64,000 nucleotides of DNA from a virus (Duplodnaviria; Heunggongvirae; Uroviricota; Caudoviricetes): positions 1-64,000 of IMG/VR virus record IMGVR_UViG_3300049811_000196. One strand, 5' to 3'. The position numbers were made by a program, and so were the translations under genes. Of this stretch, positions 1 to 64,000 are shown piece after piece. How positions within the stretch are numbered: position 1 is the first letter of the stretch; the number at the start of each line of letters is the position of its first letter. Under the pieces are notes generated by a model, which did not search any database, had not been told where the DNA came from, and saw nothing but the letters and a program-made list of their open reading frames with translations.

Positions 1-2
1 GT

Positions 3-209
3 GTTCAATATTTACCTGATATTATAGACGGTATTTTAGAAATTGTTGTTAGACATTTAATGTCTAAAGCATCTGGATCGGATAAACACGATTATAGTTG
101 GAAGTCAATTGGGGGTAAGGGTCTCGGTAATTTGTTTGGTGAAGTCATTAAAGATTCTAACATTTCTGAAATGATAAGAAATAAAATATGTAATTACGTA
201 CACGAGTAA
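3..209 (+). CDS. 3' end of upstream CDS (partial, frame 3)
   Basis: Open frame from window edge to TAA at 207-209. Confidence 0.35.
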   Translation, partial: VQYLPDIIDGILEIVVRHLMSKASGSDKHDYSWKSIGGKGLGNLFGEVIKDSNISEMIRNKICNYVHE

Positions 210-212
210 ATT

Positions 213-1178
213 ATGAAAAATAAAGAACAAATAATATTAGAAAAAAAGATCTTAAATGAAGATTGGATTGAGAACACATTAATGATTGCGGGATTTGTTC
301 CAATTCTTGGTGAGATAGCGGACATTGCTTTGATTATTTATTATTTAACCGTAAAGAAGGAACCATTATATGCGGTTATAATGTTGATCGCATTAATACC
401 AACCGTCGGTGATTTTATAGCAAAACCATTTATTAAGTTATTAAAAGGAAGTAAGGTTGTTTTAAAAAATAGTGATGATTTGGTTAAGTTTTTAAATACC
501 AATCCTAAAGCCAAAAAAATGTATGGTGATTTAGCTAAACATTTAGACAACCCAACACTAACAAAGGCAATTAATCAAACAGAAGAAATACCTAAAATCG
601 GTAAAACTGTTGCAAATGCGTTACGTGAAGGTGTTAATAAACATAAAGGAATATTTGCGAAAGTATTTGAAAAACCATTGGGTGTTACAAATGCAATTAA
701 AAAAGAATTTGGTGCTAACGCAAAAAGACCAATTAGTGCTGGGATAAAAAACTACTTTAAAACCCAAAGATTATCAAAGTACGTAGCCTCTAAAGGATAT
801 GCTCCCAAAAACTGGTTATCTAATTGGTATAATGTTGTATATAAAGCCAGAGGTGACAGAAGAAAATATATAAAAAGTTTTATTGTTGCAAATAATTTAT
901 TGGATTATTTTAATTTACCAAGCATCGAATCTTTTTGGGATAAATTTGAAAAGGACGAGAATTTTAGAGACGAATTAGCTCAAAATGAAAAATTTTCCGA
1001 CATGGTTAAAAATTCAACAGATGAACAAGATCTCGCAAATATTGAGGGTAATCAACAAGGTGGTTCTAATGAGAGTGGTGAAGATGGTGGTAATGACGGT
1101 TTGGGTACAATGATGATGGGGGGTATGGGAACAAAAATGGGTATAGAACTTTTGAAAAGATTAGCACAATTTACTTAG
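213..1178 (+). CDS. hypothetical protein, hydrophobic N-terminus, Gly-rich acidic C-terminus
   Basis: 321-aa ORF. Ends TAG then immediately TAA. Confidence 0.45.
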   Translation: MKNKEQIILEKKILNEDWIENTLMIAGFVPILGEIADIALIIYYLTVKKEPLYAVIMLIALIPTVGDFIAKPFIKLLKGSKVVLKNSDDLVKFLNTNPKAKKMYGDLAKHLDNPTLTKAINQTEEIPKIGKTVANALREGVNKHKGIFAKVFEKPLGVTNAIKKEFGANAKRPISAGIKNYFKTQRLSKYVASKGYAPKNWLSNWYNVVYKARGDRRKYIKSFIVANNLLDYFNLPSIESFWDKFEKDENFRDELAQNEKFSDMVKNSTDEQDLANIEGNQQGGSNESGEDGGNDGLGTMMMGGMGTKMGIELLKRLAQFT

Positions 1179-1341
1179 TAATGTGATATTTATAAAAGTA
1201 TATTGAGAGTTTATTGGTGTGGTTACCAATAAATGATAAACGAAAAAAAACGAAAGGGGGTATTCTCAAATCTCGACAAGGAACTCGTAAGAGTTCCTTT
1301 GTTGTTTATTTAAAATACGATATTTATTAATAAATAAATGT

Positions 1342-4065
1342 ATGGCTACCGTAAATTTTACTTTAATACCTTATTCTGACCCAGATATTATTTCTCCATT
1401 TAGAGGTGGAGAAAACTGGCACGACCAGTTTCCCAGAGTGGATCTTCCGACAGAAGGTGCTCCTGGAAATCCAGATTCGCTAGATGCGTATCATAGATCT
1501 TGGTTTACTTGGGCAATGTTAGAAAGTTCCCAAGGGGTTTATACGCTTGGAAGAATGGATCAAGAGATACGCAGATGTATTGATAGAAGACAAAGATTTA
1601 GCTTTAGCATAATGACGCTTTATCCGGGTGATACTACAAATGTTAGTCCCTCTGCTGAAGGAGTTCAAATGAGCTATCCTTTATATGTACATAATTTAAT
1701 GCAATCCGAACCTACTTATAGACCTTGGAATGCTTTAGCTATTGATTGGGGGGGATCGACCAGATGGTGGGTTCCCAATTATAATAGTACTAACTACAGA
1801 AATAGATTTAGAGCATTAAACCAACATATTGCTAATTGGTTAGAAACTTCTACATATAACGGGGTTAGGTATAGAGATGTAATTGGGTATATAACAATTG
1901 GTGGAGTAGGGACTTGGCAAGAAGGTCACCACCATCCTTTTGCAACAAATTTAAGTGCTACACCAGGTAGTCCGGGAGCTTGGCCAAATACAGGAATGGT
2001 CCCATTATATAATTCTCTAAAAGATATTGTGGATATGCATTTAGAAGTATATCCAAATTATTGGCTCATTGCTGAAATGGGTTTATTTGATGCCAGAGGA
2101 TACCAAAATACGTGGTTACCACCCGAATTGGCGTCATATATATTCTCAATATCAAATAACAAAGGTAAAATAGGGTGGAGAAGAGATAATTGGAGTAGTT
2201 TCGATTATTCTTGGGGTCTTTCTAACAACAATAGATTTTCACTTAATGGAGTACAAGGGTCTGAACTTATATTAAACAGATGGAGAGAAGCTCCGGTGGG
2301 GGGAGAACCATTCGGTGCTAATACTGTAGAATACTCTAACGTTTCAAATTTACTTAATGAAGTTAACCTTTACCATGCAAGTATGGTAGGAAACGGAAAT
2401 TTTGGATTGGGGTCATTACCTGATGCACTTAAAAACAATTTTAGAGCAGCGGCAAAAAGAATGGGTTATCGATTACAGATAACTAACGCAACTTATGATG
2501 ATATCGTATCTCAGGGTTCTCCAATGTCTGTTTCTCTTACATGGAGGAACGTAGGTATTGCACCAGTTTATGAAGACTGGGTTGTTACTTATGAAATAAG
2601 AAACAAATCAAATCAACTAGTTTACTCTTCTCCCTCCAGCCACAATTTAAAACTTTGGTATCCGGGAGAAAATGTATCCCAAGTCGTAAACGACACAATA
2701 CAAATACCTACCAACATACCTACAGGATTATATGATGTAAACTTAATTATAAAAGATCCGACCGGATATAGAAATCCTTTACCGCTCGCAATAAGAAATC
2801 GTCAAGCTGATGGATCATATAGATTGTTTACTGATGTAACAATTGTTTCGTCATCAACACCAACTACAACTATAAGACCAACATCAACACCATCACCTAC
2901 GCTAACAAGCACCCCAACACCAACATCAACACCGATTTCAACATCTGTGGGAATTAGTACATTATTTAATAATACTAATGGAAATAGTGAAACAAAAAAT
3001 GATAATAATGCAATAACATTAGGTGTTAAATTTAGGACAAATGTTGATGGTGTTATCAAAAAAATAAGATATTGGAAAACAATAAACGATAATTCAATTA
3101 AAATTGGTGCCATTTTTAATGAAAATGGATCGATTTTGAGTGAGGTTAGTTTCAATAATGAAACTCAAAGTGGGTGGCAAGAAGCAACTTTTACAAGTCC
3201 AATTAATATTAGGGCAAATACTGTATATATTGCCGCTTATCATTCACCATCAGGTAATTACACATCTACGTTGAATTATTTTAATAATGAAATTAATAGT
3301 GGGAATTTAACCGCATTAAGTGTCGGCAACGGTTTGTATGTTTACAGTAGTGGGTTGTTATTTCCAACAAATACATACCAATCATCTAACTATTGGGTAG
3401 ATGTGGTATTTGATACCGTTTCAGTAACTAACACACCAGTACCAACATCTACACCAGTACCAACTGCAACAAGAACTCCATTACCAACATCTACACCAGT
3501 ACCTACTGCAACAAGAACTCCGTTACCAACATCTACACCAGTACCGACCGCAACCAACACACCAGTACCAACTGCAACCAGTACACCAGTACCAACAGGT
3601 ACACCAGTAAACACAGAAATTATGGTAACACAAACAGTTTTTGCGGGAAATAATAATTTGGTTTTAAATAATCAACCAAGTACAACAGTATCATTAGGAA
3701 ACACTAATAGATATGTAACAATAATGGAATTAGATAAATTCCAAACATTTAAATTAGTTGCGAACGTTATGGTTGCTAGTGTATCCGCAAATAATCCAAG
3801 AATATGGGTACAATATTCAAAAGACAATGGAACAACATGGTCTAATTTATCAAGTACAGATAATTTCATTTCATTAAGAACTGTTGGTGTATTTGATACT
3901 CCGTGGATCGATATCGTTGATTTGGCAAAAGGAAAAGTTTTAGTTAGAGTTGCACAATCTGGCGGTAATGGAACTGCGGATCCCGCACTAGGTAATGTTT
4001 ATATACACTATAAACAAACACTTGTGGATAGTAATATTGAATATGGTACAAATACAGATATTTAA
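1342..4065 (+). CDS. large secreted/structural protein: glycoside-hydrolase-like N-domain, DUF4082-like domain, Pro/Thr-rich linkers
   Basis: 907 aa. Segment ITLGVKFRTNVDGVIKKIRYWK...NYTSTLNYF resembles DUF4082. Three 42-nt tandem repeats encode PTSTPVPTATRTPL. Confidence 0.5.
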   Translation: MATVNFTLIPYSDPDIISPFRGGENWHDQFPRVDLPTEGAPGNPDSLDAYHRSWFTWAMLESSQGVYTLGRMDQEIRRCIDRRQRFSFSIMTLYPGDTTNVSPSAEGVQMSYPLYVHNLMQSEPTYRPWNALAIDWGGSTRWWVPNYNSTNYRNRFRALNQHIANWLETSTYNGVRYRDVIGYITIGGVGTWQEGHHHPFATNLSATPGSPGAWPNTGMVPLYNSLKDIVDMHLEVYPNYWLIAEMGLFDARGYQNTWLPPELASYIFSISNNKGKIGWRRDNWSSFDYSWGLSNNNRFSLNGVQGSELILNRWREAPVGGEPFGANTVEYSNVSNLLNEVNLYHASMVGNGNFGLGSLPDALKNNFRAAAKRMGYRLQITNATYDDIVSQGSPMSVSLTWRNVGIAPVYEDWVVTYEIRNKSNQLVYSSPSSHNLKLWYPGENVSQVVNDTIQIPTNIPTGLYDVNLIIKDPTGYRNPLPLAIRNRQADGSYRLFTDVTIVSSSTPTTTIRPTSTPSPTLTSTPTPTSTPISTSVGISTLFNNTNGNSETKNDNNAITLGVKFRTNVDGVIKKIRYWKTINDNSIKIGAIFNENGSILSEVSFNNETQSGWQEATFTSPINIRANTVYIAAYHSPSGNYTSTLNYFNNEINSGNLTALSVGNGLYVYSSGLLFPTNTYQSSNYWVDVVFDTVSVTNTPVPTSTPVPTATRTPLPTSTPVPTATRTPLPTSTPVPTATNTPVPTATSTPVPTGTPVNTEIMVTQTVFAGNNNLVLNNQPSTTVSLGNTNRYVTIMELDKFQTFKLVANVMVASVSANNPRIWVQYSKDNGTTWSNLSSTDNFISLRTVGVFDTPWIDIVDLAKGKVLVRVAQSGGNGTADPALGNVYIHYKQTLVDSNIEYGTNTDI
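3442..3567 (+). repeat. 3 x 42-nt in-frame tandem repeat encoding PT-rich linker
   Basis: ccaacatctacaccagtacc(a/t)actgcaacaagaactcc(a/g)tta repeated. The antisense ORFs over it are artefacts. Confidence 0.8.
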
Positions 4066-4079
4066 AAAAAACAAATAAT

Positions 4080-4376
4080 ATGAAAAAAGGAAAAATCACA
4101 TTAGAAGAAACAATAAAAAAAATCAAGAAACTTAACAAGTCATTAAGTGAACAAAATTTTTTCGGAGATGACGATTTCGGAGGAGAAGAATTATCCAATG
4201 ACGATGAATCGTTTGATCATAGATCCGATGATGATGCCGAACAAATATTTATGAGTGCCATGGATAAAATTCGGGAAATTAGAGGATCTGATTACTCTGA
4301 AGATGTGTACCATAAATGGGTTGAAAGTTATTTCTTTAAAAGGAATGGACCAGATGAAGATATGGGTCCAATGTAA
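4080..4376 (+). CDS. small acidic hypothetical protein
   Basis: 98-aa ORF followed by a terminator hairpin. Confidence 0.4.
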   Translation: MKKGKITLEETIKKIKKLNKSLSEQNFFGDDDFGGEELSNDDESFDHRSDDDAEQIFMSAMDKIREIRGSDYSEDVYHKWVESYFFKRNGPDEDMGPM

Positions 4377-4386
4377 AATAAAAAAA

Positions 4387-4411
4387 CCTCAGAAATTTCT
4401 GAGGTTTTTTT
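4387..4411 (+). terminator. rho-independent terminator
   Basis: cctcagaaatttctgagg followed by a T-run. Confidence 0.7.
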
Positions 4412-5040
4412 GTGGAGGTGTTGGGTTTCGACTTTTTTGGACTATCTCATCATCTTTTCAGATGTCGGACGCTCTTGATGGTTTTACGATAGAAGCGTCT
4501 ATCACCCATTAGTCTCTGCACCTTTTTCTTCCTACGAAACTTGGCTCAGGATTGTCTAAAATTAGATTTTCCCTGAATTCATCCGATTTTTCAATCAATA
4601 TTTCTATTGAAAGGGGCTCGATTTAACCCAAGTCTTGTCCGTTAACCAATAAATGGACTACACGTTTATTACAACATTGTTTCTCAATGTTCCGAAATAT
4701 TAGGTTTGATATTTGTGAGAACCCCACCTACAAACAACTTGGTCTCAGAATTATTTTAAACGAGCTCTGACCTGTCACTCGTATAACGGACTTCTGTTCC
4801 TGGGTTATATGTCCTAATCGACCCGAAGTAGAGCCCAACTTGGTTAGGCTACTACGTTAGAAGTTGCAAGAATACCTGCAGCTTCCATATTTGCGTAAAC
4901 GTTGCCGTTTGTTTTTACCATCGTAGTTTTAAGTCATAGATGATGTCTGACTACGTGCCCATTTATCAATCAAACGTCAATCAATTCCAGTCACCCCCAT
5001 TATGTCAAATAACTTATATATTAAATATAGAAAAAATTCC

Positions 5041-5718
5041 CTAAATAACAAATAATGGTAAAAACTTTTGATATTTGGCTTCAAAAAATAATTTATTTTT
5101 TTCCCACTTCTTATCTGTTGCACCAATTGATTTATGGATAACCATTATTTTGGTGGTAACACCTATTTTAACACCTTGTCTAAAATTAAGTACACAAAAA
5201 GGTACATCATAAAAATGAAACCCCTCAAATTCCTCATCAAATCTTTCTTTAATTCTATTTTTATCGACAGCAAAAAACAACCCATCGACCATAACAACTT
5301 CTTTTAGATTATCTCCAAAAGTATCTGAGTAAGCACTTAACCATGTTTTATCTCCTTGTTGGTGTTTAACCTGACCATACATTGTTTGTCTGTTCTGCCA
5401 CCACATACCATTGAGTAATTGTGTTGTTCCCGCCAATCCGATAATCCCATATTCAGGATTATTTCTGAATAATCTATTTAATTTTTTAGTTACGTCTTGG
5501 GTTTCTATAAATAAGTCGTCGTGCATGTACACAACAAGATCGTTTTTACTCTCATCTAATCCTTTGTTATAGAGTTGTGGTAATGAGTACTCACCATTAT
5601 TTTCATATACTAAAATCTCAGTATCGGGATGATTAAACCGTTCAGTAACATGTTTTATATAATCATCATCCCTTTTCCTTGTTGAAATAACAACACTAAA
5701 TGCATTACTCATATTCAA
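5041..5718 (-). CDS. putative glycosyltransferase-like protein
   Basis: 225 aa. Weak GT-like segment VYMHDDLF. Overlaps the next gene by 14 nt. Confidence 0.35.
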   Translation of the reverse strand: MNMSNAFSVVISTRKRDDDYIKHVTERFNHPDTEILVYENNGEYSLPQLYNKGLDESKNDLVVYMHDDLFIETQDVTKKLNRLFRNNPEYGIIGLAGTTQLLNGMWWQNRQTMYGQVKHQQGDKTWLSAYSDTFGDNLKEVVMVDGLFFAVDKNRIKERFDEEFEGFHFYDVPFCVLNFRQGVKIGVTTKIMVIHKSIGATDKKWEKNKLFFEAKYQKFLPLFVI

Positions 5719-6448
5719 CTATATTAACTTTTAAATCACCGTTTATCTCCTCTAAATCTAAGATAATTGGTTTATTGATCGGTTCATATCTTTCGGTGCA
5801 AATTGACGCATTTACATATGTGATGTCATTATTTTGTTTGACACCATATCCATCATGGATGTGACCAAAAACATGAATTTTGGGTTTTATTTCATTCACT
5901 CTAAAATGCAATAGTTTACACCCAACATGTCCTCCCATCGGAGCAAAATCTAAATGACCGAATGGAGGTCCATGTGTTATTAAAATATCGGTATTGTTTG
6001 GAATGTTGTTCCATTTCTCCTCGATCTCATTACCATTTCTTGGGAGATTAAATGCCCAATTATAGAATTCGGGTTGCCACGGACTTCCATATATCAAAAT
6101 CGGTCTCGATATTTCAGGATGGTTTATAATTATTTGATTATCAAATAAATACGTTACCTTTGACTGTGATAAATTTTCTTCATGTAATAAATGTCTTAAC
6201 CAATCAAACTCTTCTTTATGATTTGGTAAATACATTTGTTCGAACGCAAAATCATGATTTCCTGCAATGAATATTTTCTGATCAAATCCTTCAATCGATT
6301 TAAACCATTGAATGAATTCGGTTATTTCACCCCTTCTTCCTCGATTTGTGGCATCACCAGAATGTAGTAATACATTACCTTTGGGTAAGTTATATAACAT
6401 TTGGTTATGTAATGAGTGTGTATCGGAAATCAAAACAATCCTAATCAT
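5705..6448 (-). CDS. calcineurin-like metallophosphoesterase
   Basis: Motifs ISDTH, GDATNRG, GNHD and GHIH. Confidence 0.75.
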   Translation of the reverse strand: MIRIVLISDTHSLHNQMLYNLPKGNVLLHSGDATNRGRRGEITEFIQWFKSIEGFDQKIFIAGNHDFAFEQMYLPNHKEEFDWLRHLLHEENLSQSKVTYLFDNQIIINHPEISRPILIYGSPWQPEFYNWAFNLPRNGNEIEEKWNNIPNNTDILITHGPPFGHLDFAPMGGHVGCKLLHFRVNEIKPKIHVFGHIHDGYGVKQNNDITYVNASICTERYEPINKPIILDLEEINGDLKVNIVEYE

Positions 6449-6497
6449 GTTATATAATATAACAAAAAATAAACGTAAATAAAAAATATTTAATAAT

Positions 6498-7967
6498 ATG
6501 GAGTTACATAAATTGTTGTTAGAGGAAACTGATGAGGACGTTGTATTAAACGCCCTTAAAGAGTTAATTAAGAATAGTGAGTGGGATGGTAAAGTCTATT
6601 TAGTTGGTGGTGCGGTTAGAGATGAAATAATGGGTAAGAAACCCAAGGATTTAGATTTTGTAGTAAATGGAGATCTCAATGCGGGGATTGATTTTTCTAT
6701 ATGGTTAGCAGAAAAACTTGGGAACCATAAGAAAGGTAGTAATCCCGTAGTATATCCAAGGTTTGGTACATCAAAACTTTCTCTTACAAACAATAATAAA
6801 GGTTTACCTGAAATTGAATTGGAATTTGTTGCTCCGAGAAGAGAAGAGTATGATGGTAAATCAAGAAAACCGAATGTTAGTGGTGGTGATTTAAAAGCGG
6901 AGGTCGAGAGGCGGGATCTAACAATTAATTCATTATTAAAAAATATTTCAAATAATGAAGTTTTGGATTTAAGTGGTTATGGGGTAAAAGATATTGAAAA
7001 CGGTATTATAAGAACTACTTCGGATCCTGATGTTATATTCAAGGAAGATCCTCTCAGGATGTTGAGAGCGGTCAGATTTGCGGTAAAATATGATTTTAAA
7101 TTCAGTACGGAGGTACTAAAGGGGATTAAAAAAAATGCTCATTTAATTAATAATATATCCTCTGAAAGAATTGCGGATGAATTAAACAAAATATTATTAT
7201 CACCAGATCCAAAGAAGGGTATACGATTATTAAAAGTAACTGATTTATTAAAATACGTTATTGAGGAATTTAATGATGCCATTGGTATGAAACAAAACCA
7301 GCACCATAAGGATGACGTTTTTATGCACACAATGGATGTTCTTTCAAAAACTCCTCCAGAGTTGAAAACAAGACTTATGGCGTTATTTCATGACATCGGT
7401 AAAGTTTTAACCAAAACCGTAACTCCAGAAGGGTCGGTTCATTTCTATAATCATGAGGAAGAAGGTGCGAAAATGGTTGAAACCATAATGAGAAGATTGA
7501 AATATCCAAATGAGTTAACCAAATCCGTGGTTTCTGGAGTTAGACATCACATGAGATTAAAACATGGTGGTGATGAAGGAAATGTTTCAGATAAGTCGTT
7601 AAGAAAATTTGTTGCGGCTGTGGGAGAAAATTTGGAAAATATACTGGATCTAATTCATGCGGATAACATATCACATTCAGAACATTCCTCAATGCCTAAT
7701 CAGATATCTAACATTAAAAAAAAGTTAGATACTTTGAATATGCAGTTGGATAAAAATAAACCGAAATTACCAATAAACGGTAATGATTTAATCGCAATCG
7801 GATTTAAACAGGGTCCAGAAATTAAAATTGCATTAAACGCTGTTGAAGAAGCATATTACGATGATCCAAATTTGGATAGAGAAACGGCAATAAACATTGC
7901 GAGATCAACTAAAGTCGATAAAGAGATAAATGAAATAAAAAATTTCATTTCTCGTATGATGGATTAG
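6498..7967 (+). CDS. cca: CCA-adding tRNA nucleotidyltransferase with HD domain
   Basis: LVGGAVRDEIMG...DLDFVV matches the Pol-beta head of CCA enzymes. HD motifs HHKDDVFMHT and LFHDIGK. Confidence 0.85.
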   Translation: MELHKLLLEETDEDVVLNALKELIKNSEWDGKVYLVGGAVRDEIMGKKPKDLDFVVNGDLNAGIDFSIWLAEKLGNHKKGSNPVVYPRFGTSKLSLTNNNKGLPEIELEFVAPRREEYDGKSRKPNVSGGDLKAEVERRDLTINSLLKNISNNEVLDLSGYGVKDIENGIIRTTSDPDVIFKEDPLRMLRAVRFAVKYDFKFSTEVLKGIKKNAHLINNISSERIADELNKILLSPDPKKGIRLLKVTDLLKYVIEEFNDAIGMKQNQHHKDDVFMHTMDVLSKTPPELKTRLMALFHDIGKVLTKTVTPEGSVHFYNHEEEGAKMVETIMRRLKYPNELTKSVVSGVRHHMRLKHGGDEGNVSDKSLRKFVAAVGENLENILDLIHADNISHSEHSSMPNQISNIKKKLDTLNMQLDKNKPKLPINGNDLIAIGFKQGPEIKIALNAVEEAYYDDPNLDRETAINIARSTKVDKEINEIKNFISRMMD

Positions 7968-9001
7968 GTGTCAAGAGCACTCAATGATTTCTTAACGTCT
8001 TGAGATACACTAAGATTTTTTCTCGCATTAATTAATGCCTTCATGGTTTTTGGTCCCACAATACCATCCACTTTCAATTTATTCTTTGCTTGAAAATCTT
8101 TTACCGCTTTTTGTGTTTGTGGTCCGAAAATTCCGTCTTGATTTAAACCAAGCTGGGCTTGTATTCCAACAATTGCTTGGGAATTTCTCGCACCTAAATA
8201 AAGATACCCTTTACCTCCTAAAATTTCTTCTTCAGATTTTGCTACACGTAATTTTGGTTTGGGTTTATTTATTGTGTCACTCAACTTTTCCGCTTGTCTA
8301 ACCTCATCATCGGTAACATCATACATTGATCTATATTCATCCCATTTCCAACCTTTATGTCCTCCGGCTGTTATAACACCATCCCTCACACTACCATATG
8401 TTTTAGCGATCGTTCCAATTCTATCACCACCATTAATATTTTCACCATCATTAGTTGACTGAGTGGGTTGTTGTGATTGTGTTGTTGTATTAGATGATGG
8501 AGTACCGAGTTTAAACGTTTTTTTATCGTAAGCTCCGTTTACTTTATTCAACACAACAGGAACACCGATTTTTTTTAAATGAGAAACCGTGTCTTCAAGA
8601 TTTTTTTGATCATACGACATGTTAAATTGAAATTCATTTTTTATCTCATTTTCAACCGATGAGTTATATAATGATTTTAATGCCGCATTAACTTTATTAT
8701 ATAGATCAATATTAGTAATAGATTGTATTCCGTTAAAAAATTCTGAATTATCTGTACCTAAACCTTCACCAGAACTATGTATTCGATCAGCAATTTTACC
8801 CTCTGCGGTATTTTTTATCTTAACTTTTTCGGGATCAACTATCGGTGCTGGGTTATATTTATACCTATTTTGTCCTTCCCATCCTGGTGATGGATCGACT
8901 TCGTTTATATGTTGTTCATTCAATGTTTTACCAACCTTATAATTCATCATTGAAATAATCCTGCGATGAGCTTCGTTTGCATCCAATATTTTTCTTTTCA
9001 T
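7964..9001 (-). CDS. protein with two C-terminal peptidoglycan-binding (PG_binding_1-like) repeats, putative cell-wall hydrolase
   Basis: LGLNQDGIFGPQTQKAVKDFQ and LKVDGIVGPKTMKAL. Confidence 0.55.
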   Translation of the reverse strand: MKRKILDANEAHRRIISMMNYKVGKTLNEQHINEVDPSPGWEGQNRYKYNPAPIVDPEKVKIKNTAEGKIADRIHSSGEGLGTDNSEFFNGIQSITNIDLYNKVNAALKSLYNSSVENEIKNEFQFNMSYDQKNLEDTVSHLKKIGVPVVLNKVNGAYDKKTFKLGTPSSNTTTQSQQPTQSTNDGENINGGDRIGTIAKTYGSVRDGVITAGGHKGWKWDEYRSMYDVTDDEVRQAEKLSDTINKPKPKLRVAKSEEEILGGKGYLYLGARNSQAIVGIQAQLGLNQDGIFGPQTQKAVKDFQAKNKLKVDGIVGPKTMKALINARKNLSVSQDVKKSLSALDT

Positions 9002-9117
9002 AATCTAATAATATTCTATAAATATATAAAAATGGGTTAATTTTCATTAACCCATTGGGGCAGAGGTCAATTTCCCCCACCGCTCCACCACCTAATTTTT
9101 AAAACTAGGAAAATCTT

Positions 9118-9570
9118 TTAAATAACTCTACCAGCTCCGTAAAACCTGTTTTTGTACGAACCATAATTTAAATTACTGAATGTAACTCCATACTTGGAAC
9201 TTGAATGAACAAACCAACCATCTCCAAGATATACACCCACATGCCAAGTGGATGAATTCTTTGATCTAAAGAAAACGAGATCATTATAATTCAGTTCTTC
9301 TTTGGTTATTCTCTTGGAATTTGCATACTGTTCTCTTGCGGTTCTCGGTAATTTGGTGTCGAATACGGTATTCATTAATTTACCCGTAAATGCGCTACAG
9401 TCAATTCCCCTTTTAGTTTCTCCACCATACTTATATGGGGTTCTCCACCACTCATTGATGAAATTCATCAATTCAGTTTTTTTTGGGTTGTCCTCATAAA
9501 ATATGATTTGTCCAAAGGATGTTGTCGTTACAACAACCGAAATGATTAGTGTTAAAAATAGTTTTTTCAT
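9118..9570 (-). CDS. NlpC/P60 family peptidase with signal peptide
   Basis: Signal-like N-terminus. Catalytic Cys in GIDCSAFT and His in WHVGVYLGDGWFVHS. Confidence 0.75.
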   Translation of the reverse strand: MKKLFLTLIISVVVTTTSFGQIIFYEDNPKKTELMNFINEWWRTPYKYGGETKRGIDCSAFTGKLMNTVFDTKLPRTAREQYANSKRITKEELNYNDLVFFRSKNSSTWHVGVYLGDGWFVHSSSKYGVTFSNLNYGSYKNRFYGAGRVI

Positions 9571-9583
9571 ATTTTTAAATATG

Positions 9584-10063
9584 TTATTGTTTGTCTTTAT
9601 TCATGTCTTCGTACTTTTTATTAAAGTAATCTGCCATGTTACTACCCATTTGATTTTGCATTAAAAGAATGTCATTACTTTTTTCAACTTGCATAGTGGA
9701 AATTCTTTTAATTGAGGAAATTTCTTTGGAGAGATCTTTAATTGCTTCGGTGTTTTCATTGACACTGGATAAAATGTTATTCTGTGTCTTCTCCATCTCA
9801 TAAAACCTGTCCATGAGGAAATATCCCATTCCTTTGACAGAATCGACATTTGAATTGATAATGGAAACAGTATCAGATGTCCTTTTAATGACCTCTGAAT
9901 TGACTTTAAACTCGCTTGGAGTACCGAAAATCGACTTGAAAATGAAGTAAATAATAAGACCTGCTGTACCTACAAAAATAAGATACTCACCTAATCTACT
10001 TGAAAAGGTGAGAAACGAAGATTTTTTATTTGTATCGGGGATCGGGGGTGTTAACTCATCCAT
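9584..10063 (-). CDS. membrane protein (one TM), possible holin/spanin-like lysis partner
   Basis: TM segment LIFVGTAGLIIYFIF. Adjacent to the peptidase. Confidence 0.4.
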   Translation of the reverse strand: MDELTPPIPDTNKKSSFLTFSSRLGEYLIFVGTAGLIIYFIFKSIFGTPSEFKVNSEVIKRTSDTVSIINSNVDSVKGMGYFLMDRFYEMEKTQNNILSSVNENTEAIKDLSKEISSIKRISTMQVEKSNDILLMQNQMGSNMADYFNKKYEDMNKDKQ

Positions 10064-11180
10064 ATATCGTTTTTATTAAAATATAATAAAAACCCCCGTA
10101 AAAAAAAAGTAAAAACCCTGAGATTACAAGTTTTTTTGGTTGACTTTAGGAACATTATTTGTTCTTTCCTTATCCACCCCCTTTTGAAGGGTATCAACCA
10201 GTGACGGTTAATTAGATTAACCACTCCTTAAGTCGTTAGTTACTCTCACGATACTCATTGCTCTTCGAGGATGCCTCCCCGATTAACCCTTGCGAGGTTA
10301 GAGAACTTTCTTGTAAATCATATTGGGATTGGGTCCCTTTATGGCTACGAACAACTCGTAACTATGTAGTCACCTTTCACCAACGACTGACAGACACTTT
10401 TCCATTGTGTTTAAATTTTCAATTTTTCAGGAAAAGAAAAGTTTAAATTTATGGTTTGTGGATTGTGAAGGTCGTGGTCTGTCATATGGCTTTCTTATCT
10501 TTTGAACAAGAAAATACCAAACAACCCTCTGAGGTATCCCTACCTCCATGTTTTTGGATTTCTTCATTATCAGACCTTTGGTAAGGTCTAATAAAGGATA
10601 ACAACAGCACCACCTGTACGAAATCTTATCTTCCCAACAGGATAAATCCTATTGGCTTAGATTTTAAGAACCCCATTACATTGAATAACGCAATAATGAA
10701 GTTGGATGACGACATTTTTTGCATGTATTCTACGAGTTACTCTTATTGGTGTTCCCACCTCAACCAAACGACCCACATCGCTTGGTCATCACATCCTTTC
10801 GCTACGGAGTTACCCTCACTACTCCGGACATAATGATGTCTCGACCGTATACTCGAGCTCGGTTACCCAAGCCGCAACTGATTAGAAACCTAAATCAAGT
10901 CACTTTATACCACTTTCATGGTTTATTTTTAATCTACCTTTCGGTAGATCACCACCTTACGGTGGATGGACTATATACAGCCCAATATTTTTTGTCAAAG
11001 AACTTTATCCGTTTCCGAATTAGAATGTAAAAGTACATAAAAAATCCGAAACAAGAAATATTTTTTAATTTTTAGTTATCCACACGTTATCAACAGTAGT
11101 GATAAATACTTTCGTTTTTCCAAAAAGAAACCCCCCAACAATTGTTGGGGGGATTTTCCTTTTATGACAAGAAAGAAAAT

Positions 11181-13043
11181 TTACTTTTTGGTTTGCTCTT
11201 CCTGAGCCGAATTGTCTTTTACAAGCCTCAGTAACTCCAACCCAATCAAACCATCAAGGGCGTTTGAACCACCGTTTTCTTTACCACCACTATTGATGAG
11301 GATTTCAGGGATAATCTTCACTCCATTCTTACCAATTTCTTGGGTGATCATGAACTTAGCGTAGTTGTCACCACCCATGGCAGCCGCTTGTTTCTTGTAC
11401 GCTTCGGCGGTTGCGTTACCAATACTTTCAATTTTCACCGCCTCTGCTTTACCAACCTGTTCGGTTTGGAAGGCTTCCGCGGTTGCTCTCAGTTTGGTAG
11501 CTTCGGCATCAGCCTTAGCACTCAATTCGATTGATTTGGCCCTACCTTCCGTTTCTTTAACGGTTGCTTCGGCTTTCCTTTCAGCGATGATAACCGATTG
11601 TTGAGCGGATACGATCTCACCCTGCATATCTGCCAAGGATTTCTCACTTTCATAAGATTGCCTTGTCTTTTGAGCCTCCCTTTGACGTTCAAAAGTTTTC
11701 TGTTCTTCCTGAGCGATTTTACGGTTGGTCAGGGTTTGCATCAATTCCGTTGGGGGAACGATGTCACCGATAAGGGTATCGACAGCGTGTACGTTATAGT
11801 CTTTTAGAACGTCAGATATCCTTGATTTGGCTGCGTCCTGACGTTCTTTACGTGTTTCCAAGAACGCGATGACATCGGAATCCTGAGCTGAGTTTCTGAA
11901 GTAGTTACCGATTGTTGGTTCAAGTACTTGGGACACCAAGTTCTGAATATTACCAAATCGAGCAATCACCTTCGGTCCTTCGGTTGCGGGAATATGGATG
12001 ATTTGTGAAACGTCAAGATTGAACGTAAATCCGTCTTTTGACCTTACCGTAATTGTATTAAGGTTTTTGTCAAGATTATGTGATTCCGTTCTTGCGTTTG
12101 CCCAATTCAATACGAGGTTAGTTGTTGGTACAACCTGTATTTTAGTTGTGTACGGGTTAATGGGGTATTTACCCGGATCCAACGGAGTTTCCCACACACC
12201 CTTTTGACCCACTTTAACAATGTTACCGTGTTTGAAATCTGAACCCGTAACATCAGTACCATCTTCACCAACATATGATACAACAACGCCAACGTTACCG
12301 ATGGGGATTTCTGTCATATCAACGATTTCAATCGTTACCGTCCAAGGATTTAAACTATATGTACCCGCTTGGATATATTGTGTCTGTAAACCCTTTTGTC
12401 CCCCAGCATCCAAGAATTTATCAAATTCCTGAAAGTTATTGTGACCATCAACGGGTTTACCAGCAATTGAATTTTGTGGTAGAGGTTCACCGTCCTGTGT
12501 GGTAATGACACCGACTTTACCGTCTTCAATTGTGGTTAAGTTAGTTAAAAAGACATCAAACAAAAGTTTATTGATACGATAAACACCGGGGTTCAAATAT
12601 TTTGTTTGTTTACCCTTTTGTCCACCGTTATTAATGAACAAACGACCATTTTGAAAATCATCACAAACAACACCCCTTGCCAAAATTCGACCCGTTGGTA
12701 AACTAACACCATCTTTGGCAACAACCAAACCAATTTTGTTATTGGGAATACTGACAAATGGTTCTTCTTTGATTTCATATTGCCAAACCCAAAATCCCCA
12801 ATATAAACCCGGTGATAGGGGATCGACCTGAAAACCAGCTTCACCATTTAAGGCAACAATTCGACCTTCGGGCAACTCTTTGTTTTTACCAAAAAGAACG
12901 AATTTTTTGGTTACCAAACCGATTTTATCTTCGGGGATGATAACCATACCAAAAAGAACCCTTAGTACCCATTTATAAAAAACGACACTAAGAACGGGTA
13001 TGAGAACCCACCAATAAGATAATAGCAAACCAACGATGTCCAT
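11181..13043 (-). CDS. SPFH/band-7 (flotillin-like) membrane protein
   Basis: N-terminal TM. C-terminal coiled-coil Ala/Glu/Lys-rich flotillin-type region. Confidence 0.65.
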   Translation of the reverse strand: MDIVGLLLSYWWVLIPVLSVVFYKWVLRVLFGMVIIPEDKIGLVTKKFVLFGKNKELPEGRIVALNGEAGFQVDPLSPGLYWGFWVWQYEIKEEPFVSIPNNKIGLVVAKDGVSLPTGRILARGVVCDDFQNGRLFINNGGQKGKQTKYLNPGVYRINKLLFDVFLTNLTTIEDGKVGVITTQDGEPLPQNSIAGKPVDGHNNFQEFDKFLDAGGQKGLQTQYIQAGTYSLNPWTVTIEIVDMTEIPIGNVGVVVSYVGEDGTDVTGSDFKHGNIVKVGQKGVWETPLDPGKYPINPYTTKIQVVPTTNLVLNWANARTESHNLDKNLNTITVRSKDGFTFNLDVSQIIHIPATEGPKVIARFGNIQNLVSQVLEPTIGNYFRNSAQDSDVIAFLETRKERQDAAKSRISDVLKDYNVHAVDTLIGDIVPPTELMQTLTNRKIAQEEQKTFERQREAQKTRQSYESEKSLADMQGEIVSAQQSVIIAERKAEATVKETEGRAKSIELSAKADAEATKLRATAEAFQTEQVGKAEAVKIESIGNATAEAYKKQAAAMGGDNYAKFMITQEIGKNGVKIIPEILINSGGKENGGSNALDGLIGLELLRLVKDNSAQEEQTKK

Positions 13044-13128
13044 GATTTTGTTTTTTTAATTGATTAAAATAAATGAAAATTTAAACAGTTTCGAAGATAC
13101 GAATATTTTTTAAAATACCAAAAAATTT

Positions 13129-13329
13129 TTAACTTTTTTTAGATTTTTTTTTCTTGGGGGTTTCGGGTACTTCTTGGGGTTCTTTTTTGAAAGAACTTTT
13201 CCATTCCGATTTTGGGATAAACATCCAATATCCGGTTTCAACTTTTTGGTCAGCGTCGGTATCGGACACCCTGATGATATCACCAATAACGCTGTACTTA
13301 CCGTCTTTAATTGCTTTAATACATTTCAT
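13129..13329 (-). CDS. small lysine-rich hypothetical protein
   Basis: 66-aa ORF. Confidence 0.3.
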   Translation of the reverse strand: MKCIKAIKDGKYSVIGDIIRVSDTDADQKVETGYWMFIPKSEWKSSFKKEPQEVPETPKKKKSKKS

Positions 13330-13396
13330 AAAAAGGATTTATAAAATAAATGATAACACATTTTTTTCATAAAAAAAAGGAAGAGTTTCCTCTTCC

Positions 13397-13858
13397 TTAT
13401 AATCTCACTAAATGATTAGCCGCACATTGGGTCATTGCTCCATTGTGTTTATACCTCACATGGTAACCCATTCCTTCAACCATTCCTATCGCTTGTCTTA
13501 ACACCCTATTAGATTTAAATCTAATATCGGGGTTTAGATCAATATCGATATATTTTGGTTTTGGTAAACCATTATGTACAAGATAATCCGCGATTTCAAT
13601 TGACATCCACACTTCATTTAAAAGTCTGGTGTTCATGTCATATTCGATTTTGGTTTTTTGTCTTTTACATAAGACATGAGATCCCTTACCCTTTCTGTGA
13701 AGAGCAATAACAAAACCATATACAGTTTTTTCATTACTGTAGTTTTGTGAATCACCACCAATTAATATTTCTACATCATCATGTTTGTCGATATAATCTT
13801 TTATATAATCGACAAGATTTGTTATTGGTTTCCCAAATAACGTTGTGAAGTTTTCCAT
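13397..13858 (-). CDS. DUF458/YkuK-like (RNase H-fold) protein
   Basis: ILIGGDSQ...YGFVIALH pattern. Confidence 0.4.
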   Translation of the reverse strand: MENFTTLFGKPITNLVDYIKDYIDKHDDVEILIGGDSQNYSNEKTVYGFVIALHRKGKGSHVLCKRQKTKIEYDMNTRLLNEVWMSIEIADYLVHNGLPKPKYIDIDLNPDIRFKSNRVLRQAIGMVEGMGYHVRYKHNGAMTQCAANHLVRL

Positions 13859-13897
13859 TTGAACCTCCTTTTTACATAATTATCACAATTTGACCAG

Positions 13898-13982
13898 CGG
13901 AGGATGATGGGATCGAACCATCGCGGCTATTACGCCCTAACACGTTAGCAATGTGTCCCCTTCACCACTTGGGTAATCCTCC
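13898..13982 (-). tRNA. tRNA-Ser (anticodon GCT), class II
   Basis: Acceptor GGAGGAT/ATCCTCC. T-arm GATGG-TTCGATC-CCATC. Loop TTGCTAA. Long variable arm. Confidence 0.8.
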
Positions 13983-14552
13983 ATTTTATTTACGGGAAAT
14001 TATTTTTCTTTATAGTGGTTTATTGCTATCATTATCCATGATACAATAATATCAACAACCGCCAATACTGGTGCCAGAATTAGTACCATAATGGTCTCAA
14101 GACCGGGACTTGTACCCGTAACCCCATCCGTTGATGTTTTACTGTATCTTGTAGTTATTCTCCAAAGACAATAAACGACACAAAAAATATGAAATATCCA
14201 ATACATAAAAAAAATATAAGTAATTTTTATTGATCATTCTATTAAATTCACAATTTTTTAGCACTCTCCGAGATCTTCGATTTCGATATTCTCAAACTTA
14301 ACGATCTCCTTTGAGCAGAATTTAATCGGTGTCATCACAACATCAAATGAAACATCATCATCACCATGACACCCTTTAAAAACAACTAAACCTCTTTTTA
14401 TTTCATTAGTTGGGGATGCTCTATACTTTTTGCAAAGAATAACTGGAGATGTTTGTTTTTTTGATTTAATAAATTTGATGTAGGTGAGTATGGAAAATAT
14501 TGTGAATAACAATAATGATACTATATAAAACATTTTCGTTTAAACATAAATA

Positions 14553-14771
14553 TCACTTCTTCAAAGTTATTTCACACCTTGATGAATTCCATTCGTATGT
14601 AAGTATTTTGGATTTTCTCGCAATTGCGGTTTTTAATACACCATTAAAATCATCGTAAACGATAACCTTCTTCTTATCCTTCACCTCTTTTTCTAACTCA
14701 CGTACCATTTCATCTGTGATTTCAACTTTTGATACTTCATCGGAAGCGTAATGATAATCATAATGTCCCAT
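14553..14771 (-). CDS. small hypothetical protein
   Basis: 72-aa ORF. Confidence 0.3.
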   Translation of the reverse strand: MGHYDYHYASDEVSKVEITDEMVRELEKEVKDKKKVIVYDDFNGVLKTAIARKSKILTYEWNSSRCEITLKK

Positions 14772-14952
14772 AAAAAAATTATTTATTTTTTTCTTCCTGA
14801 TAAATCTATTTCAACAATTTCACCATCTTCGGTTTTGAAAAGTTTGGCGGAATGATCCCTACACATTTCTTTCTCGTTCTTTGTTAATTCCTTCAAAGAG
14901 GATAATAATTTATATCCGGGAAATATTCCGAGATATGTTAACAAATATTTTT

Positions 14953-15029
14953 TTTTCATAAAATATTTTTTGTAGTCGGGACAGGATTCGAACCTATGCC
15001 AGGACGGGGCCCGCCGCTACCCTTGCTCT
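14953..15029 (-). pseudogene. tRNA-like gene with non-foldable anticodon arm
   Basis: Good acceptor (AGTTGGG/CCCGACT), D-arm and T-arm. The 27-nt anticodon region (GGGTAGCGGCGGGCCCC) gives no 5-7-5 arm. Confidence 0.4.
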
Positions 15030-15047
15030 ATCCACTAAGCTACCCAA

Positions 15048-15248
15048 CTATTTTTTATTGTAATACCAACCACTTTCAATCTCCTCTCTAAGTTTACCCT
15101 TTTTATCGTAATATTCCTTTGTGGAATTATCTAACGTTTGCCACTCAATAATTTTTTCCACAAGTTCATTCATTGTATCCCCATATAACACCAATTCCCT
15201 ATCCTCAGTTAAATGTTTGATTTCTAATTTCAATCTTGGTTTTTTCAT
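15048..15248 (-). CDS. small hypothetical protein
   Basis: 66-aa ORF. Confidence 0.3.
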   Translation of the reverse strand: MKKPRLKLEIKHLTEDRELVLYGDTMNELVEKIIEWQTLDNSTKEYYDKKGKLREEIESGWYYNKK

Positions 15249-15251
15249 AAC

Positions 15252-15406
15252 ATAGATTTTGCGATCAAGGACAGGAATCGAACCTGCACGGATTTAAAGA
15301 AATAATCTCCAACTACTCACGTTTGTAGTTTGTCCACCGAGTTCCCCCACTCTATACGTTTCTTCAAGGGTACTTACAGCGCGTCTACCAGTTTCGCCAC
15401 TCGACC
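15252..15406 (-). other. interrupted class-II tRNA-like gene (Leu/Tyr-type D-arm), ~155 nt
   Basis: 5' part GGTCGAG-TG-GCGAAACTGGTAGACGC matches the tRNA-Leu acceptor and D-arm. 3' part GCAGG-TTCGATT-CCTGT then CTTGATC pairs 7/7 with the 5' acceptor. About 65 extra nt lie between. Confidence 0.45.
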
Positions 15407-15670
15407 ATAATTGTAAAAAAATAACTAGGTCAGGAATTTCACCTGAGGCTAACTCACGTTAGCGGACCCGCATTTACTGACGGAACATATCTTTCAGGGA
15501 TCTCACACTTAAGTATTTACCCTACGTATCTCCGGATTTCATGCGGCACTACCACATCTACTGTCTCCCAGTTATTTGTGTGAATATCCCCTGAGCCACA
15601 TCAAGTATCTGTTTCGTTTCTTGCGTAGTTTAAAGGAATTAGTAACAGACTTACCTACTCAGATTTTATT

Positions 15671-15710
15671 CACAAAGGTTTCAATGTTTAACACATTTCA
15701 ATCAAAGAAC
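15671..15710. repeat. ~40-nt repeat, copy 1
   Basis: cacaaaggtttcaatgtttaac(a/c)(c/t)atttcaat(c/a)aaag shared with copy 2. Confidence 0.7.
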
Positions 15711-16276
15711 TATTTTAACCATTTTTTAATTGCTTTATTGCTAACACCGTATTTTCTACCTGTTGCGGAATATCCATTTTGAGATACTTCAGACATTAAG
15801 GTGTCAATATTAGGTCTTTCAACTTTTCTTTTTGACATGTAATTACATGTTTTACATTTTTTACCCCACTTTGATTTTTCACAACCACAATCTTCACATA
15901 GATATTTTTTGGGTTCTTTAATCATTATCCATCTATCTTTTTTTTCATCAAATTCCGAAATTTTATCTTTTATTTTTTCAAAAAATAGATCCGGCGAATG
16001 GTGTTCTCTATGACAATTTGAACAAAAAACATCACATTTTTCAAATTCTTCCAATATAAGTTTCATTGAAGTGTTGCTCAATGTTCTTTGATCTAATTGA
16101 AATTTTTTTGTTTTTGGATCTCGATGGTGAAAATCAAATGCCGCCAAATTTTTATCATATCCGCATTTTTGACATTTTCCTCCTCTTAATAAAATAAGAT
16201 GATACTTTCTTTTAAGTGATCTCATTACTTGGTAATCGTAGGTATTTCTTTGGATTTTCATACCAATAAATACCAA
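15710..16276 (-). CDS. HNH homing endonuclease with C-terminal HTH
   Basis: CQKCGY...FDFHHRDPKTK...CSNCHREHH. C-terminal GRKYGVSNKAIKKW. Confidence 0.8.
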   Translation of the reverse strand: MVFIGMKIQRNTYDYQVMRSLKRKYHLILLRGGKCQKCGYDKNLAAFDFHHRDPKTKKFQLDQRTLSNTSMKLILEEFEKCDVFCSNCHREHHSPDLFFEKIKDKISEFDEKKDRWIMIKEPKKYLCEDCGCEKSKWGKKCKTCNYMSKRKVERPNIDTLMSEVSQNGYSATGRKYGVSNKAIKKWLK

Positions 16277-16312
16277 GTAATTATGAAAACTTACATAATC
16301 TTATGTTTATTG

Positions 16313-16386
16313 TGGACCGAGAGGGACTCGAACCCCCGACTTACGCGTTATGAGCGCGTCGCGCTAACCAACTGCACCATCGGTCC
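16313..16386 (-). tRNA. tRNA-Met (CAT)
   Basis: Acceptor GGACCGA/TCGGTCC. Anticodon arm ACGCG-CTCATAA-CGCGT. Confidence 0.85.
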
Positions 16387-16711
16387 AGTAAATTACTCCT
16401 TATTCTAAAACCCTTTTATTTCGGAGTTAACCTGCTATCTTAATGAGTATTTCGAGGGTTCAGGTTAATAACAACTACCACCTTCTAGATAGGGTATGAT
16501 ATGGTTGTAGTAGTTTCAGTCAATCAACCATCGTCCCTCTATGTTTTTTACCATACACCAACCTAAACTACTCACATCTTAGACTGTGAGATGAGGTAAC
16601 GTTAACGGAATGCCTTCCGTGCAGGGATTTCATGTGTTTATCTGACTTCTCTTTCGAGTTCAGCCCCCGTGTTTAATCAACTCTCATTTGTTCAGTATTA
16701 ATCAGTAGTTG

Positions 16712-17257
16712 TTAGTTATTTTCATCCAAATTAAATGTGATTTTTGTGTACATTAATTCCAAATTATGTTGGATGGTATAGTTTTCAATATTGTATTGGC
16801 ACCTATCACAATTCCATAATGAAAAACGCAAACCCTTTCTGAATTCTATTTCATCATTGAGTTTGATCAATTGTATATAACATTCCAAAGGATTTGGAAG
16901 ATATTTTTTTTCCAACATTTTATTGTGTTCCAAATATTTCCTCCATTTATCATCATTACCATCATCAGGACCGTCGTGATTTACCGAATATGTTGTGGAA
17001 GAAAACCAATCTTCATTCAATCGTTTATTTTCCAAACTTTCTTCTTCGGTGACCTCAATTACTCTATTCGATTTCAACAAATCTGTTGATAACGTTGGCA
17101 GATAATGATTAACAATGTATTCCCCAACAAAATATCCGAGTTGGTAATCCATTGTAAGATTATCCAAATACTTTTGAGTTCTCTCGATACATTCCTGTTT
17201 GTATTCGGGAGTATCCATTCTCTCCAAAAGTTTTTTAAATGATTTTGATCTACTCAT
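16712..17257 (-). CDS. hypothetical protein
   Basis: 181-aa ORF. Confidence 0.4.
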   Translation of the reverse strand: MSRSKSFKKLLERMDTPEYKQECIERTQKYLDNLTMDYQLGYFVGEYIVNHYLPTLSTDLLKSNRVIEVTEEESLENKRLNEDWFSSTTYSVNHDGPDDGNDDKWRKYLEHNKMLEKKYLPNPLECYIQLIKLNDEIEFRKGLRFSLWNCDRCQYNIENYTIQHNLELMYTKITFNLDENN

Positions 17258-17300
17258 AACACAACAAATTTAATGATATTTTTTAATATCCAAAAAAATT

Positions 17301-17340
17301 TCTTCACAGAGGGGATCGAACCCTCACGTTACCTTCAACT
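17301..17340 (-). pseudogene. tRNA 3'-half fragment
   Basis: GAGGG-TTCGATC-CCCTC then TGTGAAG. No complementary 5' acceptor (CTTCACA) within 400 nt. Confidence 0.4.
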
Positions 17341-17633
17341 CTTATTTCGTCTGATAGTTCGACGATACGATTCGTTATGTTTTGCAACACATAACTCATT
17401 TGGTAACCATGTGTCTACCCATTCCGCCATATGAAAAAATCCTAGGAATTTAAATATTGAAATAGTTAGACATTGAAGATACTAGGATTACTCCGTATGA
17501 AGACCGAGATAGAAACAGCATAAATAACCGTAACTAATTCCCAATCCCAGTACACCCTGTCAATTCAGGATTAGTATCTTTATGTGAGCGAGTACTTCGT
17601 ACTAAGCTCTTTAAACCGCTTGACAGACGGTAC

Positions 17634-17673
17634 TCACAAAGGTTTCAATGTTTAACCTATTTCAATAAAAGAG
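17634..17673. repeat. ~40-nt repeat, copy 2
   Basis: Directly 3' of tRNA 17672-17744 on the minus strand. Confidence 0.7.
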
Positions 17674-17744
17674 CGAGGAACAAGGTTCAAACTTGTGACC
17701 CTCACGTTGGTAACGTGATGCTCTATCAACTGAGCTACCCTCGC
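17672..17744 (-). tRNA. tRNA with anticodon ACC (Gly-reading), unusual A34
   Basis: Canonical cloverleaf. Acceptor GCGAGGG/TCCTCGC. Anticodon arm TCACG-TTACCAA-CGTGA. T-loop TTTGAAC. Confidence 0.6.
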
Positions 17745-17967
17745 GTGTCACCCATCTGTGTTTCGGATGGGCTAGATTTTACCAACGTTTTTTCGTATTG
17801 AAAAAACGACTTAACGGTCTTACCCGATTGAAAAAAGTCAAACTACGTGGAGACTCTGTTACCTGTCTTTAACCCTACGAAACCGGCGTTAAGGATGTCC
17901 GGTTTAATACCCGCAACTTTGTTTAAAAAGTATGTTGCCAAACTTTACGGTAACACATAACCGACGG

Positions 17968-18040
17968 AGCCTCCGGTCGGATTCAAACCAACGACATTCG
18001 CATTACAAGTGCGACGCTCTATCAACTGAGCTACGGAGGC
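17968..18040 (-). tRNA. tRNA-Thr (TGT)
   Basis: Acceptor GCCTCCG/CGGAGGC. Anticodon arm TCGCA-CTTGTAA-TGCGA. Confidence 0.85.
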
Positions 18041-18096
18041 ATGGAGGGGGACACGTTATTTATCCGTTTAAGGGACTCCCCCAGACCCATTGAGAG

Positions 18097-18170
18097 AGAG
18101 AGAGACGAGATTCGAACTCGCGACTTTCGACTTGGAAGGACGACGCTCTGACCAACTGAGCTACTCTCTC
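18097..18170 (-). tRNA. tRNA-Gly (TCC)
   Basis: Acceptor GAGAGAG/CTCTCTC. Loop CTTCCAA. One mismatch in the anticodon stem. Confidence 0.75.
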
Positions 18171-18182
18171 TAAAAATCATTA

Positions 18183-18527
18183 TTATAACTTATCGATCTT
18201 CACATCAATCTTTTCAATCTTTTTCTCGTCATCACCCAAAACCAAATTGATTGACCTTTCGTGACCCTTTAATGCTTCTTCATGTGATGTATATCTTTCT
18301 TGATAACCATCATGTTTTCCACCAAAAATCATGGTTTCCCATAATACAGGATCTCCTTCACCACTAAAACGATGATCAATAACCAAAAAAACCGTTGAGA
18401 TCATAACATCACCTATCGTATCCTGTTTTGTTACCCTCGAATTAGTATCACCATACACCTCAGCCAAATCTTCAATAGAAATGGGAAATGGTTTTTTGTT
18501 CTCATCCAATGCATAAAACGTACTCAT
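18183..18527 (-). CDS. hypothetical protein
   Basis: 114-aa ORF. Confidence 0.4.
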   Translation of the reverse strand: MSTFYALDENKKPFPISIEDLAEVYGDTNSRVTKQDTIGDVMISTVFLVIDHRFSGEGDPVLWETMIFGGKHDGYQERYTSHEEALKGHERSINLVLGDDEKKIEKIDVKIDKL

Positions 18528-18542
18528 AAATTTTGTTTTTTG

Positions 18543-18618
18543 TAGTCCCCATCAGATTTGAACTGATGACCTATTGCTTGTAAAACAATTGCTCTAAACC
18601 AAACTGAGCTAGAGGACT
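18543..18618 (-). tRNA. tRNA-Val (TAC)
   Basis: Acceptor AGTCCTC/GGGGACT. Anticodon arm ATTGT-TTTACAA-GCAAT. Confidence 0.85.
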
Positions 18619-18958
18619 AAATGTATTTTAAAAATGACCAAAACTTTCTTTTTTTCAAGTAATCAAAATCCGCATCGTTTTCATGTGCCTCTTTTTCAAA
18701 AGATATGTTTCTATATGCTTTACTTGGTGTTATAATCATTCTAATTAAAAATTCAATAAGATACCAAACATAAAATGGTATAACCAACATTTCAAGTTGT
18801 TGCCTCATGTGAATTTTTTCATGATTAATTGTTTGGTTTAATCTCTCCTTACTTACACGATCAGAAAATGATTTCTTTATGAATATAAATGGAAATAATG
18901 CAATACCAATAACATTTTTACCAAAAATCCATTTATCAATAATCTTAACAATACTCAT
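18617..18958 (-). CDS. hypothetical membrane protein
   Basis: 113-aa ORF with hydrophobic segments. Confidence 0.35.
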   Translation of the reverse strand: MSIVKIIDKWIFGKNVIGIALFPFIFIKKSFSDRVSKERLNQTINHEKIHMRQQLEMLVIPFYVWYLIEFLIRMIITPSKAYRNISFEKEAHENDADFDYLKKRKFWSFLKYI

Positions 18959-19159
18959 AATAGTTTTTTTTTAAAAAATTTTTGTATATAAGACATTATC
19001 TCACCATACCTCAGTACTCGGCTATATACGGTCTTTTAGCGTCCTGTTTCCCTTGGCATCTCCCCCAATCAAGATAACCGTTCCTAGAGCTTGTATGGGG
19101 TAATGTTTGTAGGTTATGCTTCACAACATAACATTCTTATATACAATATTTCAATTTTG

Positions 19160-19242
19160 TAGAAGAGGAGAGATTTGAACTCCCGAATTCCGAAGAAAAA
19201 TGTTTTACAGACATTCTGCTTTGACCGCTTGCATACTCTTCT
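19160..19242 (-). tRNA. tRNA-Tyr (GTA), class II
   Basis: Acceptor AGAAGAG/CTCTTCT. Anticodon arm AATGT-CTGTAAA-ACATT. Long variable arm. Confidence 0.85.
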
Positions 19243-19394
19243 ATTTATCCATAATAAAATAAAATCGATCAAACAAAAATAAGAAATACCGAAAGGTCTT
19301 CGTCTCTTCTAGCTGGCCCACTATGTCCGACTCAAACGGAAATGCTAGCAACCCGATCCAGCTCGTCCTAAATTTAGGATTTCGGTATTTCTAT

Positions 19395-19486
19395 GATACT
19401 GCCTTGGACTCGAACCAAGAGTCAGGGTAAAGGAAGTACTTTTAATCGGAACACTACTTTGTAAACAAGAGTAGCCTGTCCAGTAC
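19395..19486 (-). pseudogene. tRNA-like element (~91 nt), non-canonical
   Basis: T-arm CTTGG-TTCGAGT-CCAAG. Acceptor pairs 6/7. Stem CTACT/AGTAG encloses an 11-nt loop containing TTTACAA. No standard D-arm. Confidence 0.3.
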
Positions 19487-19582
19487 TTTCCTACGCCCCG
19501 TCGCTGTCTCCACCAGCGGCCAGTATTTTTCGAACAGAACGCGTATTCTGAACGTTACCATTTGCAAAAAATTGAAAATGTG

Positions 19583-19654
19583 CGTCTCCGATAGGACTCA
19601 AACCTATAACCTCAACCTTAACAGGGTTTTGCTCTATCATTGAGCTACGGAGAC
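19583..19654 (-). tRNA. tRNA-Asn (GTT)
   Basis: Acceptor GTCTCCG/CGGAGAC. Loop CTGTTAA. Confidence 0.8.
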
Positions 19655-19663
19655 AATTTAATA

Positions 19664-19891
19664 TTATTTCAATTCTTTAACTTCAACAATATCATACCCA
19701 TCAAATTCACCATCAACAAATTCAAAACTAATATCAATGTTTTTAGATCTTAAACATTGATTAACCAAATCAATGATTTCAAAATGATTTGTGTCATGAT
19801 AAATTTTAAAAGTATCCATTTTTTGAAATTTAAATGATAAAAAATATAATACTTGTGGGAGTTGAACCCCAAAGATCGATGCACCGATCAC
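19664..19891 (-). CDS. small hypothetical protein
   Basis: 75-aa ORF. Confidence 0.3.
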   Translation of the reverse strand: MIGASIFGVQLPQVLYFLSFKFQKMDTFKIYHDTNHFEIIDLVNQCLRSKNIDISFEFVDGEFDGYDIVEVKELK

Positions 19892-19925
19892 CCTCCTGTA
19901 CGTCCGTCCAACCGAACTTACGAAG
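19851..19925 (-). pseudogene. degenerate tRNA-like element
   Basis: GGGG-TTCAACT-CCC T-arm-like segment and D-arm-like GTTCGGTTGGACGGAC. No consistent cloverleaf. Confidence 0.25.
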
Positions 19926-20085
19926 TAATATGTAAATCAATAGGGGAATATTGCAAATATCCTAGTACAGGTACTCCTATTGAAGTTTTTGGTACCCCTA
20001 ATCAGACTCGAACTGATAACGTTTCAATGTGTTCCACGGATTCTAACTCCGCAAGCTTTTCCAATTTGCTCATAGGGGTATTAAA

Positions 20086-20769
20086 CTATTTGATCCACTT
20101 TCTAATCGCGTTGTCACTAACACCAAATTTTCTTCCAACCGCACAATATCCAATTTCATTTACCATTTGAATTAAATTTTCTTTTAGTGGTCTATCAATT
20201 TTTCTATTTGATTTTGAATAACATTCAAAACACTTTTTACTTCTTCTTTTAATTATTTTTCCACAACTACACAAATTATTAATTTTTTCTTGTCTTTTAT
20301 TGTTAATAATTTTCTCACTATTTGAACTTATGATTGTTTTTTTAGTGCTATGATTATGTGTTAATGAATGACAATTAGGACATAGGATTTGTAAATTTTC
20401 TATTTTGTTATTAAACCTATTCCCATCTATGTGATGTAATTCTAATGGTATTTTTTGTCCTAACCATTCTGTTAAATTACATAATTCACATGAATCTTTT
20501 TTTACTCCATCCTCAATCAATTTTTTTCTTAGTCTTGATGATGGGATTATTATATCATTATTCGAATAATATAAAGAAGGTTTGCGATTTTTACCTGATT
20601 TTTTTCCTCTAAGTCCTCTATTACCGATATATGTTATATTTAATTTTTTTAAATAATTTTCTAACGTTATCGGTTTACATTGAAATACTTTACAAATACT
20701 TGATTTAGATTCATTATTATTAATCATTTCAATAATTAAATCTTTTTTTTCTAATATATCATTTCTCAT
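20086..20769 (-). CDS. HNH homing endonuclease with C-terminal HTH
   Basis: LELHHIDGNRFNNKIENLQILCPNCHSLTH. C-terminal GRKFGVSDNAIRKWIK. Confidence 0.8.
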   Translation of the reverse strand: MRNDILEKKDLIIEMINNNESKSSICKVFQCKPITLENYLKKLNITYIGNRGLRGKKSGKNRKPSLYYSNNDIIIPSSRLRKKLIEDGVKKDSCELCNLTEWLGQKIPLELHHIDGNRFNNKIENLQILCPNCHSLTHNHSTKKTIISSNSEKIINNKRQEKINNLCSCGKIIKRRSKKCFECYSKSNRKIDRPLKENLIQMVNEIGYCAVGRKFGVSDNAIRKWIK

Positions 20770-20821
20770 ATTAATGAGATATGAAATACTCTCTGAAAAG
20801 TAAAGTCGAACTTAATTTTTG

Positions 20822-20894
20822 TTAGGGTGGTCAGGCTCGAACTGACGGCCTCATCTTCCCAAAAGATGAAATCTACCAACTGATATACACCCTA
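20822..20894 (-). tRNA. tRNA-Pro (TGG)
   Basis: Acceptor TAGGGTG/CACCCTA. Anticodon arm CATCT-TTTGGGA-AGATG. Confidence 0.85.
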
Positions 20895-20953
20895 ATTTTA
20901 ACCGCGTTAAAAAGGTATCGGTTTCTGAACTAAGTTACCGAAAAACGTTCGCG

Positions 20954-30618: not shown

Positions 30619-32007
30619 TTAGTTCAACTTATCGTAAACCATGTCGGCAATTTTTTCATAAAATGATTGATCATGGAGAACTTTTTTAAGTGAATCCGCC
30701 AAAATCATTTCTTTGGTCATTGATGTGTCCTTTGTTTTTGACAGACCAACCTGAACAAGATATGATTTGATGCAGACAATAAAGTGTTCAGCCTTTATTG
30801 TTTTGTCTCCACGAATAACCATGTTACTTTTCACGTTCTCGATGATTTCCGCCATGAACGCCGGAGCGATCTTACTGTTTTCAATCAAGTTGTAAACAGG
30901 GTTGAAATCTCCTTCGAGTTCAATTCCTTCACAGAAATGATCGATATATTTCTTCGCGGTAGATGAATTCAAATACCCGAGAGAAATAATTGAACCGATA
31001 CGTTTACCACGAAGGAAGGTGGGTTCAATCAACTCAATGTGGTTGGTTGTGAACAGAGCGATTACGTTCATGTTCTTCGTATCTCCACCGTCAAGAGTAT
31101 TCAGGATGTCCTGAAGAGCACTATCCCTTTCACCCCTTGTTACCTGATCGATGTCTTCAACAAAAACGATAATACCATTACCATTTTTATCCAACATTTT
31201 AGACATACGAAGAGTATCTGCCAAAAGTGACGGAGTTTTCAGGTAGATAAATGACCAACCATTTTGAATGGCTTCCTTCGCCAATTTAAACGCCAACAAT
31301 GTTTTACCCGTACCATAGGGTCCTTCGAGAATACATCCAAATTTCAATGGAATGTTATTTTCGATACACTTTTGAGGATAGTTAATCCTTGCCTTTAATG
31401 GACTAAGAGCATATTCGGTCTCATCAGACAAAATCATGACTTCTTTATCAATGTTGGAGAGGTCAAGAATTTCGGGTTGACCGTTATTGATTTTTGAATT
31501 GATTTCAAACGCTTGGTATTTGTATACCGAATCGGTATTCAAAAGTTCCTTTGTGCGATCGATGATGTCATCAATAATGTGCTGATACTTAAATTGACAA
31601 GTTCCCCGTACAAGAAGAATTTTTTCATCATTAAAGTACCTGATGTCAATTTTTGCATCCTCACCCATTTCAGGTAATGCGATTTCACCATATGGAATTT
31701 TTTTACGAATACCATTAGCGAGAACAACCTCAACGGTTTCGATTGGTCTGTCTCCAGAGATCGATTTATTTTCTTTCACACTGGAGGCACCAATTTTTTC
31801 TTCGATAGCCCTGTGTAATTGGTAAATACCATCATTCAAAAAACAAGAAATCTTGTAATTGAAATTGGTCATTTTTTTAGCCTGCTCAAACTCGTTTTCC
31901 AAATACATTAATATTTGGTCATACGTTTTGTTGCTTTCAGCTAATTTCTTGAGTTCACTTTTCTTTTCCTGTTGCCAAGCTTTTTGGGCTTTTACTAATT
32001 CTTTCAT
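30619..32007 (-). CDS. AAA+ ATPase
   Basis: Walker A GPYGTGKT. Walker B IVFVEDIDQ. Confidence 0.65.
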   Translation of the reverse strand: MKELVKAQKAWQQEKKSELKKLAESNKTYDQILMYLENEFEQAKKMTNFNYKISCFLNDGIYQLHRAIEEKIGASSVKENKSISGDRPIETVEVVLANGIRKKIPYGEIALPEMGEDAKIDIRYFNDEKILLVRGTCQFKYQHIIDDIIDRTKELLNTDSVYKYQAFEINSKINNGQPEILDLSNIDKEVMILSDETEYALSPLKARINYPQKCIENNIPLKFGCILEGPYGTGKTLLAFKLAKEAIQNGWSFIYLKTPSLLADTLRMSKMLDKNGNGIIVFVEDIDQVTRGERDSALQDILNTLDGGDTKNMNVIALFTTNHIELIEPTFLRGKRIGSIISLGYLNSSTAKKYIDHFCEGIELEGDFNPVYNLIENSKIAPAFMAEIIENVKSNMVIRGDKTIKAEHFIVCIKSYLVQVGLSKTKDTSMTKEMILADSLKKVLHDQSFYEKIADMVYDKLN

Positions 32008-32243
32008 AATTTTTTAATTATGGTTTTACATTGTTGGTGAGAAAGTTCTAAACATCCAAAGGATATTCCAAAGTCTGTTCTTATCATTTTAAGGTCTTTA
32101 CCTAAATCAACCCTATCATATGATGATTTGTATGCCTCTTTGACATGTGAATAGAGAACCCTGTTATTTTTAAAAACAATTTCTTTTGTGGTTTCATCAT
32201 AATAGATGGGTAAACCTTCCTTAGAAAAATCTAACACAATCAT
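32004..32243 (-). CDS. small hypothetical protein
   Basis: 79-aa ORF whose start overlaps the upstream stop. Confidence 0.3.
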   Translation of the reverse strand: MIVLDFSKEGLPIYYDETTKEIVFKNNRVLYSHVKEAYKSSYDRVDLGKDLKMIRTDFGISFGCLELSHQQCKTIIKKL

Positions 32244-32358
32244 ATAACAATATCATTGATTTTATTACACATCAAAGGAAAGACATTATTGCGAATACAC
32301 AAAATATTTTTCTTGATTTTTTTAAAAAAAAAATATAAAAGTAAATATGTTTTACTTG

Positions 32359-32442
32359 TCCCATTGGTCAGATTCGAACTGACGATGTTTATTTCAGATC
32401 TCATGAGAATCTTGTCTTCGACCAACTTGACAACACAATGGG
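32359..32442 (-). tRNA. tRNA (CAT) with extended variable arm
   Basis: Acceptor CCCATTG/CAATGGG. Anticodon arm AGATT-CTCATGA-GATCT. Confidence 0.65.
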
Positions 32443-32506
32443 AAAAATGGGGTCCGATATCCGCGTTTCCATCTCACTCGGACCAACATGAGCTTCCGAC
32501 GGGTTG

Positions 32507-32583
32507 TGTGTACAACGAGATTCGAACTCGCACCTAACTAGATCCACAATCTAGCCCCGAAGACCAATACGGGTTCTGTACAC
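32507..32583 (-). tRNA. tRNA-His (GTG)
   Basis: Acceptor GTGTACA/TGTACAC. Anticodon arm CTAGA-TTGTGGA-TCTAG. Confidence 0.8.
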
Positions 32584-32591
32584 CATGTAAG

Positions 32592-32662
32592 AGGTAGTTG
32601 AGAGGATCGAACTCCCGTAGTGGGATTTGCAGTCCCATACCTAACCACTCGGTCAAACTACC
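32592..32662 (-). tRNA. tRNA-Cys (GCA)
   Basis: Acceptor GGTAGTT/AACTACC. Anticodon arm TGGGA-CTGCAAA-TCCCA. Confidence 0.85.
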
Positions 32663-32814
32663 ATATTCTTTAATTCTTTCAAAGAAACTAATACACTCTC
32701 AAGCCATTCAATAATATCAGGACAAGAAAACTCATTCTGTTTGTAATTGAATAACTCTTCTTCGGTAATACGTATCTGTTCATCTAATGTAATGAAGATA
32801 TACCTCCTTTTTGA

Positions 32815-33189
32815 TTAATTCTCTTTGTTAACAATCCATCTCAACATTAATTTTGAATCCATGTGTGAATGGAAATCAGCATCGCCCATGTCATCAACCG
32901 GTACTTCAAAATAAATGGTTTCATCGTTTAACATGGTTAAATAATATGCCATTTTTTTTCTGATGTGTGTTAATGTTGCCTTTGGATTTTCTTTAAGTAA
33001 TCCTTTTTTAATTTCGTTTAAAGTCATCATAGTATTTGTTTTATAATTAGTTATTAATAGAGGAATATATGGTGAATATATTTTTGATGGATGCATTAGA
33101 GCATCGATAACCTCTTTATATGTTATGTGGTTTTTCATAGTATCTGTTTTTTTGATTTTCAACCGCGTCAATAAACCATTTCGGTGCAT
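32815..33189 (-). CDS. hypothetical protein
   Basis: 124-aa ORF overlapping 33116..33490 by 74 nt. Confidence 0.3.
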   Translation of the reverse strand: MHRNGLLTRLKIKKTDTMKNHITYKEVIDALMHPSKIYSPYIPLLITNYKTNTMMTLNEIKKGLLKENPKATLTHIRKKMAYYLTMLNDETIYFEVPVDDMGDADFHSHMDSKLMLRWIVNKEN

Positions 33190-33490
33190 TTATTTCTTCA
33201 CAAATTTTTTCAAATTCTATTTTTGGTAAAATTCCTTTTGCTCTATCTTCAGCATACATTTTAATATGAAGATTTATAGAACTTTTTGTTTTCATCAATG
33301 ATTGATATATGTTTGGATGTCTGGTGGGTTTTAATACCCTCTTACCTCGACTATCGACATTATAAAATAACGTTACTCCATCAATACCATTTCTATCAAA
33401 AACAACTTCTTCAAAAGGTTTACCATCGAAATTAAACTTCTTTCTTAACGAGAAATACCATTTAATCTGTTCAAGAACTTCTTTTTTCAT
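33116..33490 (-). CDS. hypothetical protein
   Basis: 124-aa ORF. Confidence 0.3.
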   Translation of the reverse strand: MKKEVLEQIKWYFSLRKKFNFDGKPFEEVVFDRNGIDGVTLFYNVDSRGKRVLKPTRHPNIYQSLMKTKSSINLHIKMYAEDRAKGILPKIEFEKICEEINAPKWFIDAVENQKNRYYEKPHNI

Positions 33491-33491
33491 G

Positions 33492-33564
33492 ATCCCCCAT
33501 TTGGATTCGAACCAAAACGATCAGACTCAAATTCTGATATGCTAGCCAGTTACATCATAGGGGA
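33492..33564 (-). tRNA. tRNA-Gln (TTG)
   Basis: Acceptor TCCCCTA/TGGGGGA. Anticodon arm TCAGA-ATTTGAG-TCTGA. Confidence 0.85.
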
Positions 33565-33570
33565 ATGTAG

Positions 33571-33642
33571 TACCCTCGAAGAGATTCAAACTCCTGCTTT
33601 CCGGTCCGTAGCCGGAGGTTCTATTCACTAAACTACGAGGGC
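33571..33642 (-). tRNA. tRNA-Arg (ACG)
   Basis: Acceptor GCCCTCG/CGAGGGT. Anticodon arm TCCGG-CTACGGA-CCGGA. Confidence 0.85.
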
Positions 33643-33649
33643 AAGTAGA

Positions 33650-33934
33650 CTACCACGATATTTTAACATATTCACGGAGCCTGCTTTGTTTTTTTTCAAT
33701 TGTGATGTTTTTGTTCATCCATTGTTTCCTGTTTTTGGAAACCAATTTCCAAGATGGATGTCTAATTTCATTTTTTTTGAATGTACTACCATAAAACTTT
33801 TTTTTGGTATTACACCCCTTGTTAAATGAACACCGATCACATTTGATTTTTCCTTTTCTGTTTAAACTTATTTTATAAAGTTTGGAAAACAGATTTCGAT
33901 TTGTTGTTTCTTTTAATTCCTGTTTGTTTTTCAT
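33650..33934 (-). CDS. small basic Cys-containing protein
   Basis: CDRCSFNKGCN. Confidence 0.3.
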   Translation of the reverse strand: MKNKQELKETTNRNLFSKLYKISLNRKGKIKCDRCSFNKGCNTKKKFYGSTFKKNEIRHPSWKLVSKNRKQWMNKNITIEKKQSRLREYVKISW

Positions 33935-33977
33935 TCTTGTAACTTTTGTTACAAGAGGTCATAGATTTTTTTCATGT

Positions 33978-34466
33978 TTATTGATTTAAAAGGTTTATGA
34001 TATTTTCTTTAACTCCTTTCGATTTTATTCCCAATCCATATGGTGACCAAATGAAATTATCCAATAGAAATTGTTCCATGTCCAAGTCATCAACAGCGAC
34101 CCAATTTGTTATTCCCAAATGAGTGTTTTCTTCCAGAAATGTTTTAATTTCTTTTGATCTTATCTTTTCAAGATTTAATCCTCCCCTAAAAGATGGTGTA
34201 AATCCAATAGGTCTTTTTTTAATTCCCCTATTAATAAACATATCACCCATTTCATTTAAAGAACAATGAAATCTCCAATCAGACGATATAACGATTTCAC
34301 AATCTGTCGCATCTATGATTTCATTTAATACCGCAATTGCGTCTTCATCAAAAGGATCAAAAGTTGCGTCAATATGAGACGGATTTGTTTTTCTAACTTC
34401 AAACCGTAATCCCCATTGTTCTTCCAAACATATGACGCCATCATGATCTAAAAATAATACTTTCAT
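33978..34466 (-). CDS. HAD-superfamily phosphatase-like protein (polynucleotide 3'-phosphatase-like)
   Basis: Motif I VLFLDHDGVI. Motif IV VAVDDLD. Confidence 0.45.
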   Translation of the reverse strand: MKVLFLDHDGVICLEEQWGLRFEVRKTNPSHIDATFDPFDEDAIAVLNEIIDATDCEIVISSDWRFHCSLNEMGDMFINRGIKKRPIGFTPSFRGGLNLEKIRSKEIKTFLEENTHLGITNWVAVDDLDMEQFLLDNFIWSPYGLGIKSKGVKENIINLLNQ

Positions 34467-34469
34467 AAA

Positions 34470-35105
34470 TTAATTATTTAATGTGCTGGGATAATAAAGC
34501 AACGTCGGATTTTTCTTCTGAATATCCAATTCAGGATATTTCTTTTTGAATTCCATTACGTCAAATCTTTCTGTAATTAAATGTACCCCATTTTTTGTTG
34601 GGATTACAGTTAAAATCTTATTCCCTTCCGGTCTGCAATTATTGTTGATATATGTAGATACTTCTTCAATAATGTTTTCATCTTTTGTGTCGATATCAAC
34701 AATCCATCTTTTTTCCGTTGTTTTTATTTGACCAACAACGGTATCGAATAACCCTTGCTGACGAATAACCCCATTTTTTATTCTTTCCGCCAATACCACC
34801 ATCATATCCAATGAAACATCTTTATGATTTTGTTTTTGAATATGGATATATGCTCTGGCGGAAAAGAATTCACATAACTTAACGATTTCATCATATCTTT
34901 TTTCAAGATATTCAATGGATTCAATCGTATATGTTTTTATCGTTCTGACAGATTGATGATTATCTCTTTCACCTTCTGGTTGATCTTTTTTTCTCTTAAA
35001 AACATATAACATATAGAAATCACCTTCGTCCTCAAAATTCAATAATGGTTTGATTAAATCAATATTGTTTATGATTTCCATTGAGTTTTTCTGTTGTGTT
35101 TCCAT
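34470..35105 (-). CDS. hypothetical protein
   Basis: 211-aa ORF. Confidence 0.4.
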   Translation of the reverse strand: METQQKNSMEIINNIDLIKPLLNFEDEGDFYMLYVFKRKKDQPEGERDNHQSVRTIKTYTIESIEYLEKRYDEIVKLCEFFSARAYIHIQKQNHKDVSLDMMVVLAERIKNGVIRQQGLFDTVVGQIKTTEKRWIVDIDTKDENIIEEVSTYINNNCRPEGNKILTVIPTKNGVHLITERFDVMEFKKKYPELDIQKKNPTLLYYPSTLNN

Positions 35106-35296
35106 GTTTTATATGATCTCATTTTAAATTTGTAAATATATTTTTTAGAGGGTTTTGATCCCGCATGTTTTCTTGGAAAATAGTATCCACCTTTTTCGAA
35201 ATAAAGATCGTAAAATTCTTCGTTGGTGAAAAACTTATATTCCCTTCTGTCTGTGGTTATTTTGGCAACCTTACCATTTTTCTTTTGTGGTTTCAT
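35069..35296 (-). CDS. small basic hypothetical protein
   Basis: 75-aa ORF. Confidence 0.3.
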   Translation of the reverse strand: MKPQKKNGKVAKITTDRREYKFFTNEEFYDLYFEKGGYYFPRKHAGSKPSKKYIYKFKMRSYKTWKHNRKTQWKS

Positions 35297-35354
35297 TTTG
35301 CTTTGATTTTATTCAAAGCATGTCATATTTCTTTTTCATTTTTAATTATTTTGG

Positions 35355-35425
35355 CACGAGCATCCGAATTCGAATCGAAACCTTGACTTTTGGAGAGTCG
35401 TATGCTACCGTTACACTATGCTCGT
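35355..35425 (-). tRNA. tRNA-Trp (CCA)
   Basis: Acceptor ACGAGCA/TGCTCGT. Loop CTCCAAA. T-arm TTCGA-TTCGAAT-TCGGA. Confidence 0.7.
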
Positions 35426-35454
35426 GTGTGTTTATTTAATTTAAAAGTTTAAAG

Positions 35455-35544
35455 TGGGGGCGACAGGATTCGAACCTGCGATCGAGAACATTATCTCTCT
35501 AGATTAAAAGTCTAGTACATTGGGCCAACTATGCGAACGCCCCC
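35455..35544 (-). tRNA. tRNA-Lys (TTT) with long extra arm
   Basis: Acceptor GGGGGCG/CGCCCCC. Anticodon arm CTAGA-CTTTTAA-TCTAG. 15-nt variable hairpin GAGA-TAATGT-TCTC. Confidence 0.7.
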
Positions 35545-35600
35545 ATTTTCCGTTTGTCTGATTTGTCACTTTCCATATTCTTTATTTTTTAAGATTTAAT

Positions 35601-36017
35601 TCAGAGAGAAACCTGAATTTTATTTTTTTCAAACCATTCTTCAAGTGTGAATACGTTGTATTCAATTCCCTGAATATCATATTTGTCAAAAGAATACCCC
35701 ATGAATTCAACTTGTTCAAAAAATGTTTCTCCAATTGTTTTATGTTCTTTCCAATCTTTATCCTTGAAATATTCCAATACATCAAAGACAAATTTCTCTT
35801 TGCTTTCATATTCAAATGGAATAACAACATCAGATGAATATGTGTATCCATCACCGATTGTATGACATAAGATTAGTTTCATTTTATACTGTTTTAGTTG
35901 TAAATGATGCGGTCTATTACGGATTCGAACCGAAATTACTGCATAGACAGTGCAGCGTGGTACCATTACACTAATAGACCATTTATTGTTTTTTAAAAAT
36001 TTTTGGCGGATTTTCAC
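35601..36017 (-). CDS. hypothetical protein
   Basis: 138-aa ORF. The alternative-frame ORF 35582..35854 is less likely. Confidence 0.35.
   Translation of the reverse strand: MKIRQKFLKNNKWSISVMVPRCTVYAVISVRIRNRPHHLQLKQYKMKLILCHTIGDGYTYSSDVVIPFEYESKEKFVFDVLEYFKDKDWKEHKTIGETFFEQVEFMGYSFDKYDIQGIEYNVFTLEEWFEKNKIQVSL
35910..35980 (-). tRNA. tRNA-Asp (GTC)
   Basis: Acceptor GGTCTAT/ATAGACC. Anticodon arm CTGCA-CTGTCTA-TGCAG. Confidence 0.8.
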
Positions 36018-36930
36018 CGTAACTTCTTATCCATTTTCTAATTGCGTTATCACTAACGCCATATTTTTTTCCAGTACCAACATACCCCAATTCTTTAATT
36101 TCTTTAATAAGAATTTCAAGTGATGGTCTAAAGACCTTTCTTTGTTTTAATTTTGCACATGTGCAGCAAATCCGATCTTTTGATTTAATTATGTTTCCAC
36201 AAGGACAAAAATATGTTTTACGAATTCTTTGTTTTTTTTCTTTTTTACTAAAAATACCAAACGAATAATTTTCTTTTTTATCGGCAGAATTTAAAATTTT
36301 TTCCAATTCAAAAAGAAAAGTGTTTAAATTTTTTTTAACCTCACTTTCTGTAACCCTAACAACAACCCACCCATTTTCTTTTAGGTGTTTATCTTTTTTT
36401 TCATCTTGATTTTTTCTTTCCTCAAGTTGATGTTGTGATCCGTCTATTTCTACCGCAACTTTTTCATTTAAAAAAGCAAAATCAATAAAAAAGGGGAATA
36501 CCGACCATTCTCTTTCAATTCTATATTTTTCACCCCAATTCTCCAATGTTATCTTATCTAAAAATAATCTTTCAGGGTATGATAGATTTTTTTTCCTCCA
36601 TGCTGTTTGTTCGGGATTATTTTTCATGAACAACAAACGCTTTTCTCTCAATTTTTGCTTACTTTCTTCAGTATGTTTAAATGGGTATTTTATAATAGAT
36701 ACCCTGCGAGCATCAGATTGGTTTCTTATCTTATCTGCTAATAGTTTTCTTATTGTTTCAGAGTGAATTTTAAATTTTTTCCTTAGATCATTAATAGAAA
36801 ATAATTGATTCACATACAAATCAATTATTTCGTTTTTAACTGAATTAAGATGTTTACATGCTTTTTCGTGAGATAACATTTGTTTACCCTTTAATTTAAA
36901 CTCTTTTTTACATATTGAACACTTTTGCAT
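35983..36930 (-). CDS. DUF559/Vsr-like (PD-(D/E)XK) homing endonuclease with Zn-ribbon and C-terminal HTH
   Basis: FIDFAFLNEKVAVEIDGSQH...GWVVVRV. CPCGN...CCTCAK. GTGKKYGVSDNAIRKWI. Confidence 0.7.
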   Translation of the reverse strand: MQKCSICKKEFKLKGKQMLSHEKACKHLNSVKNEIIDLYVNQLFSINDLRKKFKIHSETIRKLLADKIRNQSDARRVSIIKYPFKHTEESKQKLREKRLLFMKNNPEQTAWRKKNLSYPERLFLDKITLENWGEKYRIEREWSVFPFFIDFAFLNEKVAVEIDGSQHQLEERKNQDEKKDKHLKENGWVVVRVTESEVKKNLNTFLFELEKILNSADKKENYSFGIFSKKEKKQRIRKTYFCPCGNIIKSKDRICCTCAKLKQRKVFRPSLEILIKEIKELGYVGTGKKYGVSDNAIRKWIRSYGENPPKIFKKQ

Positions 36931-36992
36931 TTGAAGTATTTATAATAAATACTTCGAACCGTCATCAAGTCATATAACTCAATAAAAAATAG

Positions 36993-37064
36993 TATCCCTA
37001 CACAGAGTTGAACTGAGATCTTAACATTGAAAATGTTACGTGCGAACCGTTACACCATAGGGAC
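36993..37064 (-). tRNA. tRNA-Glu (TTC)
   Basis: Acceptor GTCCCTA/TAGGGAT. Anticodon arm TAACA-TTTTCAA-TGTTA. Confidence 0.8.
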
Positions 37065-37075
37065 ATTAAAACATG

Positions 37076-37147
37076 TGGTAAGAGGCGGGATCGAACCGCC
37101 GACCAGATCATCTTCAGTGATCCACTCTACCGCTGAGTTACCTTACC
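37076..37147 (-). tRNA. tRNA-Phe (GAA)
   Basis: Acceptor GGTAAGG/TCTTACC. Anticodon arm GATCA-CTGAAGA-TGATC. Confidence 0.85.
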
Positions 37148-37161
37148 ATATTATTTTTTTG

Positions 37162-37242
37162 TTGGCACGGAGGGATTTGAACCCACGTTTTCAACACCGC
37201 TACAAGTTCTCCATCTTATCAGGATGGGCTGAGTACGTGCCA
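37162..37242 (-). pseudogene. tRNA-Ile (GAT)-like gene without canonical D-arm
   Basis: Perfect anticodon arm CCATC-CTGATAA-GATGG and acceptor TGGCACG/CGTGCCA. Only 8 nt between acceptor and anticodon stem. 24 nt between anticodon arm and T-arm. Confidence 0.4.
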
Positions 37243-37276
37243 ATCTCCATTATGTCAAAGAACCAAAGTTCAAAAG

Positions 37277-37350
37277 TGGACACGGTGGGATTCGAACCCT
37301 ACGATAAGCCACTGGGTGGGGCCGGCAACCAACCACCGCATCGTGCCCAA
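37277..37350 (-). pseudogene. degenerate tRNA-like element
   Basis: Acceptor TGGGCAC/GTGTCCA and GGG-TTCGAAT-CCC. Other arms do not fold. Confidence 0.3.
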
Positions 37351-37419
37351 AATAATTTCGTGTCTGTAGAACCTATATATTTCTACACTTAGAGTTCTAA
37401 TGTAGGTTAGAACAACGTG

Positions 37420-37494
37420 TGGACCGAGTGGGTATCGAACCCACCTCACTCTCCTTGCAAGGGAGAATCGCCAATCCGTGGTACATGTCAGCCC
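37420..37494 (-). tRNA. tRNA-Ala (TGC)
   Basis: Acceptor GGGCTGA/TCGGTCC, including G-U pairs. Anticodon arm TCTCC-CTTGCAA-GGAGA. Weak D-arm. Confidence 0.65.
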
Positions 37495-37506
37495 AAAAAC
37501 AAAAAA

Positions 37507-37535
37507 CCTCGGAATTTTTTGTTCCGAGGTTTGTT
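37507..37535. terminator. rho-independent terminator hairpin
   Basis: cctcggaa tttttt gttccgagg followed by T's. Confidence 0.6.
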
Positions 37536-37798
37536 TTACTTAAAGATCTATGTTTTCTTAAATCTTTTCTGTATAAACAGTTCGGAACAAGGCAATATCA
37601 TCCTGCTTCGCCCATTCACAACGAATAATAAATGACATTTTATGTTGGTACTGTTTCATTTGAAAAATTTAAGTTTTATTTCTTTTACAAAGATATATAT
37701 AAATATTGTAAAAACAAACAAAATTCAAAAAATATTTTTTTTGTGTGGATCATTCCGGGATCGAACCGGAGACATGGACATTTATAATTATAAAATTG

Positions 37799-37870
37799 TG
37801 ATTCCAGTGGGATTCGAACCCACGTAAATACTTTTAGAGAGTACTGTTTTAACCACTAAACTATGGAATC
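37799..37870 (-). tRNA. putative amber-reading tRNA, anticodon CTA
   Basis: GATTCCA-TA-GTTT-AGTGGTTA-AAAC-A-GTACT-CTCTAAA-AGTAT-TTAC-GTGGG-TTCGAAT-CCCAC-TGGAATC-A. All arms canonical, U33, A37. Confidence 0.7.
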
Positions 37871-38572
37871 GAGTTTTTTAAATGCTTTTACCCATTTTCT
37901 GATTGAATTATCTGAAACACCGTATTTTTTTCCGGTACCAACATAACCTAAAACTTCAATATCATGTAATAAAGTCATATAATCTGGTCGAGGTACTTTT
38001 CTAAGGTGTTTGTTTTTATTAATGTGATGGTGAGCATCAAGTATTTTGGGTTCTTTCTTATTTTTTTTGTTTTTAATGTTTTTTCCGCAATGAGTTTCTA
38101 AAGTGGCATTACAATTTGGGCATAAAAATCTTAAGTTATTTAATCTATTATCATCATTAACGCCGTTTATATGATCTAAAATTAATGATATTTTTTTACC
38201 GTTCCATATTCCAATATTAGAACATAAAACACATTTATACTCCAATACGTTTTCTTTTATTATGCGTTTTTTTAAAGATGTCCTATCGTATGTTGAATTT
38301 TCAACTAACATGTCCAACATTGGTGTTTTATAACCATTGTTAGGATATTTCCGAAGAAAAGAACTATGATTTAAAAAATGGGATACATCAAATCCATTAT
38401 CCATAATCAATTTTTTAATTTTTTTATAATTACTTCCATTAATGTTCCAACCCAATTGAATCATTACATCTTTATAAGTTTCACTGTTTTTAATAATTTG
38501 CAATAAATTGTCCATATATGATAAATATGGACATATAATCAAAAAGGTTCGATGGTTCGAAAAAAAAAACAA
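37856..38572 (-). CDS. HNH homing endonuclease with C-terminal HTH
   Basis: DHINGVNDDNRLNNLRFLCPNCNATLETHC. C-terminal GTGKKYGVSDNSIRKWV. The 3' end overlaps the tRNA(CTA) 5' end by 15 nt. Confidence 0.8.
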   Translation of the reverse strand: MFFFSNHRTFLIICPYLSYMDNLLQIIKNSETYKDVMIQLGWNINGSNYKKIKKLIMDNGFDVSHFLNHSSFLRKYPNNGYKTPMLDMLVENSTYDRTSLKKRIIKENVLEYKCVLCSNIGIWNGKKISLILDHINGVNDDNRLNNLRFLCPNCNATLETHCGKNIKNKKNKKEPKILDAHHHINKNKHLRKVPRPDYMTLLHDIEVLGYVGTGKKYGVSDNSIRKWVKAFKKLDSIV

Positions 38573-38585
38573 TTTTTCAAAGAAC

Positions 38586-38609
38586 TAAAAAATTAGTGGT
38601 ATTTTCATA
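38586..38609 (-). terminator. hairpin plus T-run on minus strand
   Basis: ttagtggtat tttc ataccactaa, with a T-run downstream on the minus strand. Confidence 0.45.
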
Positions 38610-38789
38610 CCACTAATGATCCATTTGTGTAGTTTTACGACGTATCCAACTTTCGTCGAGGGTCTCAGTCACTATACTACACTCACCCTGTTACTTAGCC
38701 AAATCGTTCCCCATCCGGTGAACTGTCCACATCAGCCTATCATAGGTTTTAAGGACACCTGTGTTGGAGTTCCGATGCGAAGATAAGAA

Positions 38790-39149
38790 TTATTCAGAAT
38801 ATTCCAAATTTTTCATTATCTCATATTCCTCCTTGGATGTTTTCTTCTTGGGTTTCCATCCTCTTTCAATACGTTCTTTATTGATGATTTTTTTGTTTTT
38901 CCTTTCAATAAAGTAATTGATTAATTCCGTAGAACATTCTTTGTGGATTTTTTCGATTTGATCGAAAATCTCCGCCTTTTGTTTTTCGGTAAGAGGGTTT
39001 TTTTGTCTGTTATGTATTGCTGTCCAATACTCACGACTTCCTCTTTTTAATCCATAACAAGGATCTAAAAGTTTATGGATTTGATTTGAGAATTTCGATT
39101 TGATCATCATCGTTGGGTTATGTGATGATTTTTTTTGTGAATTTTTCAT
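38790..39149 (-). CDS. hypothetical basic protein
   Basis: 119-aa ORF. Confidence 0.4.
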   Translation of the reverse strand: MKNSQKKSSHNPTMMIKSKFSNQIHKLLDPCYGLKRGSREYWTAIHNRQKNPLTEKQKAEIFDQIEKIHKECSTELINYFIERKNKKIINKERIERGWKPKKKTSKEEYEIMKNLEYSE

Positions 39150-39234
39150 TTTTGTTTTTTTTAATTTAAGTTTATTTGTTTTCTAATTTTCAGTAAACAA
39201 AACTTAAGTCGGTCCTCGTATCTACTTCATGTTT

Positions 39235-39534
39235 TTAGTTTTTAAATAATAATGAAAGTTTATTGGTGAATTTCTTGGTTTCTTTTGTTTCAATAAAAGA
39301 AATGGATGTAAGTTGATTTCCTAGATCCGGTTCATAGAATTCGGACACAGGAATTCCTTCCATGTACAATTTAATCAATAAGTTTTGTAAATCTCGCTCA
39401 GAATTTATGGAAAGAGAAATAAGGTAATTATTATTCCATTTTTTGGCATCATCGGGATGATCTAAAAAAAACTGAGCGATTGCATGTCCCGTTTGTGCCG
39501 CCTGTGCTCCCAAGGGTAAATCTCCCCTTGTCAC
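39235..39534 (-). CDS. hypothetical protein
   Basis: 99-aa ORF. Confidence 0.35.
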   Translation of the reverse strand: MTRGDLPLGAQAAQTGHAIAQFFLDHPDDAKKWNNNYLISLSINSERDLQNLLIKLYMEGIPVSEFYEPDLGNQLTSISFIETKETKKFTNKLSLLFKN

Positions 39535-39643
39535 AGTAATTAATCTTGTAATCTACATATTTTTCATACCACAAATATACACCTTTTTTTATTAAAACAA
39601 AATATTTTTTATAATTTTTTTATTTCCGTTTTTTTCCTTATAA

Positions 39644-39853
39644 TTATTCGTATCCATCGTCGTTATCGTCGTCCTCATCTCTATGAGGGTTATGTTTCCC
39701 AATTAGCCACCCCAAATGGTTGTATATTTTACCGGGTTTTTTTAAATTTTTAGCTTTCTTTTTGGCTTGTTCAGGTGTTTCAAAAAAGAAATCATAATTA
39801 CCCCATACGTTATTATTCCAATCGGAAAATCTAAGTTTTACTTTTTTATTCAT
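39644..39853 (-). CDS. small hypothetical protein
   Basis: 69-aa ORF with acidic tail. Confidence 0.3.
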   Translation of the reverse strand: MNKKVKLRFSDWNNNVWGNYDFFFETPEQAKKKAKNLKKPGKIYNHLGWLIGKHNPHRDEDDDNDDGYE

Positions 39854-39854
39854 T

Positions 39855-40907
39855 TTAAAAATAATTTAACCATTTGGTCTTAGCCATTTTAGTGTACTTA
39901 TATAATAAGTATTGATTTACTAAGTTATTTACAAATGGAAATCTATACGTCCATAATAATTTTCTGTAAATATCTTCCGAATCTGTTGGTTCAGCGGCGT
40001 ATGCACATCCAATCCAAGGTATTTCTTTTGAACCAACTAATGGTACTCCTTGTGAAACTAAATCTGCGGCAACAATATTAAAGGTTTCGGAAAAAGAAAC
40101 TTGTAATCCCATATCCATTTGTGAACATATATTAATGAATTCATCTCGTTGTGCCCAACCATGATTTACCAATAAGTGACCACTTTCATCTATATGACCA
40201 AATATTGATGTTAGGTTTTTTAAAACATTATCACCTCTTTGTTCTACTCTTCCAGTATTGATGTGAAATCTTAATTTTTTTCCTATTTTATTTGCAAATT
40301 TTATTGCGGCAATAGCTTGAAGAACTTGATTTTTTAATGGTCTAATGGCCCCAAAACAAGATACATCCACATATTCTTTTGATTTATCAAATTTCTTAAA
40401 TTTATATTTCTGAGGATAATAGTTTGGTAAAAATATTATTCTTCTTTGTTGTGTATCATAATCCCACCCCATTTTTAATCCCGCAAACATCCTTATTTCT
40501 TCTAATGTTCTCTCTGAATTTGCTGCAATGACAACGTTATCGAATGGAAGATAATCCCCAATCCAATCAAACGCAATTCCTTCATTTGATAAAAATGGGA
40601 CTTCACTATGTAACCTAATTATCCATTGTACATCAGGGTGTAATCTCATTAAAACATCAAATTTAGTTGGGACTACCCATAGAGCTTCAATAACAACATG
40701 TGTTGGTCTATATAACGTGACTTCCCTATCTATAGAATTATTATCAACCACAACCACTACTTTGGCATCTCTGTGGTTTTCATTCATCATATCAGAAACA
40801 TAATTTGCGGAATTATATAATCCTGTAGATAGGCTTAATTTAGAATGTAAAATGGTGTCATAATCTTGTCTTCTTCTCAGAATAAAAAGAGTTCTTGTGT
40901 CACGCAT
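39855..40907 (-). CDS. hypothetical protein (possible glycosyltransferase-like fold)
   Basis: 350-aa ORF without diagnostic motif. Confidence 0.35.
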   Translation of the reverse strand: MRDTRTLFILRRRQDYDTILHSKLSLSTGLYNSANYVSDMMNENHRDAKVVVVVDNNSIDREVTLYRPTHVVIEALWVVPTKFDVLMRLHPDVQWIIRLHSEVPFLSNEGIAFDWIGDYLPFDNVVIAANSERTLEEIRMFAGLKMGWDYDTQQRRIIFLPNYYPQKYKFKKFDKSKEYVDVSCFGAIRPLKNQVLQAIAAIKFANKIGKKLRFHINTGRVEQRGDNVLKNLTSIFGHIDESGHLLVNHGWAQRDEFINICSQMDMGLQVSFSETFNIVAADLVSQGVPLVGSKEIPWIGCAYAAEPTDSEDIYRKLLWTYRFPFVNNLVNQYLLYKYTKMAKTKWLNYF

Positions 40908-41037
40908 ATATTATTAATATTGTTTTAATTATAAATAATCAACATATTGAATAAAGACGAAAAAATAAGTTATTTTTTTGTTGGTTTTTTATATATATGT
41001 ATATACACATCACTTTTGATTTGAAATATGTATTATT

Positions 41038-41409
41038 ATGAATAAAGTGATTTCATTGACATGGTATATCGAACCTCCCATAGACTTTGAACACAAACAA
41101 TATATTTTACTTGCTTACTTACACACCGTGGATGGTTCTTTTATGCAAAAAAAATTATCACCACATTTTCTTTATTTGGAAAAAGTATTAAACGAACTAA
41201 ATTCCTTCAATAAATCGTTTGATGATATGTCAAGATCCTTGGATAAGAACAAGTATATTTTCTTTGCAAATGATCATAAAATAGATAATGGTGGGGAAAA
41301 ACTACTATATGAAATAAAGGACATTATCGATTTTTCAATACCACAAATAGAGACGAGGATTGATTTTGGTCGTTCAATACTTAAAAAGTATAGTCAAATC
41401 CTGTTTTAA
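41038..41409 (+). CDS. hypothetical protein
   Basis: 123-aa ORF. Confidence 0.4.
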   Translation: MNKVISLTWYIEPPIDFEHKQYILLAYLHTVDGSFMQKKLSPHFLYLEKVLNELNSFNKSFDDMSRSLDKNKYIFFANDHKIDNGGEKLLYEIKDIIDFSIPQIETRIDFGRSILKKYSQILF

Positions 41410-41441
41410 TTGATATTTATATAGAGATAAAATGAAATCTT

Positions 41442-41690
41442 ATGGGTAATTTTTTTAAAATATTTAATGACGATAACAATATAAATGAAAAGGCAATAAT
41501 TGGTTTTATTTCATTTGCGGTTATGATAGGATTTGCAGTAATGGATATAATTGCCGCCTATAAAGGGAAGTCGTTGCTGGTTAATGAATTTATATTCAAT
41601 TCCTTCCTGATAATAACCCTCGGTTCTTTGGGTATTGCATCGATTGATAAGTACATCAATAAAAATTCTGAAACATCAGATAGCGAATAA
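41442..41690 (+). CDS. small membrane protein (2 TM)
   Basis: Hydrophobic segments. Terminator follows. Confidence 0.4.
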   Translation: MGNFFKIFNDDNNINEKAIIGFISFAVMIGFAVMDIIAAYKGKSLLVNEFIFNSFLIITLGSLGIASIDKYINKNSETSDSE

Positions 41691-41695
41691 AAAGA

Positions 41696-41719
41696 AACCC
41701 TCTGTAGAAACAGAGGGTT
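41696..41719 (+). terminator. rho-independent terminator
   Basis: aaccctctgtagaaacagagggtttt. Confidence 0.6.
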
Positions 41720-41765
41720 TTCAATAAATGAAATCATGTTATGGATATACCAATAGTATATCCTT

Positions 41766-42107
41766 TTATTTTTTATTTGTCAATAGATTTTTGATTTTTA
41801 CTATTTTATCACAAAATTCATAATCCTCGATTTTTTCAAAATGGGGCATTAAATCTCTCATTAAAATTTCGTGATCGTTTCTTTCAAAAATAAATTCGGT
41901 ATCCCATTCGAACCCTTGAATTTTTGCATAAACAACCAAATTTAATTTTTTCTTTCTTTTTAAATCTAAAAACCCATTAAACGTTTCGACTATTGTTCTA
42001 TAAATCAAATCCTTATTTTCTTCATAAAAATGAGGAAAATTTTCATAGTCGTTCTCTAAAACCAATTCTTTGAAACATACTTTCTTTTTCGTTTTGACTG
42101 CAATCAT
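41766..42107 (-). CDS. hypothetical protein
   Basis: 113-aa ORF. Confidence 0.4.
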   Translation of the reverse strand: MIAVKTKKKVCFKELVLENDYENFPHFYEENKDLIYRTIVETFNGFLDLKRKKKLNLVVYAKIQGFEWDTEFIFERNDHEILMRDLMPHFEKIEDYEFCDKIVKIKNLLTNKK

Positions 42108-42300
42108 AGTTTACGGATTTAAAATAAAAATATAGGGGCTAATTTAAGTCAAAAACTTTGCCAAAATTTAATAAAAAACCCCAACAGGTCGTCGGGGTCT
42201 TATGGTCTTTGTGATTTCAACGTCACATAAAAAAAACGAAAAGGTTATCGACAAAGAAAACCTATGAGTATAATAAATATCACAAAAAAGACAAAAAGTA

Positions 42301-43515
42301 TTATTTTAACTTTTTTGTGGATATATTTTTGTTCGTTTCATTAACGATGTGATACCACTCCCAATTCACGATTGAGTTTTCATTCATTTGTGCCAAATCA
42401 TACAATTTTGATACTTTTCTAATCATTTTTTCACCTACAAAGTTAAAGAACTTTTCGTAAAAATTAAAAAATTTTTTATAATTTTTAAGTTTATCTAATT
42501 TTTTATGTAAATCATTGTAAATCCGTTTTTTATTCGGACTCATTCCCATAAGTACGTCAAGGAAACTAGTTATATTTTCGACAATTGAGTTGTGAGCGTT
42601 ATTATAATAATTAATATAGATAACATCCAATATTTGTTCAATCATTTCATCTTCTGTCTTTCCTTCATATTCTACTCCATTCTCCGCAAAAATTTTTGTG
42701 ATTTTATCAATGTCTTTTTTTAATTCATTTTTAAAATTATTTAAAGAGAAATTTTTAAGTTCTAAAAGAGTTTTAAAAATGTCGTTATTGGTTAAAAACT
42801 CGCTGAAATCTTTTTTCTTTATTTTATTGGTGTGTAATTCATACCCAATTTCTGTTGGTCTTGTGACCCATTCTATGGAATGTGCAAAATATATTAAATG
42901 TAAAAACTTATCAATTGGCCATATCCCAAAAGAAATTTTTTGTAATGCACTATATGAGGACATACTATATATCCCAACCTTTTTTTTCTTAACGTCATGG
43001 TATTTATGAGACAGCTCATGTGATAATCCCCTCGAAATTTCTTGTTTCTTTTCTAATAACTTATCGATAATAAAATCCATTTCCGCATTAATGGGTGCGG
43101 CAATTCTAAAACGAAGATCGGTTTCATTGTTTAAAATATCATGATCATAATGTAATGATTTATTATGTTTAATTGGATCGTAAGGGGTTTGAAGATTCTG
43201 GATTGCATAATTTAATATTTCAATTTTATTTGGGTCAACTTTTGGGTGATATATGATGGATAGAGTAAAATCAACCGAATTAATATTAAAATTCCCGATT
43301 TGATCTTTTAATTCGATATTGAAATTAATGGTAATTCCATTATTATCTTGTTGTGTATGATAATTTTGACTTTTTAAATCATTTAAAAACTGGTCCGTTA
43401 TCTTATCCGCAACATTAAAAATATTATTGGGTATTCCTAAAGCCTCATTTAGTTGGAAATTTATGATCCTCTTCAACTGAGATTCCTTTATTGATATTTT
43501 TTTCATATATATCAA
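42301..43515 (-). CDS. hypothetical protein
   Basis: 404-aa ORF. Confidence 0.45.
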   Translation of the reverse strand: MIYMKKISIKESQLKRIINFQLNEALGIPNNIFNVADKITDQFLNDLKSQNYHTQQDNNGITINFNIELKDQIGNFNINSVDFTLSIIYHPKVDPNKIEILNYAIQNLQTPYDPIKHNKSLHYDHDILNNETDLRFRIAAPINAEMDFIIDKLLEKKQEISRGLSHELSHKYHDVKKKKVGIYSMSSYSALQKISFGIWPIDKFLHLIYFAHSIEWVTRPTEIGYELHTNKIKKKDFSEFLTNNDIFKTLLELKNFSLNNFKNELKKDIDKITKIFAENGVEYEGKTEDEMIEQILDVIYINYYNNAHNSIVENITSFLDVLMGMSPNKKRIYNDLHKKLDKLKNYKKFFNFYEKFFNFVGEKMIRKVSKLYDLAQMNENSIVNWEWYHIVNETNKNISTKKLK

Positions 43516-43525
43516 TAAATACCAA

Positions 43526-44683
43526 TCATTTTACTCTTTTATTCTTTTTTGTGATTAATGGTGTCTCATCTTTAATTTTAAACACATATTCAAGACTTGG
43601 TTTAATTTCTCCCATTAGAATTTGTTCGCTAATGAAATCTTCACATATGTTTTGAATTATCCGTTTTATCGGTCTTGCACCATATTCCTCTTGTTTATTG
43701 AGTTCAAAAATTCGGGTAATTACTGATTTATCAAATGTGATGTTATAGTCTTTCTCAGATAATCTATTATTCAATTTTTCAATCTCTTTGTCAATAATCG
43801 TTTTAAGTGTTTCTTCATTTAATGGATTGAATAGAATGATGTCATCAATTCTATTCAAAAATTCAGGATTAAACTGTTGTTTTAATGATTTTTCGATTAT
43901 TGATTTTCTTACTTCATATTTTTGATTTTCACTTGATGTCGTTGAAAACCCGATACCATTACCAAACTCGGAGACTTTTTTTGCACCCACATTTGATGTC
44001 ATTATAATAATGGTGTTGGTGAAATTTACCTTCCTGCCGAAAGAATCCGTCAAATGACCCTCATCTAAAATCTGTAATAAAATGTTATAAACATCTTTAT
44101 GAGCTTTTTCAATTTCATCAAAAAGAATGACTGAAAATGGATTGTTTTTAACTTTTTCAGTTAATTGCCCACCTTCTTCATGACCAACATATCCGGGAGG
44201 AGATCCAATTAATTTAGCAACGTTATGTTTTTCCATGTATTCGCTCATATCGACACGAATAATTTTATCCGGATCCCCAAAAAGTAATTCCGCCAAGGAT
44301 TTTGCTAAATACGTATTATGTGACAAAATTCCTGAAGTGTAATATCTATGGTTTGAATTTTCCGTTAATTCAAAATCATACATTGTTTCGCTTCGATTCA
44401 AATTCAAAATATGTTCAACCGATTCAAGACCAGTTTCGGTATAAATTAAATCACCGACATGTAAATCTTTAACAAATACTTCCTCCATGTTGTTATTAAA
44501 AACAATATGGGTGTCAGCACATTGCAAAACATAATTATTGGTTTTCAACTCCCAAACCTCATATGGTACTGTTTCATGTAACGCCTCAACATTTACAAAT
44601 CCATTGTCTGTTAATATTTCGTAATCACTTAAATTAAATGTCTTCGTTATTTTTCTTTCAATAGTCTCAGATAAAATTTCCAT
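43526..44683 (-). CDS. ClpC/ClpB-like AAA+ ATPase, C-terminal fragment (C-intein plus D2 domain remainder)
   Basis: After ...GILSHN comes TYLAKSLAELLFG...IRVDMSEYMEKHNVAKLIGSPPGYVGHEEGGQLTE...ILFDEIEKAH...MTSNVG, the Clp D2 sensor and Walker B region. Confidence 0.8.
   Translation of the reverse strand: MEILSETIERKITKTFNLSDYEILTDNGFVNVEALHETVPYEVWELKTNNYVLQCADTHIVFNNNMEEVFVKDLHVGDLIYTETGLESVEHILNLNRSETMYDFELTENSNHRYYTSGILSHNTYLAKSLAELLFGDPDKIIRVDMSEYMEKHNVAKLIGSPPGYVGHEEGGQLTEKVKNNPFSVILFDEIEKAHKDVYNILLQILDEGHLTDSFGRKVNFTNTIIIMTSNVGAKKVSEFGNGIGFSTTSSENQKYEVRKSIIEKSLKQQFNPEFLNRIDDIILFNPLNEETLKTIIDKEIEKLNNRLSEKDYNITFDKSVITRIFELNKQEEYGARPIKRIIQNICEDFISEQILMGEIKPSLEYVFKIKDETPLITKKNKRVK
44315..44683 (-). 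mobile_element. C-terminal part (123 aa) of a split mini-intein
   Basis: Block B-like CADTHIV. Block F MYDFELTENSNHRYYTSG. Block G ILSHN followed by extein Thr. Confidence 0.7.
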
Positions 44684-44703
44684 ATTTTTGTTTTAAATTT
44701 TAA

Positions 44704-45963
44704 TTACGAATTTAAGAAAATAATACAATTTTCTAACACTTTTTCTGGTGATTTTCTATAATCATTATCCCAAATAGTAAGAACTTGAAATCCTAAATTA
44801 TTAGCCGCTTCTATTTTTAATTTATCTTTTTCCCAAATTTGCTTTGCTGTTAAGGTTTTTCTAAATGGATGAGGAAAATCGTCTTCTACATATGTACGGG
44901 GATTTGCGTGGTACATATCACCATTATACTCAATAATTTTCATTTTTTTTAAATCGGTATAGTCATATAAATAAAAACTTGTATCAGTCTTGATTTTATA
45001 TTCTTCATTTTTTGTGGCAAACATTATGTTAATATGATGATTTATGTCTTCTAACTTTAAAATATCATAAAATAATTTTTGAGAAGATATCGAATAACCA
45101 AAACGCATATTTCCGTTTTGTGTTAAAGACTTATTCCATTTTATTTGTCTTTCACTAAATCTCCTCCTACCCTCTTCTTCACCATACTTTTCAATACAAA
45201 TATCGAGCGTAAATGTTTTTTGTCGTTGACTTACTTTGAGAACCGATTGTTCGTAAGTGTATCCTTGTTTTTCCCAATATTCTGTTCGAGTTGTTGATGA
45301 ACTAAAATATTTTTCAGGATTAAGTCCGCGTTTTAAAATATAATTTTCTGAATTTAATTTTTGAATTTTAGAAATATTAAGTTTTGCTTCTTGTTCGTTA
45401 TAACCACGTTTCAACCAATATTGAATTGAAAAATGTGATTTTGATGATAGGAAATCCATGATCTCTTTTTCACTCATACCTTTTTCACGCATATCATCCT
45501 TAGATAAAGATTTTCTATTCACAACTAATTTAGAAGATTTTTGTTGTTGTTTACTTATTTCTTGTTTCGCCCGCATCTCATCATACCCCTTAATAGTCCA
45601 ATATTCAACACACAACCTATTCCTTTTTTTTATTTCGATGTTTCTTTTACTGAGTATAGATTTAGCAGTACCCTCAGACCATCCACGTTCTAACCAGTAA
45701 TTGATATTACCATACTTTTTGGTTTTGAATTTATAGTTTTTTCTCAACCAATGAATTAATAAAGAAAATGACACCTCACCTTCATCATTGATTAACTTAG
45801 TATATAATCTATCATATTCCTCACAAAAACATTCATTACCTAAATTTTTATCAATTGTAATAATATGTGAAACAAATTCGTTGAATGTTGAAAAATAGTT
45901 TTTAGCGTCTATTTTTTTCTTTAAAAATTTTAAAACCACGATGATCTTACGTACTGTTGTCAT
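44704..45963 (-). CDS. free-standing DUF559/Vsr-like (PD-(D/E)XK) endonuclease with N-terminal DNA-binding repeats
   Basis: Four repeats of xYWLxRGYxExEAK type. C-terminal KIIEYNGDMYHA...GFQVLTIWDNDY. Confidence 0.65.
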   Translation of the reverse strand: MTTVRKIIVVLKFLKKKIDAKNYFSTFNEFVSHIITIDKNLGNECFCEEYDRLYTKLINDEGEVSFSLLIHWLRKNYKFKTKKYGNINYWLERGWSEGTAKSILSKRNIEIKKRNRLCVEYWTIKGYDEMRAKQEISKQQQKSSKLVVNRKSLSKDDMREKGMSEKEIMDFLSSKSHFSIQYWLKRGYNEQEAKLNISKIQKLNSENYILKRGLNPEKYFSSSTTRTEYWEKQGYTYEQSVLKVSQRQKTFTLDICIEKYGEEEGRRRFSERQIKWNKSLTQNGNMRFGYSISSQKLFYDILKLEDINHHINIMFATKNEEYKIKTDTSFYLYDYTDLKKMKIIEYNGDMYHANPRTYVEDDFPHPFRKTLTAKQIWEKDKLKIEAANNLGFQVLTIWDNDYRKSPEKVLENCIIFLNS

Positions 45964-45984
45964 TCGAAGACCAATTCGTTTATT

Positions 45985-47340
45985 TTATTTGGATTTACTG
46001 GTTTCGGACAGTATGTTATTTATAAATACTTCAATACTAACAGAAAACTCTTTGCCGGTAGATTTTTCTCTTAATGTTATATTAGAGTTTTTTGTAATAC
46101 ATTTACCCACCCCTGTTGATCCTAAAAATATAAAACTACCGATAGGTTTATTCCCATCTTTAATTCCAACCCTGTTTCTCCTAATCGCTTTAGCAATTAG
46201 AGAAATTGCTCCATCTTGTCCAATTACTTTTTTTGACAGAATTGTTTCAATTTTTAACAATTTTTCACTTTCTTTTGAATCCAGTTTAGATACGGGAACA
46301 CCAGTTATTTGGGTAATGATGTTATAAACATCCTCAATGGTTATAGGTGTTTTATTATTTTTTTGTTTTTCTTCCCATTTTTTCTTTTCCTCATCGAGCT
46401 TGAGAAGAATTTTTCTTTCGTCGTCTCTCAACTTTGCTGCCTGTTCATAATTTTGATTTTTGACAACTTGGAGTTTTTTCTCTTTTATCTCGTCAGATTC
46501 TTTTCTTAATTTTTCAATATGTTCTGGAATTCTGCTCGAAACTTTCTTTTCAGATCCGAGTTCATCCAAAATATCAATGGCTTTATCAGGAAATTGTCTA
46601 TCGGTTATGTACTTATGACATAACTTAACAATGGTTTCAATAACCTCATTTTCATAAGTGACTTTATGGAAAGTCTCGTATGATTTTTTGAGATTTTTTA
46701 AAATATCAATGGTTTCATTTACGGTTGGTTCTTTTAATATGATTTTTTGGAACCTTCTAACCAAGGCTCCGTCCTTTTCTATATGTTTTTTAAATTCGTC
46801 AAACGTTGTTGCACCAATACATTGTATTTCACCCCTTGCCAATGCTGGTTTTAGGATATTTGCGGCATCCATAGACCCACTCGCATTACCAGCACCAACC
46901 ATTGTGTGTAATTCGTCAATAAATACAATAACATTCGGAGCTTCCTGTAATTCATTTAAAATAGCCTTTATTCTTTCTTCAAATTGTCCCCTATATTTTG
47001 TTCCCGCAACAATAGATGTTAAATCGAGGGACACTATTCTCTTGTCCAATAAGTTATTGGGACATTCCCCCTTGTGTATCATTAAAGCCAGCTTCTCAAC
47101 CAATGCGGATTTACCAACACCCGCATCACCAACAATAACGACATTGTTTTTTTTCTTCCTTGATAATATTTGTGCAATCCTTTTTACTTCACCATCTCGA
47201 CCAATTACAGGGTCTATCTTACCTTCTTCCGCTAATTTTATTAAATCTCTCGAAAAATTATCAAGTATCGGTGTGTTGGAACCCTTCTTAATTTTTTTAG
47301 GATTTAATGTTTGACCTTCTTCATAAAATTCTACAGACAT
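45985..47340 (-). CDS. ClpC/ClpB-like AAA+ ATPase, N-terminal fragment (D1, UVR-like middle region, start of D2) plus 38-aa N-intein
   Basis: GDAGVGKS. CIGATTFDEFKKHIEKDGALVRRFQKI. NYEQAAKLRDDERKIL. VIGQDGAISLIAKAIRRNRVGIKDGNKPIGSFIFLGSTGVGK, then CITKNS... in place of the Walker A Thr. Confidence 0.8.
   Translation of the reverse strand: MSVEFYEEGQTLNPKKIKKGSNTPILDNFSRDLIKLAEEGKIDPVIGRDGEVKRIAQILSRKKKNNVVIVGDAGVGKSALVEKLALMIHKGECPNNLLDKRIVSLDLTSIVAGTKYRGQFEERIKAILNELQEAPNVIVFIDELHTMVGAGNASGSMDAANILKPALARGEIQCIGATTFDEFKKHIEKDGALVRRFQKIILKEPTVNETIDILKNLKKSYETFHKVTYENEVIETIVKLCHKYITDRQFPDKAIDILDELGSEKKVSSRIPEHIEKLRKESDEIKEKKLQVVKNQNYEQAAKLRDDERKILLKLDEEKKKWEEKQKNNKTPITIEDVYNIITQITGVPVSKLDSKESEKLLKIETILSKKVIGQDGAISLIAKAIRRNRVGIKDGNKPIGSFIFLGSTGVGKCITKNSNITLREKSTGKEFSVSIEVFINNILSETSKSK
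45988..46101 (-). mobile_element. N-terminal part (38 aa) of a split mini-intein inserted at GVGK|T of the D2 Walker A
   Basis: Cys1 replaces the P-loop Thr. The ORF stops after ...NILSETSKSK. The downstream fragment restarts MEILSETIERK, so ILSET is duplicated. Confidence 0.7.
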
Positions 47341-47492
47341 TGGATATTAGTTTTATAAAACAAATATAACATAAATCACACTAAAAAAAAAGAAAGACAT
47401 CTTGACATAAATTTTTTAAAACGAATGACAAAATATCATATTAATATCGTTTTGCACATTATTTGATTACTGTACTGTAAAATTTAATTACT

Positions 47493-47873
47493 ATGTATAC
47501 ATTACAGAAATCTCCGTTCAAAAACCTTTTAGATGGGTTCTTTAATGATTTTGATTATTTGGTAGATGCCAACTATCAATTACAAACAAAAACAATAAAC
47601 AACGAAAATGAATTCCTTATTGGTATTTCTGTGCCGGGATTGAAAAAGGATGATGTGAAAGTTTCTTTGGATAATAAAATATTATATGTTGAATACTCTC
47701 CTCCGGAAACAAAAAAGGAATTTAATTTTACTTCCGCATTTAAAAAATCTTTCTATATTCCTGATGATGTTGATGAAACATCGATTTCGGGAACAATAGA
47801 AGATGGTATTTTAAAGATATCCCTACCAAAAACAAAAAAGAAACCCTCCCAAAGATTGATTACGGTCAATTAA
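47493..47873 (+). CDS. small heat-shock protein (Hsp20/alpha-crystallin family)
   Basis: C-terminal SGTIEDGILKISLPK resembles the Hsp20 GVLTVTVPK motif. Confidence 0.7.
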   Translation: MYTLQKSPFKNLLDGFFNDFDYLVDANYQLQTKTINNENEFLIGISVPGLKKDDVKVSLDNKILYVEYSPPETKKEFNFTSAFKKSFYIPDDVDETSISGTIEDGILKISLPKTKKKPSQRLITVN

Positions 47874-47878
47874 CAAAA

Positions 47879-47900
47879 ACCCCTCATTTTGAGGGGTTTT
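47879..47900 (+). terminator. rho-independent terminator
   Basis: cccctcattttgagggg followed by a T-run. Confidence 0.65.
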
Positions 47901-47940
47901 AATTTTTATTTATTTTAATTATATTCTTATAAAAAAGAAT

Positions 47941-48183
47941 ATGGGAATATTATCAGAAAAAATCGAAGGAAAAACAATTTCAGTATCTATTCAATCTTCA
48001 AATCTAAAATTAGCCACTTATGATACCGAAAGTAAGTTATTAGAAATTCAGTTCAATAATGGTGGTATTTATCAATATGAAAATGTTCCTTGGGAGGTTT
48101 TCACCAAATTTAGAATGGCAGAATCTCAGGGAAAATTTTTTAATCAACATATTGGTAAAGTGTATAAATACAAAAAGATATAA
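47941..48183 (+). CDS. KTSC-domain protein
   Basis: YDTESKLLEIQFNNGGIYQYENVPWEVFTKF...SQGKFFN. Confidence 0.6.
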   Translation: MGILSEKIEGKTISVSIQSSNLKLATYDTESKLLEIQFNNGGIYQYENVPWEVFTKFRMAESQGKFFNQHIGKVYKYKKI

Positions 48184-48938
48184 TGAGTTTGTATGAAGAG
48201 TTAATAGAGTATTCCAAAAACGATGAAGAGATTGTAAAAACCTTTCATCCAAAAAGTGAACTCTGTCCAGACATATTCAATTCACAAAATGGTTCATTCA
48301 TATTGAAACCAGATATCAGAAAAAAATTGATTGAAATTTCCGATCATTTTATGGAAACTCTTGGTGTCGAATTCTTCATACATGATATACATTTAACGGG
48401 ATCATTATCTAATTATAATTGGTCGAAATACTCAGATGTTGATTTGCATATTGTTATTGATTTTGAAAATACTAATTACAACCATTCCTTTCTAAAAGAA
48501 TTTTTTGATGCAAAAAAGGAAGTATGGAATAAAAATCACAACGTAAAAATTAAAAATTTTGATGTTGAGGTATACATTCAGGATAATAATGAAAAACATA
48601 TATCATCGGGGGTTTTCTCGGTATTAAACAATAAATGGTTAATAGAACCCAAAAAAGAAACTCCAAATATTGATGATAGAAAAATTCTTGATAAAGGTGA
48701 GGAATACGCAAAAAAAATAGATAAGATGGTGTCTTTATCTAAAAAGAAAGACATGACAGAAGAAATTTCTTTATTAAGAAAGAAGATAAAATCGTTTAGA
48801 CAAAGTGGGTTAGAGAGCGGGGGAGAACACTCATACGAAAACTTAGTTTTTAAGTTATTGAGAAGAAATGGATATATTAAAAAACTATTTGACCTCAGAA
48901 TTAAGTTGATTGATAAAAAATTATCTTTGAAACAATAA
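48183..48938 (+). CDS. Pol-beta-superfamily nucleotidyltransferase
   Basis: HLTGSLSNYNWSKYSDVDLHIVID (GS...DxD). Start overlaps the KTSC stop. Confidence 0.55.
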   Translation: MSLYEELIEYSKNDEEIVKTFHPKSELCPDIFNSQNGSFILKPDIRKKLIEISDHFMETLGVEFFIHDIHLTGSLSNYNWSKYSDVDLHIVIDFENTNYNHSFLKEFFDAKKEVWNKNHNVKIKNFDVEVYIQDNNEKHISSGVFSVLNNKWLIEPKKETPNIDDRKILDKGEEYAKKIDKMVSLSKKKDMTEEISLLRKKIKSFRQSGLESGGEHSYENLVFKLLRRNGYIKKLFDLRIKLIDKKLSLKQ

Positions 48939-49008
48939 ATATCCATAATTTTTTTATGGATATGGTTGTATTTATTATATAAGAATAAGTTTAATTAATA
49001 ACCACAAA

Positions 49009-50007
49009 ATGGCAGATTTAAAACCAGTCGGTAGCGAAAAATTAAGTTCAGATGAAAAATTAAAAAGAATTCTAGAACTTACCTATTACAAACAAGGAAA
49101 CAATAAACCATCAAATGATGCTGAATACATAAAAGAATCTAAGAATGGTGGTGTTTATGCTATTGTTAAAGAAAAGGGTAGTTATTATGTAAAAAGAGGG
49201 TTAAACGAAAACACTCTAGATTACATTGGTGGTCTTTTCATGAAAAATAAAAACAGATTTTCATCATATGGAGAAGCGTTAAAGCGTCTTGAATATATCA
49301 AAGGTCAAGAAGAGATGGAGTTAAATGAGGCGACAAAGTATGTTTTGAAAACAAAACAAAAAACTAATGAGGTTCCTCTTCCCGACCCAACAATGGATCA
49401 ACCAGTCCCCGAACCATCGTTAGGAGACGTTCCTCCGGTAGATGGTTCTGAAACCCCGTCTATGGATGATCCTTCCGCAGATCCTAGTATGTCTACGGAT
49501 GCATCTGCAGAAGGTGGTGAACAAAAACGTTCTGATTATATGGCTGAAATCCAAAAGTATGCCGGTAAATTAGGACAGGAATTGAGGGATCAGAAAGAAA
49601 GAATGGAGAGTGACGATATTAAGTATGTTTTAAACATGATTATATCTGCGGTTGATTTGGATAAATTAGATCCAGAAGATTTAGAAGAAATAGCAGATAA
49701 GTTTGATATGGGAGAAGACGAAGAAGAAGGATCAATGGATGATGTACCATCACCTGACGCATCTTCAGAGGAACCTTCAGGGGAAGAAGAGGAAGATTTA
49801 GGTGAAGTATCAACTCCGATGTCTGATTTGGAGGAATTTATTGATGAACCAATGGATATTGATATGGATGAGATTGATTTCGGTAAATACGCAATCGGTG
49901 AAGAATCTGAAGAAGAGGATGATACCGTTGAGTTGGATTTGGATGAAATAAAAAACGAGATAAACAACAACATAAATCAAACCTTAAGCAAATATTTTAG
50001 ACAATAA
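49009..50007 (+). CDS. acidic hypothetical protein (possible internal head protein)
   Basis: 332 aa with a Glu/Asp/Ser-rich C-terminal half. Confidence 0.4.
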   Translation: MADLKPVGSEKLSSDEKLKRILELTYYKQGNNKPSNDAEYIKESKNGGVYAIVKEKGSYYVKRGLNENTLDYIGGLFMKNKNRFSSYGEALKRLEYIKGQEEMELNEATKYVLKTKQKTNEVPLPDPTMDQPVPEPSLGDVPPVDGSETPSMDDPSADPSMSTDASAEGGEQKRSDYMAEIQKYAGKLGQELRDQKERMESDDIKYVLNMIISAVDLDKLDPEDLEEIADKFDMGEDEEEGSMDDVPSPDASSEEPSGEEEEDLGEVSTPMSDLEEFIDEPMDIDMDEIDFGKYAIGEESEEEDDTVELDLDEIKNEINNNINQTLSKYFRQ

Positions 50008-50408
50008 TGGTTTTAATCTATATTAATGAGATAGGTTCTGATTATAAAGGTCAAAAACAGTATGAATTTATATTTAGTAAATCTACAGACCTTGATATGG
50101 AAGAATGGTTTACCATACCAGCATCGTCATCATTAGAACCGAAGTCTCCCCGTATTGAATATATAGATTTAATTGGATTATTGAAGGATACCGATGTTGT
50201 TTTGGAATTAATTCAAAATTCTGACTATTTCGGTATTATTGATGCAGTGGATGGTGTTGTATCTTTGGGGTGGGAACCATTTGACTATAATTCCGAAAAC
50301 AAGAGATTATGGTTTAAATTCGGGGAAACCGTGGAGTCCGTAACTAAAAAACTTAAACAGAGGAATTATATCCTACAAAACCAAGAAATTAAATTAGGTA
50401 ATATATGA
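50007..50408 (+). CDS. hypothetical protein
   Basis: 133 aa, translationally coupled. Confidence 0.4.
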   Translation: MVLIYINEIGSDYKGQKQYEFIFSKSTDLDMEEWFTIPASSSLEPKSPRIEYIDLIGLLKDTDVVLELIQNSDYFGIIDAVDGVVSLGWEPFDYNSENKRLWFKFGETVESVTKKLKQRNYILQNQEIKLGNI

Positions 50409-51190
50409 AACGTAATGAAATTATAAATAAATTGGTAAATGAGGGACTTTCTGAGAAGACCCTTTCAAGGTTTTCTGATAGACAGATTAACGAACTTTCA
50501 AAAAGATTTTTTGGTGAGGGTACTGTTATGATATCCAAAAAAAGTCCTACCTTTAAGTCTGATGTCGATACGGCAAAAAAAGAAAACAAAACAATTGAAA
50601 CATACGAACAAGAGAAGAAAAAATCAAAAAAAGAAGAAGTGAAGGAAGATGGGTGGGATTCTAGGTCCGTTTCAAAACAATTTAAAAAAATTAATACATC
50701 AAAAAAGAGAAATGTACCAAAAGGTGATAATGTTTCTTTTACAGATGATGATAAAGTTACGGACGACTTTTATAAAAAGTTAAATAAATCAACATATAAC
50801 TCAAAAACAAAAACTTTGGAGCCAACTGAAAGTGTAAAAGAGGTGAAAGAATGGGTTGAAAATGTTGTAGAAAATAACTATCATCCATTTACATCAAAAA
50901 ACGAAATCATGGATTTAATTAAAACCAAATTAAATGAAGTTTCATCTCAGGTATCTCATGGACCGAATGTGAAAAAAGGTCATAATGACATACCTGAATT
51001 TATGACATACGATTCAATTAAAAAATCTAAAAGTATGAATTCTCCAAAACCGTCTCCATCAACAAAACCCGGTCCTGGCGTTGCTCCGTCACCAGTTAGA
51101 ACACCGTCTAAACCAAGTATTAGACCAAAACCAGATAATCCGTTTTCACCAAAACCGGGTGAAAAAAGTAAACCAAAGGCGATAAGATGA
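50405..51190 (+). CDS. lysine-rich protein with Pro-rich C-terminal tail
   Basis: 261 aa. PKPSPSTKPGPGVAPSPVRTPSKPSIRPKP. Confidence 0.4.
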   Translation: MKRNEIINKLVNEGLSEKTLSRFSDRQINELSKRFFGEGTVMISKKSPTFKSDVDTAKKENKTIETYEQEKKKSKKEEVKEDGWDSRSVSKQFKKINTSKKRNVPKGDNVSFTDDDKVTDDFYKKLNKSTYNSKTKTLEPTESVKEVKEWVENVVENNYHPFTSKNEIMDLIKTKLNEVSSQVSHGPNVKKGHNDIPEFMTYDSIKKSKSMNSPKPSPSTKPGPGVAPSPVRTPSKPSIRPKPDNPFSPKPGEKSKPKAIR

Positions 51191-52545
51191 AATTAACAAA
51201 AAAAGATTTAATCCATATTGTTGAAACAAAATTGAACGAAATGCCGATGGATTTCGATAGTCCAGATCGTCCTGATCAAGAAATTCAAAATAAATTAAGT
51301 ACGGGTGATACCCCACTTAAGAAGGTCCCATTACCAAAAACAGGTCAAGAACCAAACAAGAATTTTCAAGAATTACTTGCATCAGAAAGATATAAACAAG
51401 TAATACAAAAAGTTAGACAATTTACGGGAAATAACCAACCCATTAGAGGTGTGCAGGGAATGATGCCTTTAATGCAAGAAATGATGATTGCTCATAATAC
51501 TATCGTTCAATTAGAAAGAGAACACAGAAGAGAATTGGAGCAATTAGCGATTGAGGTAGTAATGAAAGAAATGGGTATTCCGGAAGGGGCGATTGAATTT
51601 GACGCGAAAATTGTTGGTATGGATGAAATTACGGGAGAAGATTTTAACCACGATCAGGATGATGAAAATCCGGAAGCTCCAGATATTGATGCCCCCGAAA
51701 TTGAAATTGAACAAAGACTATTTAATCAACTTGAAACACTTAATGTCGAAAAAGCAAAACGTAGATTAATTAATAACCTTATTCAAGGGGCATCAAAAAG
51801 GGGACATTATATGTTTCAATTAGTTCCCGAAAGAATACAACAAATAACCGGAAGTGATCAGTTGTTCGATTTATATGGAATTATGATGTCGGTTAACGAT
51901 CTCATGTATTGGCAACTATCTGATGAAACAGTTAATGGTTCATTACAGAATTCAATTGCAGGTAAAGAACAAGCTGAGGGTCCGGATGAAGAAGGCGGAC
52001 CTGGTAAGGTATTTGCTAGAGGTATTAATTTCCCTGTATTGGTTCACGAATTAATTAAGGGAACAATGGAGTTGATGGCATTACAAGGAAAAGCCGAAGA
52101 TGATTGGGAAGATATTGAAGAAAGTGAAGATACCTTGGAAAAAGAATTGTGGGATTTAAGATTGGGTCCAGCAATCTGGGATAGATTTAGATCTAAATTT
52201 CCTGATGAAATTTTTACTGATGAAAATAAAATTCATTTACAAAACTATTTAATTAGTGCAATTTTCAAACTTCCTGCTAGAAAATTTTTAGTTTTTATGA
52301 GGGAAGTGTTGGGAAATACCAATAAAGGTGAGGAATTAATGAATGAATTGATGGATGGTATTAATCAAGCATTTCAAGATAATGAATATGATGAAGCCAT
52401 GCAACAGTTTGATATGGACTTAGATGACGCCAATGAAACCACAACAGATGATGACATGATGGATTTCTTAAAGGATTTGGGGATTGAGGGTATTAAAGAC
52501 GATGATGAAACAACTGACGATGATGACGAAATAAAACTCGATTAA
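51187..52545 (+). CDS. hypothetical protein, acidic C-terminus (not a recognisable small terminase)
   Basis: 452 aa. ATGA overlap with the upstream gene. Terminator follows. Confidence 0.4.
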   Translation: MKLTKKDLIHIVETKLNEMPMDFDSPDRPDQEIQNKLSTGDTPLKKVPLPKTGQEPNKNFQELLASERYKQVIQKVRQFTGNNQPIRGVQGMMPLMQEMMIAHNTIVQLEREHRRELEQLAIEVVMKEMGIPEGAIEFDAKIVGMDEITGEDFNHDQDDENPEAPDIDAPEIEIEQRLFNQLETLNVEKAKRRLINNLIQGASKRGHYMFQLVPERIQQITGSDQLFDLYGIMMSVNDLMYWQLSDETVNGSLQNSIAGKEQAEGPDEEGGPGKVFARGINFPVLVHELIKGTMELMALQGKAEDDWEDIEESEDTLEKELWDLRLGPAIWDRFRSKFPDEIFTDENKIHLQNYLISAIFKLPARKFLVFMREVLGNTNKGEELMNELMDGINQAFQDNEYDEAMQQFDMDLDDANETTTDDDMMDFLKDLGIEGIKDDDETTDDDDEIKLD

Positions 52546-52567
52546 TACATTTAAAAAAGGATTAAAA

Positions 52568-52594
52568 GGAGGTCATTAATGACCTCCTTTTTTA
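52568..52594 (+). terminator. rho-independent terminator
   Basis: aggaggtcattaatgacctcc followed by a T-run. Confidence 0.7.
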
Positions 52595-52636
52595 TTTATA
52601 TAGGTTTTAAAGTCATTTTTCTCTATTTATGATAAT

Positions 52637-54415
52637 ATGAATAGGAAAATTGAACAGTTAAAAGAGTATGCAAAAATCATCAAAGACACACCATATGCTT
52701 TAAAAACATATCTCCAAACATATGATAATACTCAAAGAAAATATGTTCCCTTGGATTTATTTGAAGATCAAATTCAATTAATCGAAGATTATGAAACCTA
52801 TAATGAAAACATTACAAGAAAATATAGACAAGCGGGTGTAACAACAGTTACAGCAGCTTGGGTTTCTAAGGTTCTGCAAACAGCAAAGGAAGAAAAACCT
52901 GAAAGAGTACTGATTGTTGCCAATAAACGCGATACCGCGATTGAAATGGCGAATAAAATAAGAAACTTTCTTGAGCAATGGCCAGAGTGGATTAATGTTG
53001 GATTTGATCCCGGAAAAAATTCTGAAAGTAGATTTAGGTTAAATAATGGATGTGAGGTTAAAGCGGTAGGTACGTCTGCGGATGCTCTTCGTGGTTATAC
53101 CCCCACTATTCTTATATTAGATGAAGCGGCATATATTGAAGCCGGAGAAGATTTCTGGGCGGCATCTATGGCGTCACTTTCAACTGGTGGTAAAATTATT
53201 CTCATATCAACTCCACAAGGATTTGACCCAATATATTACGCAATATATGATCAAGCGTTAAGGGGATTAAATGATTTTCATATTACAGATCTACGTTGGT
53301 TTAAAGACCCAAGATATAATAAAGATTTAAGGTGGGTTAAGTGTAGTGATATTGTTCATTATATGTTAAACAGAGAACAATATAACGATGATGAAGTCAC
53401 ATTTTGGGATTTTGACTTAAAAAACTATCAACAATATTTGGAAGAAGGGTATAAACCATATTCAAGTTGGTTTGAATCCATGTCCAAAAAATTCAAATAC
53501 GATAAACGTAAAATAGCTCAGGAACTTGAGGCAGATTTCCTCGGATCTGGAGATGGTGTTATCCCAAGTGATTTCCAAGATAATATTGCAAAAAATATGA
53601 TTAGAGTTCCCATTGAAAAATATATGCAAGGAACTGTTTGGCAATGGAAAGAACCAGTTGCTGGTCATAGATATATAATGGGGGTTGACGTAAGTAGAGG
53701 AGATAGTGAGGATTTCTCAGCCATTAATATAATCGATTTTGATGATCGGGAACAGGTCTTAGAATACATTGGTAAAATACCCCCCGATGATTTAGCAGCT
53801 ATTGCATATAAATGGGGAATACTATATGGGAACGCATTTATAGTTACTGATATTACAGGAGGTATGGGCATTGCTACTTCAAGAAAATTACAAGAATTGA
53901 ATTATAAAAATTTATTCATAGACGGTATCAATACACAAAACATTTGGGAATATAATAAAAAAATTATGGAGAAAATTCCCGGAATAAATTTTAATAACAA
54001 AAGAACACAAATAATCGCATCATTTGAAGAACATGTTAGAAAAGGATTTGCTATAAGGTCTGCTAGATTATTAAATGAGTTAAGTACGTTTGTTTACATA
54101 AACGGAAGACCCGATCACATGAAGGGTTCACATGACGACGCAATTATGAGTATATCGATGGCTATTTATGCCGGAGACATCTCTTTTAATCAATTGGAGA
54201 GAGCATCATCACAAAATAAAGCCATTTTGGATTCTTGGGCTTTATCTGAAAGAACATATGAACCAAACAAAAGTTTCTATTCGTATGGAACAAGTTTAGA
54301 TCCAATCGGGTCGATGTTCGCGGGAAATAATCGATTAATTAACGACGTTACCCCATATGATAACCCAAAAGAGGCTTATCAGAAGTATTCTTGGCTATTT
54401 AAAAAACCGAAATAA
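52637..54415 (+). CDS. terminase large subunit (T4 gp17-like)
   Basis: 592 aa. ATPase segment ILILDEAAYIE. Nuclease-like C-terminal MGVDVSRGDSEDFSAI...HDDAIMSISMAIYA. Immediately upstream of portal. Confidence 0.8.
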   Translation: MNRKIEQLKEYAKIIKDTPYALKTYLQTYDNTQRKYVPLDLFEDQIQLIEDYETYNENITRKYRQAGVTTVTAAWVSKVLQTAKEEKPERVLIVANKRDTAIEMANKIRNFLEQWPEWINVGFDPGKNSESRFRLNNGCEVKAVGTSADALRGYTPTILILDEAAYIEAGEDFWAASMASLSTGGKIILISTPQGFDPIYYAIYDQALRGLNDFHITDLRWFKDPRYNKDLRWVKCSDIVHYMLNREQYNDDEVTFWDFDLKNYQQYLEEGYKPYSSWFESMSKKFKYDKRKIAQELEADFLGSGDGVIPSDFQDNIAKNMIRVPIEKYMQGTVWQWKEPVAGHRYIMGVDVSRGDSEDFSAINIIDFDDREQVLEYIGKIPPDDLAAIAYKWGILYGNAFIVTDITGGMGIATSRKLQELNYKNLFIDGINTQNIWEYNKKIMEKIPGINFNNKRTQIIASFEEHVRKGFAIRSARLLNELSTFVYINGRPDHMKGSHDDAIMSISMAIYAGDISFNQLERASSQNKAILDSWALSERTYEPNKSFYSYGTSLDPIGSMFAGNNRLINDVTPYDNPKEAYQKYSWLFKKPK

Positions 54416-54448
54416 TATTTTATATTAATAAAAAAACTATTTATATAC

Positions 54449-57433
54449 ATGGCTGATAAAAATTTAACAGTATTTCAAAGGTTAACTAAAATGTTTGGTT
54501 TTCCTGGTGAAGTTAAACAGGAAAAACAATCACCTAGATTTGAATTTAACAAAGATCAAATACTAAAAACAGATAGCATAGAAGATTATGAAAAAGCTCG
54601 TCTTCAAGCGCAGCAAACACAATACATTGTAGATAAGTGGGCAAAATTAGATCAATCTTTATATAATCAATCTGTATATTATGAACCAAACAGATTGGCG
54701 GCATATTATGATTACGAATCTATGGAGATGTGTATTTTGGGGGACACAAAAATAGCAACTCCTGATGGTTTTGTAACCATTAAAGAATTAGCAGATAGGG
54801 GGAGAGATTATGAATTTATAACATATGCATATGATCATAATCTTAAAAAAGTAGTTCCTGCTATAGCTAGAAATGCCCATTATACGAGAGATGACATGAC
54901 CTATAAGATTACTTTCGATGATGGTTCTCACATTATTGCGACAGAAACCCATAGATTTTTAAAAAGAGATGGTGTTTTTGAAGAACTACGAAATTTAAAG
55001 GTTGGTGACTCAATGATGCCGTTTTATAGAAAATCATTCTATAATAATCAAAATTATAATTGGGTCTATGTATGTAATTCAAAAGAAGGACATAACGGAT
55101 GGGTTCCTGAACATAATTTAATTGCGGAATGGTATTTTAAGAAGAAAATAAATAAAGAAGAAGAGGTTCACCATATTGATTTTAATGGTAAAAATAATCT
55201 ACCATCTAATTTGTTGATAATGGATAGATCTGAACACCGATCTTTTCACGCAAAGATAAATAATGAAAAATTATGGTCAAATCCAAAGTATAGATTATTA
55301 ATGTCGGAAGTCGCAAAAAGAAAGGGTAAATATAATTGGAATGGTAAGAGGAAGGGTAAAAATAATCCTTCGTACATCGATATTTCATTTAATGAAATTA
55401 TCGAGGTTTCAAAAATACATAGAACTCAAGAAAAAACTGCAAAACATTTAGGAGTGTCTGTTGCAAAACTACAAGATGAACTAAAATTAAATGGTTTTAA
55501 AAATTGGGATTTATTTTTGGATGTTTACGGTATTAAAAAATTAATTCCACAAACGGAAAATAGAGAATCAATAAATTTTAAACATGTTCCTTGGGATTTA
55601 ATTATTGAATCTGCTAAAAAATATAAATCAATACGCAAAACATCTGATTTTATTGGTATAAGTAGATCTAAATTAATGTCATCATTAAGAATGAACGGTT
55701 ATAAACGATGGGACACTTTTTTAGATGCATATGGAATAGAAAAGTCGAAAATAGGTAGAGATATAAAACATGATAAAATAACCATTAATCATAAAATAGT
55801 ATCTATCGAACCATATGGAGTATTCCCCGTTTATGATTTGACTGTTCCAGGGTATAAAAATTTCGCAACAGACACTATTTTTTCCCATAATACCCCCGAA
55901 ATATCCGCAGCTTTGGATATATACGCAGAAGAATCTACTGCGGTATCTGAAAAGGGGGAGATATTGACAATATTTTCTGAATCGGATAGGATTAAAGAGA
56001 TTTTAACGGATTTGTTTGTTAACAAATTAGACATAAATACAAATCTACAGATGTGGGCTAGGGGTATGTGTAAATACGGGGATAATTTTGTTTATTTAAA
56101 AATAGATCCGAAAGAAGGTATCGTTGGATGTCAACAACTTCCAAATATTGAAATAGAGAGGTGGGAAGGAACTGGAACAAAAACACCAACTCAAAATGAT
56201 ATCAAGTCTCCGGTTAGAGAATTGAGATTTAAATGGAATAATAAGGATTTGGAATTTCAGTCTTGGGAAATCGGTCATTTTAGACTTTTAGGTGACGATA
56301 GAAAACTTCCATATGGTACGTCAATGTTGGATAAAGTTAGAAGAATTTGGAAACAACTTCTTTTAGCTGAGGATGCTATGTTGATTTACAGAACCAGTAG
56401 AGCACCTGAACGTAGGGTCTTTAAAGTATTTGTTGGTAACATGGACGATAAAGATATTGAACCCTATATACAACGTATTGCCAATAAGTTTAAGAGAGAT
56501 CCTATTGCTGACCCAAAAAACGGTCAAGTTGATATGAGATATAATCAAATGGCTGTTGATCAGGATTACTTTATACCCGTAAGAGATCCGTCACAAACCA
56601 ATCCGATTGAAACTTTACCGGGTGCTCAGAACTTGGGAGAAATTGCGGACATAGAATATATTCAGAAAAAATTATTAACTGGATTAAGAATACCTAAAGC
56701 GTTTCTTGGATTTGAAGAAGTTGTGGGTGATGGTAAATCTTTGGCTTTAATGGATATCAGATTTGCGAGAACCATTAATAGAATACAAAAATCATTAATT
56801 CAAGAATTAAATAAGATTGCATTAATGCATCTTTATTTATTGGGTTTAGAAGATGAACTAGACAATTTTTCGTTATCCTTAACTAACCCATCCGCACAAT
56901 CCGATCTATTAAGAATAGAACAATGGAAAGAAAAAATTGCGTTATATAAAGACGCAACATCAGATCAATCCCAATTAGGTATTTTACCTGTTTCCCATAC
57001 TTGGGCAAAAAAGAATATTTTAGGAATGAGTGATGCTGAAGTTATTCTTGATTTACAACAACAAAGATTGGAAAGAGCAATGGGATTTGAGTTAACAAAT
57101 ACCCAAAACGTGATTAAAAGATCTGGTGTATTTGATGAGGTCGATTCGAGGTATGGTATACCAGAAGAAGAAAGAAAGAAATTAGAGGCTCAAAACTTAA
57201 ACGCCGATAACGATATGAACCCCGGCGGTGGATTAGATATGGGTGGCGGAGCACCACCTCCTCCGGCAGAGGGTGGAGGAGGAGAACCCCCCCTAAGTGA
57301 ATCCTTAAAAAAACATAAATTATTTACCTTAACCGAAGGAACAAACTTAGAAGACTTGTTTGATATGGAAAAGGCTCAACAGAATATTTATGAAATAGAA
57401 AACAAGATAAATAATATTTTAAATGATAAATAA
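54449..57433 (+). CDS. portal vertex protein (T4 gp20-like) containing an intein
   Basis: 994-aa ORF. Extein about 607 aa. Contains a Hint domain with HNH (see intein feature). Confidence 0.8.
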   Translation: MADKNLTVFQRLTKMFGFPGEVKQEKQSPRFEFNKDQILKTDSIEDYEKARLQAQQTQYIVDKWAKLDQSLYNQSVYYEPNRLAAYYDYESMEMCILGDTKIATPDGFVTIKELADRGRDYEFITYAYDHNLKKVVPAIARNAHYTRDDMTYKITFDDGSHIIATETHRFLKRDGVFEELRNLKVGDSMMPFYRKSFYNNQNYNWVYVCNSKEGHNGWVPEHNLIAEWYFKKKINKEEEVHHIDFNGKNNLPSNLLIMDRSEHRSFHAKINNEKLWSNPKYRLLMSEVAKRKGKYNWNGKRKGKNNPSYIDISFNEIIEVSKIHRTQEKTAKHLGVSVAKLQDELKLNGFKNWDLFLDVYGIKKLIPQTENRESINFKHVPWDLIIESAKKYKSIRKTSDFIGISRSKLMSSLRMNGYKRWDTFLDAYGIEKSKIGRDIKHDKITINHKIVSIEPYGVFPVYDLTVPGYKNFATDTIFSHNTPEISAALDIYAEESTAVSEKGEILTIFSESDRIKEILTDLFVNKLDINTNLQMWARGMCKYGDNFVYLKIDPKEGIVGCQQLPNIEIERWEGTGTKTPTQNDIKSPVRELRFKWNNKDLEFQSWEIGHFRLLGDDRKLPYGTSMLDKVRRIWKQLLLAEDAMLIYRTSRAPERRVFKVFVGNMDDKDIEPYIQRIANKFKRDPIADPKNGQVDMRYNQMAVDQDYFIPVRDPSQTNPIETLPGAQNLGEIADIEYIQKKLLTGLRIPKAFLGFEEVVGDGKSLALMDIRFARTINRIQKSLIQELNKIALMHLYLLGLEDELDNFSLSLTNPSAQSDLLRIEQWKEKIALYKDATSDQSQLGILPVSHTWAKKNILGMSDAEVILDLQQQRLERAMGFELTNTQNVIKRSGVFDEVDSRYGIPEEERKKLEAQNLNADNDMNPGGGLDMGGGAPPPPAEGGGGEPPLSESLKKHKLFTLTEGTNLEDLFDMEKAQQNIYEIENKINNILNDK
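54731..55891 (+). mobile_element. 387-aa intein with HNH endonuclease and two HTH modules
   Basis: Starts CILGDTKIATPDG (block A). TETHRF (block B). HNH EVHHIDFNGKNNLPSNLLIMDRSEHRSFH. HTH KTAKHLGVSVAKL and SDFIGISRSKL. Block F VYDLTVPGYKNFATD. Block G IFSHN followed by T. Confidence 0.8.
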
Positions 57434-58172
57434 CATGAATAAATTTGGTGAAATCAAAACAAAAATACTAACAAAATTATCCGAATCTTATTCCGAAAAA
57501 AATAAGAACGAAATAAAAGATATTTTGAATACGTTAAAAAGTAATAAACTCTTTGTGGAAACTTATCTTTTATATGAAGATATAGAAAACAAACATATCT
57601 CAAGTAAAGAAGTTGCAACACATTTTGTTGAGGAACTAGGTAAATCCTTAAAAGGAAGATCGAGCATTTTTAAACCACTTTACAAGAAGTTGAACGAAAA
57701 AATGAAAGATGTTCAACCGTCAAAAAATAAAATTTACGAGAATTTAGATGTTTTAATGGAGAACGATAACTTATTAAATATCGAAAAAAAGTATCAATCA
57801 AAATCAGAATTAATAAAATATTTAACAGAAGAAAAAAAACAAACCGAGACATACGGTTCGGTATTTACGGAAAATGAATCTCTTTTAGCGATTACGCTAG
57901 CCAATGATTTCAATTCATACTTCGAAAACGTATTGGGAGAAAATGAGAAAAAAGAATTACAGACCATTATTGAAATGAACGAAGAAACTATTGTTGAAAA
58001 CACGGAGAATTTAAAAAATGATATTCTTAAAAAAGTAAACTCTCTAATATTAGAATCTACCGATAAATCCTTAATAGATAAATTAAACGATGTAAAAAAA
58101 CAGGTCGAAAACTCAACCCCTTCTAAATACTCTTATTATAAATTAACCCAACTAAAAAATGGTCTTGATTAA
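57423..58172 (+). CDS. putative prohead core protein (gp67/gp68 region)
   Basis: 249 aa between portal and protease. Start overlaps the portal stop. Confidence 0.35.
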   Translation: MINNMNKFGEIKTKILTKLSESYSEKNKNEIKDILNTLKSNKLFVETYLLYEDIENKHISSKEVATHFVEELGKSLKGRSSIFKPLYKKLNEKMKDVQPSKNKIYENLDVLMENDNLLNIEKKYQSKSELIKYLTEEKKQTETYGSVFTENESLLAITLANDFNSYFENVLGENEKKELQTIIEMNEETIVENTENLKNDILKKVNSLILESTDKSLIDKLNDVKKQVENSTPSKYSYYKLTQLKNGLD

Positions 58173-58360
58173 TCAAGACCATTTTTAATTTTTTGAGAAT
58201 AGATAGCTTTCTGAATTTTCTCTCTTTTCCTGACGGATGGTTTTGTGTAAGTCTGTTTGTCTCTTAGAATTTGTAGTTGTCCAGACTTTAGAACTTTGTT
58301 TTTGTAGATCTTTAGCGCCGCCTCCAGATCCTTTTCTTTTTGTACGTGAATTTCTATCAT
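58169..58360 (-). CDS. small very basic protein on opposite strand
   Basis: 63-aa ORF, KREKIQKAIYSQKIK. Confidence 0.25.
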   Translation of the reverse strand: MIEIHVQKEKDLEAALKIYKNKVLKSGQLQILRDKQTYTKPSVRKREKIQKAIYSQKIKNGLD

Positions 58361-58464
58361 ATGTGTTATAATTATGTAACAAATTTATATATATCTTTTT
58401 TTATTCCAAAATTTTTTCATTATATTTTTAATATCACCATAAAAATTTTATAACATGAAAATTA

Positions 58465-58890
58465 ATGAAGACAGGAAAGTATATCCCTCTTGGAAATTAT
58501 AATAACATAAAAATTGGATTTGGTACAGTCGATTTTAAAGACCTTAAAACAATTTATTTAAAATTAAATTCATGGATAGAACCATCGAGTGATTGTGATG
58601 AGTTTAATCAGATAATTTCTAGAACAAGAAGAAAGATAAAGGAGATTGTGTATAAATTAGAACATCCCGATTTTAAACCACAAAGCATTGTTGATTTGGA
58701 TATCAGAACAAAAGGTATCAAACTAGATAAGAGATCATTCATGAATTTGGAGATTACTTTATATGTGGAAAATAAGTTTGACATAAAATCAAAGAACGTA
58801 AAATTAGATATCAAAAATCTTATTTACCAAATTATTGATGATGGTTTGTCGGATAAAACATTATTTAATTTTCACATATCTAAAAAATAG
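58465..58890 (+). CDS. putative prohead core protein
   Basis: 141 aa, same length as T4 gp68. Position only. Confidence 0.3.
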   Translation: MKTGKYIPLGNYNNIKIGFGTVDFKDLKTIYLKLNSWIEPSSDCDEFNQIISRTRRKIKEIVYKLEHPDFKPQSIVDLDIRTKGIKLDKRSFMNLEITLYVENKFDIKSKNVKLDIKNLIYQIIDDGLSDKTLFNFHISKK

Positions 58891-58924
58891 TCTCAAATCG
58901 AGGTATTTATGTATAAAATATTAA

Positions 58925-59611
58925 ATGAAAGTATTAGGTCCGAAAGATACTGGAGTTAAAGGAATACTCATCGAAAACGATGCTGGTCACATATCGCCAG
59001 AGGATAATAAAAAAATTATAAATGAGATGAAAAATATGGACTTTTCAGAAGATCTCATTTTATATGCTGTTTTACAAAAGTATGATACCCCAAATAAAAA
59101 TGGAAGGATATATCCCGAAAGTATTTTAAAAAGGGAAATGGAGAAATATCAATCCTTAATAAAAAAAGGAGGGGCGTTAAGCGAATTAAACCACCCAACC
59201 TCAAGTTTAATTGATTTAGATCGTGTATCACATTCCATATTGGAAACATGGTGGGACGGTAAAATATTAATGGGGAAAATTAAAATATTCACATCCCCCG
59301 GATGGAAGAAAATGGGTATAGTTTCAACAAAAGGAGATCAGGCGGCAATGTTACTAATGAATGGTGCAACTTTAGGAATTTCATCCAGAGGTGTGGGATC
59401 ATTGAAGGAAATGAAAGGACAAAATATTGTTCAGGATGATTTTGAACTCGTATGTTTTGATCTGGTGTCTTCACCATCTACTCCTGGGGCGTATGTATTT
59501 TCAGATCCATCAGAAAGAGAACAATATCAAGAATCGGTAAAAGAAGAGCCAGTTGTTAACGATAGAATGAAAAATTTAATGACAAAACTCGATTCTTTCT
59601 TAAAAAAATAA
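58925..59611 (+). CDS. prohead core protease (T4 gp21-like)
   Basis: LSELNHPTSS...ILETWWDGKILMGKIKIF...GISSRGVGSL aligns with gp21 ELNHP...DMWWKG...VSSRGLGSL. Confidence 0.8.
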   Translation: MKVLGPKDTGVKGILIENDAGHISPEDNKKIINEMKNMDFSEDLILYAVLQKYDTPNKNGRIYPESILKREMEKYQSLIKKGGALSELNHPTSSLIDLDRVSHSILETWWDGKILMGKIKIFTSPGWKKMGIVSTKGDQAAMLLMNGATLGISSRGVGSLKEMKGQNIVQDDFELVCFDLVSSPSTPGAYVFSDPSEREQYQESVKEEPVVNDRMKNLMTKLDSFLKK

Positions 59612-59624
59612 TTGCATTTATCTG

Positions 59625-59668
59625 TCATAGATAACCCCTCGTCATTATTTGATGGGGGGTTTTATTTT
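59625..59668 (+). terminator. imperfect hairpin plus T-run
   Basis: cccctcgtcattatttgatggggggtttt. Confidence 0.4.
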
Positions 59669-59754
59669 AATATTAAATTTTATTCGTATAAAAATATCAA
59701 AAAAAGGATTTTTTATAAAATAAAAGTATTTATAGTATAATAAAACAAATAAAA

Positions 59755-61029
59755 ATGAGTGAAAACATTTTAGAACAAGCATTGCTTCGTGTTGAAAAGC
59801 TCGAAGAGGCATTAAAGCAAAATGCAAAAGGTATACTTGGTTCAGTAATGAAACAAGAACTAAATGAATTGCTTAAAGAATCTATGGAAGAAGAGAACGA
59901 GGAAGAAACTCCGAGTTCTGAAGAAGAGGAAACAAAAGATGTGTCCGAACAACCAGCGGATGATGAAGAATCTGATGATGAAGAATCTGACGATACTGAA
60001 TCTGATGATACTGAAGACAGTACGGATGATAGTACAGACCTCGATAACGATAGTCTAGATAGTGATGACGATTCACTTGATGCTTCTGGTGATGAAGTTT
60101 CTTCTGGTGATGACGAATTTTCTTCTGGTGAAGATGAATTCTCTAGCGATGACGAATTTTCTTCTGGTGAAGATGAATTCTCTAGCGATGACGAATTTTC
60201 TTCTGAAGACGAAGATGATGTCATGGATATGACAGGAGCTTCCGATGATGAGGTATTAAAAGTCTTTAAAGCTATGAAACCAGAAGATGGAATTATAGTG
60301 AAAAAAGATGGTGAGGACATCGAACTAGATATGGAAGGAGATGAGTATATCATCAAGCTTGATGACGAAATGGACGATTCATCTGAAATGCCTTCTGAAA
60401 TGTCTGATGAGGAATTCTCTGAAGGTTCAGAATGGGGTGATGAAGAATTATCATCTTCTGATGACGAAGAACTTTATGAGGTTGAGCTCGAAGAAGAAGA
60501 TTCTGAAGAAGAACCAAAAAAAGGTAAAAAAATCGAAGCTTCCGAAGCGGCAAGAACAAAATGGAATCCTCATGGAGATAAAGGTGGTCAAAACAGAACT
60601 GGTTTAAAGAGTAAGAAAATGTTTAAGGCAGGTTCAGGATCTTTAAATGAAGAAGTTTCTAAGTTGAAAAAACAAAACAACGAATATAAAAAGGCGTTGG
60701 TTCTTTTCAAAGAGAAGCTAAACGAAGTCGCTGTTTTTAACGCTAGTCTCGCATATGCTACTAGATTATTCACAGAACATTCTACAACTAAAAAGGAGAA
60801 GCTTAACATTTTAAAGAGATTTGATAAGGCTTCTACTATGAATGAATCTAAGAATTTATATAACACAATAAAGACTGAATTGGAAACTAAAAAACCAGTG
60901 ACCGAAGCAGTTGTTGAAAAAATCTCTACCAATAAATCATCTTCTTCAAAAGAAGTTTTATCTGAAGCAAAAGCTTATGAAAGTCCTCAGTTAAAAAGAA
61001 TGAAGGATTTGATGAATAAAATAAAATAA
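59755..61029 (+). CDS. prohead scaffold protein (T4 gp22-like), highly acidic
   Basis: 424 aa. Long Asp/Glu/Ser repeats (DDEFSSGEDEFSS x3). Position between protease and capsid. Confidence 0.65.
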   Translation: MSENILEQALLRVEKLEEALKQNAKGILGSVMKQELNELLKESMEEENEEETPSSEEEETKDVSEQPADDEESDDEESDDTESDDTEDSTDDSTDLDNDSLDSDDDSLDASGDEVSSGDDEFSSGEDEFSSDDEFSSGEDEFSSDDEFSSEDEDDVMDMTGASDDEVLKVFKAMKPEDGIIVKKDGEDIELDMEGDEYIIKLDDEMDDSSEMPSEMSDEEFSEGSEWGDEELSSSDDEELYEVELEEEDSEEEPKKGKKIEASEAARTKWNPHGDKGGQNRTGLKSKKMFKAGSGSLNEEVSKLKKQNNEYKKALVLFKEKLNEVAVFNASLAYATRLFTEHSTTKKEKLNILKRFDKASTMNESKNLYNTIKTELETKKPVTEAVVEKISTNKSSSSKEVLSEAKAYESPQLKRMKDLMNKIK

Positions 61030-61053
61030 AATAAAACAAAAAAATAAAACAAA

Positions 61054-62775
61054 ATGGGAGCATTATTAGAATCAGGTATGGTTGGTAACATTGGCTTAAA
61101 GCACTTACGTGTTATCAAAGAAGATACCATTAAAAAATGGGATGAGTTAGGTTTCCTTGAGGGACTTGACGGTCATCAAAAAGATAACATTGCACAATTA
61201 TATGAGAACCAAGCCTCATATTTGATCAATGAAGCCGCAGTGGCTGACGCATCAGGTTCATTTGAAACTGTTGTGTTTCCAATCATTAGGAGAGTTTTCT
61301 CCAAATTATTGGCGAATGACATCGTATCTGTACAAGCCATGAACTTACCAATTGGTAAATTGTTCTACTTTGTACCTAAAATTCAGGACAGAAATGCGGG
61401 AGCTCACTGGTCACCATATGGTTATCCAAGTGTATCAACTAACCCAGCAGAAGGTTATACTGATGTAAGAAACCTTTATGATCGTTTCTATGAGCAATCA
61501 GATGATGCCGATCAAGGTCTTTTCGACTACTCAAAAGGTGATTATACCACAGTATCTTTAACAGGTACGTCACTTGTTACTTTCTCTAGTGGTGTTGAAA
61601 GTGCATTTACTGGTGCAACTGGTACATCATTAAGTTCTGTAATTCTTAAACTTACTGGTTTTTCAAAATTAGGTCAAGGAAAATTAGCTGGTCCTGACGG
61701 TAACGAAATGGATACAGAAGAATTCTTGGCTTCATTACAAGTAAGTTCTGCACAAGTACAGGGTGGAGCATCATTACCATTCAATGTGGTAACACAAAAA
61801 TATGGTAAAGGTATCGTAGCATACGGACAAAAATCCGCAGGTACTAATGGAAACTTATTCCAAGACATCTGTGATGAAGACGGTGTTATCTATTTAAATG
61901 TTGATTTAGAAAGTTACAATAGTGCATCAGGTTTTACTAGTTACACAGTTACTGGTTCAACATTAATTGGTACTGACTTCGTTGCAACATATCGTAGATA
62001 TGATACCTTAGAATTCGAAGATCAAATTGGTGAGGTTTCTTTCGATTTGGAATCTGTAACGGTTTCCGTAACTGAAAGAAAACTTAGAGCAACCTGGTCT
62101 CCTGAATTAGCTCAAGACGTTAGTGCATTCCACAACATCGATGCTGAGGCAGAATTAACAGCTCTTCTTTCTGAGCAAATCGCAGCAGAAGTTGACCGTG
62201 AAATTCTTCGTGACCTTAGAAAAGGTGCGGCATGGAAAGCTAAGTGGGATTACAACGAATGGAAGTATGGTAACGGTGGATCAGCATATGTTGGTTACAC
62301 TCAAAAAGACTGGAACCAAACGTTAATCACCAAGATTAACCAACTTTCAGCTCAAATCCATAAAACAACCTTGAGGGGTGGAGCTAACTGGATCGTTGTT
62401 TCTTCTGAAGTTTCAGCGGTATTCGATGACTTAGAGTATTTCCACGTATCAAACGCTCATCCTGAGCAAGATCAATACAACATGGGTATTGAGAAAATTG
62501 GTACTCTCGCTGGTAGATATCAAGTTTATCGTGACCCTTACTTCCCAGCAGGTAAGATTTTGATCGGACATAAAGGTAAATCATTGCTTGATGCTGGTTA
62601 TGTATACGCACCATATGTGCCATTACAATTAACCCCAACAATGTTCAATCCGTTCAACTTCACACCCATTAAGGGTATCATGACCCGATACGCTAAAAAG
62701 ATGGTTAACAACCGTTATTTCGCGGTTATCGATGTCAAAGGTATCGTAACATACGATTTGAATACCTTGAGATAA
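61054..62775 (+). CDS. major capsid protein (T4 gp23-like)
   Basis: C-terminal LLDAGYVYAPYVPLQLTPTMFNPFNFTPIKGIMTRYAKKMVNNRYFAVIDVKGI parallels gp23 DAGIYYAPYVALTPL...FKTRYG...YFRRVYVKGI. 573 aa. Confidence 0.9.
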   Translation: MGALLESGMVGNIGLKHLRVIKEDTIKKWDELGFLEGLDGHQKDNIAQLYENQASYLINEAAVADASGSFETVVFPIIRRVFSKLLANDIVSVQAMNLPIGKLFYFVPKIQDRNAGAHWSPYGYPSVSTNPAEGYTDVRNLYDRFYEQSDDADQGLFDYSKGDYTTVSLTGTSLVTFSSGVESAFTGATGTSLSSVILKLTGFSKLGQGKLAGPDGNEMDTEEFLASLQVSSAQVQGGASLPFNVVTQKYGKGIVAYGQKSAGTNGNLFQDICDEDGVIYLNVDLESYNSASGFTSYTVTGSTLIGTDFVATYRRYDTLEFEDQIGEVSFDLESVTVSVTERKLRATWSPELAQDVSAFHNIDAEAELTALLSEQIAAEVDREILRDLRKGAAWKAKWDYNEWKYGNGGSAYVGYTQKDWNQTLITKINQLSAQIHKTTLRGGANWIVVSSEVSAVFDDLEYFHVSNAHPEQDQYNMGIEKIGTLAGRYQVYRDPYFPAGKILIGHKGKSLLDAGYVYAPYVPLQLTPTMFNPFNFTPIKGIMTRYAKKMVNNRYFAVIDVKGIVTYDLNTLR

Positions 62776-62800
62776 TCTTTGATTATCTTTTAATAAAAAA

Positions 62801-62824
62801 CCCTGAGAATTCTCAGGGTTTTTT
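62801..62824. terminator. bidirectional rho-independent terminator
   Basis: A-run, ccctgagaattctcaggg, T-run. Covers the stop of the minus-strand endonuclease gene. Confidence 0.7.
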
Positions 62825-63862
62825 ATTTGTATAAATATATTTTAATAAACCACAGTCCCATATTTTTTCACACCCAATCAAATTAACCATTTCACTTTCC
62901 GACATATTTTCATTTAATAAATTTGGGTGCTTCTTAAGTAGATTTTTTTTTCTGAAATTAAATTTATGCATTCTTTTATTTCTACTTATTTTACCGTTAA
63001 CATACTTATAATCTGGTTTATTTATTGAACTCAGATTAAATCCAAGTTTAGTGTATAAGTTATTCTCATGATCTGGTGTCCATCTAATATCAGCAAAGCT
63101 AATCACATCTTTTTTTAAATTATTTTTCAAAAAATATTTAAACATTTTTGACGATAGACCAATACATCTATAATTAATATTTGTTGCATATCGTACCAGC
63201 TCCCAATGAGTGTTTTTGTCTAAAAATGACATAACACCAACAATGTTATCATCATAATAAGCCCCATAATTTATTGTTGTTGCGGGTGAACTACCTTGTA
63301 AATGATTTTTATTTAAAAAAATATCGGCAATGTCTTTATTTATTTTTTTTATTACAGTCAATCTACCGTATATTTTCGGCGAATAATTCTTTTTTATTAT
63401 ATGGAGTATTTTTATAATGCAAATTTCTTTATTATGTGTCCATTCATCTTCGAATATTTGATATAACTTAATTCCTCTTTCTTTAGCCAATTTATATTTG
63501 TTTAAATGATAATTTTTATCTTTTCCCATTTTTTCTGTGTGGTAATATAATCCATTATACTCAAATGCGATATTTAGATCCGGCACATATACATCCAATT
63601 CAACACCATTTAATTCTTTTTTACTATTATTAATAACGTTATACCCGTTTTTTTCAATAAGTTCAGTAATTTCAATTTGTGCCGATGATGTAAAGTTATT
63701 TTTTACATATTTTAAACTATTTTCGTATGTAATTTTTAATTTATCGGTTGTTTGATTTGACACAAACTTTGAACCTAAGTACTTAATCTTATAGTCCGTC
63801 AATGTTAACCCATGTTTCAATAAATGTTTATTATTAACGTATTTTAATTTTTCTCCACACAC
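62813..63862 (-). CDS. DUF559/Vsr-like (PD-(D/E)XK) putative homing endonuclease
   Basis: ELDVYVPDLNIAFEYNGLYYH...KLAKERGIKLYQIFEDEW. Confidence 0.6.
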   Translation of the reverse strand: MCGEKLKYVNNKHLLKHGLTLTDYKIKYLGSKFVSNQTTDKLKITYENSLKYVKNNFTSSAQIEITELIEKNGYNVINNSKKELNGVELDVYVPDLNIAFEYNGLYYHTEKMGKDKNYHLNKYKLAKERGIKLYQIFEDEWTHNKEICIIKILHIIKKNYSPKIYGRLTVIKKINKDIADIFLNKNHLQGSSPATTINYGAYYDDNIVGVMSFLDKNTHWELVRYATNINYRCIGLSSKMFKYFLKNNLKKDVISFADIRWTPDHENNLYTKLGFNLSSINKPDYKYVNGKISRNKRMHKFNFRKKNLLKKHPNLLNENMSESEMVNLIGCEKIWDCGLLKYIYTNKKP

Positions 63863-64000
63863 TTTACAAGTAACAAAATCATGTTTTAATTCTTTCTCTC
63901 TTTTCTGTTGAAGGATATGAACATTAAAATACTTCCCATATTTAGGATATTGTTCAATAAAATCCGTTACAGAACCGTGTTCTTTCTGAATATGTTTTGT

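Follow-up and report, generated by a model that had tools for sequence, protein, structure and literature searches.

A ClpC-type unfoldase gene that is found in two pieces, with an endonuclease gene between them, raises the question of how a phage would obtain an intact AAA+ protein from such a locus. This arrangement is contained in a window of 64,000 nucleotides from a T4-like phage (a myovirus), whose ORF listing displays three consecutive reading frames, all on the minus strand: an N-terminal Clp ORF at 45985-47340 (451 aa), an endonuclease ORF at 44704-45963 (419 aa) and a C-terminal Clp ORF at 43526-44683 (385 aa). The first two are separated by 21 nt and the latter two by 20 nt, without overlap. 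The three ORFs end with TAA, TAA and TGA, and the last of them is read in a different frame. A sequence-only reading had assigned Clp D1, a UVR-like region and the two portions of D2 to these ORFs, an assignment with which coordinates, Pfam matches and PDB alignments agree. We consider it very probable that the locus is a fractured clp gene, in which a trans-splicing split intein resides at the Walker-A motif of D2 and is mobilised by the endonuclease encoded in its break.

The Clp portion of the first ORF, the N-extein, comprises 413 residues (46102-47340, minus strand), which take in the D1 AAA+ module, an AAA lid and a UVR-type middle region and, of D2, only the start as far as the Walker-A sequence GSTGVGK. 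Pfam detects AAA, AAA_lid_9 and UVR in this ORF, and in PDB alignments the extein matches residues 156-552 of B. subtilis ClpC (E 2.6e-134). The C-extein of 262 residues, which is followed by TGA (43526-44314, minus strand), starts with the Walker-A Thr in the +1 position and holds the rest of D2 and the D2-small domain, as reflected in matches to AAA_2 (1.9e-59) and ClpB_D2-small from residue 123 of the ORF onwards and in the alignment to residues 551-785 of S. aureus ClpC. Since the alignment of the N-terminal ORF ends at the GVGK of ClpC and that of the C-terminal ORF begins at the next residue (Thr, T124), extein residues are neither lost nor doubled. The proposal that the exteins are collinear parts of D2 is borne out by these alignments and by the close viral relatives (~80% identity), 79 out of 80 of which carry an uninterrupted gene with a junction that reads exactly GVGK|T. 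Together, the two ORFs contain both AAA+ modules (D1 and D2), the middle region and D2-small, which corresponds to the ClpC/Hsp100 class-I architecture, and a GIGF sequence in the C-terminal ORF aligns with the AGF of S. aureus ClpC in the ClpP-docking [LIVA]-G-F loop. A Clp_N domain was not matched by Pfam in the N-terminal ORF, whose first residue corresponds to ClpC residue ~153; the allele of a related phage (L086) does carry Clp_N. A nucleotide change at the junction (GGG GTG ... ACG in the window vs GGT GTt ... ACa in the empty-site consensus) was considered as a source of target-site immunity and discarded as uninformative, since other occupied alleles have the empty-site consensus.

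The residues placed between Lys and Thr of the Walker-A motif can be read directly from the sequence, where 38 residues follow GSTGVGK and 123 precede Thr, as had been described. The N-terminal intein part (Int-N, C414-K451 including the Cys, then TAA; 45985-46101, minus strand) covers block A with Cys1, two β-strands, helix α1 and a tail ending in NNILSETSKSK, and contiguous members of its family have homologous N-termini (CV.GDT.ITIRNKKTGE...). In the C-terminal part (Int-C, M1-N123; 44315-44683, minus strand), blocks B, F and G read CADTH, MYDFEL and GILSHN, respectively, with Thr in the +1 position. Blocks F and G and the terminal His-Asn are thus present as described, whereas the TxxH pattern ascribed to block B needs correction, its canonical Thr being replaced by Ala, as in the CAFNH of VidaL. 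The residue set of class-1 inteins is found in Cys1 (C414), the block-B His, the C-terminal His-Asn and Thr+1, and H86, H149 and N150 do not vary in an alignment of the family.

Sequence searches relate Int-C to VidaL in the PDB (E 3.4e-5 and 7e-6, 24% identity). For structure prediction by AF2, both parts were artificially rejoined into a single chain, and the results refer to this chain and not to a two-chain complex. The prediction from a single sequence was useless (pLDDT 42) and became good only with a family alignment of 50 sequences (pLDDT 95.1, pTM 0.87), where the linker at the break constitutes the only soft segment. When used as a query in a Foldseek search of the PDB, this model retrieves VidaL (6vgv) as best match (E 6.7e-11, TM ~0.8), and inteins or HINT domains account for all of the best 50 matches. 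Similarity to Hint domains, on which the proposal hinged, is thus found in both sequence and fold, and the prediction supports the assignment of the rejoined parts as a class-1 mini-intein with HINT fold. The Pfam family Intein_splicing, which scores 10.8-19.9 bits at a cutoff of 35.8, overlooks this intein family and is unusable as a negative test.

In the model, a helix encompasses residues 23-27 and the break falls into the low-confidence linker at residues ~30-38, after the first α-helix, which defines the S2 split position (PMC13014065). As judged from its sequence, the element is a naturally split intein of atypical S2 geometry with a short Int-N (38 aa) and a long Int-C (123 aa), in line with the geometry noted at the outset. 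The profile of Int-C matches 1,846 representative clusters, and 17 of the best 150 representatives are contiguous mini-inteins of the same family in TerL and DnaB. This family is large and has little annotation; most of its members are split, and they occupy Walker-A sites in many ATPases of phages. The existence of such contiguous members supports the suggestion that the intein was once contiguous. The sequence-only reading had also pointed to a duplicated ILSET at the break, which is found at the protein level, but 6 of its 15 nucleotides differ and the repeat is absent from four sister alleles. As evidence for a once-contiguous intein the duplication is weak, and we have rejected it as an insertion scar, because it is confined to the allele of the window, where the tail is homologous at the DNA level to the ...ILPKSSTT of L083 through point changes.

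The ORF in the break (44704-45963, minus strand) encodes a protein of 419 residues, consisting of an N-terminal region, four repeats of ~21 aa with the pattern xYWxxKGYsxEEAkxxISxxQ (residues ~86-250) and, at the C-terminus, a nuclease domain of Vsr-like type (residues ~330-415, nt 44719-44976). It matches phrog_22677 at 1e-21 and has 366 homologs. The repeats, which had been described as IENR-like, are real, but a Pfam scan finds no NUMOD or IENR family in them. The proposed DUF559 domain scores 16.5 bits in Pfam, below the cutoff of 20.6, and is matched in 8 of 30 family members. D334, E345 and H352, which are invariant in 30 homologs, and D380, which is nearly so, align with D51, F62, H69 and D97 of Vsr in a pairwise hhalign comparison (E 0.0024). 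Vsr was not recovered in a search of PDB sequences with the profile of the endonuclease family. We regard this free-standing ORF as a putative Vsr-like homing endonuclease.

Its expression may be controlled by a late promoter and a hairpin. The sequence TATAAATA, a T4-type late-promoter consensus (46017-46024, minus strand) that occurs 21 times in the window vs 11.8 expected copies, sits within the Int-N codons, 54 nt 5' of the ATG of the endonuclease. A weak RNA hairpin is predicted at 45958-46010 (minus strand), in which the Int-N tail contributes the 5' arm with its L-S-E-T-S codons, whereas the 3' arm is located just upstream of the endonuclease AUG and includes it. Its dG of -9.6 corresponds to a z of -2.5, which in a longer context becomes -1.1 and is not significant. 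Strong hairpins that sequester the start codon are predicted at the equivalent place in the sister alleles L083 (z -7.7), L086 (z -6.9) and L005 (z -5.7). The pairing in the window and in L083 is related by two apparent compensatory changes, which, with three sequences only, we do not claim as covariation. A scan for sigma-70 promoters and terminators gave counts no higher than those of shuffled controls.

The succession of Clp N-part, endonuclease and Clp C-part recurs in at least five independent assemblies (L005, L083, L084/85, L086/87 and L088). Five other assemblies have the split as well, with an Int-N of 31-37 aa, and the spacers measure 21, 44, 122, 46 and 56 nt in five alleles. The sister alleles retain Cys1, the block-B His and HN|T, while the identity of the endonuclease decreases to 46-58%. 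Ratios of dN/dS amount to 0.11-0.14 for Int-C, 0.26-0.35 for the endonuclease and ~0.07-0.08 for the exteins, and by this measure purifying selection acts on the intein parts. These observations bear on the view that insertion of the endonuclease has destroyed intein and clp, so that the ORFs would be decaying remnants in a phage that uses the Clp unfoldases of its host. The minority status of the fractured form among relatives, the degenerate appearance of the regulatory hairpin in the window and the probably accessory role of Clp for the phage would all be compatible with such decay. However, both halves are intact throughout the diverged alleles, all catalytic residues are kept and the low dN/dS extends to Int-C and exteins, and we consider a dead gene improbable.

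The comparison of L083 and L084 is informative with respect to mobility. Their exteins are 72-80% identical with saturated synonymous sites, whereas the Int-N is 97% and the Int-C 93% identical. The combination of distant exteins with near-identical intein parts in this mosaic indicates, as far as can be told from the sequences, that the cassette has moved horizontally in recent time.

According to the mechanism that we propose for the fractured clp gene, a class-1 mini-intein interrupts clp within the Walker-A motif of D2, between Lys and Thr, and is itself broken after its first helix, with the gene for the Vsr-like homing endonuclease occupying the break. The locus would yield two polypeptides, D1-M-D2start-IntN (451 aa) and IntC-D2rest (385 aa), and the short Int-N would dock into an Int-C that is nearly complete by itself, which would result in a full HINT fold. 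Trans-splicing of the two Clp halves would then proceed through Cys1, the block-B His, the terminal His-Asn and Thr+1 and restore GSTGVGK-TYLAK (junction peptide GSTGVGKTYLAK), to give a Clp subunit that is full-length and ATP-competent. The endonuclease would act as mobility engine, presumably by cutting intein-less clp alleles during co-infection near GGTGTTGGTAAA|ACATAT, and repair of the cut allele would copy the whole cassette of Int-N, endonuclease and Int-C into the intein-less gene.

Alternatively, the intein parts might hold together a non-covalent two-chain Clp subunit, or the locus might provide separate D1-only and D2-only proteins, in both cases without ligation. The halves of split inteins bind tightly, some AAA+ proteins tolerate backbone nicks, and our computed results do not separate association from ligation. 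Against this scenario, the break within Walker A and the ~160 intein residues lodged between its Lys and Thr imply a disrupted D2 nucleotide site in any unspliced complex, and conservation of Cys1, the block-B His, the terminal Asn and Thr+1 would be expected only if splicing chemistry is in use. We would assign this alternative the same low likelihood as gene decay. That a single cis-splicing intein with an embedded endonuclease domain has been turned into three ORFs by errors in sequencing or assembly is largely refuted and hardly credible since, although N-terminal and endonuclease ORFs share a frame and are only one TAA and seven codons apart, the C-terminal ORF lies in another frame and recurs without change on another contig (JGI metagenome sample 3300037458), the three ORFs are kept with differing spacer lengths and frames in sister alleles from other samples, and the endonuclease is provided with a start codon of its own and a hairpin upstream.

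Fusion of the ORFs by frameshift, a possibility raised in the sequence-only reading, or by read-through is ruled out by stops, frames and the comparison of alleles, as no frameshift joins them. An amber-suppressor tRNA is encoded in the window; it cannot read TAA, which excludes amber read-through at the stops TAA, TAA and TGA.

Trans-splicing of a fractured clp gene, as favoured here, introduces no new kind of system. Fractured genes in which the halves of a split intein flank a free-standing endonuclease have been described, mainly in T4-like phages (Dassa, London, Stoddard, Schueler-Furman and Pietrokovski, 2009, NAR; PMC2677866), which substantiates a parallel drawn in the sequence-only reading. 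Our locus shares with them an endonuclease of putatively Vsr-like type, its position between two intein-extein ORFs on the same strand, and TATAAATA 5' of the endonuclease. The RNA hairpin that they also have at that place is weak in the window and strong in sister alleles. Unlike in those genes, endonuclease and Int-C ORFs do not overlap. The atypical break position was seen only once by Dassa et al., in their 'Terminase' locus, and their hosts comprise eight types of DNA-metabolism and packaging enzymes, whereas the host in our case is a Clp/Hsp100 unfoldase. Clp is thus a new host protein for an element of known kind, a fractured gene as defined by Dassa et al. We found no published description of such a layout in a Clp ATPase in our literature search, consistent with the novelty claimed earlier; public metagenomes already contain many such loci.

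By its rare geometry, the intein resembles GOS-TerL and AceL-TerL, which also originate from phage metagenomes and are broken at S2, with an Int-N of 37 and 25 aa, respectively, and an Int-C of ~104-122 aa. These reside in terminases and use Cys+1 (Ser1/Cys+1 in GOS-TerL), in contrast to the Cys1/Thr+1 at the Walker-A K|T of Clp D2. VidaL, the closest solved structure and a natural atypically split intein with a C-A-x-x-H block B, is split earlier, after strand β2 (S1), with an Int-N of 16 aa in another host gene. In 'classic' P-loop inteins, too, an ATPase Walker-A motif is interrupted after its invariant Lys and before the nucleophilic Thr/Ser. The main texts of two surveys describe these as contiguous, unlike the split intein of the window, and place them in proteins such as DnaB, MCM, RFC and TerL (Novikova et al., 2016, PMC4760082; Kelley et al., 2016, PMC5050341); no Clp/Hsp100 host is named in these main texts, whose sole mention of Clp concerns chloroplast ClpP.

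Fractured genes and natural atypically split inteins thereby reach beyond enzymes of DNA metabolism and packaging to a machine of protein quality control, in a clean example of an AAA+ motor whose main ATP site would exist only after the inferred trans-splicing. The clp gene of this widespread group of T4-like phages is an intein hotspot with sequence evidence of recent lateral cassette transfer. For protein engineering, the locus offers a natural split intein that has a short Int-N and Cys1/Thr+1 at a Walker-A junction, where a +1 Cys would not be needed, and hundreds of diverged relatives to mine. Reviews term natural atypical split inteins 'rare'. We see even chances that the locus represents a very large lineage of such inteins, for the most part unannotated, in which the split form and not the contiguous one is predominant and evolutionarily stable. 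Guided by the Walker-A GK|T/S junction, this lineage would have moved among phage ATPases of at least eight unrelated families (TerL, DnaB-like, ClpX-like, Clp D2, SbcC-like, gp44 clamp loader, ABC and PIF1-like). More speculatively, splitting of the intein might let the phage gate unfoldase assembly post-translationally. Next to clp, and divergently transcribed on the plus strand, Pfam identifies genes for an Hsp20 small heat-shock protein (47493-47873) and a KTSC-domain protein (47941-48183), both of which also flank clp in related phages (L084, L086).

The fractured clp gene comprises three consecutive open reading frames (ORFs) on the minus strand, located where the sequence-only reading had placed them. 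An N-terminal ORF of 451 amino acids (N-ORF, 45985-47340) encodes the Clp N-extein and the N-part of an intein (Int-N), and is followed after 21 nt by an endonuclease ORF of 419 amino acids (44704-45963) and, after a further 20 nt, by an ORF of 385 amino acids (C-ORF, 43526-44683), which contains the C-part of the intein (Int-C) and the Clp C-extein. In Pfam searches, the N-ORF matches AAA, AAA_lid_9 and the UVR motif, and the C-ORF, from residue 123 onwards, AAA_2 (E 1.9e-59) and ClpB_D2-small. Upon alignment to solved ClpC structures, the N-ORF pairs with residues 156-552 of B. subtilis ClpC in a match that ends at ...FLGSTGVGK, and the match of the C-ORF begins at the Thr directly following GVGK and continues with YLAK..., which fixes the extein junction at the proposed GVGK/T position. 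The N-ORF thus contains 413 extein residues and 38 intein residues (C414-K451) before a TAA stop, and the C-ORF an intein part from M1 to N123, ending in GILSHN, followed by T124, 261 further D2 residues and a TGA stop. Since the Clp_N domain is absent from the Clp protein of the window and a GIGF loop is retained whose counterpart in the S. aureus ClpC alignment is the ClpP-docking AGF, the protein looks more like a ClpP-coupled unfoldase than a ClpB-type disaggregase. The gene is adjoined by divergently oriented hsp20 and KTSC genes, as in related phages, and the presence of a gp17-type TerL, a gp20 portal and a gp23 capsid protein identifies the phage as T4-like myovirus.

Taken by itself, the sequence makes a modest case for an intein. 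The Pfam model Intein_splicing (PF14890) assigns 10.8 bits to Int-C and 19-20 bits (19.9) to the rejoined intein at a cutoff of 35.8, and phmmer relates the intein to VidaL (PDB 6vgv) with E-values of 3.4e-5 to 7e-6. The predicted structure of the rejoined 150-residue intein, obtained from a 50-sequence family alignment, is of high confidence (pLDDT 95.1, pTM 0.87), with a sole soft segment at residues 31-40, the linker at the gene break. In a Foldseek search of the PDB with this model, VidaL ranks first (E 6.7e-11, TM 0.78/0.81) and all of the top 50 matches are inteins or HINT domains. The anticipated Hint-domain similarity is thus found in both searches, and the intervening protein parts constitute a real intein. 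Throughout the family, the catalytic positions Cys1, the block-B His, block F, the terminal His-Asn and a Thr or Ser at +1 are kept. The description of block B as TxxH was inexact, as it reads C-A-D-T-H, with Ala at the position of the canonical Thr, a feature shared with the CAFNH of VidaL. An Int-C profile run against 1.84 billion representative proteins recovers 1,846 clusters at E<=1e-3, of which 296 reach E<=1e-30. Because PF14890 scores the intein of the window below its cutoff and recognises just the other inteins of multi-intein relatives, family members likely escape annotation in routine pipelines.

In the best-supported reading of the locus, the precursors of 451 and 385 residues would be joined by protein trans-splicing, a chemistry that we infer, which would restore the Walker-A loop of D2 and yield a full-length Clp subunit of 675 residues, with the endonuclease serving only the spread of the element. 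What the analysis shows is the anatomy of the locus, the fold, the recurrence, the selection and the trace of transfer. The alternative that both halves assemble non-covalently, without ligation, is disfavoured, given that the break lies within Walker A and that the catalytic residues are conserved. Equally disfavoured is the view that the split clp is a dead gene, as the catalytic residues are intact across alleles and the locus is under purifying selection: dN/dS values, calculated according to Nei-Gojobori, are 0.11-0.14 for Int-C, about 0.07-0.08 for the exteins where synonymous sites are unsaturated and 0.26-0.35 for the endonuclease, reaching up to 0.48 in its most divergent pair. Finally, the same layout in independent assemblies speaks against an assembly artefact.

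This recurrence became apparent in relatives of the locus. A scan of viral contigs identified 80 loci with a Clp about 80% identical to that of the window and in 79 of them, including L048 and L011, N- and C-extein abut with nothing in between (local tblastn; empty-site sequence GGTTCAACGGGTGTTGGTAAAACATAT). These uninterrupted relatives, together with the alignments to ClpC structures, confirm that the exteins are collinear parts of Clp D2. The remaining locus, L005, has the three-ORF layout, its intein C-part and endonuclease being 61% and 46% identical to those of the window. The closest homologs of the endonuclease all reside in the same layout, at loci (L083, L084/85, L086/87 and L088) from different samples and different assemblers, and an identical endonuclease protein is on record from an 82.6-kb JGI metagenome contig. 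Int-N and the endonuclease lie 21, 44, 122, 46 and 56 nt apart in five alleles (L088 left out), and reading frames vary, with constant three-ORF organisation. In the window, N-ORF and endonuclease ORF share one frame, with just one TAA and seven codons between them, and the encoded tRNAs include one with anticodon CUA; the relevant stops of the locus, however, are TAA, TAA and TGA. Even so, the differences in spacers and frames and the maintenance of three ORFs across alleles exclude that the layout arose by a frameshift error or is a cis-intein in disguise. Between occupied and empty alleles, a comparison of the junction DNA gave no diagnostic difference.

The division into 38 and 123 residues confirms the proposed atypical split with a short N- and a long C-part. 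In the predicted structure, Int-N contributes block A, two strands and helix α1 (residues 23-27), and the break follows α1. A break after the first helix is that of AceL-TerL and GOS-TerL, termed S2, whereas the break of VidaL and PolB16 comes earlier and is termed S1, and published Int-N parts of natural atypical inteins contain 15-37 residues (Mootz laboratory, 2026; PMC13014065). The geometry is nearly identical to that of GOS-TerL, with an Int-N of 37 residues and a C-part that Dassa et al. (2009, PMC2677866) described as 122 residues holding all N-terminal motifs but N1. Among the top 150 representatives, 17 are contiguous mini-inteins of 151-190 residues in TerL or DnaB-like proteins, whose N-termini (such as GK|CVSGDTQITIRNKKTGEIETI...) are homologous to Int-N of the window and which carry a variable linker exactly at its break point. 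These family members support the proposal that the intein was once contiguous. The duplicated ILSET that had been offered as evidence is allele-specific: the two copies are identical in protein but differ in 6 of 15 nucleotides, and the repeat is found in none of the sister alleles, with tails such as ...ILPKSSTT, ...ILPKSITT, ...IIPNTN and ...KNIGF and heads reading MQKCSENVERK... or bearing longer leaders. Moreover, the Int-N tail aligns base for base with that of L083, differing by point changes, and an 'LSxTIERKF' motif is native to Int-C throughout the family. A duplication is thus unproven and the likeness possibly coincidental.

The middle ORF has 366 homologs and matches phrog_22677; in Pfam, its hits to DUF559, the type proposed from the sequence alone, and to MTES_1575 both stay below threshold. 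In an alignment of 30 homologs, D334, E345 and H352 are invariant and D380 nearly so, all within the C-terminal ~90 residues. In an HH alignment with E. coli Vsr (PDB 1cw0; pairwise E 0.0024), these residues face D51, F62, H69 and D97, thus matching the three catalytic residues of Vsr (D51, H69 and D97) and placing E345 at the Phe62 position, where an 'invariant glutamate at the Phe62 position' is the hallmark of the family of Vsr-like homing endonucleases (Dassa et al., 2009, PMC2677866). We therefore assign the protein to this family with moderate confidence; a search of PDB sequences with the endonuclease-family profile did not recover Vsr. The IENR-like repeats exist as four ~21-residue units (xYWxxKGYsxEEAkxxISxxQ), and the Pfam scan found no NUMOD or IENR family. 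The cleavage target and the timing we infer. A trace of mobility is found in L083 and L084, whose exteins are just 72-80% identical with saturated synonymous sites, whereas Int-N and Int-C are 97% and 93% identical (pS 0.17-0.26) and the endonucleases 78.5%. Such a mosaic would be the expected trace of recent lateral cassette transfer between diverged clp alleles and, together with empty sites in 79 of the 80 relatives, fits homing. Between window (45988-46101) and L083, Int-N shows a pS of 0.31 compared to 0.62-0.78 in flanking segments, a noisy estimate from 37 codons that would fit either a tract of co-conversion or signals embedded at the nucleotide level, namely a late promoter and a hairpin arm.

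A candidate for such a signal is TATAAATA, the T4-type late-promoter consensus, at 46017-46024 on the coding (minus) strand, where it lies within Int-N codons and precedes the endonuclease ATG by 54 nt; 21 copies are present in the window compared to 11.8 expected. In fractured genes, 15 of 16 endonucleases are preceded by a hairpin, ten of which include TATAAATA (Dassa et al., 2009, PMC2677866). Strong predicted hairpins bury the endonuclease start codon in the sister alleles L083 (dG -24.2 kcal/mol, z -7.7), L086 (-17.6 kcal/mol, z -6.9) and L005 (-16.6 kcal/mol, z -5.7). The hairpin of the window is weak (-9.6 to -15.5 kcal/mol, z -2.5 to -1.1), and in its short form one arm is made up of the codons for L-S-E-T-S in the Int-N tail. 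A sigma-70 promoter scan did not rise above background.

The arrangement is that of the described fractured genes (Dassa et al., 2009, PMC2677866), the atypical split is shared with GOS-TerL and AceL-TerL, and the K|T insertion site with 'classic' P-loop inteins; the new element is the host protein, Clp. In agreement with the sequence-only reading, the literature searched, with incomplete coverage, describes no intein in a ClpA/B/C/X-type ATPase. Public sequence data contain many such fractured loci. After clustering the C-exteins of the top 150 Int-C representatives and labelling the clusters by Pfam, hosts were TerL in 106 (in 88 of them, the protein begins with the intein part), DnaB-like proteins in 16, ClpX-like and SbcC-like proteins in five each, Clp D2 in 4-5, gp44 clamp-loader-like proteins in three, ABC proteins in two and a PIF1-like helicase in one. 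Natural atypically split inteins are termed rare in the literature; these counts suggest that T4-like phages may commonly carry them and that, missed by the Pfam model, they are under-annotated, a claim that would require a census.

The clp gene of related phages is an intein hotspot. At L086 (1050-7228 of a 122-kb contig, JGI 3300077578), the N-part of 964 residues contains Clp_N and a LAGLIDADG-containing insertion in D1, and the C-part of 658 residues a long extra N-terminal region ahead of Int-C. In protein P0174, a second intein, with LAGLIDADG, lies in D2 immediately ahead of the SSPGYIGY motif (...AKLHG|CFTPEM...VHN|SSPGY). Among TerL fragments (P0126, P0133, P0155 and P0241), some begin with Int-C, hold another complete intein and end in a further Int-N-like sequence right after the Walker-B DE (e.g. 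...SHN|CLIIDE|CVVGNTEIMIKNK...), which implies terminase genes that several inteins break into at least three pieces. At L002 (6726-8839 of a 15-kb contig, JGI 3300041698), a T4-type TerL is split at Walker A by the same intein family, and the halves follow each other without an intervening endonuclease gene (Int-N stop TAA at 7110, Int-C start ATG at 7133). Many in-frame TAG codons at conserved positions and the use of TAA as stop suggest that this phage may be TAG-recoded.

In the window, TAG is the stop in 6 of 41 large ORFs. The T4-type portal gene (gp20, 54449-57433, plus strand; Portal_T4 from residue 481) carries a conventional contiguous intein at about 54731-55891 (residues 95-481, SMEM|CILGDT ... 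TIFSHN|TPEIS; Intein_splicing 1.3e-15) with an HNH endonuclease domain matching several PHROG HNH families. In the gp23-type major capsid protein (573 residues, 61054-62775, plus strand), no intein signal was seen; residues 69-556 are covered by the Pfam Gp23 profile, which has 376 positions, and only 310-550 by the PHROG major-head model, suggesting an extra segment of perhaps ~130-200 residues in the N-terminal half. Finally, a minus-strand cluster of five tRNAs (36992-37870, within 35983-38572) includes an amber suppressor with anticodon CUA, labelled 'Pyl' by ARAGORN, and has a free-standing endonuclease gene on either side, both on the same strand, one of DUF559 type (35983-36930, E 1.4e-13) with TATAAATA just upstream at 36937-36944, and the other an HNH-motif ORF (37856-38572), which share the C-terminal motif LGYVGTGKKYGVSDN(A/S)IRKW.

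Follow-up and report, generated by a model that had tools for sequence, protein, structure and literature searches.

HNH inteins are uncommon. In a survey of 784 inteins, 712 carried LAGLIDADG nucleases (10.1101/2025.01.02.630785), and among actinobacteriophages HNH inteins count as rare, with an architecture termed 'non-canonical' (10.1101/2025.01.02.630785, PMC5050341). Both sources cite Dalgaard et al. 1997 for the first observation of in-frame inteins of the HNH type. Inteins in portal proteins were reported for mycobacteriophages (cluster C1, 'PORT'; PMC5050341), and the portal inteins of actinobacteriophages are polyphyletic (10.1101/2025.01.02.630785). We found no published description of an intein in a T4-like gp20.

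We analyzed 64,000 nt of a Caudoviricetes genome (IMG/VR record IMGVR_UViG_3300049811_000196, positions 1 to 64,000), referred to below as the window. The ORF at 54449-57433 on the plus strand encodes a 994-aa T4-like portal precursor (PF07230), and a T4-type large terminase gene adjoins it. Within this ORF, positions 54731-55891 translate in frame to 387 aa (CILGDTK...TDTIFSHN), the next residue being T. The first-pass annotation had described an insert of this length with a Cys start and a His-Asn end followed by Thr, and the translation agreed with it exactly to the base. We put the probability that 54731-55891 is a canonical class-1 HNH intein, which is spliced from the portal precursor and homes into intein-free alleles, at about 85%. 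The features of the locus are listed in Table 1.

Table 1. Features of the intein-bearing portal gene (positions in the window; residues are numbered from the first residue of the intein).
Feature	Position	Strand	Evidence
N-extein of portal, 94 aa, ends ...YYDYESMEM	54449..54730	+	ORF, boundary, gap-free alignment with intein-free portals
Intein N-terminal HINT half, residues 1-105, block A Cys1, block B T71xxH74	54731..55045	+	TIGR01445, Pfam Intein_splicing, pLDDT 94-98, Foldseek
HNH nuclease domain, residues 123-196	55097..55318	+	
HNH core motif E145-VHHIDFNGKNNLPSNLLIMDRSEHRSFH173	55163-55249	+	
HTH module 1, residues 218-268, four helices	55382..55534	+	
HTH module 2, residues 286-336, tandem duplicate of module 1	55586..55738	+	Predicted helices H288-333
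Intein C-terminal splicing half, residues 352-387, block F VYDLTVPGYKNFA, block G TIFSHN	55784..55891	+	TIGR01443; strands E355-386, pLDDT 88-97
C-extein of portal, begins Thr+1 (TPEISAALDIYAEEST...), stop codon included	55892..57433	+	PF07230, gp20 structures, alignment A2

The known in-frame HNH inteins resemble this element in having a class-1 HINT domain with the HNH nuclease between blocks B and F and in being inserted in frame into a phage gene. They differ from it in that the host here is a T4-like PF07230 portal and one or two 51-aa HTH modules are present. The nearest intein from a cultured phage, located in the dCTP deaminase of Aphanizomenon phage CL131, showed only 24.5% identity. 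The portal inteins of mycobacteriophages and actinobacteriophages likewise interrupt a portal gene and occur sporadically among close relatives, but the actinobacteriophage inteins, mostly LAGLIDADG in the survey, reside in another portal family (InterPro IPR009279) of high-GC phages, whereas the intein studied here has an HNH nuclease, a PF07230 host and low GC. The locus adds a well-defined HNH-type intein to the T4-like gp20 host family. It adds no new mechanism, since inteins in portals, inteins of the HNH type and phage genes rich in inteins are already known, and the element, though real, is a selfish element of a fairly ordinary kind.

The splicing blocks comprise C1 (block A), T71-E-T-H74 (block B), P365-VYDLTVPGYKNFA (block F) and TIFSH386-N387 (block G), with Thr at +1. 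In profile searches of the Hint type all models scored above their cut-offs: Pfam Intein_splicing PF14890 with 61.5 bits (cut-off 35.8), TIGR01445 intein_Nterm with 42.3 bits (24.5) and TIGR01443 intein_Cterm with 25.7 bits (15.6). The presence of Hint blocks A, B, F and G, as noted before, was thereby confirmed. An AF2 model of the intein had a pLDDT of 86, and its top PDB matches in Foldseek were the inteins PI-PfuI, Ssp DnaB, Npu DnaE and Mtu RecA (E 1e-6). Its HINT blocks A/B/F/G, canonical catalytic residues and seamless in-frame insertion place the element among the class-1 inteins. A group I intron or a free-standing HEG was ruled out by the uninterrupted reading frame and by the HINT halves on either side of the nuclease.

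From the conserved residues we infer splicing and cleavage as follows. The essential portal gene would be translated as a 994-aa precursor, from which the HINT domain (Cys1, T71xxH74, His386-Asn387, Thr+1) would excise itself, ligating the 94-aa N-extein to the 513-aa C-extein and leaving a normal 607-aa portal. A putative HNH nuclease (beta-beta-alpha-metal) sits between the HINT halves and is followed by two tandem HTH modules that would bind DNA. During co-infection this enzyme would attack portal alleles that lack the intein, nicking or cutting them in the vicinity of the empty site or at the site itself, which joins ...GAATCTATGGAGTTT to ACTCCTGAAATT..., and recombinational repair from intein-bearing genomes would copy the intein in.

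The Portal_T4 profile PF07230 matched the unspliced precursor with 244 bits (2.9e-72, profile positions 13-425), and removal of the insert in silico raised the match to 256 bits (5.6e-76, profile positions 5-425 of 433). We aligned the spliced 607-aa extein with intein-free portals by MAFFT (alignment A2). No gap was present at the junction of ...YYDYESME[M/F] and TPEISAALDIY... in the comparison with 11 intein-free portals of 82-85% identity, and the junction was also gap-free against the portals of two cultured phages. The extein thus closed cleanly across 54731-55891, the point on which the first-pass annotation had staked the intein. The closest intein-free allele was P0038.

As to the distribution of the insert, only the window's own protein carried it among the 120 best portal homologs. 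In DNA taken from IMG/VR loci, the site was empty in at least 74 of 80 loci, with synonymous variation. The site is therefore polymorphic for presence and absence of the intein, whose frequency in its portal clade is about 1% or less. Such rarity fits a recent arrival of the intein or a nuclease whose homing has become inefficient.

It is extremely improbable that the insert is a non-splicing domain kept in the mature portal (an exapted HINT/HNH) or an assembly artefact. The four splicing-critical positions are canonical and kept across relatives, and the insertion site lies inside a motif that is conserved from this clade to the portals of Microcystis and Flavobacterium phages. The same architecture recurs on many contigs in ENA/JGI and on at least seven in IMG/VR that are independent of each other, and the identical 994-aa protein is independently present in JGI data (P0037).

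The C-terminal 250 residues of the spliced portal matched the T4 gp20 structures 3ja7 and 6uzc at 1e-36. BLAST and HMM alignments to T4 gp20 began only at extein residue ~240-249, so that the insertion site cannot be mapped onto T4 gp20 at residue level; by eye, it lies near gp20 residues ~80-90. The best portals from cultured phages were those of Microcystis phage Mel-JY01 (42%) and Flavobacterium phage immuto (37.5%), and a megablast search with the portal gene as query gave no match among 50,697 phage records. The window's phage has no close cultured relative, and the host of the intein is an uncultured, low-GC, tRNA-rich T4-like myovirus.

In the nuclease, the HNH residues H147/H148, N152, N155/N156, H169 and H173 are all intact. 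The same residues were conserved in 12 relatives having this domain, down to 34% overall identity. Pfam HNH_3 (PF13392) reached 18.7 bits on the window's intein, which is below the cut-off of 24.8, and HNH_3 is among the precomputed Pfam domains of the relatives P0003, P0004, P0008, P0017 and P0019. The region was assigned to the beta-beta-alpha-metal fold, and no solved structure in the PDB was detectably similar to it in sequence. When one HTH module was searched against the other, they were 43% identical over 53 aa (E 2e-16). Four helices were predicted for each, and the best Pfam match of the module was HTH_50 with 16 bits, no Pfam model exceeding its cut-off. The HNH motif, the duplicate modules and PF07230 together bear out the original description of an HNH-type endonuclease with two HTH modules nested in the intein of a gp20-like portal. 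The order of an HNH domain followed by DNA-binding modules is also seen in I-HmuI, an HNH homing nickase of Bacillus phage SPO1 (PDB 1u3e). I-HmuI shows 18% identity to the intein nuclease, is free-standing within a group I intron and not part of an intein, and its C-terminal domains differ from the tandem duplicated HTH modules.

Fourteen intact inteins occupy the same portal site. Their lengths are 371-391 aa with two HTH modules, 320 aa with one module, module 2 being the copy that is kept, and 252 aa when the HNH domain is deleted (P0009 and P0011). These variants thus represent different stages of nuclease decay. All 14 have C or S at position 1, [T/S]xxH in block B and an invariant SHN, and the block F/G residues of the C-terminal splicing half are invariant. 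At +1, nearly all relatives have Thr, and P0004 has Cys. Several related contigs (P0010, P0012, P0013/P0028) have frame breaks within the intein, which could be sequencing errors or real decay.

Intein identity among the relatives was 65-72%, while extein identity was 50-81%. The divergence of the intein does not track that of the extein, which fits homing and argues for transfer between portal lineages. This incongruence bears on the possibility that the intein splices while its HNH domain is a vertically inherited, non-homing relic, in which case the element would be becoming a mini-intein. Several observations would suit a relic: few of the thousands of close portals carry the intein, the HNH domain or one HTH module is missing from relatives at this site, HNH_3 scores below its cut-off in the window's copy, and GC is lowest in the part that encodes the nuclease (0.273 compared to 0.33 for the window). 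Since every residue of the HNH motif is intact and kept in the 12 relatives that have the domain, and since the identities of intein and extein are incongruent, we regard a relic as unlikely and prefer an intein that still homes.

Related inteins with HNH and modules were also found in a dCTP deaminase, an actin-like protein and RNR. A wider reading, which we offer tentatively and, with all its details taken jointly, at somewhat less than even odds, is that the T4-like portals of this abundant uncultured group and their relatives form an unusually dense intein hot-spot, populated by one radiating HNH-intein lineage. The DNA-binding array may be modular and contain the 51-aa HTH unit in 0, 1 or 2 copies, and the lineage may have hopped among at least four portal sites and the dCTP deaminase, actin-like protein and RNR exteins. 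Some portals may reach 2,300-2,800 aa with 3-5 HNH domains, and some may carry a class-3-like HNH intein starting with Pro. If this were true, the window's intein would be one sample of a natural series of nuclease retargeting by gain and loss of HTH modules. The natural variants (two-module, one-module and nuclease-deleted; Cys1 or Ser1) span stages of the homing cycle, and a compact low-GC phage intein with Thr+1 and a separable nuclease could be of interest to intein engineers.

The first-pass annotation had also likened the HTH modules to the GxKYGVSxNAIxKW helix of the free-standing HNH genes in the tRNA island of the window and had proposed a single endonuclease lineage moving between inteins and free-standing sites. 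We judged this relation by pairwise, profile and bridge-sequence tests. The likeness of the HTH parts was not statistically detectable. Within the window, an HMM of 18 intein-type modules gave hits to no sequence other than the intein's own two modules (83 and 75 bits), and the island ORFs scored 1.6-2.5 bits, the same level as random ORFs. Profile-profile comparison (hhalign) of the module with the island HTH in the proposed register gave a probability of 0.2%, and the best local alignment (16%) was in another register. A tblastn search of the window with the intein recovered only a 29-aa HNH core of ORF 20086-20769 (E 0.58), and there was no DNA similarity between the intein and the island nucleases within the window.

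Similarity of the HNH cores was seen through intermediates. The free-standing HNH-Zn ribbon-HTH nucleases (Salmonella phage PHA46 WVO01592.1; ORFs 15710-16276, 20086-20769 and 37856-38572) share the core HHxDxNxxNNxxxNL with the intein, and inspection by eye gives about 50% identity between the PHA46/P0277 and intein cores over about 50 residues. The PHA46 HNH protein and the metagenomic, likewise free-standing P0277 gave significant matches to the HNH half of the intein, with 33% over 133 aa and 29% over 140 aa, respectively (E 3.2e-8 in 1.8 billion proteins), and the island Zn-ribbon/HTH half with 30-39% (E 8e-10 to 3e-10, with only five to seven proteins compared). Through them the HNH core of the intein is linked to ORF 20086-20769 and to the C-terminal module of the island. 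By these bridging similarities the HNH cores fall into a single broad family of HNH_3-like homing nucleases from phages. The parts follow the same order in intein and island genes (HNH, then HTH), and the PHA46 alignment pairs GVS with GVS in the register proposed before. The P0277 alignment conflicts with that register, which indicates that the HTH part is alignment spill-over.

Other features separate the two groups. A Cys4 ribbon and the GxKYGVSxNAIxKW HTH are present in the island nucleases and absent from the intein, whose linker has no Cys ribbon and whose 51-aa module has an extra helix (GYKxW..F..AYGI). The Zn ribbon and HTH of the island form a separate, shuffled unit that is also found on a DUF559 (non-HNH) nuclease. 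The second half of the HNH core reads LCPNCH in ORF 20086-20769, CSNCH in 15710-16276 and LCPNCN in 37856-38572; the intein core has no Cys in this half, unlike the C-x-x-C-H or C-x-x-C-N of the island. The nearest island gene was 31% identical to the intein core over 58 aa, whereas free-standing HNH genes of reference phages were closer (43-51% over 52-58 aa). To judge from the sequences, the tie between the HNH cores is deep, at superfamily level and by way of intermediates, with no recent exchange within this genome. The HNH cores are linked through PHA46 and P0277, and the direct similarity of intein and island nucleases is at noise level. Homology of the HTH parts is unproven, and we consider one lineage exchanging sites in this genome, a weakly supported view, very unlikely.

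For annotation purposes, the 994-aa ORF is to be entered as an intein-containing precursor of the portal, with 607 aa as the length of the mature protein. Two short ORFs (60-67 aa) are present on the minus strand of the region, at 55206-55388 and 55831-56034; we regard them as fortuitous frames on the strand complementary to a long coding region.

Translation of 54731-55891 gave 387 residues that begin with CILGDTK, end with TDTIFSHN and are followed by Thr, exactly as described in the first-pass annotation. The Hint blocks A, B, F and G, which had also been claimed, were all located by reading the sequence (see table). The Intein_splicing profile (PF14890) scored 58 bits on the whole protein and 61.5 bits on the insert alone (cut-off 35.8), and the NCBIfam intein models exceeded their cut-offs for the N-terminal (42.3 vs. 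24.5) and the C-terminal part (25.7 vs. 15.6). The AlphaFold model (24 sequences) had a mean pLDDT of 86, with 94-98 in the two HINT halves, and its best PDB matches were inteins only (PI-PfuI, Ssp DnaB, Npu DnaB and DnaE, Mtu RecA). The whole 994-aa protein matched Portal_T4 (PF07230) with 2.9e-72. When the insert was taken out, this match rose from 244 to 256 bits and the profile span widened from 13-425 to 5-425.

The extein closed cleanly across 54731-55891. In the alignment of the spliced 607-aa portal to 11 intein-free metagenomic portals (82-85% identity) the junction, AAYYDYESME with Met or Phe before the insertion point and TPEISAALDIYAEEST after it, was free of gaps. Two portals of cultured phages were also collinear with the spliced extein (DYEAMDT/D[AP][IL]I, the slash marking the insertion point). 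The protein database contained at least 7,988 portal homologs; of the best 120, which were inspected, P0037 alone carried the insert, and it is the window's own protein, identical in sequence, from an 82,566-bp JGI contig. The site was empty, with synonymous variation, at no fewer than 74 of 80 close IMG/VR loci. We concluded that the insert is a genuine, well-formed intein.

The window has Met as extein residue -1. In the alignment, all 11 close portals without an intein had Phe there, and the other alleles recovered with an intein had Phe or Tyr. The Met could reflect local adaptation to splicing or be a trace of co-conversion.

Features of the portal region, the intein and the tRNA island
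Feature	Position	Strand	Remarks
T4-type large terminase	52637-54415		PF03237; portal gene directly after
Portal precursor ORF	54449-57433	+	994 aa
Extein residue -1	54728-54730	+	Met
Intein	54731-55891	+	387 aa
Block A	Cys1 of intein		read from sequence
Block B	T71-E-T-H74 of intein		read from sequence
HNH core	E145-VHHIDFNGKNNLPSNLLIMDRSEHRSFH173 of intein		between HINT halves; modelled beta-beta-alpha (E144-148, E161-165, H166-182)
Basic linker			between HINT halves; poorly modelled
Two four-helix modules	residues 218-268 and 286-336 of intein		between HINT halves
Block F	VYDLTVPGYKNFA (367-379 of intein)		read from sequence
Block G	TIFSH386-N387 of intein		read from sequence
+1 residue	Thr		read from sequence
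Ribosomal protein S21 homolog	58169-58360	-	just downstream of portal; PF01165, 44.4 bits (cut-off 27)
tRNA island	13897-37870 (13.9-37.9 kb)	-	27 tRNA genes in 24 kb
HNH, Cys4 ribbon, C-terminal GxKYGVSxNAIxKW HTH	15710-16276	-	
HNH, Cys4 ribbon, C-terminal GxKYGVSxNAIxKW HTH	20086-20769	-	
HNH_4 protein with N-terminal HTH	29696-30253		
DUF559/Vsr-like nuclease	35983-36930	-	PF04480, 51 bits; same C-terminal ribbon-plus-HTH
CTA-anticodon tRNA	37798-37870	-	tRNA-Pyl by ARAGORN; putative amber suppressor
HNH, Cys4 ribbon, C-terminal GxKYGVSxNAIxKW HTH	37856-38572	-	

Microcystis phage Mel-JY01 and Flavobacterium phage immuto shared this order of terminase and portal. On its contig, the intein-free relative P0038 likewise has an S21 gene after the portal.

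The HNH nuclease with two HTH modules, as proposed before, was present in the form of the HNH core and two four-helix modules. Pfam HNH_3 scored 18.7 bits in the window's copy, under the cut-off of 24.8, and was among the precomputed domains of several relatives. The modules shared 43% identity over 53 residues (E 2e-16, one module searched against the other), and their duplication is therefore real.

With the intein as query, 36 proteins and 7 IMG/VR loci were collected. Intact inteins at the same portal site (n = 14) had two HTH modules (371-391 aa; window, metagenomic proteins P0001, P0005 and P0006, loci L004 and L005, and the distant P0017 and P0019), one module (320 aa; P0002, P0003, P0004, L006), or one module with the HNH precisely deleted (252 aa; P0009, P0011). 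In all 14, position 1 was Cys or Ser, and TxxH and SHN were invariant. L006 has its 938-aa portal in common with L007-L010. Compared to the window, identity was 70% for the intein and 81% for the extein in L004, 72% and 61.5% in L006, and 67% and 50% in L005; intein divergence therefore did not track portal divergence. Such incongruence would be expected for an element moving between portal lineages. Taken together, presence/absence polymorphism, nuclease-decay variants and incongruence appeared to match the expectations for a homing cycle. The same HNH-plus-module type of intein was seen in dCTP deaminase (that of Aphanizomenon phage CL131, 24.5% identical along the full length, and P0212), in an actin-like protein (P0023, P0025) and in RNR (P0034).

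On several related contigs the reading frame was broken inside the intein (P0010, P0012/P0031, P0013/P0028), which split the portal into two ORFs on one contig (e.g., that of 153,690 bp). These breaks could be sequencing errors or real decay.

The first-pass annotation had likened the intein modules to the GxKYGVSxNAIxKW helix of the island nucleases and proposed one nuclease lineage for both. The likeness of the HTH modules did not hold: with an HMM of 18 intein-type modules, the two modules of the intein reached 83 and 75 bits and the island ORFs 1.6-2.5 bits, the level of random ORFs, and hhalign gave a probability of 0.2% in the proposed register, the best local alignment reaching 16% in another register. 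A tblastn search of the intein against the window returned only the 29-aa HNH core of 20086-20769 (E 0.58), and there was no similarity at the DNA level. The lineage proposal failed in these direct tests, but the HNH cores were tied indirectly. Salmonella phage PHA46 has a free-standing HNH gene that matched intein residues 123-252 (33%, 7e-5, whole phage collection) and, from HNH core to HTH, ORF 20086-20769 (30% over 125 aa; E 8e-10 when only the five island proteins were searched). The metagenomic protein P0277, found with E 3.2e-8 among 1.8 billion proteins, matched the HNH half of the intein (29% over 140 aa; core about 50% by eye) and aligned with four of five island proteins at 26-39%, either in the ribbon/HTH part or from HNH to HTH. 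Since the intein HTH register differed between the PHA46 and P0277 alignments, we regarded their HTH part as spill-over and not as evidence. In our reading, the HNH cores of intein and island fall into a single broad family of HNH_3-like homing nucleases of phages. The island ribbon-HTH unit and the 51-aa intein unit would be different DNA-binding modules. Nothing in the sequences indicated recent exchange between intein and island within the window's genome.

The five island nuclease ORFs were interleaved with the tRNA genes. Three of them (15710-16276, 20086-20769, 37856-38572) had Cys ligands in the second half of the HNH core (C-x-x-C-H or C-x-x-C-N). These three and the DUF559/Vsr-like nuclease had the C-terminal unit RPxxxxL...GYxxxGxKYGVSxNAIxKW in common; in three of these four proteins a Cys ribbon lay before it. 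The unit was 42-63% identical in pairwise comparison, whereas the catalytic domains differed; it looks like a DNA-binding module that is shuffled among families of homing nucleases.

Intein identity was the best-supported model, with a probability of about 0.85; activity was rated lower. The portal gene would be translated as a precursor. Class-1 inteins splice by N-S acyl shift, transesterification, Asn cyclisation and O-N shift, and the residues suggest that these steps would take place at Cys1, to Thr+1 and at Asn387, to yield the 607-aa portal. The HNH/HTH domain, freed or still embedded, would recognise the portal sequence without intein in a co-infecting phage and nick or cut it, and the empty allele would receive a copy of the intein during repair. 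Analogy with I-HmuI would make the enzyme a possible nickase that contacts DNA over an extended stretch, module by module.

Mycobacteriophages and other actinobacteriophages are known to carry inteins in the portal (PMC5050341; 10.1101/2025.01.02.630785), and in-frame HNH inteins are a known, rare architecture dating back to Dalgaard et al. 1997 (10.1101/2025.01.02.630785). Essential genes riddled with inteins and introns were described for crAss-like and Jug phages (PMC12880540). In the literature searched, neither an HNH intein in a gp20 portal of the T4-like type nor T4-like portals with multiple HNH inteins were described, and neither was the intein's HTH module.

The richer observation, beyond the window, is the occurrence of several such inteins in related portals. 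The metagenomic T4-like portals P0205, P0165, P0178, P0171 and P0177 (2,100-2,800 aa) contained 3-5 stretches matching the window's HNH domain and 4-6 Intein_splicing stretches; by these matches, each of them is a portal with several HNH inteins. L003 (1782-5942 of LR756508.1, a 484-kb uncultured phage) encoded a 1,386-aa portal with three inteins at other sites (after LPYGK, WKQL and LEGK), the third with an HNH related to that of the window; the site used in the window was empty (DYETMD/TDAIISAALD). A second insertion in the L005 portal ORF (residues ~548-972, between WTRNT and CKYGDNF), also found in P0004, started with Pro, ended with GVFLSN before Cys+1, and had Cys in the block-F position (DVYCLEAV) and an HNH motif inside. 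It looks like a class-3-type HNH intein. P0239 had a mini-intein just 8 residues upstream of an HNH intein (VHN/SDFSEMEY/CLGAE), and in P0240 a related HNH intein with two modules lay about 5 residues upstream of the site used in the window and was followed by Cys+1 (ILSN/CEMESTPELSAALNIY). Neighbouring sites within one conserved motif are therefore in use.
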